Below, one piece after another: positions 1 through 64,000 of a DNA stretch of 64,000 nucleotides. The number at the start of each line of letters is the position of its first letter. Position 1 is the stretch's first letter. A program made the translations under genes and the position numbers. A model generated the notes under the pieces. The model made no database searches, was not told the DNA's origin, and worked only from the letters and a program-made list of their open reading frames with translations. Source of the DNA: Yuukianura sp. NJ FZ-2021 (lineage: Eukaryota); NCBI GenBank assembly GCA_046563655.1, contig CM102283.1:3100001-3164000 (forward strand). The letters are read 5' to 3'.

Positions 1-2145
1 ATTTGAAATCTAATTCCTATTCCTCCTCCTCCGCTAGTCCGCTCAGCTACAAAGTTGGATTCGGAAATACTTTTAGGACACAAAAGAAACTCATAAATAC
101 TTTACTCTCCTCCATCTGAAATCCAATGCAGTTGGAGAAAGCATAAAAAGAGAAAGCACCAAGGAAACATACACACAGTCCTCATAAAACCAAACCTCCA
201 TGATTGACACTAACATAGTATCCTCGTACCTAAACCTTAACCTATTCCTTAGCCTAACAAACCTAATTCTAACGATAGCCTAACATACTTGTTATAACTT
301 CCAATACTTGCTATACTTGCAAGCATTTGGCTCGTTAGTCGATCGGTTGTGTTGCAGAACCTGCAATTTTCACAGATTCGCCGAAAAGGTGGATAATTCC
401 CTCTAATTTTCTCTTGGATTAAAACGGAACGTGATTTCTTTTGTTTAAATTTTCGAAACTAATGCTAACTCTTTCAAAAAAAACATTTTTTTTCCAATTT
501 GTTTCTTTCAAGTTGAAATTGATTCTCAGAAAAGTTGGGGTTAGGCAAAGGTAAGCCCCATCACAAGTTAAATCTAAAATTTTACAAAAAGCTGTACAAT
601 TTTGACATTTTCCTTCGTAATTTTATTAGATAAGTTCAGGATTTCTTACAATAAGAGAGTTAGATTGATTTTCTCAGAATTTTTTTGAGTTTTTTGAAAT
701 TTTAGTGGAAATTGTACTTAGAACTAAAACTGAAAGAGAAAGTAAATCCCTATCCTCTTTTTTTCAAATGTTTCCGCTCTTTCCATTGTGTTTTATTCCA
801 GCAAAAATTTCCTGAGTGCAGCTTCCACAAGTAGCGGATCGAAAAGAAGTTTTTCTTTTGTAAAGAGAACCTCTTGCTGTGCTTTTTATGAAAAGAACTC
901 CACACACAAAATTTGAAAAAAGAAAGCGGAAAAAAAAGAAAGTTTAAATAACGAGCGATCAGAACAAATAGAAAATGAATTTGGCATAACACCAAAATCA
1001 TATTACAAAAAGACAGAATTTTGGGTAATTAATGCAGTTCAATAGTTCTATTCAAAGCTCATACAAAGGAAATGTTAGGTTATGGTTAGGTTAATTAGGT
1101 TAACGTTAGGTTATGGTTAATTATACATTACGTATGCAGTCTACACATAGTTGAAATGTCGTACTCAACACGAAACATTTTGTTAGACTTCTTTTTTGTT
1201 GAGATTGAAATTCCAATTAGGTTAGTTAGGCTAGTTAGTTTGGTTTTGTTTGAGTTTGGTTAAAATTGTGTCAAAAAGTTCCGTTTTCTATTAATTTAGT
1301 ACGAGGTTTGGTTCCCTTGAAACGGAAACTGTGAAAACAAAAGTGAAAGTTGACATGTAAGGAGAGACAAAAGAGAAAGTTTTCTGGCGTTAATTAAAAC
1401 CTAATAATAAACTGTTCTTTTAGTTGCCTTGGTTCACTTCAGTAAAAAAAACACTTTTCAAAATTTCAATTGACAAGAAAAAAAAAACACAACTTGTTGC
1501 TCATGCTGGGCAGCATGTGTTGAGAGGAAATTCAAAATTAATGAAGAAAAAAAAGTTGTTTTTGACTTCAGTTTTTCGGCAAACACGGAACAACTTTTTC
1601 GATATAAAAATGATAATTATGCACGCGCATAAGAATTTTTGGAAGTGTTTTTCGAAATTGCTGAGCTTCAAGGTCAAGTTGCTTGAGTTTGTCAATGTTT
1701 TGTAAATTATGGTGACGTCAAGGCTAGGTTACCATAGGAGATATGAAAGCCTATGTTGAGTAGCGTGACAGTGAAGGTCAAAGGTGACATGCGTCATAGG
1801 CCAATGATAGTTTGTCACTTCGTCTTTCAAAATCGTGTGTCATTTTGGCGCCTTTCGAGGTCGATTTGAAGTGAAAGTTGGTCAAGAGTGTCAAATGTTG
1901 ACAGCTCCTGCTCCAGCACAAAGTTTATTCAATTCATCATAAAAGTTTCGGTTTCATAACACAAGTTACACACACCGTTTTGGAAACATTGTTTTAAAAA
2001 AAAGTTTCCCGCGTTTCTTTTTCAATGTTGGCGCCATTTTTTTATTCAATCAAATCGCCACAGGAAACCACTTTCTCCTTCTCTTGAACTTTCCCTCCCG
2101 TTGACACTTTTTTAACTTTCTCCATAGTCAATTGATCTTCATGGT

Positions 2146-2230
2146 CAAGTGATGATAAGAATGATGATGATGATGATGCTGATGATGATGATGGTCACAA
2201 TGATGATGATCACAATGATGATGATCACGG
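2146..2230. repeat. (ATG)n microsatellite, degenerate
   Basis: gatgatgatg... tract; similar tracts at 49280-49440 and 56048-56106, all intronic. Confidence 0.9.
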
Positions 2231-2574
2231 TTGTCAAAAATATGTTTCCACAACCCACAAAATATTGACAAAAAATATTTTTTTTAAATCGCCAGAATAT
2301 TAACTTATTTAACATTAAGGGCATGGACATATATTTAAACAAAAAATATATAATTTAAAATAATTTAAATAAATAATAATAATAAATTAGTTAATAATAA
2401 TTAAATTAATATCTAAATTAAAATTTGAAGTAATATTAATTAAGTAATAATTTTAATAAATAATTTAAAATAAATTCAGAAAAAATAAGTATTTAGATTT
2501 CTATTAACATTACGGGCATGGAGACTAAATATTTTTGACATACCTGATGATTATTCTTCTCGCTTTTTTTGCAG

Positions 2575-2916
2575 TCTCTTCGAGAGGTGATTCCTCATGT
2601 AGCCAACAAGAGTCGTCGCCTGTCCAAACTAGAGACATTGACCTTGGCCAAAAACTACATCGTGGCCCTGACTGGCATGATGGTCATCCAGGACGAAGAC
2701 AAAGATCTACTCAATGCCCTGAGCACCACACCGTCACCGCCCACGGCTCATCCGCAGTGCGTGGGAGCCGTTTCTACGTCGTCAGTAGAAGAGCCACTGA
2801 GCAAAGACTGTTTGCTCCAAGTTGCCGCTGAAGCCGCGGCGGACGAATTTGTCTTTGACCTTGACTTGGACATCGGTGGTGACCCACAAGATCCCCTTGG
2901 TTTCTATGACGACTAA
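2575..2916 (+). CDS. dimm: Terminal coding exon of a dimmed/Mist1 (BHLHA15)-like bHLH transcription factor; upstream exon not found in window
   Basis: After acceptor ttttttgcag (2574) reads SLREVIPHVANKSRRLSKLETLTLAKNYIVALT, matching the end of helix1-loop-helix2 of dimmed/Mist1 (SLREVIPHV..RRLSKIETLTLAKNYI); acidic tail; TAA at 2914-2916. Confidence 0.8.
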   Translation, partial: SLREVIPHVANKSRRLSKLETLTLAKNYIVALTGMMVIQDEDKDLLNALSTTPSPPTAHPQCVGAVSTSSVEEPLSKDCLLQVAAEAAADEFVFDLDLDIGGDPQDPLGFYDD

Positions 2917-5900
2917 GATTCAATTACCTTGGTAACACAAAAAACCGGGAAATTCAGTTTTTCAAAACGCACCCCCGGGGGGACATAAAGGTCATTGCCA
3001 ATGGAAGAGGTCATGGCACAGCAAGGGCACTTAATGGATTCTCCGCCAGAAGAAATGGTGCTCAAAAAGGGAGAAAAAAGCAAAACAATAACAGTTTGAC
3101 TTTGCTTTTAAATGGGAATGCTCCGAGGCGGGATTTTGGACAAACACGAAATTTGAATCAAATTTTCCCGCCTAACGGTCATTGACCTTTGTACTAGCCC
3201 TTGCTGAGCCAGAAACTCAACAGTGTGTGCCAAACGTGCGAAAAACTACAGTTTTGTAAATGGAAATGGAAAGTAAAAGAGAAAAGCTTTATTTCTGTTA
3301 ATCTCATGAGTTCTACTTTCCGTTAACTAATATAAACTTTGAAATTATTTTTATTTACTTACATAAATTTATCAATTAAACTAATTAATTAAAGTCTTAA
3401 TTTAACTTAAGACAAAGGTTAAGAGTAACTTTAAGAAGTGTTAAAAAAATTACAACTTTACTTTGCAAAAAAAACTGACACGGCCAAGAAAAATTGACGA
3501 AGGCCTCAATTGTACATGTAGGTGTAATAGGCTCTAGTTTTTGCTGACCTTGACCTTTGACCTTGGTCAAGGTCAGGATACAATGCGGTGCTGAACTACT
3601 CATAATGTTAAGTTAATAGTAGAACTTTTGCCTAACTTTATGATAAAGACTTGATGTTAGGTCAACAGTAGATTTAAACGTTAGAGGTCAATGACCTTCT
3701 TCCATAACTGTCACTAGATGTCGCTCTGTTTATGTTCCAAATGCAAGAAAAATGTTCCATTGTAGACTAACTTGACCTATGAAACACATGACATTAAATT
3801 AACCATATTTAAATTTAAGAAACATAGTATGAATATGATTTAAAAATTAAGAGATTAACTTACAAGACAAAGTTAACTTTTAGTTTGAAAGTTGTAGTGT
3901 CAATTGCTTAAAGTGAAAATTTTTAATTGCCTAAGGTAAGAGGTGTTAATTGCCTAAATTGCTAAAAATGGACATTTAAAAACAAAGTGATTGTGATTTT
4001 GTGATGTTTTTGGCTCTTTAGTGTTAAAGTACTAAAGAAAATAAACATTTTTCTTTTGTTTTCTTTTTTTCCTGGTGAAAGAAAGTTAATTTTTTGTGGT
4101 TTTTAGAAAAAGTCTACCTGAGAACCTGATTGTCAAAGAGCGTGGGTGGATTTTGTCCGGAAAAGTTGAGGCTCTGACTTTCTCTCGGTGAAAGTTCCTT
4201 TAATTCCAGGCGTTCCAGCGATTCCAGCGTCAGGGTCGCTGGAGAAGACGCTGGAAAAACCCCTTATCTTCCCAAACATAAAGGAAACAAACCCCTGCTT
4301 GGTAAACATGTCACATGACTTTACCTTTCCACACTGCGACTTCACCAACAAAAGTCATTCCATTAAAAAAAACAGAACGGGAAACTTTTTTTAAAAAAAT
4401 TTCACCTTTTTCAAAAATTTTGTTTAGAATTTGAACTTGACCTGGCGCTTTGTTCTAAATTTGACTTTGGTTATAGTCGAGCGAAGTGTTTTATTTCAAG
4501 TTTTTTTTCTCTTTTTTTTTTTTTGCAGAAAAAAAGTGACGCCTGTTGCTTCTGATGCTAAGTTTATTTTTAGATTTGGAGTTTTTGTATCATTTTTTTG
4601 CCATTTTTGATTCAGAATTCTTCGAATAAACCACAGCATAGAGTTTCATGCATAATACATAAGAAATGACAGAGAGAGTGGTGCAGAGGGATAAGGATGA
4701 CGAGGAGGCGAAGTCTAAAACTAAGTTTTTTGAATCTTTCCGCTTCTGTTCAAACTTTCCCTCTTTACGGTGAAATTGAAGTTTAAAAATACGGGGTTTC
4801 CTTTTATCATATTCCAGTAACATCGGAAATTGTTTTTCCAGAATCGCATACACAATGAGCACAGCACAAGCAAAATCAGAAGCCGCGCGCTTTTAAATTT
4901 CAAAAAGTGCACGGCGTGGGGAAAAGCTTTGAAGTTTTTGAAAAAGGTTTTGATTGCAAAAAGTAGGACAAAAACGGATTCAACAACATAGAGCACAGTG
5001 TACACGTGTAAGAGAATCAAAAGTAAGATTAAAACTCCAGTTTTTTAAAATTTTGAACTAATTCCTACCAAAATTCAAAAACTATTCAAACCAAATGTTG
5101 ACACCCTCACGCCCAAGGTTTGTTGACTTTGATTTTCTTTAACAGGTTGGGTAATACCACATGTTTTTTGATTTTGCAAAAAAAAAGTGTCCATTTCAGA
5201 GCATCGTAGTCATAACAAATACAGAAAAATTTTTAAATTTTGCATACGAATTGGTACTAATTTGGGTACAACTGTTTTTTTTCTTTTTCTTTAACAAGCG
5301 AGGTAGTACCAACCTGTTAAAGAAAATTCGCTTTTCCTTGTCAAGGAACCTTGCCCATGGCTATAAACTTTTGATTTGGTATTAAACTTAAAAAAAAAAG
5401 GAACAACTTTCACCGGTTTTCTTCGCATCCTCAAGTTTTTCCCCGCGAAATGTTGAAAAGAAAATAACTAAAACATTGGTAAAAAAAATATTTTTTTAAT
5501 GAAAATTGACAAAGCTGTTGCAGTTTTTGTGGCGAAACATTCCAATTTTAGAAAATTGTGTAGCCCGCCTGGCCTTGTTTTAATCTCTAATTTTTTTTTT
5601 AAATTTTCACTTCACTTTCCTCATGTCTGCGGCCTAAGTTCTAAGCCTGTTGGATTGTTGAGAGATGTTGGAGGGAGTAACTACAGGGCTTTTGGCGGGA
5701 GTAACTACAAGAAATAATTTATAATAGGGAGTAATGGAAGGCGACGTTGTTACTTTAGGAGGAGACATTAACATGATGTAAGAGGAAACGAACTACGACA
5801 GTCTCCAGACATGGGCATCGTCCATAGCCTTAACTACTCCGCTTGGAGCTCTGGAGAAAGCGGGGGAGGAAAAAGCAACTTTTTTTAGCGGATCGATTTT

Positions 5901-8900
5901 GAACAAGGGAAAAAAGAGTCCTTGTCACACTCTGCTCTTGGCCTTGTTCAAATAAGAATTTTACAACCAGCTCCACTCAATTTATTAGTCTTAAAAGGCC
6001 GTTGAGCACACATTCTTTAAAAAGTTGAACCTAAAGGAGGTGGCGGTTGATTCAAAATATTAAAAAGCGCGAGAAATCAAAAGTTCAAAGTATGAGTTAT
6101 GAAAGGAATCTTGACAAAGCCAATCAAAATTGCAAACATTAACTTGAATTATCTCCTAACATTCCAAATTCATGTTTATTTTTTTTTACTTTCTCTTACT
6201 TTCTTTTCTCTTTGATTTTTAAAATGTTTTGATCATTTAGTAAGAGAAGTGAAGAAGAGAAGAAGAAGAGAAAAGAAGAAAAATATTTAAAAATTGATGA
6301 TATAGAAATTTTTTTTGCCTTTTTTTCTCAACATTTTGGCATTTTTTTACTGCGTGTAATAAACTTCCTGCTTTCACCACATCCTGTTTGCAGGGGTTTT
6401 CATATCGTTCCGCTTTGTCTCTGCATGTGGTGTTCCATTCAGAGTCAACAAGTGGTTCCCCTCTCTGTCTTCGTGTTGTATGCTAAAAGATTTAAAAAAA
6501 ATTCTTTCTTAAATTCAAGTTTCAAAATTTTCGAAAAATTGCATCTCCAAAAAATAGTGTCAACTTTAAAAATAGTAGCGATCATTTCACCAATTTCGGG
6601 AGAAAATAAAACAGTGTGAGGGCACAGATGAGAATTTTTTTTAGCACAAAAAAGTTTCTTGTGGGAAATTTTTGGCCAAAAAATTGCTTCTTTTAAATTT
6701 TTTTCTTATGCAAAATTCGACCGTGTATGAGGATATCCTCAAAAGAGAGTGCCAATAATAGCCCTGATTGTGGCATGGCTTTGTATGGGACAAAATGAAG
6801 GTTCGATGGGTTAGAGAAAAAGCTTTTGACGCGTAATTCACGTCACAAGTCACAATTTTTTTTTGGTAGTTGGTTCATTTTGCGGATGGCTTTTGTTGCG
6901 GGGTGACACAGAGATGCGCCTGTGACGCAACACAAATAATAATAGGACAGCTCTCTCCTTGTGCAATCACCCCTCCCCCTCCCGCTGAAGACGTCAATTC
7001 TAATGGCGACATTTAGGGGGGGGTGACGACATGGGGGGGGGGGGTGACAAGAGTGACACTTTCGGTGGGAGGGTATAGTCCAAGGTCATAATTAGACACA
7101 CCATTCAACTTTCAAGCGACAAACGTCAATCAAACAACACACGCCAATTTTCTAACATTACACGCTTTCACTGTTAAACAAACGAAAAAAGAAAGGCAAT
7201 GACACCCACACGCAAAACGAAAAAAAAAAAACTTGAAATATCCGGAAAAAGTCCAAAAGTGAAAAAAAGAACCGCTAAAGCAAGAAACAAGTTCATTTAA
7301 GTTGAGATCGAGTTTGAAAAAATTCAAACTTTTTTCTCTTCTTTATATAAAAATAACGTTGCTTATAAAGTTTAAAACGCTTGATGTTCGTTTAGTTGAC
7401 GAAGCGTGTTGGCGGGTATTTTTCAAAAAAAAAAAAGGCGGGAGAATTTGAATTTGTTGACGAAGGACGTCATTCCCTTTGTTCCAGTTGAGTGTTAATG
7501 GGTAGAACGGGGTCTTAAACTGATTATTTGAATAATCTTATTATGCCGCCTTCTAGAAAGCGACTTTCTCGTTCCAAACTTTGTGCAATGCTCCTGAGAC
7601 CTCTTGTGCTCCTTCACCCCTTCTTACATCCAAATCCCTTCAACTATGAATTTCATGTCACTTTTTAAATTTTACCACCACAAGACCAGTCATGTCGCGA
7701 GGAGCGGAGAGCGGCAGTGGTGAGGGAGCGCATCAAAATTAGTTTCAAATCTATTTTAAGCTCTCCCGCTACAAACAACGACGTCATTCCGCCGCTCACT
7801 AGAAACAAACAGGATTTAAAATCTTAATTTTCATGCTAAGTAAAATAAATGGGATTTCAACACTCATTTGAAATCAGGCACGCGCTACTTCTTTACCGCC
7901 CTTTTCACACTCCGCTTCAACAACTAAAATTTCATGACCTTTTGACCCCAAAAACTGAAATTATGAGTCAAGCTTTTCAAAATTCGTAAAACAAAACAAA
8001 AATTGTGCTATTTCGTTGAAAATTTTGTCACAAAATTTCATTTTTTTTAGTTTTTGAAGAAACATGAGCGGGATTTGAATTTGATCATGTCCAAAGACGC
8101 TTCTGGAAGAAAGTTGATAGAAAATTTAAGAATTTTGAAAAATCCCAGGAGAAAACGGAAAAAGTTTGACTTGGTTGACGTCATTTTCAAAATTTGAAAT
8201 CTCCATGCACCACTGGCGCCAATTTGTGGCTCCGCCCCCTTTGCATGACCAATGGCACACTGTGCTGTGTATGTCTTCTGACATGGACTTCAATTCAGTT
8301 GGGATTCAATTACTTTCGACTTCACTTACACCGGAATACCGCAAGTACATGACTATAGGACTTCCAAGATCCAACTGTAATTAACTGTACTGACTCAAAT
8401 TTCATCGAGTGACCAATTGCTTCTTTTATTTACTTATTTATACATTTATTTAACTTATTTTATTGTATTTTTTGAAAAGAAGATGCTTTTCTGGAAAAAA
8501 TGCTCAAGAAGAAGCTACAGAAGTTCGAGAATCATCATCCAATGTCTTGTGACAAAATTAAATTTCCTGTTTTGGATATTTGAAAAGTGACGTCATTTAG
8601 AGCATCGAAAAAAAAAAACAATAAGAGAAAATTGATTACGATTTTTGAATCTTGGCGGCATCTTTTCCCAGAATTGTTTTGGTTTCGAGAAAAACAAAGT
8701 CCGTTTAAACAGAATTAATCTCCAATAATTTCCAATTAGCGTCAGTTGCATAATGCCTCAAATTTTTGTTATCCCGAAAGTTTTCGAAATCCAAAATTTT
8801 GATACACACAATTACAAATTTTTTTTTTCAAGTAAAAAAGTTTCCAAGTCGGTGATTTATTTTTTCTTCAAAATTTTGCAGGCATGACAAAGACACGTCT

Positions 8901-9417
8901 ACGAAAACCACCAGCCCTACTTCTTCCAATTTGAAAAAGTAGAACCTCCAAGGTCTCGTTTTTTCAAAATTGTGTCCATTTTTTTTTATTTTTTGACTAG
9001 AAATTTTTTACGTTAGTCAAACCCTTCCATTCCACTCAAACCTCCTGCTGTGGCAAACTCCTTTCAAATTTTTTATTCAATAAAAAATATAAAACCTGTC
9101 AATTTCAAAATTTCATTTTCAAAATTTCAAATTCAAACCAAAAATTTCATACAACGCCGACTTCAATACAACCATGGTTAAAATATTTCGAGTTTCAATT
9201 TATTTACAAGTTACGCAATTGCACAAAATTTATTAGTAAAAAACGGAATTTATCGTACTAAAAGTTGACTCGAGCGTCTAAAAAGCTAAAAAAAAAAGTT
9301 ACCACAAGACACAATAATTAATCTGATGCCTGTCAAACTCCGTGTTCTAAAAATTAAAAAATTTTGAAAAATCTATTTTTTGAAATCTATTTTTTGAGAA
9401 AGTTATAAAACGTGAAG

Positions 9418-11755
9418 TTATAGATTCGTGATATAAATTCCAGTTGAGGAGTGAGCCCTGGGTTCCTTGGGCTGAAACAGTCCTGACCCCCGTTTTAAAT
9501 CACACGAAATCAACCACCTAGAAATAAAGTGAAACTCAAATTTACACTTTCAAAAAAGTTTTCCCGCTTGAGTGAACTCAATAACTAAAAAACGGCTAAA
9601 AATGGATGAAATGAGACTAAAAATGAGTGAATACATGTGTAAATCCTTACGCAAATACTATGAATGCTGGAATGGTGAGTCCTGCCGATAGCAAGTAAAA
9701 AGTTCCTGGAAGTGACTCGAACGTGGCTTTGTACACAACGTTATAAACTGGGACCAGAATTAGCGGTGAAATTGAATCCACGACGCCAACAAAACCAAAC
9801 AAATTCCCCACTTCATCTTGGGAAACAAACTTAGACAGAATGGACTTGTTGACTACCACCATTGTTCCATTCATCATGTCCACTACTGGAGCTAAATACA
9901 CAAAATAACTCATTTTATAATATATTATTAATATATTTAAATATATTATTGTAATATAACATATTTTATTACAACTTACCCAAGTACATCAGGAAAGAAG
10001 TTGTGGCGAAAGTGTAGAGGAAGCAGGAACTGAATTGGCTAAATCCAGAAATGAATCCGACAACGGGATCGGACAGTCGGAAGTAGTAACTTAAGATTCC
10101 CATGGATAAGATGACACCTACAATCAAAAAAAATCGATTTTTTTTTCTTCAAAATTTCAAGTTTTTCAAAATTTTGAACACGGTTAGTACCTATGATGCC
10201 AACGACGTACGAGAAAGTAGAATAATTTCCAAATTCGACTAGATTCCAATTGAGTTGGATTCGGAGAAACAAGTACCTCACGGTAAATTCGGCTAAAATT
10301 GAATACCAAATTTTCAAAATTTTGAAAGCACAATTATTTTTTTGAACTTTTATTTTTTTTTGAAAGTTTTACCGCTCATAGGTGCCATAACACAAAACTG
10401 TGATATGAGCACCACGAAGATGTTGAATCTGGTGTATCCTTCCCGCTTTTTCGTCAGTGTTTTAAAAATTTGAATCCATGTGGACTTTGGATTGAAAATG
10501 AAACGAACTACTTCGCATTTCGTCATTTGTGCAATTTGTTGAGCTTTTTGAGCATTTCTAGTGTTTTTCACAAAGAGAACGACGAGCACAAACGCTAAGA
10601 ATCCTGGAATGCTTGCGAGTGCCAAACTTTTCACGTAGCCCAAATTCAAACTGGACAGTTTTGCTCCATATGCTGAGCCTACTGGAACGCCTGCGATGAA
10701 AAACGAGTAGAGAACGCCAGTTCGAACTGTGCGAAGAGCTGGACTGGTCGGGGTCACGTCAGAAATGTATGACATTGCTGCAAATTTTGAAAAAAATCAA
10801 CATTTCAAAAAAAAAAGTTTCAAAATTTCATTTTTGTTTACCAGCCATGTTGTAAGCTGCTTCTCCACCACCAATTGCTCTCGTGACTGACAAAATGAAC
10901 TTGAAAGTCCAAAGGCCCCAGGAACTCATGTATGCTGACAGCATCGCTCCGCAGTACTGCAGCAAGTGTCCTCCAACTGCCAGCAGCATCGGAACTTTTC
11001 TTCCAAAAACATCGCTACATGCGGGTCAAAGGTCAACAAAAGTAAGTTTATGTCAAAGGTCAACAAAACAAGTAAAGAGGTCAAAGGTCAAAGGTCATTG
11101 ACCTTACAACTCACTGTAACTTTAAATCTTACCTAAGGGGTCCTAAAAACATCATGAGGATAATCGGAACGCCGTAGTCAACTACAGCATGCGCAGACTT
11201 CACAGTCGAAACGAGTTTTTGCATTTCAGCTTCCTGTTCCGCCATACTTTCATTTCTAAAAAAGTTGAACAAAATTTAGAAAAAATTAAAAAAGCTGTTT
11301 TAAATCCTATGTTAAAGTAACAATTTTCAAAAATTTCTAGCTGAAAATTCAACCAGAATAGAAAAAAGCAAAAACAAAAAGACAAAAATTAGGGCAAAAA
11401 CGATAGTTTTTTGCGTGTAGTTTTTTCGCTTTTTAGTTTTTCTCTTCCTCGTCATTTGTTTTTGCTTTAGCATGTGCGTAGATGCAAATTTTTGGTTTCA
11501 TGTCTAGACAATTTTTTCAAATGTTTGCATTTTTTTTTCTACATACCTGTTTGTGATGATTTCGTTGCAGATTTCCTGAGAGTAGTTCAAGTTGACTCGA
11601 CATGCCTTGTCCAGAGCCAAATCTTCACATATTGTGTAGATTCCCAAATTGGAAACCATGAGTAGAAAAAGTGCTAATTCAACCATGGCACTTTTGAGGG
11701 CCGCCGGAACTTGAGTGCCATAAAACTCAAGTTTCTCAACCACCACCGTCTTCAT
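9418..11755 (-). CDS. SLC46/PCFT-like MFS transporter, 8 exons
   Basis: Spliced exons give MKTVVVEK...DKACRVNLNYSQEICNEI..., GPLS|DVFGRKVPMLL (MFS motif A), MSYISDVT..LRTVR, KSILSKFVSQDEVGNLFG, and last exon WLISCDLKRG...ITNL*; canonical GT-AG junctions. Confidence 0.85.
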
Positions 11756-13842
11756 ATTTTTTGTGTTTGAAAAACTTTTTTGAACCTTTTTAAAAAAAGT
11801 TTTGAAGTAAAGTGTAACACTTCACAGCATGTAGTTGGCCTTTACACTACTTTCTGTTGTGTACACTGCCCTACTGCCTCAGTCCAATTGTCAAAAATAG
11901 GTCGACCAAAGCCCATTTGAACAATGGAAGCAGGTGAAGACTCTTCCAGGAAGGACAACGCAGCTCAAATGACTCAAGATCAAAATTTCATAAAAAAAAA
12001 TTTCAAAATTTGACACCTACACTATTTCACTCTAACAAACTAACACTAACTTCCATCAACTAACCCTTGTCTACACAAAGTTACACTAACTTAATATTTC
12101 AACTGATACTAGCTTCATAAAATTCAATTACACGCACTAATTAACATTAGATTTTAATTAACTTTTTAAAATTCAACTTTAGTGTTGCTTCTGCTTCTTC
12201 CAGATTCAAAAACTGTTCTGGAAGTTTTAATTTTTACTTTTATTGCAGAGCAGCTTTCGTGTTTTTTTTGTGTTGCTCATAAATTATAAATTCTACACCT
12301 CTCGACATTGATATCCCAACTAAAATATTTAAAATTATTCTCATGCCATTAACTCATCAAACAACTTTAAAAATTTCGTTTGACTCATCCGACACTCTTT
12401 TTTGAAATGGATAATGAGGGTTTCAGGAGCCAATGAACTTGAAAGTTCATTCTTCTTTTAGTCTACTCAAATACTGCACGGGAAAACAATAAACAATGAA
12501 AACACACCAGACATAAAAAAAACATCACGAAATAAAAACTTACTAAAAAAAGAATTTCAAAGTAACAAAAAATCATAAAGTTACATCTATTAAAGTGTCC
12601 ACTAAAAGTTAAAAGTTAAAAAGTTTAACTTTTAAAACTGATCAACAATTAAAATGATACTAAAATCGGACGTCATTTGACATTCGACACTTTGTGAGGA
12701 CTAAAAAAAGTTTCAAAAATTAAAAGTGTCAGTGTCTGCTGCCCTAATTTTTTTTATGAATTTTTTTTTGTATGTTATCCAAGGCCAAATTTTCAACTTT
12801 TGTTACTCAACGATTAAATCGCAATTACAAAAAACGTAAAAAACATAAACTAAAAAATATTTTTTTTTGTCATGTTCTCCCAACGCCATTTCAGAAAAAA
12901 AGATTCTGAATCAGCCCTTGCATTTTCCCACCATAAATAAATCCACTTTAAAAATTAATTTTAATCTTCATCCATTGTTCTTATTGCTTCCGAAAACAAT
13001 AACAATAACTTACGCCAGTTTTTTTTAGCATAATAAATTGAAAAGAACACATTACAAAAATAAGTTAAGTTAAACCAAAAGCAAAGTTTTTAGAAAAGTT
13101 CTTAACTTTGTATGTTCTCCTAATGAATACAAGATGATAACAAAGAAATTGTACAAAAACTTCAACTAATTACCAACCTAACACTAACCTAAAACCTAAC
13201 GTAAAGACTAACACATACACTAGTCTTTGTCCCTATAGACACTAGAGTACTAAAACTAGTGTTAGACACATCTGAAACCTCATGTATCACAAAGGATTCC
13301 ACCGCTAAATCTTAACACTACTAATAGCTTTTACACAAAAAAAACCTAAAAAGCCTAACAAAACCTTACACAAAGTCTACCAAAACCTAACTTTTTCTTT
13401 GTTTTAACAAAAATCTGCACTCCATCAACGTTCTGCACTCTAAAAAAACGTAACCTAAGATACTAAGAAGCCTAATTAATAGAGATCTCACGGACGACGC
13501 AGAGAGAGATGAAACAAGAGTGCGGATCGGATTCATTACAATTCCACCTCCGCCTGTCCTCTCCCATTTCTTTCTGTGAACAAAAAAATCCAAGTCCATT
13601 ACATCCGCATTACTCCGCATTTCTTCTTCTTCCAACTTTTTCCAAAAAATCTTCTTCCAAAAAAATCTTCAAAGAATTCCATTATAAAACCATTACAGGT
13701 CACACGGTACGTGCGGAGGTGATACACAAGAATCAACAAAACGACGACTGGATTTCTGAATTTTGAGTTTGAGCAAACTTGACGTAACTTCCAATTTTGC
13801 AATTCTCCAAAATTTTCTGAATTATTCCAAAATTTTGAAACT

Positions 13843-22112
<8,270 letters not shown>

Positions 22113-25100
22113 ACAAGAGTCCTACTGGTCATTCCCGGCTGGAAATCAACATAGTACCTAGAAAACAACAACAAAGTTTTCGATTAATGCGCAACATCAA
22201 AACTAAACTTCGTTCTAGAAAATACCTGAGTCAACAACACGCAAATCCAAATCCTTATAAACTTTTCCAAACTAAAAGATTGCAACAATTTACCATCAGA
22301 CTGACCAGACATTGACATAGACTTAACGTCAACAATAGTCACACAATCCTCGTGACCAAAATAGTAAGCACTCTACAAACGTTATACCTAGACACAACTG
22401 TTTCAGAAACTGACTGACTGGTGACAGTTATTTGGTAATTGAGATTAACTAAAAAGTTTTTCGTAAAAACTGGACGTCAGCAGGAGGACCACTGCTGATA
22501 TTACCAAGAAGTTGAGCTAGGCTAAGTTCATCATAAATTATGAACTGAACTAATCGTACTCTGTCGTGTCGTCATGCGTGTGTCTTACTTCTGAATGAAT
22601 CAGACTACACCACTTGACGCTGAACAGCACACTGGAGTCCAGTGTCCAGATACTGGACTGGATCCAGTCAGCACCGTCCAGTCCCATAAAACTTTAACGA
22701 TGAACTTTTAACCCGACAAAGCCAAATATTCCACAGCATCTTCCTTCCAGTCCTCTGATTGAATGACAACCTAAGATTAGATTAACAAATTAACACTAAA
22801 ATGAAAATCTTTAAAAACAGTTACCGTTTTGTTCGTTCCAATCCGTTTTAAAAAGATATTTCGTCGGAGGACACAACAAAAGTCACACAAGTGTCTTGAA
22901 CTTTTGATGAGGTCGGAGGTTACAGCGTAATTCCTGTCACTTGCAGAGATGACGAGACGTAGATGAGTTGTTGACCGTAGTGTGTAGATGATTAATCGGT
23001 TAATCGAAGACGTTGTAATTAAGTTGATCTTGAAGCAGCTGAGATCCGAAAGAAGAATGAATGGCAGGGAACACCTTCCTCTCAGGCAGTCCAAGCGTGA
23101 ATGAACTTACTCCACTCCGTTCCTCACTCTTTGCGAATTGATTCGCGAAAAAATTGCAAACAAGTTCTCTCCGCCCAATCAATCTGCATGTTCATAAACA
23201 AGGTATAAACAATAAACATGTTATGAACATCGACACTGACTTTTGTTAGAATCGTATACAGTATTAATTATATTTTACATATAAACAGCTGTCAACCTAC
23301 GTCAAAACACGTAGTCTCATCTTACCCCGCCAAAACGTCTACAATACGTTTCCCATAAAAAACGAAACGTATACGATTTCCTATTCGTACACATTACGTT
23401 TATTTCACTACACATAATACATGTACATCTATATATATAGCAGAGATAACGGACTAAACACGCTAAACGGCATATCTCGTGCGTTTACTGCTGTAATAAA
23501 CGTGCGAAATATACGGTTTCCTGTGCGTGCGACATGTTTACGTGATTAGTTAAACGTATTCCTTTTTTGTATTTTACGTAAACGTAACATAAACACTTTC
23601 TAAGTGTTTACTTGTTTACGTAAGAGGCCAAAGGTAATTTAGATTAGCATTTGAATTGGAGTGACAAAATAAGATCACATTAGGATTTGAAGGTCGAGAG
23701 GTCACGGTTGTTCAAAACTGTGTCTAAATCCTCAGTAAAATCAGGAACAGGATTCAGGAATTCCTAAAATTTTCCGGAATCTTGAATGACTCTAACTTTT
23801 ATTTAAGTGCAAGAATGTAAAAGAAACTTAAATTATTGTTGTCGTCTACCCTGTTAAAAGGATTTGCCAAAAAAGAGGCAAAAAATTGCAAAAGTGGTTT
23901 GATACCGCCTACATTGCCAATTTTTTTTGCAATGTTTTGCACTTCTTGAGCTAAAAGTCTGAGAAAGTACATAGTACTACCTCAGAATGTTTCTTTCTTC
24001 GCCACTTCCCTTGAAAATTGTTGTTTACAAACTTTGTATTTTGGCTCTTATGCCCAAAGTCTCTTTATGCCCCAAAGCACAACTACCCAAACAAACAATT
24101 CCGTTGAACTCCATACAAAGACTTTGGTCATAAACAAAGGTCAATTTCCTCTACGCTCTTAATTCAACAACAACACAAGTGAAACGACGTGATGATACTA
24201 AACGTGGCCTAATAAAACCAAAATGGACACACACGTACACACAGAGATTTCATTAGTTATCACTTTATACTTTTACACAGAAACACACGTCAATCAGGTC
24301 AACCGTAACGTAAACAAACTTTTCAGCAAAAGTCATGTGATCTCACCAGTTTCCTGCGGTTTAGTGATGTTTTCACTCCGTACTTAAGTTTTAGTTAATT
24401 AACTTCAGTAGTAATTAGCACGAGGACCATCTTTTCCAAGCATCATTGGGCAGTAATCATCAAAATTCTTTAGAAAACTTCCAACGCTCGATGTGGATTC
24501 TGGATTTTTTATTTGCCTCACTGTGCTATCTGTAAAAACCAAAATGAAAAACATATTAGTCACTTTGTTTTTCCTAAAAACAAAAAAGTTTTAAAAAAAA
24601 TTCAAAGTTTTGAGACAAAACCTGCCAAAAAATGCAAGACACTGACGCCATCACCTAAAATATACATTGTTTTTGTTTACATTTTAAAATTTCTTAAGTC
24701 CACAACAAACTAACTTAACTTTGTCGTTCGTGTTGCAAAGCATAATTTAAAACTTTGTTTTTTTAGCTTCCATAAGTTAGTACTAACCTAACCTAATTTG
24801 GAAATCCCCAAATTGACACGCCACCGTCTATTTTTAGCTCCCAAAAACAAAGTTTCCCATTTCCGAATTTCCACCTGCCGCCACATTCATTGCGAATTTG
24901 TTTGCAAAAAAAATGGTCCATGAACTCTTGTCAAAGTGTTGCCAATTTTTTTTTGCACAAACACTCCCCCACCGCAGCCAAACTTTGGCTCCAAGATGTC
25001 ACTCTCCCTTATTTTTTTGCGAAAACATATTTTTTGCAAAAACTTACATCATGAATATTCCTCATTCATTTGAACTTGCATAAATTCATATGAATGAGCG

Positions 25101-25781
25101 GTGCCAGTAGTAATGCCAATGTACTGGAACCACGTAGTACTATAACTGAAATTTTTGCAAAAAAAAAAAGTTTGCAAAAAATGCAAACTCCCTTGACCTT
25201 TTCCCAGAAGCAAGAAAAACATGACCGTATCACTACTCTATCACTTACAACTTAACTTTTTGCGTCATAAAAATAGCAATTATGAAAACTGATCCTTGAA
25301 CTCCACAGATTCTGGAAGTGTCACCCAAAAATTTAACACAAAGTGTTAACACTTTAGTGAAATACAATTTTTTGTAAACCAAGCGATTTGATTGGTCCGT
25401 GGTTGCGCAAACTTGCGTTGATGCTGGTCCATCCTTATCATCATCCTTTAACTTTCGAATGACCACGAATATTTTACTAGACAAAAACAAAATGGAAGGC
25501 AATGAAAAATTACAAGGTTTTTTATAAAATTAAATAGATTGGAAACCTAATGTAATTTAACAAATAAACTTAACAGTGTTGTTAATTAACACCGATTCTC
25601 AAGCACTCAACTCCAGAGCTGGATTCAGTCACACCGTTAATCTCTAGTACACAAAACAAACAATAATTTTCAATTTAAATACAAACACGATTACTCAAAC
25701 TAAATTTTTTATAAATTGATACGGAAATCTAGGCTCCTTGAAACATCGGGTTTTAAAAAATGTTGACCAATCAGGAAGCTT

Positions 25782-28700
25782 TTAGTGTCCAGCAGCGTCC
25801 AGCCGATCTTTGATCGCTGTCAGCTGATTCTTCAATTCCGTCGCTTCTCGCTCAAATTTCGACGAAAATTCTACAACCATTGTGGCCAGCAGCCCTTTGC
25901 AAGTCTCAATCAACTCGCTTCTGCAAAGAAAAGATGAAATAAATATATTAAAAAGTATTTTGCAATTAATATGTTATATTTTATACAACTATTATATTAT
26001 ATTTTATTCCCATACCTGTGATGACGCGACAACATCATGGGAACGGATCTATTCAGCATCGCCTCCACCATTTTTATCACAACTCGAGCAATTTGTGCTT
26101 CCGTTCCAACTGTTCCGTTTGAATCTGATCGCTGCGTCGTTCGATCCCAAAGCCTAAGGAAAAAATTGTTCAAAAAATGAAAACCTTAAAAAAGTCAAAA
26201 TTTTGAAAACTGACTTCCCGGATTCTTACATTTCGTAAATTCTAATCAATTCTGGAAACGGCACACCAACTTCCAGCATGATTTTAACCACCCACAACTG
26301 ATCAGCCAATTCAGCTGGTTTCATCGCCTCCAAATGCTCTACCAAGTACTCTGAAAATAGAAATACAAAATCCAAAAATTTCAAAAAACTCATCTGAAAA
26401 TGCAAATTTTTCGAAAAACTTTACCAATTGGAAAGTAGATGGGAGATTGCTGATACTTTTTCCCCAAAGACACAATTTTCTGTCGAATAATTTCCGCTTG
26501 CGTTTCCATCGGCTCTCGGCTGATTCTGTTCATTTCTGAATTCAGAGACGCCAAAAAAACTTTTAATAAAGTGGCACTTTTTTTCAAAAAATTTCAAAAA
26601 TTTTCAAAAACTTACCAGCTTCCACAATGTCTGCATAGAAAGACTCGATCATACTCCGGTTTTGATATCCCGCCACCCGGAAAATCTCGACTTTAAGCTC
26701 ATGCAAATGAAATGGAACCGCAAAGTCATCGTACAACTAAAAAAATACAAAATTATGAGAAAATAGTTTTCATAATTTTGAAAAAGTTCCTTATTCTTAC
26801 TTCAGAGTTTGAAAAAAGTTGAGCATTGAGACGTTGAATTCCGTCTTGAAGTCCTTTGAGTTCAGCTGACAAATTGTGATCAAAAGCTGGAGCAGTAGTT
26901 CTTCCAGCCAAAGCGTTCAAGCGATTCTCAAGCGCATCCATGATCAACTTCTGAACTTGAGCCACCTCCAGTTTCGCTTCCAGCGATTCCAAGTCTTCTC
27001 CGACTCCAGGCCTTCCAGACCCTTTGAGACAAATGTTGGCACGAGCCAGGTATTCCAGCCGATCGTCCAGCGTCAGACCACTCCTTAAAATTCAAAAAAC
27101 GGAAGAATTTCATAAATCGCAACTTTACTAAAACTTCAAAATTTTGAATTTTGAAAAAACTTACGAAGTGGACTCTGCCAGCCGGTGCAGAATTTGTGTC
27201 GCTGCGACATGGTCACCGTTCATTTCATGATGTCGCCAAAGTAAATCCAGAATCCTCTTGTCATTCACACCGCTGCTTCCGCGTGGCCACTTTCCAGCGA
27301 TCGCTGTTTCTGCAGCTCTTTGTAAAAATGCATCTAAAAACGGATGCTTGATTTCCAGTAGTCGTTCGTACAAATTTTTCTCCAGCAGCCAATTGAACAG
27401 CATCACTTGAAAAACTTCATCTTCCGAGGCCAATATTCCTCGAAAAGTTTCATCCGCCAGAGTTCTTCCTCTTTCCGACGGTTGTTGTCTGTCCGACGGT
27501 CGCCCGGCAACTGGAGCCTGACGACCGGATTCTGCGAAGTATCCATCCAGTATCTCAAAAATTATTTGGTAGATTTCGAATCTGAAATTCAAAAAAATTT
27601 CACTTTCCCGCTATAAATTTCAGCCTAACTTAGCATCAGATTAACCTAACTTTGCATAGATACTGCCAATATTAGCTTACCGTTGGTTATGCGCCTGCGC
27701 AGATACTGGATCGACAGAAGTTGTTTTGAGAGCTCCAAGTGCCAAATGCTTAGGATCCACTCCATTGGCAGCCGATTCACACAACTTGATTGCCCCAAGG
27801 GGAAACCCAAGTTCAGCAAATTGCGTACAAAAGTGTCGGATGTTTGCTCTCGTCAGCCCGGAAATTTTTTCACATAAACTTAAGGATCCTTGCAACATCT
27901 TCTCTTTCTCTCGTTCATCTCCCGTTTGCTTTGCTTTTTGAAGAATCTCTGCTACTTTTGTACTAATAGCATCTTCATTTCGAAATAAAGTTGGACAGAC
28001 TTCACGCAATCGAAGACTAATCTCATCCACGGCAGCATTGTCTCCCAGGTATCTGTTAGAAATCAAAAAATTTTGAAATTTTTCAAAACGCTTTTCCCCA
28101 AATTTTCAAAATCTTTCAATCACAACTTTTTGAAAATCAAACCTTATTTACCTGCTAATCAGGGAATTTATAATAATCGGAACTATGTCTTGGCCAGAAA
28201 CAATGAGATCACGTAAAGTCGAATTCAAAAACCGCTCATCAACGCCCTAGAAATACAAATTGAAAAAAACATTTATCAAAAAGACACTGTTCGAGAAACA
28301 CGAACTCCGCAATTTCAAAATTTCGAGGAATGCTGCAATGCTGGGAATTTACCTGCAGTATGATATGAATTTGATGATCACAAAGTATTTTCCACATGCC
28401 GAGTACTTCCAGTGCATGAGTCAGCAAATGCTTGAGACAAACAATCGAAGTTTTTTCGTTTTCATAATCCAGTAGTCGACGACCTTCTGGAGTAGTAATC
28501 ATTTCTTGTCTCACATGCACATCCACTTTGTAACTAAAAAAAAAGAGTTACCGATTTCAAAAATAATGCTTTCCAAAATTCAACATTTTGAATTTCAAAA
28601 TTCTTACCTTGTCATGTACAAAGACGGGTTCTTGACAAGGAAATTGTGTAGATTTTGAATGAAATGGATCGCGTAGGAGACTTGTTCTCCAGAAATATTC

Positions 28701-31700
28701 GGCATCACCTAAAATTCAAAATTCAAAAAATTCTAAATTTGAAACAAACTTCAAAATTTTTTTCTCAAAGTGCTTCTCTTTTTTTCTTCTCTTACAACAT
28801 TGACATTGGTTCCTTCGACAGTTCCCAAGCGAATGAGCTTCATATTCCAGAAAGAGGCGAGGATCCTGCCCACAGTGACATAAATGGCATCGTGCTTGGG
28901 AGAATAAGGCCAATGTTCCGGTTCCAACTGCATGCCTTGACTTCCGACTGACACAGGCGACGGTGGGGAGATGAAGGTGGATGACATGGGTGGGGAACCC
29001 ACTGGGGAACTTGGACTCAGAAAAGTTCGTGTCACTCCGCTCCCACCTCCGCCCGAACCAGCCCAACTCGTCTGTTGGTCCATTCCGTTCTGGCCGTCAC
29101 CTCCTACAAAAAAGACCCAAAGAAAACAACATTAAAAAAAACATTCTCGCCAAAACCAAAAAATTCATGTTTTCAAACTTCATTTCGAAATAAAACCGTA
29201 ATACTTTTTTGGATTTGTGCGTTCCATTCCTTTGTAAGTTTTTTTTACTAAAAAAAGCTAAACAAATGAACGGGACTAAGTTAATTTTTCCTGCTCGTGA
29301 TACCGGTGATTTCATTGATTAGAAAATACTGGTTCAGTAGAGAGGAAATACATAGTGAATCGCATAAATAATTAAATATTAAGTAAAACTATATAAAATA
29401 TAATTTTTATACACTTATATAAAATAAATAACGGACAACGTACCTGGAGTGTTCCTGAGGTCAAACTGAACCTGTCTCTGACTCGTTCCAGCCGTCGGTG
29501 TGCTAACAGGTGACGAACCTCCTCCGTACAAGTAAATCGCTTTCGTAGCAAAGTCAGCAACCTAAAAACCACAAAACAAAAACTGAAGTAAAACTATTTC
29601 ATTAATTTCATATAATATAAAATGACTAACTAATACATATAATTAACTTGGTTTGATTGTAAACTTACATTGTCAGTGAAATTGAAGGGATGAGACGCCA
29701 GAAGAACACAGTTGGCCAGGGGTTGGACGCGATTTGGCAGCATTTCAAAATGGCCGCGAAGTTGTTCCGGCCCTTGCCGTTCCAAAAGCAACTCCCTCAG
29801 AATCTCGTATGGTTTTAAAGCTTTGAAGACCGTCGTGCCCTGATTGGTCAGAATCACAATCTCCCTTCGGTAGGCCAAATGTTGACTCATGACTTCCGGT
29901 TGTTCAAGTACTGTTGGACTGACGTCTCTTGCACAAATCTCTTTTATGTCAACGGTCATCCCAGCCAGAGAGATGACTGTGACAAGCTCAGCGTAGTTTT
30001 CAGTTGGGTAGATAAAGGGACTGATGAGCCACAGAGCACTTGACTCTCTCGCGGAAGGAGCAGAGACTATGTACAGCCCTAAAAATCAAAATCAAATTCA
30101 AAATTTCATTTTCGAAAAAAAAATGCAATTTTGATTTTCATTCTACCATTAGAATAGTAAGCTCCAGTGGCTCCAGAAGGTTTTCGCATAGTTGACATTG
30201 GAGAGCATCCAGGGGGGAGTCGTATATGAGCCAATTGCAGCGTCGTTGGACGTGTGCCTGGCGCTATGCCACTTTGCGGTCGATTGTAGCACGAAAAATA
30301 AATTCTTGTCCCAGAGTCCGCCATGGCCACCAAATTCAATTCTCCTAAAAAACGAAAAAGTTTCAAAATTTTGAAAAGGTTAAACTTATAGATTTCTTTC
30401 TTTGATTTGTGGTTTAGAAATGTTTGTTACCACAATCGATAGTTGCGATTGAGACAATGTTGCTGACGGATGCTGGATCTACTGACTTCCTAGATGCAAC
30501 TATGACACTGTTGATAATATTGTCAAGTGAAATGGATCCGAGATTAGTAAATTCCGTTCCCTCTGCTCCCAAGTCATATGCTGCAACAGTTCCTCTGGCT
30601 GATAGTGAGTACAGTATTCTCCTCCGGTTGTCAACTACAATGTCTTTGATTGGATCAGCAGTACCCAGCGGAAAGAACTTCAGTAAGTACTTTGACACCA
30701 AGGACTTCGTCATGTTCGTCTTCCAACATTTGTCACGAATCCAACCACGATGGGCCTGTTACAGAAAATCACAAATTCAAAAAAATACTGCGAAGCATTT
30801 AACTTGTTTTTGATTTGAACCTTACTTGATAAAAAACTTCGTAGATGTAACCGTCAACTCCGCCAATGAAAATTCTTCCGTTAGAATCTCCAGTGATGAC
30901 GTTCAGTGTTACACTGTCGCTTGGAATTGTGTACAAAGGATGGGCAATAACCTCCATAGCTTCAAATAAAAAAGAGTATGCATTTTTTAAGAACTTTTTT
31001 TTTATTAGGAATTTGAATTTTGATTATCTTACTGGTTCTGGCAGGAGTAGCTAATCCAAGACTGGACTCATCACGGACAATGATAAATCCAAGGATAATG
31101 ACTTCAGACAGCGTCGTAACACAAAGTACATGCCCCAGATTTGCTCTAAAAACGTTCGCCTTGGCAGGAATAAGTTCAAGTGCGAGGATGGGTTCCTTCA
31201 ATCCATCGTAAAAAGACAAATCACTCCTAGAAAATCAAAAAAAGAAGAAAAATGTTACGCAAAATTTAAATTTCAACTTCGCAGATGACCTGTTCAAAGG
31301 TCAAAGTGAAAGTCATTAAAATTTTACCCATCTCGAAAGTCCCAGAGGTACAGATCAGTCCCTATTGTCATCCAAGCTCGACTTATTTCCGGAAAGAGTC
31401 CCATTTGACATATACCACCTTCCGTTTCTGGAAACAATACAACCACAACGATTAAAAACGTTACACAAAAGTGCAAGAATTTTTACAAAAATAGTTAAAA
31501 TTGAATGACTTACGACCGAGCATTTCCTTCAATTCAGCAGGAATCGGACTCTGACTTTCTATTGTAAAAAGTTCTTTGGTCATAAGTCCTCGTTCCATGA
31601 CTGCCGGGTAATCATGGTCCAGATTCCCACTGACAGCACGCAGACCAACAGCTAAAGGAATTAACAATTAATTGAAGTTAAACCTCACAACTTAGAGATT

Positions 31701-32266
31701 TAGAATGATTGTGTTGTGTTATAGTACCTCCTGTGTGATCTCTTCCTACAAGGGCTTGGAATAAAGTAGGGAATTGGCTGTCTTTGTTATAAATGGCATC
31801 CGTGATACGTGCAGCTCTTTCGATAGATTCCGCTGTTCTCTGGGCTTCACCGATAGGAGATGCAATGTAATGTGTTGGAGGACTGTGACGAGAACGAATC
31901 ACCCTGGGATTCCTGGTTCCATTGACATTAGAATTCCATAGAATTCCACGAGGAGTCGTCGGAGAACTTATACCAGGTCGACCCATTGATTGCGGAGAGG
32001 TATACGGTGATGTTGGAGAGTAGCGAGTGTCACTAGGAGGACCTGTCACATTCACAAAAGTTGAATTACGTTATCTTAACGTAAACCCATTTATGCTTTG
32101 TATTATGTTCAAAAACCTTACCGCCTCTGCCTTGACCTGGCGTGGATTGTGATGACATGCTCATTCTATTCCTGAGAGAAGGCTGAGCCGAAAACACCGG
32201 CATTGTTCTATCGTAGTGTAACGGCGACACGGGCTCACCGCGATCTCCTGGAATCGGTATCACCAT
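25782..32266 (-). CDS. Nup155: Nuclear pore complex protein Nup155 (Nup154/170 family), >15 exons
   Basis: Exons give VSGNLDHDYP, MGLFPEISRAWMTIGTDLYLWDF, DPIKDIVVDNRRRILYSLS, LQLAHIRLPPG, ISLRLREVCPTLFRNEDA, LDLLWRHHE, LGKKYQQSPIYFP; TAA at 25782-25784. Confidence 0.92.
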
Positions 32267-32929
32267 GACTTTGTCACTGAACTCCTCGATTAGATAACGT
32301 TATTGGTCAATGACCCCGTCGATCCGTTAACGTTGCCGGTCTCCCTCTCACAACAGCTGACTGCAAAGTTTCAGAAAATCAAATGCTTTACCTTATCCCA
32401 CCCACTTGTTAGATTCGCTTAATTTGCGCTTACCGTTCTAAAATTTGCAACAGTTGATACCTAAACTACTTAAGTGCAATTCCAATCCCACATTAGTTCG
32501 TTTGTTTACGAAAAAATTTAGTCGTTTTCAGTAACTTTTGAAGATAATTCGGCAAATAAATTCTTCCTAAAACTCTAAAATCGACACCGTCATTCATTCG
32601 TTGAAGGACAACAACCCGCGTTTTGAATTTCGTTCAAAAATCCCGCCATCAATAATTTTTAGAATTTATTCCGTCTCACCGGGTCGCCGCGACCGTTAAA
32701 TTCTACAGACAATAACAAAATTTGCATAATTTTTTTAAATGTTACCATGGGCGACAATTCTTTTTATCGTAACACAAACGTTGTTGTTCTAAAAGTTTTC
32801 AATTTTTTTTGTTACAAATTGTCAAATTTTATTTTTAGAATCCTCCAAAGTCCACTACACAAGGATCAACCTTGTCCATTTCAAAAATTCTTGTATTGTC
32901 ATTCAGTTTCAGACGAATAATTTCGAACA

Positions 32930-34358
32930 ATGGGGAATCGACAGAGCGAACCAGAACAACCAGAACAAAGTTATGACGGCACTCGGATTTTCGACAACGC
33001 CTCGGTAAGTTTCAAAATTTTGAAAAATTCAAAAGTTTCAAAATAGTTAGTTTCTTTTTCTATGTAGATCCTTGCCCAAATCATGAATGCAACTCCATCG
33101 GACGAGATGTTGGAACTCCGCCGTGTAAACAAGACCTTCAACGCCATCGCGTGCAACATTTTGAAAGAGCGCGGGAACAGTGTTCGTCCACTTCGGCACG
33201 AAGTTGAGTTGGTTCGGTTTTTGGAAACGATGGTAACGCATCATCGTGCAAACCAATCAGGAGACGACTTTCCCTACTCCGACTACACTCTTCATGTCGC
33301 CAAAATGTCGCAACGCAGTATCGACCGATTCTGCACGGAAATGTCCGGACGTGTCCGGAAACTCACGATTAGCATGCTTCTGGCCCGAACCGAGGAGGAT
33401 TTCTTGGAATGTGTCTGCAGTGCCTATTCGTTGATTGGTAAATTTTGAGAAAAAAAAAACTGACAATTTCTGAAAAATGTTCAGTTTTAGTTTCATTTTT
33501 TCTAAATTCGTTTCAGATTCAGCGGCAGACCAGTTTCGGTTCGGAAATCCTCGGAAGTCGGTCAAAGGCAAGACAATTCAATTGCTCCAGGCTTTTCCGG
33601 ATATGGAGCATCTCTGTTTGGAAGTGAATGACGACGTTGACTTTAGCACTTTGACTGCAACTGACCTCGTGACCTTGCCAATCTACCCGAAAATGAGAGT
33701 TTTCGAGTGGCGGGAGATTCATATTCAACGGCCCGACGCTCCACCACAGGAACCGGAAAACCCGAATTCATTTCTAGGCGGAATCGTTCGGCGGACGACA
33801 ATTTTGGAACATCTCCGAATCCACCGAAACGCTCGTGGCATGTCGTCGGCCATTCGGGACGTTCCGGCACTCGTGTCGAACCTTCGAAACCGTCCGGCAT
33901 TGTGGCTCGACACGACTTTTCCGCTGATTCTCACTGGTGAAAACCAACCATCGCTGGAGTTCATTCGGCAGCTCAGTCGTCGACGATTTTGCAACGTTCG
34001 ATCGCTGGCGCTGACTCTTGGTTGTCCGGACGACGGCGTCATGACGGAGGTCAATCGCTTCATTGCACTTCAAGCTCCTGTACTGCAGTATCTGACGCTC
34101 AAAGTCTATGGTGACGATAGCCACGGTCAAGGTCAAGGTCAAAGTCAAGGTCAAGGTCACTATCCGTTATTGATTCCGGTTCTTCCTCGTCTGGTTTACC
34201 TCAAAATCCGCCTTATCGCTTGGCCTCTCACCGACGTCCAGCCGAATCCACTCACGCATGCGAATTTCCCAAGTCTGAAGAACTTTGGGATTGGCCAAAG
34301 CAGTATTTGCGGAATTCCAGTCGACGGTGCCATTTTCATTAATGGAGGCCTGGATTGA
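32930..34358 (+). CDS. Divergent F-box/LRR-like protein, 3 exons (32930-33004, 33068-33437, 33517-34358)
   Basis: Exons join in frame; IFDNAS|ILAQIMNATPSDEMLELRRVNKTFNAIA resembles an F-box; downstream LxxLxL repeats (MEHLCL, LEHLRI, VRSLAL, LQYLTL, LVYLKI). Confidence 0.65.
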
Positions 34359-34482
34359 AAAAACGTGCCAAATTCAAACCAAGACGTAGAAAACAACACA
34401 AACTTAAATTTCCAAAACTCAGTTTTCAAAATTTAAAATTCTGTTTTCAAAATATGTATTTACAAGTAACCAAAAAATTACG

Positions 34483-34564
34483 TAGCCGTTTTATTAAAGA
34501 CAGCATTTACCTAATAAATCAAATAGCCGTTTTATTAAAGACAGCATTTATCTAATAAATCAAA
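34483..34564. repeat. 41-bp tandem duplication containing poly(A) signals on both strands
   Basis: tagccgttttattaaagacagcattta(c/t)ctaataaatcaaa x2, one mismatch. Confidence 0.9.
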
Positions 34565-34615
34565 TCGATTTGATTTTTATCTCTCGTCCCAAAATTCCGA
34601 CCATCGCCCATTTCC

Positions 34616-34806
34616 CCGACCACCTACCACTTCACAACCACCTATACGCCTATTATTTTACGACCACCTACCACTTCACTTCACAACCACCTACCACTTA
34701 TCATTTACGACCACCTACCACTTCACTTCACAACCACCTACCACTTATCATTTACGACCACCTACCACCTATCATTTTACAACCACCTACCACTTCACGA
34801 CCACCT
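34616..34806. repeat. ACCACCTACCACT-core minisatellite with ~45-bp higher-order unit
   Basis: About 9 copies of accacctaccac separated by ttcac/ttatcatttacg linkers. Confidence 0.9.
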
Positions 34807-35019
34807 TGTTTTTTTAAAGAATTTTCTCAAGAATAGGTTTTGTATCTGAGCCACAACAAGATAAGTCGAAATTTAGGAAAGTACACGGGACTAAAATTTA
34901 TCAATTTATTAATTTTTTTTTAAATTTTAATGTTTGTTGAAAAAAATTTTTTTGTTCAAGTGTGACATATTTTGTTTGGTTTTGTGGATTTTTCAAATAG
35001 TCTCATTCATTACGATAGA

Positions 35020-38000
35020 CTACTTTTTAGAAAATCTGGAGCGACCTGCAGTTGAAGTCCGTTTTGAAAAGAGCTCTTTGTCGGCCGAAGTGGCACGAAA
35101 ATTCAAAAAATGAAAAGTGGGCGGGTCAATGAGGTCATGCTGATGAAGAAGCTTCTGAGTCTCTTCAGAGGTCAAAAGGTCACGAGTACGCACCGGAGGA
35201 ATTGTTGTGTAGTTCAGCGGTCTCCCATATGAGTCAAGGTCATCGCAAAACTTAAAGGGCTCACCCTCCTCAGGGTACTTCAAGTACGCACAACTAATGT
35301 CCCGCTTTTTTGTCTAAAAATTTTTCAAAAACTCAAAATCTGAAAGAGATTTTCAAAATTTTGGAAATTCTTACATAGTTTCTTGATCCTGGACAGTACG
35401 GAACAGTAAGGTGAAGATTATTTCCAGCGAATTCTTTGTACTTGAGATTCCACGTTGAAGAGTCCATATCGTACGACATGTTGTTTTCAATTAAGTCAAG
35501 AGCAGTTTTCGGAATGAAATTTTCAATTATGGCTTTTTCCCGGTAAATTTCAAAATTTAGTTTTTTCAATTCTCCCTCCAACGCTTCACGTTCAGCTTTT
35601 TCTTCTTGGATTGCAATTTGGTCCGCAAGTTGCTCCCGTTTCTTAATTTTTGTCCACTTTTCAATTTCTTTTTGAAGTCGCTCGTGTTCCTCTTGGAGTT
35701 CAAGGACACGCGCCTCCCAAGCAGTTTTCTCAGCCTAAAAACATCAAAATTTCAGAACAAATCTTTTCAAAAACCAAAATTTTGAAAAACCATTTTGGAC
35801 GTGAGCGATGTCTGGAGCTTGGACTGTTCTTGACGTCGATGTTCCAGTTCGATCATACATCGCTGGAGATAGGCCTCTTGTTCCTGTGATTTGTCCAGAA
35901 GCGATTCTCCACCGACCATAATTTTCTTTTGAATTGCGTCAAGTTTTTTCTGGAGTTCTGCTTTTTTCTGTTGTTGTTGACGCCAAGTGACGACGTCATC
36001 TTTGAGCCGAAACAAAGTGGATCGCTTATCTTCTGCTTCTGCGCGGGCAGCAGTGGACAGACGATGCTGCGTCTCTAGCTCTCCTTTGATACCGCACAAC
36101 ATCTCGTCGTCTTCTGCGTTTCCTTCTTCTGGTTCGTCAGGCTCTAAGTTTCAAAATTATGAAAAAAAAATTCCAAGAAATTGACAAAAAATAAAAAACT
36201 TTAGCGAAATTTGCTCAGAAGGAAAAGATGTTCATCGAATTTTGGCAACGCTGTGCAGTTGGGAGGAAATTGTCAACGCTGTGCAATTATGATTAAAAAT
36301 AAGAAATTTTGGCATCTTTGTGCAGTTGAGAGTAAAAACAAAAAATTTTGGCACGCTGTACAGACGTGGGAAAAAATAAAAAATTTTGGCAACGCTGTGC
36401 AGATATGGGCAAAAATAATTTTGGAAAGCAAACCAGAAGAAATTTCTTCGCGCTTTTGGCGCGTAACTCACCATTTTTCCTTTCTTGAATGACTTTTTGA
36501 AGTTTGAAATCTTCTTCCTCCAATTGGCGTTTCAGAGCTTCAATTTCGTTTTCAAATTGACGCAGAATGGCGTCTTTCGGATCTTCGTTGATATGAGCAT
36601 GATTTGTAATGCGTTTGGCTCTGTCTGCATAACGCAAAGTGCTTAGGGTCTCTTCATAGTTGTCATCAGCTGGACCCACGTTGGCAATCTCTCCAAAAAA
36701 TCAGAGTATTTCTGAAACGTGAATTTCTCGCGCTCTTAAAATTCTTACGCGCCAAAATCGCGAACTCACCATGACTGTTTTTGCATTTCCACCTAAAGAA
36801 TCTTGTAAAAGACGCGTCAATTTTGAATCGCGATAAGGAATATGTGATTTTCCATCAACCAAAGCAGAAATGACGTTCCCCAGAGCGGAAAGTGACAGAT
36901 TGATTTTCGCGCCTTCTTTCAACCGAATTCCAGTCGCTCCTGATTTTCCCGCTCTTTCAGAGCCCTTGGAAATTCAAATTCAAAATTTAAAAACTCAGTT
37001 TGACTACTACCACCAGAATTTTAAAATTTACCGCTAAATCGACCAAATTGAGCTTTCCCATTCGAAAACTCTGCCGTTTTGAATCTTCCGTGCTGCACTC
37101 AACTGTCACTGTGAAAATGGCATGAGAGCGCGAACTTTCTAAATTCATGTTTGTAGATGCCACGGATCCTGTACAACAAAATATAATTATTATAACATAA
37201 AATGTAATAAAGTATATAAAATAATTAATACATGTTAATATATTACTGCTTCTCTTTCCAACTGCAAGGATTCTGTCCATGTCCTTCTCACTTTTGACTA
37301 CAAACGAACTCAAATTTTTGACGTAAACTCCAGTTTCGCCTTCTTTGATTTCCAATTTCTTTGGCGCGTCTTTTCCTATGAGCAGGTCACGAATTTCCTC
37401 ATTGTAAATTTCCATGTACGTCACACGAACCAAAAACCTTGAGAAAAAAGAAAAAATTTTGAAATTTTCAAAATTTCGAATTTCAAAAGATTCATTCTGA
37501 GTTTGAATTTGGTAGAAATTACTTCGAAGTGCCACTTTCCTTTGAAATGTGACTGAAAATTTGAGCAAACGAATTCGGAATGATGCCTTTCAGCTCTGGG
37601 ACGGATTTATCTCCCTCCTAAAATATTTAAAACACATATTAATAATAATAATCTATGTAATAACTAAAATATATCATATAATATATTAATATATAATATG
37701 TAAACCATATTTAAATATGTTAACTTTGCAATACCATCGTGAAAGTTTTTCCAGTCCTGGAATTTCAGAGAGAAAAAAAATTTTTTTAAATGCTATTTTG
37801 CTTTTGGTTTAGTTTTTTGAGTTTATGCGGCATCTTACCCTGTTTGTCCACTGATAACCAACAAAAGTTCGAATTTTCAAATTAGAACAAATTTTCAAAT
37901 TTTAATATTTTTTTTTGAAAACTGAATTTTTACTAGGCAAAGATAGTTCCGTTGTAGCCTTCAATGACATTCTGCACAATAGGACGTGCTACTTGGTTGT

Positions 38001-38399
38001 ACAAGTCTGCTTGCTGTGTGCTTGGTGGAAACACGGAATCAAAAACAAAGATTTTGTGGTCATCTTGTTTTGTCATGGAGGTCATTGAGGTCAAAGTCGG
38101 TTTTTTCAGTAGAACGGTGCTCTCTGATTGGTCCGCACTCAAGATGTCGCTACATCCGTTGCTGAATTCTGATTGGCTAAGAGGACGTACGCGTACAGCT
38201 ACACGTACTTTCTCTTCGTCTGACTGTGAAGCTCCTCCGCGGTCAATGACTTTTCGATCGGGTGCTCCAATAGTCTTTTTGACCTGTAATAAAACAGGTT
38301 TTAGCAACGATGACCTTTGACCTTTGACGTTTCAAATCTGATGCACATACTTACCGTGTTTACAAAATCGTCATCGTCACTTCCAGCGTTCAAGTCCAT
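35020..38399 (-). CDS. Kinesin-2 family motor subunit (KIF3A/B-like)
   Basis: [30 protein letters not shown] (via micro-exons), [74 protein letters not shown] stalk motif. Confidence 0.9.
36240..36425. repeat. Degenerate ~31-39 bp minisatellite in kinesin intron
   Basis: Five to six copies of ttttggcaacgctgtgcag-like core with A-rich linkers. Confidence 0.8.
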
Positions 38400-38752
38400 T
38401 ACTAAAGTGTAGCACAGCTGATATTTTGGCGCCAAATTTTCACTTAACTGATTTTTAACGTAAATTTCCAAATATAAGGCCAACCAAAAATTAGCAACGG
38501 ACAGTCCTGTTCTTTGAGTTTTGTAGAAAGCTGAGGCTGGAAAAAATATGAAATCGCTGGAAGCGAAAACTGATTCCAATTTTTATTTTTGCTTCTTTTG
38601 CTTCTATCCAGCTTTTTATGAAAAAGTTTCAAAAACTTTGTTTTGTTTGTGTTTCTGCTAATTTGGCGCTCGTTTCCATGGAAACCAAAAGTCAAAACTC
38701 TTTTGTTCCCAATTTGCTCTTATTTGTATTAATACATTTATTATTATATATA

Positions 38753-38974
38753 CAGTGAGGCCCAGCTAAAAGAGTACACCTCTATCTTGCTTCCATAGAA
38801 ACGAGTTAAAACTTAGGTAAACACGAGGGGAAAACTAACTCAAATTTTGAAACTTTAGTTTCCATTATCATGGAGTTTTCGAAAATTACGTTATTTCACT
38901 CGTTTGCCCTCCATAGTTGTGAAATCAAACAAATCACTGATTTTTGGGTGTACTCTTTTAGCTGGGCCTCACTG
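38753..38974. mobile_element. Tc1/mariner-type MITE, 222 bp
   Basis: Perfect 28-bp TIRs CAGTGAGGCCCAGCTAAAAGAGTACACC (38753-38780 / 38947-38974), flanked by TA on both sides; no ORF. Confidence 0.9.
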
Positions 38975-39163
38975 TATATATTTTTTTAAGTAAAAAAAAT
39001 TCTTTATTATGTAGGAAATTTTAACACAACAGAACTGTATTATAAGTAATGAATTTCATCAACCTAACCTATTTGCTCTTATTTTCAAAAAGTAAAAGTC
39101 TTTTATTTCCGGTCAAATAAAATATTTCGAAGCTCCATTTAAAAAAACTTTCTTTTCAGTTTT

Positions 39164-39776
39164 TCATTCCTCTTCAGTGGGACAAGGACCCCATGATTGC
39201 AGTGTCAGCGGAGCAGAAGTGAAGCCTAAAATTAATCAAAACAAAAATTAATTAACGTAACTAACTAACAAACTCATCTTAAATTATGTATAATTTTTTG
39301 CAATTAAACTTTCCTGTACCTTCATATCGTAAACTTGCAGTACAATTCAGAAAGCAGCGATTATCTGCCAAAAATTTCATGTTTATAATATTAAATTCTG
39401 TTCAGCATGTTTAAAAAGTATATGATAAGTTTTCAAAATTTATGAGGAAACTTACGGTAAGTTTCTCCATCACTGCCACAAACTGGTGCAAAAATTGTTG
39501 GACAACGACACTTTGTTTCACCCAAATGCTTCAGGCGTGCTACATCTTCAACTTGTTCCTGACACTGAAATCGCTACAAGTATTTAAAAAAATCATATTT
39601 TGAAATTTGAAAACGAAAAACACTTTTTCAAAATGGAAATTCGTTGTAACGCTTACCCCAGAGCGTCTCAATTGACCTTGCGCAAGGTCATTTGGCCTAG
39701 CAGTTGTTTCAGTTTGAGCGTTTTGTCCATTTGTAATTGACGCTAAAATTCCTACAATAATCACAACTTTAAGCAT
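39164..39776 (-). CDS. Secreted single-domain Kazal-type protease inhibitor, 4 exons
   Basis: Signal peptide MLKVVIIVGILASITNG; spliced [26 protein letters not shown]...WGPC matches the Kazal cysteine pattern; exon phases consistent. Confidence 0.88.
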
Positions 39777-40228
39777 TTTGAATGATTTAAAAAATGACTA
39801 ATCCTCGCAACTGGACAGAAACTGAAACTTTGTTTAGTTTTTAAGTTTTTAAAAGTATGACTATTTGCAACTAACAAATTTTAGGAACTGACTGTTTTAT
39901 GAGTCTATTTTTTAACTTTAGCGTAGGAAATAAGTCAACAGTGGACGTCATATCGTCATATCCAAGAAATCTCATAGTTGCAGAAGTCTCATGCAGTTCC
40001 GTATTGAGCACAATACAAATCTCTACGTAAGTGTCAATATTTGCTTTATGACTTATGAACTTTTATTTTGCATCAGAATAAGCCTCTTCCAGCAGAATCG
40101 TAGTTAGTGTAAATAGTGATGACATCAAAGGTGTTAATTGAAACGCCAATCTGGCGTAGCCTCAAAACTAACTTTTTCCAGGAATTGTTAGTTTTTAGAT
40201 GCAAAGCTAAAAATAAAAAGTAGACTGG

Positions 40229-43200
40229 TCACAGTAGCAGAAGAGGGAGGAGCAAAAACACAATGAAGAAGCCATGATGCAACCACCGCGATCCAGATTC
40301 TAAAAATTTTGAAAAAAATAATAATTTTTTTTTGAGTTATTTTTGAAAATATTAACTTTCGAAGCAGAGTGGTACAAATGTTGTTGAATTTTAGCCAGAG
40401 TGTCGAAAAGTTTACCTGTAGATTCGACTCCTGAAAAATAAAAAATGAAATGACAAAGGTCATTGACTTGAATTGTTCATACTTACTGTTATTTAGGTCA
40501 TATATTTTTAATATATTATATTTGAATATATTATTATTTCTTAATAAATTATTATATTATAATATATCTATTACCGTAAGGTACTTCCTTTCGTTCTACG
40601 TAGCTCGTGTTGGGTATGCGGATATCACAGATAAATTTAGTAGAATTGGGAAGGAGAGTTGCATTGAAGGAGTTGAAAATTCGGACGTCGTAAGCTCCGG
40701 CGACATGCGCTGACTCTTCGTTCATCTCAGTTAACCTAAAAAAAATTTAAGAAAAAAACAGGTTTTTTTTTTTCATTTTGGAAGCAGAATAATTTCCAAA
40801 ATTTTGAAATTTTACTTCACACGATTTTTGTCCTTTTCATAAGAAACAGAAAGTTTGGCTTCTGGATAAGTTCGACTCGCCCAACAGGAAATGGTGACGC
40901 TAGTGTCATTCTCTGTGCTGGTCACCTCCAGGTCATACGCTTTGGGTTTTGCTGAAATGCGAAAAAATTTTCTTTCAAAATCCCGGAATTCCAAAAATCA
41001 AAACTTGTTTTTCAAAAAATTTGAAACGGAAGTGTGTTTACAGTATACAATTAGCAGCGATCCCTCAGTTTTGTGACCCTGAAAAAATTGCAAAAAAAGT
41101 TGCAAAAAAAAGTTAAAGTCGACATTCTTTAGAGTTGCAATCAACTAGCCTTAACAATCAAGGTCAAAGGTTAAAATTCAAAGGTCAATGGTCAAAACTC
41201 AAAGGTCAAAGGCCATCTTACGTCACTTGTGGAGACATCGCATCTGTAGTTGCCGCTAACATCAGTTGTTGGATTCATAATTCTGATTCCTCTGTACATT
41301 TCCCAGGGTACAGTGGACACTGTGTGGTTGAAGTCAATTCTATTTTCCAGAATACCGTAGGCTGCCCGTATTTGGTGGTCAGGAATCCACTTGTACACTG
41401 GCTTCTCTTCTTTGAGGTCACTGTGGTGCCAGGTCACGACGAGCAGACTAGTGACATTGTCTCTCAAAGTGTACTCGCAGTCAAGGTCAACATGGGAAAC
41501 ACTCCCGTTCTCCAGGGAATGCGGCACAGACAGTCGCCGAATCTCAACGCCATTAGAGTCTTGCGCAGACTCAGTCGGATCACTCCGCTTGATGCCTTTT
41601 CCTGCTTACAAATGTTTAAGCTTTTTTAAAGATTTCGACTAACAACAAATTCCAACTTTTGAGTTCCGGAGTGCTGGAATTTTAAAATTTCAAAAAACGT
41701 ATAACAGATTTAAAAAAAAAGATGAAGAATTTCTTGAGTTAGAAGTGATTGCGATTCAAAAAATTTTTGAACCTGAGGTGGTCGTTCTATTTCAAGAATC
41801 TTCATTCTATTTCAGATGTGATGTGATTTCAAAATTTCGAGAATTTGAAGTGGCCTTGAAATTTGGAAATTTTGTTTACGAATTTTGAAACACGCCTGCT
41901 GACCTCTGCGAAAGGTCACCGAATGTTCGATCTGCAGCGTAAAGGTTACGCCGCACTACCGAATAGAGAGTGGAAGGTCAAATAAGGTCAAGCACAAACA
42001 ACGAGTCCAATTGTATGAGCTTTATTTAATATAAGAAAGGTAACGGTTGAGAGCTGTTGAAGCTCTGAAGGCTTGGTGGACTCAAATCTGGTGACTGGTC
42101 ACTAAATGAATGACAATGACTGGGGAATCGGAGCTTACTTTTATACCTATTTGGAGGAGTAAGACAACAAGAAATCTAACTCCACTGTGGAGTAAAACAA
42201 GGACGAATCTAACTCCAATGTGGAGTAAAATCTAGGCGTAGGTAAAATGCATGTTTTTAGGCTAATTTAAGACTATGGAAATTGACACAAAGGTAAAAGA
42301 TTAAGACAGAGTATGAAGGTTACAGGCTAGGTTGTCCTTAGTTCTGAAGAAGCTTGTTTCTTCTGAACATATTCCCGAGCGGCGGGCGCGGAAGACGTGG
42401 GCGTAGTGTCCAGGGCGTAGAAATGGGATGAGCCGAAGAGGGCGTCGTAGTCAGGGCGCAGGGCGCAAAAACCCAGAGAGGATGGACGAGACGGCAGGGG
42501 GTGACCTCACCGGACGATCCAGACGATTGGAAGTCCCACGACGCAGGGCGCTGAGACTCACGAGGATGGATGCGGCGGCGAGGGGTGACCTCGGACGACG
42601 ATCCAGGCGATAGGAAGTCCCACGACGCAGGGCGCGGAGACTGACGAGGATGGATGCGGCGGCGGGCGTTGACCTCACCAGACGATCCAGGCGATAGGAA
42701 GTCCCACGACGCAGGGCGCGGAGACTGACGAGGATGGATGCGGCGGCGAGGGGTGACCTCAGACGACGATCCAGGCGATGGATGTCCTTGCGGACGGCGT
42801 TCCCACGTCGCGTGGTTGCACACGGCGTAGAGAAGGAGCAGCCTGAGGTTGGCTTTGTCGAGGGCGTAAATTTCGGATGAGGTGAATGCGGCGGGGCGTT
42901 GACCTCAGGCGACGGATCCAGCTTAATGAGGAGGCCTCGGCTGGTTGCAGCATAGCAGCTGCGGCGGAACCCATGGTGGAGCCGGTGGGGCGTTGCCAGG
43001 GCGTAAAATCGAGAAGGATGGATGCGGCGGCGAGGGTTGACCTCACCGGACGATCCAGACGAACGAAGATGGCAGTGGAACTTGTTCCCACATTGTGTGG
43101 AGAGGTCACACGAGCACAGTCTGGAGGTCACTTGGTGACGAACAAGGAAAGAACGGAGGTCACTTGGTGACGGACGAGGAAAGCTCAATTGGAAAAATGT

Positions 43201-43954
43201 TCGATCTGCAGCGTAAAGGTTACGCCGCACTACCGAATAGAGAGTGGAAGGTCAAATAAGGTCAAGCACAAACAACGAGTCCAATTGTATGAGCTTTATT
43301 TAATATAAGAAAGGTAACGGTTGAGAGCTGTTGAAGCTCTGAAGGCTTGGTGGACTCAAATCTGGTGACTGGTCACTAAATGAATGACAATGACTGGGGA
43401 ATCGGAGCTTACTTTTATACCTATTTGGAGGAGTAAGACAACAAGAAATCTAACTCCACTGTGGAGTAAAACAAGGACGAATCTAACTCCAATGTGGAGT
43501 AAAATCTAGGCGTAGGTAAAATGCATGTTTTTAGGCTAATTTAAGACTATGGAAATTGACACAAAGGTAAAAGATTAAGACAGAGTATGAAGGTTACAGG
43601 CTAGGTTGTCCTTAGTTCTGAAGAAGCTTGTTTCTTCTGAACACCGAAGCTTAACGAACTTTTTTTTTGAAAAACCAGAGCACATCTTGCCACGCGCTCT
43701 GTAGTGCGTGACTGAGCGTCCGGCAATCTTACACTTTTGAATAATTTTGGATTAAAAAAAAGACTACATTCCAAAATTCTAAAAAAAAAGTATGGAAACT
43801 CCAAAATTGGAATTCATAAAGTTGAAACCAATTTTTTTCCCCAAAATTTTGAAAAGATTTTCTTACCATGTACTAGCCCAACGTAGACGATGCAAAGTAC
43901 GGCAAGTTTCCAAGAATAATGCTTCGTCCACACGCCCTTTTCTTTTGTCTCCAT
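40229..43954 (-). CDS. Cell-surface two-Ig-domain protein (beat-like), probable GPI anchor; intron 1 carries the LTR element
   Basis: Exon1 METKEKGVWTKHYSWKLAVLCIVYVGLVHG (signal); V-set DLDCEY...VTWH...PVYKWIP...DVSGNYRCDVS; second Ig ISCWASRTYPEAKL...FICDIRIP; 15-nt micro-exon 40416-40430; ends SGSRWLHHGFFIVFLLLPLLLL*. Confidence 0.8.
41924..43643 (-). mobile_element. Non-autonomous LTR retroelement (TRIM-like, BEL/Pao-style ends), 1720 bp
   Basis: Two 446-bp LTRs (41924-42369, 43198-43643), identical on reading, TGTTC...GAACA termini, 5-bp TSD CCGAA (41919-41923, 43644-43648); minus-strand TATAAAA (43419-43413) and AATAAA (43300-43295); short PPT-like CGGGAATA before 3' LTR; no gag/pol motifs. 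Confidence 0.95.
42478..42780. repeat. 84-bp GC-rich tandem array (~3.6 copies) inside the LTR element
   Basis: gaggatgga recurs at 42478, 42562, 42646, 42730; partial copies near 42880-42920 and 43015-43060. Confidence 0.92.
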
Positions 43955-45006
43955 TCAGCAAAACTAAACAAATCCGAAACTTTTGTTGCAATAAAAAAAC
44001 AATGCCGTTCACATTTTGAACTAAAAAAACAAAAATCAACTTTTTAAAATTCAAAAACCGAAATGTTAAAATTTTTGACAAAAAAAGTCAGAACGACCTG
44101 TCTGTTCTGAAATGTGAACCTACACTTCCGCTGTCTTTTGTGAGTTTAAAATCTGCAAGAAAATTCGTCACAGTTGGTAGAAATTTTAGTACGAAGCTCA
44201 AGTTTCCGCATCATGATTTTTCACCACTCTAATTCTTCATCTCTACCAAAACTAACCAAAAAAGTTAAAAAGTAAAACAAAGATGGAAATTATACTTACC
44301 AAAAGATTCTCAAGTCTTCCACTTTTGATCTGCTCCAGTTCTCCCAACTCCAAAACGAAAAATAACAAAATGTTGATATTTTTAAATCTTCAAATTTTAA
44401 TATTTTGAAAGCTTACAGGATAAAAATTAAAAAAAAAAGAGTTAAGTTAAACTGTAACAAACTTTTCAAATTTCAGTTTGGAGTTCGTTTTTGAAATGAG
44501 GAATGAGCAACTTAGAATTTTTTGAACAAAATTTTGATTCTTTTGCCAAATGGAACAAACACATCGTCTCGGGGTGTGGTAGCGGAGTCTCGAAAATTTA
44601 TTTTTAGATTTGAAAATCTCAAAAAAAGAGAAGCTAATCTGTTTACTTCATCTCTAAAAAAAGAGTTTTGTGCAAACAGACTCATCGCTTCGGTGTTTAG
44701 AACAAAAAATTTTGCTTCATCATTTTGAATTACAATGTGTGAAATTTTTAAATATAACTTTCTCATACCGGCACAAAAAAAATTGTAAAACAAAAAAATC
44801 TGAATCTGAAAATTCTTCTTTTTTAGTTTTCGTTTCCATGACGATTTTCAAACGTTCCAGAACACTTTTGTTGGATTTGTTGCCTTTTGCTTTACTTTTT
44901 TTTTTTTGAACTTTTTGTAGCGAGTTTATGTTGAAAAGAGCTTCTGCGTAGAACTGTTTCAAATTTCGTGACTTCTGCGCATCATCGACACTTCTACCAT
45001 TTGAAA

Positions 45007-46066
45007 ATGGCTGACAAGCCAAGTTCTTCTCAGCTAAATTCTGCCAAACCAAGTCAAACTGAAGCCAATGTTGATCCGAGCCGATCACAAGACCCCGGAG
45101 ATCTTCGGCGGGAAAGCTTCATCGCTCCACCAAATCTGCGCAGACGTCGCTGCAATTTCACACCCACTTGTGGATGTATTCTCGAAAACACCATCTATGT
45201 GTGCATCGTAGTTGGAACTTTAGTAAAACAAAGACAAAATGCTTTAGGTTTTCAAAATCATTTTCAAAATTTTGGATTTTAACATATTTTCCAAAATTTC
45301 GTAGATGGATATCGCCTGCATTGCATTCTGGACTTCCTTGCTTGCTTGGAATCCCACTGACTGGAACTATCACCGTGCCAGAGATACTGCCGGTACGTCT
45401 TAGTGTGCTGCTTTAGCTAATGTCAAAAGTCAAAGGTCAAAGTTCAAAGGTCAAAGGTCAAAGGTCAAAGGTCAAAGGTCAAACTAACTTCAACTAATGC
45501 TTTTCTTAGTTCAAACATTGGTCATGCATTGCTTCTGTATCCTCTTCAACTTTCTCCTCTTCTTTGGAGTCTCAATAGTAAAAAAAAATCAAAAATTACA
45601 GTTTACCTGGGCAAATTTAAAAGTTCAAATTTTTCCTGACGTTTAAAATTCGAACTGCAATTCTCTAATAATTTTATGTTTTCGTCAGGAAAACGTTTTG
45701 CTCTGCCTGTGTTGGGTAATGATGCGTGGAATTTGGTACTTCACGGCCTTGGTCAACTGGATCCGATCAAGTGACATTTTACGTTTTGATGGGAAAATGA
45801 CCGGACCTAACAAAGTGATGGTGACTCTTGATGACAAAGTGAAGATGGTGTGGAAAATTACGTTCTGGGGCTATGGTCCACTCATGGCCATCTACGTCTA
45901 CTTTACCATCATTGTCGTCGTCTTCATATGTCGCCTCATCACGATCACGGAGCGTCGTCGCCTCAACGTCCGTCAAGTCCAGGGCATCGTCTTCACTGAT
46001 GTCAATCCAGCTCGTCTCTCAGTTATTCCTATGCCACCAACTCCGGAGGAGCAGCAAAGCGCATAA
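45007..46066 (+). CDS. Four-transmembrane protein of unknown function, 4 exons
   Basis: MADKPSSS...CGCILENTIYVCIVVGTL|MDIACIAFWTSLLAW...|VQTLVMHCFCILFNFLLFFGVSI|ENVLLCLCWVMMR...YFTIIVVVFICRL; in-frame GT-AG joins. Confidence 0.7.
45423..45483. repeat. (AAAGGTC)n heptamer microsatellite
   Basis: tcaaaggtcaaaggtc... about 8 units in an intron. Confidence 0.9.
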
Positions 46067-47226
46067 CAATTTCTACGGGCTCAAAAAAACTTTAGCTACA
46101 ACTGGTGTGGCGCATGTGCAAAGAGAGAATTCAATCGGGAATCATACTGAACGTTTTATTGAACTTTTTCGACGAAATTTTGCAAATAGAAAATTATGAA
46201 TTACAAGAATTAACTCAAATTTTGAAGGATATCTTTAGGACTAAAGGTCGTTTTTCCACTTTTTTGTTTTTTAAATATGAGTTAATGTTTTCGGTAAAGA
46301 TGAAGAAAATTTTCTGGAAATAGGTTTCAATTTGAACACTTGAAATGAAATTGTACTTGTTGAAAACTTGAAAATGAAGCATATTGGCAATTTGGCTACC
46401 GATAAAATTTTTTTGGAGTGTGTAAGAAAGTAACTGGGGCGTCATACATAACCGCGGTAAATTCAAATCTTTTGAGAATAAAAGACTTTTCGGTTGGCGT
46501 AGGGTTAACCTCTCCGTTGGTGGTAGTGGCAAGGTGGCTACACTAATAGTGTAGCCACCATGCGGCTGTAGTGCATAGTGCAGTACACTATGCTGTAACT
46601 TATGTTTCCACCTCAGATTAGATTAGGATAGACCGTAGCCATTTATTGTAGGCAAAAGCACAGCCGTAGTGGCTACACTTTGCGGATAGAATAAGTGGCA
46701 CCTTTGTATATATTTTCCTAAAACGTATATAATCTAAAGTGGAAACATAACTTGCAGCATAGTATAGCCACCCACTGTACCCGGAACCAGGCTATGGTGT
46801 AAGGCTACAACAATGGTCGTTGAATATATTGTTGCCGCTTATTGTACCAATGAAAAACGGCTGCAGTGGCTACACAATGTAGCTGTAGCTACAACAGCCA
46901 TCGTTATTCCCCACCTCAACCGGCTTTTTCCATCTTTTTTTATTTTTGTCTGTTTTTGGATGATTTGTTTTTTGTTTATCGCTGGAAAATAAGAAGACCT
47001 TTCTTCCATTTTGAATTTTTGTCGCGACGATCGATAGTTAGTAGTGAGAAGGACAACTTGCTGGACCTGGACATCGCTGATCAGCGTAAATACTACAAGA
47101 CAACGGTGGTAAACCGTTGGGCAAAACTAGTAAAACAGTAAGTTCTTTCTACCTTATTCGGTGTTCATTTTCATTCTTACTGGAATTTGTTATCGTTTTT
47201 AGGATTCACTAAAAATAAAGGCGAAA

Positions 47227-50200
47227 ATGGCTGACGACAAGTTCAAAGAAGGAGATCGGGTGTTTGCAAAGATGAAAGGATACCCTGCTTGGCCGGCATT
47301 GGTAAGTTTATTTTACTCCTGGACAGTAACCATATCAAGAAAAAGTTGTTAAATTAACAATGTTAATTTAAATTTTCGAATGGTGTTTAGGTCGTCAATC
47401 GATTGCCTGGGAAAGTGGAAGCCTACAATGTATACTTTTATGGAACGTATCAGTCGTAAGTCGTCATCAGTCAGAGATTGTCACATCGTCAGTATTAAGT
47501 TAATAATGAAATGATAAGGATTCTGGTTTGTTTCTTTTCAGAGCCAAAGTAAAACCAGACAGTATGTATCAGTATAATGACGAGACAAAAGCCAAGTTCG
47601 GAAAGACACAGAGGAAGGGAGGAGCAACTGCTGACTTCAAACGAGCCATGGACGAAATCGAGAACAATATTGAATTCGGCACGGAGGAAGTTCAGGCCGA
47701 GGCAGAAGCTGCACCACCAGCAGTACGTTATCAACAAACCTTTTATTTTATAGTTAATCGATTAACGCATATTTTATAGATTGAACCAGAGGACGAAGAG
47801 GGTGGGGACCTCGTAATTGACGAAAGTCTTCCACCTGTTCTCAAAAGGGAAGGTAAAATAAGTCCAAGTCCCAGTGCCAGTACTAAGAAGCCTGGAGAAG
47901 CCAAAGTTACACCAAGTACAAACACTAAGAAACCAACAGCTGATGGGAAACTAACTCCAAGTGCTGGAACTAAGAAAGCTGCTCAACCTAAAGCAACGCC
48001 TGGATCAGGAACTAAAAAGGCCGCAAAGAAACTGAAGACACCAAAAACTCCTGTCGTGCCAACTCCACCACCAGCATCAGCTGATCCCGAAGATACTGCA
48101 GTAAGTGCTTCAATATCATAAAATACTGCATACCAGAAAACTTAAAAGTCTTAAATTCATACACGATGTGTCAATTTTAGGAATCAGCGATACTCACTCC
48201 AGCTCCAGTAGCTGCCCCAACACCGCCTCCTAAAGGAAGACGAGGAAGCAAGACTAATAAAAAGGACTTGGGTTTGTCACATCCATCCACTCCAGAACCA
48301 CCATCCACTCCTGCTGTTCCGCCGCCCGAAGTTAAAACTCGTAGCGGTCGTCAGATTAAACCCAAAAGGTTTGCAGATGAAGAAGTTGAATTTTCGATGC
48401 CTGGAAGTGGCAGCAAATCGGCTGCTTCAGAAGCTAAGTCAGGCGAAGGAGGTCCTACTCCTGCTAAACGACCAAAACGCCTCAGTACTGGTCCATCTAA
48501 AGCTCTACTTGACACTTCAGCAACTCTGTCACCGACTACACCAACCACACCAGTCGCAACTCCGGTGAGCCTACAACAATCTCCCATCAAAATCTACAAT
48601 TTTTGAGGTTCTAATTTTTTTTTTATATGTTTTCAGAAAACTGAAGAAGCTCTTCCACCTCCGCCGCCGCTGGAACGGCCAAAGTTGGCAGCCAAGCGAA
48701 ACACAACTGCAAAGCGAAAAAGCACTGGAAACTTGTCAGTCGCTGAATCCGAAGATGATGCTGCTCCTAAGCTTGTGGTGGCTCGGCCACCGCCTCCTTT
48801 ACGTGCGATGCCAACTCTTACTCCTGCACCAACTATTTCCTCTGCCGAAGTTGCTCCAGCATCCGCTAAAGTTCCGAAGAAGAAGGCTCCTCCAAAGCCG
48901 AAAGTTCCAGAGCCAGTCACTGAAGCTGACACTCCAGTCAAAACAGAAGAAATGGAAACAACTCCGTTGGAAACTAAAGCGGAAGAGGCTGATACAGAAA
49001 CGAAAGGTGAAGAAATGATTCCGGAAGAGCCGATAAAGGCTGACCTCACTTTGGAAGAAGATTCTCTTCCTTCATCAAAACCAGAAGATTCTTCCAATCC
49101 AGCTACACCGGAAGGAGAAGGAGAACAAGAATATGCTGAATCCAATGATCCGAATACTCAAGATACTGATGATGAAGGAACCGGAAAAGAAAATACCTTA
49201 CAAGAAGATCCAGTACAAACTGAAAACGGAGTCGGAACTGAATCAGGTAAACGTTTTTTTTCTAACTGTAATTCTGTATGGTGATGATGATGATGATATG
49301 ATGGTGGTGACGATGATGATATTATGATGATGATGATACGAAGTATGATGGTAGTAATGCGAGCATGGCGATTTTGATGATGATGATTCGAGTATGATGA
49401 TGTGATGATGATGCGAGTATGATGATGATGATAATGAGTAGTGGGTCTTATTTTACCGCCAGTAAGAATAACACTCAAGTTAACTGTCTCGTAAAATTTT
49501 TTGACAGATGATGTTCCCATTGTTCCGAAGCGAATGCGAGTTGATTTGCAGAATGGGACGGCAAGTGCAATACTTGGTTTTAATCATAATCGACCTACAT
49601 ACTTTCGGGTAAGGTTTGGATTTTAACTGTTCAAAAAATTGGAAACTGAAATTTTGAATTTTGAAAACGTTCCTTTTGCATTTGATTTTAAATTCAAAAT
49701 CCAATCCTTTCCCAATCATTTTTTGAAGAGTTGACCATACTCCATATGTTTTTGCTTTAACTATAATTTTGCTTCTGTTTTGGACAGACGGAGACAGAGG
49801 CTATAGCTTACGACATGGCCACTGCTCGAAACGTTTTGCAAACGAAAGTCCATTTAGAAGTCAACGAAACAGCATTTCTGAAGGCTGTTGCAGACTCATT
49901 GCCAGTATATTCTGGCAGTGAAGCGTGTGAAGCAGAGGAGACTGAAGCAAGGATACAGTTGAGGTCAGATCAAATCCACAAGAAGATATTGTAAGTTCGT
50001 ACTTTTTAAATCAAACTTCAAAATTTTGAAAAAAATTTGTTGAAAAAACTTTGAATTTTGTAGGCAATTGAGAATGGAGGGAGAAATGATCGAAATAATT
50101 GGGGAATTGGTGGGCAGTCTGCAACTAAAATTTGCTTTGTGTGATCGTGCTTTGGATCTCTTGGATAAACTAGCGAGTAGAACCGATGTCAACACGTTGG

Positions 50201-50764
50201 CGTTGAAGAAACATCCTGAAGTGGTCGACGTCATTCGTAAAGTAATGATTTACCTCAAAGACTTAGTTAATTAATGAAGAGTGTTGCAGTTTCAATCAGC
50301 TGATTTGTGCCTTTTTCCAGATTCAAAACTATCATGGCAATATTTCTCAGTGGAAAAATCTAAATCAAGCGCAAATTGTAAGATTTTATCACAAAGCAGA
50401 AGTTTTTTTGTTTTCGATACTTTTGTATCTTCGTTCTTAAAAACTTTTTTTTTTGTGTTTGTAGGAGGAGTTTCATGTAAAGGCGGAGATGATTCGTGAA
50501 AAAGCAATCAGTATTTACCAAAGTTTCAAACTCCTGTTTTGTATGGCGCCAGAAAAACCATTTTATGAGAAGTTTATGGAGGAAGTAACTAATTTTGAAG
50601 ATGCAATTACTACTGCCGGAATTCAGCCGCAGTCCAAAATGGTTTTCGCACTCTGCGAAGATCCTTCAAAAATCTCAGAGAAATGTAAGTTGTCAATCAC
50701 GAGTTATTCAAAAAAATTTAGTCACTGGGCGTCTTTTATAGAAAGTTTTTCAACTCTTTCAGAA
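47227..50764 (+). CDS. PWWP + integrase-binding-domain chromatin reader (LEDGF/HDGFL2/JASPer-like)
   Basis: FKEGDRVFAKMKGYPAWPAL...YNVYFYGTYQ (PWWP); long P/K/T/E-rich linker; C-term DRALDLLDKL...LKKHPEVVDVIRK...IREKAISIYQSFKLLF (IBD-like). 3' end uncertain (50764 if spliced, 50794 if intron retained). Confidence 0.85.
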
Positions 50765-51968
50765 AAAGATGCAAGAAGTCAAGAGTTCACCTGACTTTGT
50801 GCTGGATGAAGCCACAACGAGAGCCTGCTGAAGATGCTTCAAGTTCTTTTTGAATTCAGACGCTGCTTGGCTCCCATCCAATTAGTTAGTTTAGTGATGT
50901 TTTTCAAAAAGTCTTTGTTTGAGGTGAAATTATTTTCAATTTAAGAATTTTTATGTTAGATCTTCTTTACTTTTCTGTCAATGTTTGATTCCAATATTTT
51001 ATAAGCACAAACTCTTCGCCTTGGTCAATTTCTTTTTGTTGAGCAGCATCTTCTGAAGCTTTTGACTTTTTCACAGAAGAGATAGAAATAACGCCTTGTT
51101 GTTTTCCCCGTTGAAGCTCTTATGAAATAACTTAGTGTAAAGTGTAAATTTATGATTCTAATTATAAATTCTACTCAAGTTAACATGTTAGCAGAATATT
51201 ACGAATAAATATTATTTATTCAGGCATCGTCCATCAGTGCCCGTCCAAAAGAGGCATGGAATCCCAGGTAATCCATAATCTGCAAGGACCTATTGTGTTT
51301 TTTAGCTAATCTTTTTAATAGTCAATCAAATCAACTTTTTTGCGTTCTGAATCTGATCATGTACCCCGACCTGACCTCTAACCTTCCGGACATGGTTATC
51401 TCGCAGTTATTGAAAAGAAAAATACTCCAATCGTTATCATGTTACTGACCAATTGTTCGATTTTTGAATTTCCCATCACAACAGCATATGGCATTCAGCT
51501 CAATGGTGGTCTGAAGGATGATTTGAGTGAACTTCCGGAACGGCTACCTTCGACATGGTGACGGATTGTCACTGACGTTGACAAAGGATTTCTGCAAGGT
51601 CATGCCTGATTGTTTTTCGAAATTTTGACCATGTTTTTGGAAATGGTGGGGAATTTTAGTTTCTGATGTGCGATTCGTGATAATCGGGTGATTAAAAGAC
51701 AAAGGTTGGACAGACACGTGCAAATCGCTGCAGCAATTCAGCCAATTGTAGAGCGAGCAGACCTTCTCGAAGTTCTTGAAGTGTTGTCGATTGATCGCTG
51801 AAAAAATAGAATAATCTGATCAGAAACATCCAGAATTGGGAAAGTAATTGATATAAAATGGGCTGAAGTACGTTTGAGCACTTCACTTGCTGCTTACCTT
51901 ACCATAGACACTCCCTCCAGCTCCAAGAATTTTCAGCGTAGACGTTTCAACGTTTTCCGAAAATCATC

Positions 51969-53231
51969 ATGAAGGTCCTCTTTGTAGCTCTTCTGGTTGT
52001 CGCCAGTACTTACGCTGCCAGCTTCAGTAATAAGAAGATTCAAGCCGCTGGTCCAGAATGTCCACTGCCCGCAGAAATCCAAATCCCTGCCAGTCTACTC
52101 AACTTGACCTTCGGTGACTCCAATACCGACGGAGCCCTCATCATCCGCATTGATGAACCTAGTAAACAAGAGTAAGATATTCAATTTACTTGAGATCAGC
52201 TTCAATTAATCAATTAATTAACTCAAACTTACTTTGTATAGTGGCGGAGTTGCTACTGGACTGCACACACTTACGTACGAACTTGACTACAGCATCATCA
52301 CTCTCAAATTTAACTTCAACGGGGGTATCGCCGGAGAGGTTTGTGTCAAAGGTTCCAACTACGAGGCCACTGGAGAACTTGACATCAGTCCGTTCACCGC
52401 CGCGGTGTTTCCAAGTGGGTCGTTCGCTGGAGCTGGTTCCTACGAGGCATGTGTGACTAATCCTCAGATTGCCGGAAATGGCCAACTCGACCTCAACATC
52501 TTTAGCGGAACTGTTGCGCTTATTAAGCTGGAGCTTGAGCAACTCGTCTTCGACGCGGTCAAGACCAATCTCCAGGGATTGAAGGTCAACGACGCAGAGA
52601 TCAACTGGGACGAATGGAACGCAGCAATCAAGCAAAACTTTGAGGCCGAGTGGCCAATCCACGGAGCCGACTTTGTTGAACGTGTTCGAGCAGCCATTTC
52701 ATTCATCATCGAGGTAAGAGTTGAGTTGGACTAAACCGGAATTGCATCAATTGCTAGATCAATTGCTAGATATCCATTTTTTGACGTTTTGTCAAGTGGA
52801 TGATATATTTCGTTCGGTTTTATCCGGAAGAAATGGCTGGATAAAATGGATACTTCCTCCTAATTTGAAATAGGTGGAAGAAACATTTTATCCATCCGGC
52901 GGCACTGAAGTTGTAACCACCGAGTGTAACTTACAGTGATCTACTCGCACTTGTTACTACTAACTTTCTCGTCTTAACCATCTAGCATAACCGCTAAAAG
53001 GTGGTTACGGATATGACGGTGGTTAGGTCGAGGCTTACCTAGCTGAAAATGTCTCCCAACATAAGGTGTTGGGAAATATTTTCGTGAAGATAAAATTAAA
53101 ATAAATTAATAAAATAATTTTAATTAATTTAAGATAAAATTAATTGAATATTTTTTTTGTAGGAAATGACCTTGGAGGAGCTTATTGAAATCATCAGCGG
53201 AGGTGGAGGCGGAGAGCCGTGTCTTGCATAA
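51969..53231 (+). CDS. Secreted protein, possibly JHBP/takeout (TULIP-fold) lipid-binding family, 3 exons
   Basis: Signal peptide MKVLFVALLVVASTYA; beta-rich body with GSNYEATGEL, helical C-term; last exon EMTLEELIEIISGGGGGEPCLA*. Gene is solid, family assignment is inference. Confidence 0.6.
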
Positions 53232-53769
53232 AAACAATTAATTAGTCTACACCTAATTAATTATAAAGAATTAATTCCTCAAATAAACACCCAGTGAGGA
53301 GAGTATTCAAAATAAATAAGATATTTATTCAAACCTGGAGCAAAACTATGGATAACGATTACTTTTATCCTGTAATATCCATAGCAGGGTAATAACTGAA
53401 AAACGGTTTAGTATTTTCCGTAAAATACGCAAGCATTCCACCTTCCAGCAATCCATTATCTTCCGTATCCGACTTTTCCGACGATTATCCAGCCCTCTTG
53501 CTACTCTTCTCCCCTTGTGGAATCTTGAACAACGCAAAGACTGTGGAGAAGTTACAAAATCAAATAACTTTTAGATGAAATGGAGACACTTTTAGACAAG
53601 TTGGAGGACGAAGTATAAACTACTGGCAGCATCTCCAGTTAACGTAAAACTGAGTGGGACTAATCGATTGACGGGAGGACTGTTGACGTTGTGATCATCA
53701 GGGGGTAAGGATGTCGGTGTCAACGTCCTACTTTCTAAACATGTTCTGGATACTTTGTCATGTCAACTC

Positions 53770-56046
53770 TTAGGATGTCCCAAATGCAGCGTTTACAGCT
53801 GTATGAGAATCTCGGGCATTGATTTTAGTGTTAAGTGGAGCATCAGCGTAAATTAGGACACCTTCTAACTGCGTCGCTTTTACAAAGTTTTTCCAACCCT
53901 CCTCAGTGAGATCGAGTTGACTTTGAACGAAAGTGGTCGGAACCGTGGGTCGATAGCTGTTCATCACAAGTAAACATGTTAAAACTTGGAATATTGCAAG
54001 CATTTCAAGTACTCCACACAAATACTGCCAGTTCCTTGAGAGCTGAAACGAATTTCAGATCTCAACAACTGACCACATTCACTCCGTTAAAAGCTAAAAG
54101 CGTAAAAGTGACGTTATTAGTCAAGTTAAAACTTCAACGCGTTGGCAGTTGAAACTTCAAGCCGTTTAGAGTTAAAACCGTTAAAAGTTAAACCTTAAGT
54201 TAAAGCAAGCGGTTGAAAAATTCTCAGCTGACATCAAAACCAAACATACACAACATTATGAGAAGAAGCGTGTTCAAAAGTGTGACTAAGACACAAGTTA
54301 AAACTGTTAAAACTCGAGAAGTTAAAATGTAAAAATCTGAATGAACTAAAAGTAAAAGTGTAAAAGTGGTCTTACGATTTGAGGATCTTTCGAAGTGCAT
54401 TCTTTCGCTCCCTATTCACAAACCAATCAATCAAATACGCCGACATTTTGGGAGCCTGTTTGTGTAATCTGAAAAATTCGCAATAATTTCCCATTGCCCA
54501 AGCAGACCGAACTTGGAGCGCATGAGCGATACACTCGTCCTGCCGCTCCTCATCGTTCAACTTTGCCAATACCGTACCGAGATCTGCAAAAACAAAACAT
54601 AAACATAAATAGTTAAAAGTTAAAGGCGGTTTAAAAGTTAAAACAGTTCTCAATTAGTAATTGACTTACCGAGTGTACTGGTGGTGAAGATGTAGTAGAG
54701 GATTCGGTAGGCAGTGAACTCTCGTTCATTTTGAGAGCCATTGGGGAGCGTACTGTACAACTGGACTAATTGGGACTGACATTGGTTAAACTCCTCATGA
54801 TCTCCCTTCTCCAGTGCAATTCTAGCGTGTGTTTCATAAACTAAGACTGTGAAGGGCTCTCTTACTCTCTGGACAGTCAGATCCTGTCGAATGGACTTCA
54901 GTTGTTCACAGGCATAGCGATAGTCTTCGTTCTTCTTCCACTTGTCACAGACCATCGCTAGAGATCGACGCAGGATGTGCACAGGACGAATCGTAGAAGG
55001 ATCAGGAGCCTGTAACATCAAAATGTTAAAAATGTTACAAACTGTTAAAATGTTAAAACTGTTAAAATCTTAAGTTGGGTTACGTTTTTACCGTGGTTAG
55101 TCTCAGGTACATCTTCTCCAGATCGGTTGAAGTGCCGACAATCTTTGAATTCATGTCCCATGTAGCCAGTGCCCTTCGTCCACCGCTTTTCTCCATTCCC
55201 CATTTGACTGGAGACACACTCGAGTGGTCCACGAATCCACCAAGACGAGACTTCATCGAAACTTTTGACGATTTAGCTTCTATCAGAACCAAAACAAAAT
55301 CACAAGTCAAAAAACTGTGTGTTTTTCATAAAATTCAAAATCCTTACCGTCTTTGGCGAATCTAGCAGCTCTAGCATCAAGCCGAGCGTTCGTGACCTCT
55401 CCAACTTGACCTCCGACAGAACCGAATTCACTGTAGATATGAGCCTTGTTCTTTCCTCTGAAAATCAAAAACAAACACAACATTTAGTTCAGTTTCTTTT
55501 TTTTTCAAAATTCTAAAAAATTCAGTTTCTGAGAAAATTTTTTTTTAAATCTTACTTTTGCTTCTTGTTCTTTGTCTTTTGCTTCTTCGTAGGCTGCTTC
55601 TTGTCGTACTTCTTCCCTTTGCCTCCAGACTCATGACTGCAAGTAATCAAAAAAGACAAATCGAATTAGTAATCGAATGAAGTTAAGTGGATATGATCAT
55701 TATAAGGGATCAGCTGATTTGTGACTTACCGTTTCCTCTTCTTGCTTCTCGTTTCAGAATCGCTGGATGATGATCTTGAGGTTGATGGAGATGGTGACCT
55801 GGAAGTTGACCTAGAACGAAAACGATTTCTACCGCGAATTCCCTTGGGCCTTCCCTGCTGCCGACTCTTGAAGGATTCAGAGCGAGAGGGACTCAATCGT
55901 CCACCTCCTCTGCCTCGTCCTCTCCCAACTCCCGGGTAGTTATCTACTTTTAACGGAGTTCCCTTAACTATACCTGGAATCGCACCAGCTCCTACGCCTG
56001 TCTTCATCGTGTTGATGGAGGGAAGGCTGTAAATCACAAATCGATT

Positions 56047-56080
<34 letters not shown>

Positions 56081-57373
56081 TCATCATCATCATCTTATCA
56101 TCATCAATGCTAACGTATGACTTACATTGGAAGAGCCTCCTGCATCCAGTCACGTGTTTTGAAGTCTCCGGCGATATAAGCTTCTTCCAGTTTCTTACGT
56201 AGAAGATCCTGAGCCTTATCGATATCGTTGGGGTTGCTGGACATGACGATGGTGAACCACTTCTCAGCATACTTCCTAAAAATCATAAGTAATCGATTAA
56301 TTGATTAATTAATCATCAACTAATTGATTACTACTAATTATTAACTGTTAATTGTCAGTAGGTTGCTGACAAGAACCTACTTGAGGCTGAGTGGCCAGTT
56401 GTCAGAGTTGATGCAGTTGGCAAAGTCGGAACTGTCCAACTTAGACCGAGTAGATGCTGGTGGAGTGGATGCTTGGGCAATAGCACTGCCAGTATTATTG
56501 CTAGTACCTGCAGTATTTGCACTACTTGACGCCCAACTACTACCGTTAGTCAAACCGTATCCTTCTTTGCCAGTTGATGCTGCCAGTACATTCGCCTCTG
56601 ATTTGGGAATCTCAACGCTGAACAGATCTGGAAGAACGTTGACCGTTCCGTTCAACGGCTGAGTTAGTGCTGGACCGAACCGGGAATTTGGTTTAGGCCC
56701 CGCCCCTCGGATACCTCCGTGACCTGGACCTTGCTGACCCTGATGAGGAGAATTATTTGGCTTATTGAAAAAATGCTTTCGACCTGCTGGATTGAGACTG
56801 AAGCGGATTGGTTTGGGGCCATTCATATCCGGATTCCTGGCTACTCGTTCAACATTTTCCTCCTCTCCTGCTCCGCCATTGTTATTGTTGTTCCAAGTAT
56901 TATTCTGATGGAGAACGTTTGAGTAATTGGGTGGAGGTTGTGAAAAATTATTGTAAAATGGTGGTGGTGGATGGTATGGACGTGGTGGAGGTGGTCGAGG
57001 AGACATGACATGACGAGCAAATGGCCTATTAGGTGACGACGGTGGAGGTATCGACAACTGCGGAATTGGAGGAGGAGCAAAATTGGAATTAGATGGAGTC
57101 ATGAAATTCAATCCACCGCCTGCCAACTGTGAACCTGGGTAGTAATTCGGAGGAGGAATTTGTCTGCAAAGGAACCAAAAAAAAATCACAATTAATCATC
57201 GGTAAGTTGAGCAGATTACTAATTACTTTCTAAAATCAGTGCACTTACGCAAAGTAGTCAAAGGAAAATGAGTTTGACCATGACGTACTCGTATTTGTGG
57301 ACAGTGCAAGTTTCTTAGCATTGGCCGCAGCTTCGTTAATATCAAAATCTGACGTCATCTCGGATGCTGACAT
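53770..57373 (-). CDS. LENG8: LENG8/THP3-like SAC3/GANP-domain protein
   Basis: [30 protein letters not shown]...[16 protein letters not shown]...[25 protein letters not shown]...[20 protein letters not shown]-rich region upstream. Confidence 0.9.
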
Positions 57374-58501
57374 TTTTAGATTAATCTGAGAATCTTTCCT
57401 ACCAGTATCAGTACACTACTCAGCGCTTCCTTACATATAACATGTACCAATACGTTAACTAAACGATTAACCAAACCCAACTTATTGAATTTGTGGGTTG
57501 TATAACTTTTAGTATAACTTATTCTATATAACTATTTATATCCTAACTAACTTTAAATATATTTAACGATTTTTCAAACCAGACTTCTTCCTAATTCAAT
57601 TACTGCCAACGATTAACGAACGATGTCACCTGTGACGTAACTTCTCTCGTTCAACTTTCCTGTGTGATAAGAGATCCTGTTCTTTTCTGTGATGAACAGG
57701 AAACAGCAGCAGATGATGAACAAACAAACTTTCTCTGTTGTTAGACTTCTGTTGCCAGGGTAACCATAGAGGAGATGGGATGAAGGATGACCTGACTTGA
57801 CCTCTCCTCTCAATTATTAATTGGACTAACTTTTGCGACGACAAAACAAAGAAAATGGAGGAATGAATGACCAAAATGACGACGGAGACGGACCTAATAC
57901 TCCCACCCTAATTTCCTCTTCTTATTTTTTTGTAGCACGTTTTTAGCATTGTGTTGCAAAAAAAAAAAACGAAACGGAAGAGGGAGGAAGTGGGTGGTGA
58001 ACAAATGCAAGGATTTTGGATGAAGTAAGGAATAGATACAATTCCCTGTCAAGCACAATGCACCTACTGTGCCATTTGTAATGGTTACAATAAGTGGCTA
58101 CCCCTGAGTGGCAACCTGAGTAGCCACATTAACATATCATAAAGCGGCAACATAAGTTGCCCCTCAGTGTAGCCACGAATCGCTATCATGAGTGGCCGTC
58201 TTTCACAAATACCATTGTCGTTACAACATTGGGCGTTGAAGCTTACGCCAACCATGACTTCGCCCCTCTGCCCGCTAAGCATGTTTTTTTTAGTCATCAT
58301 CCTTTTAGTCTGAGTTTCCCCTTAAATTTGCATGCGGCGTGGGAAATTCAAATTTCAAAATTTTGAATTTTATTTTGGTTTTGATTTTACGCCGTCGTTT
58401 TTGTTTTTCATTTTCTTCATTCTTCATCCTTTCATTTTTTAGGATTACCGATTGATTACCGTCGTTGATCGTTAGGATTCTGGATTCTTGAAGCGTTAAA
58501 A

Positions 58502-61227
58502 ATGGAACAAGCTCAACCTGGAAAACCACAGAGGGTGCCGAAGGTGGCGAAGGTAATTTTAATTGCAGTTCAATTTAAAAATCTGCTGGTTAATCGTTAG
58601 ATTTCAGATGTTCAACTCATCATTGTTCGTTTCGTTACAGGTAAAGAACAAGGCTCCCGCAGAAATCCAGATAACTGCTGAACAGCTTCTGCGCGAAGCA
58701 AAGGAACGTGATTTGGAAATTGTAGCTGCTCCGCCGAAACAGAAGATCTCTGATCCAGAAGAACTTGCTGCCTATCGACTCAAGAAACGAAAGGGATTTG
58801 AAGATAACATTCGCAAAAATCGGTACGAATTTCAACTAATTTCCTCTTCTCTTCAATTAAGACAACTTCATGCTAACATTGAAATTTGTGTTTTGCAGAA
58901 TGGTGATTGGAAATTGGTTGAAATACTCAGCATGGGAAGAGTCGCAGGGAGAAATTCAGCGAGCGCGGAGTGTGTACGAAAGAGCGCTGGACGTGGATCA
59001 TCGCAACATCACTCTATGGCTGCGATACGCCGAAATGGAAATGCGGGCACGTCAAGTACGTCAACGTTACTAACGTTACCGTCAAGTTTACTCAAAGTTA
59101 CTCCAAATTTTGCTATTCTAAACTCTGTCAATTTCTGTCACAGGTCAACCATGCCAGGAATCTTTGGGATCGAGCCATCACTGTCATGCCGAGAGTGAAC
59201 CAGTTTTGGTACAAGTATACATACATGGAGGAGATGCTTGGGAATGTCGCTGGATGTCGCCAAGTTTTTGAACGTTGGATGGAATGGCACCCACATGAAC
59301 AAGCTTGGCAAACTTATATCAACTTTGAACTTCGTTACAAAGAAGTAGATCGGGCCAGAGGAATCTACGAGCAGTTCGTCTACACTCACCCAGAAGTTGG
59401 ACACTGGATCAAATATGCCCGATTTGAAGAGAAGCATGGCTACATCCGCTCTGCCCGAAAAGTCTATGAACGGGCCGTTGAATTCTACGGTGAAGATTTC
59501 ATGGACGAACGTCTCTTCATAGCTTTTGCAAAATTTGAAGAGAATCAACGCGAGGTGAGAAAAATTCAATAAAAATTAAACAATTTCAAAAAGTTATAAA
59601 CTTTTTCTAACTTTTTATGATTGTAGCATGATCGTGCCAGAGTAATTTACAAGTACGCTTTGGATAATCTCCCGAAAGATAAATCACAAGACCTCTACAA
59701 AGCCTATACGATTCACGAAAAGAAGTATGGCGACAGAACTGGGATTGAGTCTGTGATTACTTCCAAACGTCGACTTCAGTATGAAGAAAAGCTCAGTTCA
59801 AATCCACTTGACTATGACACTTGGTTTGATCTCCTCAAACTTCTAGAAAACGCAGAAGAAGTAGATTCAGATTTAGTTCGAGAAACTTATGAAAAAGCAA
59901 TTTCACATGTTCCACCAGCTCCGGTGAGTAAACTTTTCAAGTTAGTTAAAAGTTAAAACGAGTTAAAACGTAGGTTAAAAGTTAGTTTTAAACTATTTCA
60001 ACTTTGGTCCATAGGTGAAAACGTACTGGCGTCGATACATTTATCTGTGGATAAACTATGCAGTTTTTGAAGAAATGGAAATGCAAGATGAAGAGAGAGC
60101 GAGACAAGTGTACAAAGCATGCCTCGATTTACTCCCACACAAATCATTCACTTTCGGAAAAATTTGGTTGCTCTATGCCTACTTTGAAGTCCGCAGGAAG
60201 AATTTGCAACAAGCTCGAAAAACTCTGGTAAAACCTAAAAATTTTGAAATTAGCCCCACTTTTTTTAAATTTTGGATTGAAAAAGGCTTACCAATGTGTT
60301 TGTTTCAGGGAACAGCCATCGGAGCATGTCCGAAAGACAAATTATTTCGCGGATACATCGGACTTGAAACGCAGTTACGAGAGTTCGACCGAGCTCGGAT
60401 TTTGTATCAGAAGTTTCTGGAATTCGGACCGGAAAATTGCACGACATGGTTGAGATTTGCTGAACTGGAGTGTCTTCTCGGCGATCTGGAGAGAGCAAGA
60501 GCAATTTACGAGTTGGCTGTAAATCAACCGAGGCTGGACATGCCCGAGATACTTTGGAAAACTTACATTGACTTTGAGATTGAACATGGAGAAACCGAGA
60601 AGGCCAGAGAGCTGTACCATCGTCTTCTGGATCGAACTCAGCATGTCAAGGTGAGTGACAAGCATTCTTCTAAATACTGGATGCTGGATCGCAGTATTTC
60701 GGATACTGGATGCTGGATCATAGTTTTGACACTTGTACTTTTTTTTAGGTGTGGATGAGTTTGGCTCAGTTTGAACTTGGAGTTGGCGACGAGAACTCGA
60801 TAACAGCAGCACGGAAGGTGTTTGAGATGGCCAATGAGCGACTGCGTAACAACGAGAAGGAGGAGCGACTGATGCTGCTGGAGGCTTGGAAAGTATTTGA
60901 GAGTGAAAATGGAGACGAGCAGAGTCAGGCGGACATACTGGACAGACTGCCTAGAAAAATCAAAAAGAGGAGGAAAATTGAAACAGCTGACGGTGTAAGG
61001 ATTTTGAAAAATATGGAATTCAACATTTCACATGTATTTTACTTACCAAAATGCCAACTTTTTTGAATTTTTAGTCGGAAGCAGGATGGGAAGAATATTT
61101 CGATTACATTTTCCCAGAAGACGAAGCAGCCAAACCAAATCTCAAGCTTTTGGCTATGGCGAAGATGTGGAAGAAAAACAAGTTACAGACTAAAAGTGTT
61201 AAATGGACTAATTTTTATGTAAATTAA
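58502..61227 (+). CDS. crn: Crooked neck (CRNKL1/Clf1) HAT-repeat splicing factor
   Basis: [82 protein letters not shown]...[13 protein letters not shown]. Confidence 0.96.
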
Positions 61228-61505
61228 TTAAATGTTTTTATAATTGAATAAAAAGTAATCGACCTACAGAAAATGATTAAAATTGATATTCTAAACTTAA
61301 AATTTAGTAACAAATAGGTCTATCTGTTACACGGGCGAGGTCATGTGACGATGATGTTTAGTTTCTTGTCATTCTTGAAATATTTTACTTCAGGTATTTT
61401 CGATGATTGATTACTATGTACAGTTTGTACAATTTTTCGAAAATCGATTTCAGAAATCGGAAAACTTCAAAGAAAGTAATCATCTTCGTCACATGAGGCG
61501 TTTTG

Positions 61506-62247
61506 TCAGTCCAAGTCTTCCGGTAAAACAGGATGGTCTAGAGGAATAATCGATTTCTTTTCGACGTCTCGTTCCATGGCTTTCCTCATGTCTGAAAATT
61601 ATTTCCCAAATGTTGAATTTGACTTCGAAAATTTTGAAATTTTTTGATTTACCATAAGCATCTTCATCAGGGTCACCGGAGTAATAGCCTAGAACTGTTC
61701 TGTAGACAACATATCCCAACCTCTTGTACATGTTGATGGCATTGTCATTAGATTTCCGGACAAACAGATCAACAAAGTACGTCTTTTTCCTAAAGAAAGA
61801 AGTAATCGATTAATCGAAGTAATCGAAAAGTCAACTCTTTTCACTTCTTAACTTACGCTTCTGAAATGTCTTCCAGAAACTTCATCAACAGTCCTGCTAT
61901 TCCATGTCGTCTAAAGTCCGCTCGCACGGTGAGACAAGTTACGTGGCCGTGCCAGTTCTCATCTCGTCCTTCCGCCTTGCCCATAACTGTTCAAATAAAA
62001 CGGTTCATTTATTAAAAGCATGACAGTTAACAAAATGATCTCGTAGTCGTAATTGTCATTGTTAGTCTTTCTCTTTACCGTAACCAATCATTTGACCAGA
62101 AGCTGTTTCTACTTTTTGGATGTACTCTGGCCATCGAGCCAAGTAGCTCATGTAAAATGAAAATCCGTATGTCTCCGTCAGTGCATCGAACTGGACTTTG
62201 TTGTATTTCAGAAGATCCCAGCATGTGAACGGGACTAGGGTCACCAT
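61506..62247 (-). CDS. NAA20: N-alpha-acetyltransferase 20 (NatB catalytic subunit), 4 exons
   Basis: DALTETYGFSFYMSYLARWPEY...MGKAEG..ENWHGHVTCLTV..FRRHGIA...YFVDLFVRKSN..AINMYKRLGYVVYRTVLGYYSGDPDEDAYDMRKA. Confidence 0.95.
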
Positions 62248-63008
62248 CTTGAATCTTTAAATCGTTTTTCCACCTAAGACAAACAAAAATCGATCGTCAT
62301 GAACCGTAACACAGTGAGAGTGAGAGTGATAATAACCGGTGATCATAAACTAAACAGACGGTTGGTATTTACCTTTCAACGTCGTCCAGACCTTTACCCA
62401 CTCCCACTGAGAGTAACTGGAGTTCTCAACCTAAGTATACTAATAAGGTAACAATTAATTAATTAAATTAACAAATGAACAATCAATTGATTCTGATTGA
62501 GATGACGCCGAATAAATAAACATAAACAATGCGTGGATATTTTTTGAAATTGAATTGAGGAGTCTGAAAATGGTTTTTAACTTTCGCGCCTTTTTCTTTT
62601 CACTTCATATTCAAATCTCTCTGTATTGCAAAGTACCGTTATTCTTTAAGGAAAGTAACGTAATTAAATTAGAGTTAATTAAGTTAATTTAAAGTAATTA
62701 ATTTACCATTAAATTAATTACACCTAATAAGTGAATTCGTGACTTTGTTTCGGAGAAAGGCATATACTGTGAGGTTTAACTCGGGTTTTTACCGTTAGCT
62801 CGTCACGTGACTCTTTTGAGTATGACGTCACGTAACGGTTCTTTACACACAATGCCGTTAGCCCAGAGTTCATTGAACTTTTCCTTTGTCTCGTCATTCT
62901 CCGTCTTCTTCTTCAGCAGATCTGATGTCTCTTGTCTCCCTGTCTCCAATTGGTCATCGTCAATTGATCCAGTATCCAGTACTTCCAGTATTTCACCTGT
63001 TTCGAACC

Positions 63009-63510
63009 ATGGCAGCATCAGAGGTCGTTGGACAACAACAAGCACAAGAAGATTCCTACACAAATCAGAGTCCAAAACCGGCCGAATCGAAGTCACCTCC
63101 TGGCACGGCTACTGCCGACGGTAACTGTATGGTTGAACCCTTGAAAAGTTTGAAATTACTGAGGAAGGTGGCTCCGACTCCACCACAACCAGCTCCATCC
63201 AACCTTGCAACGATTACGGTACGCGGAGGATCCGATTACCTTGTGGCACTTTGTAAAGGTGAAAACAGAGATGCTACTATTCGGGCATGGGTGACGGATA
63301 CTCTTCCGGGAAAACCCCTTTCCGAATCGGGACAAATCGCATTGGCTCGTGGTAAGTAAGTGGCAGTGCTCAACTTTTAAAACTCAATTACTGTTGTCTG
63401 TAAATCTGTAAACTTAACCAGGTTTTGCTTCCTTTGTCACAGCTCTACTAATCAAACGCATGGACAAAATGGACAAGAATAAGAGCAAGGGGTTGAAGCG
63501 GCTGTGCTGA
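63009..63510 (+). CDS. Small orphan protein (~135 aa), 2 coding exons
   Basis: ccATGg context at 63009, open frame to donor gtaagt at ~63352, acceptor cacag at 63442, ends KSKGLKRLC*; head-to-head with NAA20. No family recognised. Confidence 0.5.
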
Positions 63511-64000
63511 AAAAGTAATCCGTTAGCGAACAAGAATCATTCAGAAAATTGCGTGCGAACCGCCAATAATCAGCAGGTGAGGGTGACATATAGTATTTGA
63601 GCTAGGTATAACTATTTCAGATTGATTGATGAATTGTTAAATGTTAACGTTTTATTAACGTTATGTGCGCTAACATTGGCAGGTCCGGAGTGTCGAGTCC
63701 ATAAGTCAGTGACTTTCGTCAATCAAGCATCAATTCATCAGTCGTAACATCGGTCTCAATTACTCAGTCTACGTCAACTAATCAACTCACATGCAATCAC
63801 TCCACGTACCGTCACAGATGATAGAAGTACCGGTAATCCCAAGAGAATTTGTGCTCAACAATCAAGCAAGGAATAGGAGTCAATCAAAATGTTTAATGAA
63901 TAGTGTAACCCATTATGTTAGAATGTTTAGTAAATTTTAGAGATTGGATCCGGTCACTTGGTTCACATAGTCCAGAAAGGCCGTAGTTCGTGTAAACCCG

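Follow-up and report, generated by a model that had tools for sequence, protein, structure and literature searches.

The window, by which we mean the whole 64-kb stretch of DNA that was analysed, contains on its minus strand a non-coding LTR retrotransposon of 1,720 bp (41924-43643), the features of which are collected in Table 1. The two LTRs are 100% identical over their 446 bp and run from tgttc to gaaca, with TG..CA as short inverted ends. The gag and pol reading frames were found to be absent. The ATG-initiated ORFs in the element are 61-94 aa long only, and a 259-aa stop-free frame that runs across the LTR end and the sequence following it has no Met, no Pfam match and no relatives at near or shorter lengths in the protein collection that was searched. 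The coding potential of the interior was dropped as a candidate on the ground of these ORF lengths and the missing Pfam match. The element is a non-autonomous LTR retrotransposon. Further copies of it were not found within the 64-kb window, where the 11-nt core of the 18-nt block adjoining the 5′ LTR (the post-LTR block) occurs once exactly and three times with one mismatch, which is within chance. The searches with two patterns of the element against viral contigs and with one pattern against prokaryote genome contigs gave 0 matches, and a single match of the U5 pattern in metagenome contigs (L001) was rejected as a chance 20-mer match in an unrelated AT-rich sequence. A fungal host, to which F-box look-alikes had pointed, was rejected because the crooked-neck gene has 59-71% identity to its animal matches and its introns are short.

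Table 1. Positions of the features of the LTR element and its target site, in the numbering of the window.
Feature	Position	Strand	Remarks
Target-site duplication, upstream copy	43644..43648	-	5 bp, ttcgg on minus strand
Target-site duplication, downstream copy	41919..41923	-	ttcgg on both sides, and empty-site joint
5′ LTR	43198..43643	-	446 bp; last letters ...gatcgaaca, end at 43198
3′ LTR	41924..42369	-	twin of 5′ LTR, offset 1274
TATA box tataaaag	43412..43419	-	LTR position 225-232
Two overlapping initiator-like matches (TCAKTY)	43378..43387	-	LTR 257 and 261; predicted transcription start, R start nearby
AATAAA poly(A) signal	43295..43300 (5′ LTR); 42021..42026 (3′ LTR)	-	LTR 344-349
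LTR segment complementary to post-LTR block, aaagctcatacaattgga	43280..43297	-	LTR 347-364; end is the predicted cleavage site
Same complementary segment in 3′ LTR	42006..42023	-	would form 3′ end of processed RNA
G/T-rich stretch past predicted cleavage site	43264..43276	-	start of U5; 73% G+T in 30 nt from +10 after AATAAA
U5 hairpin (predicted) shortly before LTR end	43208..43228	-	in MFE and centroid folds; position resembles U5-IR stem-loop
Post-LTR block tttttccaattgagcttt	43180..43197	-	primer-binding-site candidate, not tRNA-type
Remaining internal region	42370..43179	-	non-coding, C-rich; 84-bp tandem repeats at ~42457-42787
Weak polypurine-tract candidate cgctcgggaata	42370..42381	-	adjoins 3′ LTR

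The direction of transcription was judged from the signals in the LTR. The earlier note, which was made from the letters of this DNA, had taken the minus strand as transcribed and had placed AATAAA and a GU-rich tract inside each LTR. AATAAA was indeed seen at 43300-43295, where it is followed by gctcatacaattgga (43294-43280) and then by the G/T-rich ctcgttgtttgtgctt, and the same string is present in the 3′ LTR (42026-42006). The TATA box, two initiators, AATAAA and the G/T-rich tract, which are conserved animal LTR motifs (PMC3601003, in part, from which the TCAKTY definition of the initiator is also taken), lie in the canonical LTR order on the minus strand only; in the plus-sense LTR, TATAAA, AATAAA, ATTAAA and initiator matches are all absent. 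Going by these motifs, transcription probably follows the minus strand, as had been claimed. In the reversed orientation, the plus strand would be transcribed, the block, which ends there in ggaaaaa before the tg of the LTR, would be a polypurine tract (PPT), and its pairing with the start of U3 would make a hairpin of the PPT type. Purines indeed account for 67% of the 15 nt preceding the LTR on the plus strand as against 53% at the other end of the element on the minus strand, where the purine run flanking the 3′ LTR consists of gggaata only. In addition, the minus strand is pyrimidine-rich (58% C+T in the LTR and 62% in the internal part), the plus strand shows the pairing just as well (p = 0.02), and PPT-U3 hairpins have been described for SIRE and HIV (PMC3601003, in part). 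The composition is however weak evidence of orientation, because the LTRs of the Sushi and rGmr1 clades are reported to have a T-rich U3 (PMC3601003, in part). The reversed orientation would also leave the LTR without promoter and poly(A) signals, all of which the minus-sense LTR has in order together with the G/T-rich tract, and, since these signals favour the minus strand, the block probably does not precede the 3′ LTR in the transcript, which is the place of a PPT-U3 hairpin. Furthermore, in the plus-strand sequence past the LTR the first TGG comes only at offset 29 and self-complementarity is lacking (p = 0.84), and the plus-strand reading is therefore without a primer candidate. We consider the reversed orientation improbable.

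The age of the insertion was assessed from public runs. A joint of the empty site (41916->43642, with seven shared letters) was found in 3 of the 4 runs, in the contigs of X1, X2 and X5, and the insertion is thus young and polymorphic. Because the LTRs are identical and the insertion is polymorphic, the element looks recently active. The read depth over the LTRs was many times that over the flanks, and contigs of variant elements occur in two organisms. At a loose end at 43181 (X1 and X5), the contig shares 43181-43197 and the LTR end and then continues with 13 different letters; the first 17 nt of the post-LTR block are kept in this second contig, which differs past them. In a contig of X2 with the joint 42381->42647, the variant retains 12 nt of the polypurine-tract candidate. 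The LTR variants among those listed (breakpoints 43308/43309, 42034/42035 and 42027) all retain the LTR from about position 335-343 onward, the comparison covering contigs only, with at least 141 substitutions, at least 55 indels and at least 47 loose ends beyond those listed.

The sequence directly following the 5′ LTR was then compared with the known types of primer site. It had been stated that the 5′ LTR passes directly into a T-run, CCAATTG and AGCTTT with no TGG, and exactly these letters stand at 43197-43180. The first TGG past the 5′ LTR on the minus strand is at offset 108, and the 107 nt ahead of it contain none, which rules out a canonical tRNA primer site. A site of this type further downstream was dropped, as this first TGG falls inside the repeat-rich interior. 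The 64-kb window contained 0 tRNA genes and 0 Rfam matches at the gathering threshold, and three sub-threshold Rfam matches in 41800-43800 were judged to be chance. The complement of the block may resemble a tRNA D-arm, an idea that was set aside.

Over 8+6 nt, with a 4-nt bulge, the 18 nt past the LTR are complementary to the LTR stretch bounded by AATAAA and the predicted cleavage site. This pairing, proposed in the earlier note, was recovered as the strongest duplex anywhere in the element. When the LTR is compared with the adjoining 20 nt, the best duplex joins LTR 346-365 to post-LTR positions 4-19 at -15.2 kcal/mol and rests on two exact 8-mers (at LTR 347 and 357) with the 4-nt bulge, and the runner-up sites anywhere in the element reached -10.0 kcal/mol (a fragment of the same site) and -9.8 kcal/mol (a different site). 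The fraction of shuffled 20-mers that paired equally well or better was 0.0095 (n=2000). As strong a pairing with the LTR was found for a fraction of 0.123 of the random 20-mers of the window (n=2922) and 0.065 of the GC-matched natural 20-mers (n=1500), and 1 of these 1500 also ended in the predicted cleavage zone. When virtual polyadenylated ends were used as partners, the observed -18.9 kcal/mol was reached by 12 of 2500 natural 20-mers and by 0 of 1500 20-mers starting with TTTT. Four junction 20-mers from other sites gave p values of 0.41-0.84, and the complementarity is specific to the post-5′-LTR junction. It is moderately above chance, with p of ~0.005-0.065 depending on the null, for a hypothesis that was formed after seeing the sequence.

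The match could nevertheless be a chance one, in which case the block would be a real primer site that serves some host RNA, for instance an internal tRNA fragment or a different small RNA, and its resemblance to the poly(A) segment would be functionless. The frequencies among natural 20-mers, with and without GC matching, agree with this, and such matches are easier to obtain because both pairing arms are built around palindromes (caattg and agct). In addition, the MFE and centroid folds of R-U5-leader did not contain the pairing and placed the uuggacuc stretch, with GGA, in a hairpin within R. There are known cases of half-tRNA primer sites and of elements in which no primer site is detectable, making up 2% and 6%, respectively, of the plant elements (PMC6317226, in part), and DGLT-A has a primer site without an identifiable primer (PMC5006619, in part). 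The shuffling result, the two tail-aware tests and the lack of any comparable signal at the other junctions argue against chance, and so does the complementarity itself, which stops exactly at the predicted cleavage site and runs on into the T-run. The window offers no candidate host RNA among tRNA genes or Rfam families at the gathering threshold. A chance match is regarded by us as a real possibility, albeit a doubtful one.

The T-run would enter the pairing only through the poly(A) tail. It had been claimed that the untemplated A residues pair with this run, and we found the two to be in register, with a computed gain only for cuts at LTR 363/364. For these cuts, the tail strengthened the duplex from -14.7 to -18.4 kcal/mol (~3.7 kcal/mol) and the 3′ end was paired; the gain was nil for a cut at LTR 365 and 0.6 kcal/mol at 368. 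A cut at LTR 364 lies 15 nt past AAUAAA and just ahead of the G/T-rich tract. With a tail of 5 or 10 A, the 3′ end was no longer paired.

Our main reading, for which we would give a probability of about 0.3, is that this young non-autonomous element has a block that is recognised by the 3′ end of its own R, that this end primes, and that the 3′ end of a tRNA is not used. The 17-18 nt adjoining the 5′ LTR (T5, ccaattg and agcttt) would serve as the initiation block, and its partner would be the last 18 templated nt of R, from AAUAAA to the cleavage site, lengthened by the initial 4-5 A of the tail. Self-priming by the 3′ end of R is the most economical view. The RNA that anneals would be the full-length one or else a short R-only RNA of promoter-proximal origin, with ...CAAUUGGA plus a few A at its end, and its 3′-OH would be extended into U5 and then into R. 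We infer the transcription start, the cleavage site, the formation of the pairing, the priming and the keeping or trimming of the tail to ~4-5 A. The broader claim, that a minus-strand primer made by the host cleavage/polyadenylation machinery constitutes a third priming route of LTR retroelements besides the tRNA and Tf1-type ones, seems to us rather unlikely. Three considerations weigh against tail priming. Tails are normally tens of A long and would leave the 3′-OH unpaired, which makes such priming awkward. Under the standard retroviral model, the primer is copied back into its site with plus-strand strong-stop DNA, so the 4-nt bulge should vanish within a few cycles, and its persistence in a copy with identical LTRs would speak against such priming. 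The hairpin predicted inside R, which would use the GGA region, also counts against it.

The pairing may instead be real and have a regulatory or architectural role, either hiding the cleavage site of the 5′ LTR, which was the alternative in the earlier note, or tying the polyadenylated 3′ end to the leader for the first strand transfer. The statistics given above support such a role in the same way as they support self-priming. Because the AAUAAA would lie inside R under the predicted start, the 5′ copy must be suppressed. Only this copy is followed by the block, and the poly(A) site of the 3′ LTR would then be the one in use. If the pairing controls the choice of poly(A) site in this manner, it would be a simple example of an LTR element silencing its 5′ poly(A) site. 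A precedent may be seen in the HIV-1 U3-R segment, which resembles the primer tRNA and reportedly promotes minus-strand transfer, and stem-loops formed by the LTR and LTR-adjacent sequence are known as U5-IR and as the PPT hairpins of SIRE and HIV (PMC3601003, in part). The masking does not, however, explain the T5 run, because C follows GGA and the T-run is without a partner in the 5′ copy; the tail gains for the cuts at 365 and 368 are in line with this. Moreover, the predicted R hairpin would already cover the site in both copies, and an active element still needs a primer, for which the block is the only conserved LTR-adjacent sequence. A regulatory or architectural pairing that does not prime is held to be unlikely on balance.

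Self-priming of the Tf1/sushi type would place the segment at the other end of the RNA. Transcription would begin with the segment or shortly ahead of it, tatattaaataaa would act as a dual TATA and poly(A) signal, and the first RNA bases would fold back on the block before an RNase H cut after GGA makes the primer. The predicted U5 hairpin would stand where Tf1 is said to need a U5-IR-like stem, and the listed LTR variants share the part from the AT-rich motif onward. This is the sole demonstrated non-tRNA priming of LTR elements and is usually predicted from the complementarity between LTR and primer site (PMC4600332, PMC5006619 and PMC6317226, each in part), and an AT-rich motif with a dual role in promoter and poly(A) function has been reported for some LTRs (PMC3601003, in part). 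The canonical TATA box and two initiator matches, however, are located ~90 nt upstream of the complementary segment, the AT-rich motif adjoins the segment instead of lying ~30 nt before it, and the T-run is left unexplained. Furthermore, the RNA would end after GGA because the G/T-rich tract comes directly after it, and with R ending at GGA the cut would leave an R of about zero and therefore, under the standard model, no homology for the first strand transfer. We find a Tf1-type mechanism improbable for this element.

To our knowledge, the established priming routes of LTR retroelements are only a tRNA of the host, used entire or as a half, and the 5′ self-primer of the Tf1 type, and the arrangement of signals in this element hints at a priming route so far undescribed. 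Families without an identifiable primer include Skipper, DGLT-A and the 6% of plant elements in one survey. If the self-priming from the R 3′ end is true, a block matching the element's own polyadenylated 3′ end would be a concrete third solution of priming, could explain some of the orphan primer sites, and would link the control of poly(A) tail length to retrotransposition.

The element shares with Tf1, Tf2, Tj1 and the sushi group, which are self-primed Ty3/gypsy chromoviruses, the lack of a tRNA primer, a post-5′-LTR sequence complementary to its own LTR-derived RNA and a U5 stem-loop nearby, which is predicted here. In those elements, it is the 5′ end of the mRNA that provides the complementary segment, with RNase H cutting the RNA duplex, whereas here the segment lies at the predicted 3′ end of R, ~90-100 nt past the predicted start, and the duplex contains a 4-nt bulge and runs on into a T-run with which only an A-tail could pair. 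In HIV-1, which uses a tRNA primer, a 3′-terminal segment of the LTR (U3-R) is reported to pair with the region of the primer site, which would join the RNA ends. The retroviral U5-IR and U5-leader stems and the PPT hairpins of SIRE and HIV are likewise formed between the LTR and sequence just outside it (PMC3601003, in part), but these flank a tRNA primer site or polypurine tract, and no tRNA site is present between or near the arms of our pairing. Skipper of dictyostelids also lacks TGG and has a pyrimidine run directly past the left LTR, and its authors discuss a new self-priming type, mention poly(A) and judge simple poly(A) priming unlikely (PMC5006619, in part). The stretch in Skipper is a degenerate polypyrimidine one, for which the same part of that source gives no complementary LTR region (PMC5006619), unlike the present block with only 7 pyrimidines followed by a specific 11-nt sequence that matches the LTR. 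The half-tRNA sites of copia-type elements resemble the block in not starting with TGG, and they match an internal part of tRNA-Met or tRNA-Ile (PMC6317226, in part). In its general form, the element is like TRIM and LARD elements in having two LTRs and a short non-coding interior, and would be mobilised in trans as they are. TRIMs normally retain a tRNA-type primer site, and the element, being 1.72 kb long with LTRs of 446 bp, is intermediate in size between the usual TRIM and LARD.

The element, whose coordinates are collected in the table, has LTRs that start with tgttc and finish with gaaca, and a 5-bp duplication, ttcgg, is found on both flanks. The 828-bp interior is C-rich with 84-bp tandem repeats. 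Its ATG ORFs reach 61-94 aa at most. One long frame is free of stops, but it lacks a methionine and gave neither a Pfam match nor relatives in a protein search. Because the interior thus has no coding capacity, the element is non-autonomous. The contigs from four public DNA runs were aligned to the window, and in three of the four (X1, X2 and X5, two organisms) a joint leading from 41916 to 43642, with 7 letters in common, bypassed the element and marks an empty site. The identity of the LTRs together with this joint indicates a young and polymorphic insertion. Furthermore, the summed word depth of the LTRs was many times that of the flanks and several variant contigs were found, which points to a multi-copy family. 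Near the LTR end, nearly all other family contigs have G on the plus strand at a position where the present copy shows A, and this copy thus belongs to a minor LTR variant. The very start of the LTR contains an inverted repeat (ttcagaagaa ... ttcttcagaa), which would fall at the U5 end if the opposite strand were transcribed.

Coordinates of the LTR element, its parts and neighbouring features in the window
Feature	Position	Strand	Remark
LTR element	41924-43643	minus	1,720 bp, by sequence reading
5' LTR / 3' LTR	43643-43198 / 42369-41924	minus	446 bp each, 100% identical
Block, candidate non-tRNA primer site	43197-43180	minus	18 nt, directly after 5' LTR
Predicted cleavage site, 5' LTR / 3' LTR	43280 / 42006		end of LTR 347-364 segment
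Inverted repeat at LTR start	43641-43616		LTR positions 3-28, 9/10 bp
Duplicated U3 unit	43449-43500 (twin 42175-42226)		~30 nt x2
Arms of predicted R hairpin	43357-43351 with 43283-43277
Leader with repeated motif	43170-43120
A/G variant near LTR end	43204 (twin 41930)
7-bp-unit arrays (family D3)	41139-41215 and 45412-45495		~4.2 kb apart
Crooked-neck / CRNKL1-type gene	58520-61185	plus	introns ~50-100 nt
Kinesin motor domain, partial exon	36987-37568	minus
Open frame	33477-34358	plus	293 aa

On the minus-sense LTR, along which LTR positions are counted, TATAAA (225), initiator matches (257 and 261), AATAAA (344) and a 73% G+T stretch follow one another in that order, and none of these is present on the plus-sense LTR. 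They match the conserved motifs of animal LTRs as described in PMC3601003. This arrangement suggests that the minus strand is very probably the transcribed strand. Transcription of the plus strand, in which case the pairing of the block would be a PPT hairpin, would suit the pyrimidine richness of the element on the minus strand and the LTR-adjoining purine run, which is better on the plus strand, but the restriction of the promoter and poly(A) motifs to the minus-sense LTR makes it unlikely. The U3 unit carries the palindrome actccacaktggagt in each of its two copies, which precede the TATA box by 30-90 nt and resemble an enhancer or a binding site for a factor that has been duplicated; an Rfam match to a snoRNA at this unit was sub-threshold and probably due to chance.

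Directly after the 5' LTR stands tttttccaattgagcttt, as the earlier note had given it. The 107 nt after this LTR do not contain TGG, and the sequence itself therefore rules out a primer site for a tRNA 3' end of the canonical kind. The earlier note proposed that the element may be primed by its own polyadenylated 3' end pairing with this block. The top duplex of LTR RNA with the following 20 nt indeed joined LTR 346-365 to the block, the paired LTR stretch being the 18 nt that come after AATAAA and before the G/T-rich tract. This duplex consists of two exact 8-mers with a 4-nt bulge between them (-15.2 kcal/mol), and the runner-up duplexes anywhere in the element were far weaker, one at -10.0 kcal/mol being part of this very site and the next reaching -9.8 kcal/mol.

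Cleavage in animals is expected between the hexamer and the G/T-rich tract, as at LTR 364, which is 15 nt past the hexamer and directly before the tract. When A's were added to RNA cut at LTR 363/364, the duplex went from -12.7/-14.7 to -17.4/-18.4 kcal/mol and a tail of 4 A left the 3' end within the duplex, and the tail gave little or no gain at cuts at LTR 365 or 368.

Pairing as strong as that of the block was found in 0.0095 of 2000 shuffles of the 20-mer, 0.123 of 2922 random 20-mers from the window and 0.065 of 1500 GC-matched natural 20-mers; 1/1500 of the latter was as strong and also ended in the predicted cleavage zone. In a tail-aware test, virtual RNA ends were cut at LTR 357-375 and given ten A, and the observed value of -18.9 kcal/mol was reached by 12/2500 natural 20-mers and 0/1500 of those starting with TTTT, a start that ~2.5% of all window 20-mers have. 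Of five control 20-mers adjacent to junctions, four gave p of 0.41-0.84 and the fifth (same site, opposite strand) 0.02, and the p values are qualified by the hypothesis having been framed after the data were seen and by palindromes in both arms. The control junctions and chance tests together show a match specific to this junction at moderate significance, and a chance match, with another RNA as the primer, is doubtful though still to be reckoned with.

The block was also followed in the variant contigs. One contig in X1 and X5 matches 43181-43197 and the LTR end and then has 13 differing letters, TGGCTGGCAGGGG (plus-strand print); since it diverges after 43181, the 17 nt adjoining the LTR behave as a unit. 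In a diverged 1.2-1.7-kb relative, the alignment resumes at 43176/43177 and runs across the block into the LTR. The LTR variants differ upstream of about LTR 335-343 and keep the AT-rich motif through the LTR end, with breakpoints, among those listed, at 43308/43309, 42034/42035 and 42027. Among the differences listed, none falls in 43180-43197 or 43280-43300.

The observation of the earlier note was thus confirmed and its interpretation supported in part: it held for the anatomy, the strand, the lack of a tRNA site and a complementarity that is specific and in register with a tail, and its priming mechanism is kept as a proposal only. Judged from sequence, self-priming from the 3' end of R is given a tentative probability of about 0.3. 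Fold-back priming by the 5' copy of R would yield strong-stop DNA without R, and the workable primers would then be limited to the 3' end and a short R RNA made separately. Against priming, a long tail leaves the 3'-OH without a partner, and the 364 cut with 5-10 A had an unpaired 3' end. The standard model has the primer copied back into the primer site in every cycle, so that the 4-nt bulge would not be expected to persist, which also argues against priming.

The predicted fold of R-U5-leader (-53.8 kcal/mol, z = -2.42; 3/200 shuffles as stable) did not use the LTR-block pairing, a further point against priming. Pairings of an LTR with adjacent sequence are known as structural elements, such as the U5-IR and the SIRE and HIV PPT hairpins (PMC3601003), and a regulatory or architectural role of the pairing is considered rather unlikely here. 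In the predicted fold, a hairpin enclosing AAUAAA lies in R between uuggacuc and an earlier gagucca-type sequence; within it the predicted cleavage site is joined to a preceding part of R, and its position is comparable to that of a retroviral poly(A) hairpin. The leader has gtcaccaagtgac twice and R has gtgaccagtcac, both short palindromic hairpin motifs that might act in dimerisation or packaging.

In Tf1, Tj1 and the sushi group, the primer is the 5' end of the element's own mRNA (PMC4600332, PMC5006619). Like these, the present element has no tRNA site and a block matching its own LTR, but its matching segment is the predicted 3' end of R. Self-priming from the 5' end, of the Tf1 type, is considered quite improbable. 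Skipper elements have a polypyrimidine tract in place of the primer site; the authors who described them saw no complementary stretch in the LTR and were sceptical of simple priming by poly(A) (PMC5006619). A full-text literature search found no description of an LTR element primed by its own polyadenylated end.

The element is flanked by arrays of 7-bp units (aaaggtc / aggtca type), within which lies a hexamer known as a nuclear-receptor half-site. Elsewhere in the window, the crooked-neck / CRNKL1-type splicing-factor gene encodes HAT repeats and its product shows 59-71% identity to diverse animals and near-identity to none. The host is an animal with short introns. In addition, an exon for part of a kinesin motor domain was found, and the 293-aa frame, which has no Pfam match, has F-box proteins, mostly fungal, as language-model look-alikes, which is odd in an animal genome.
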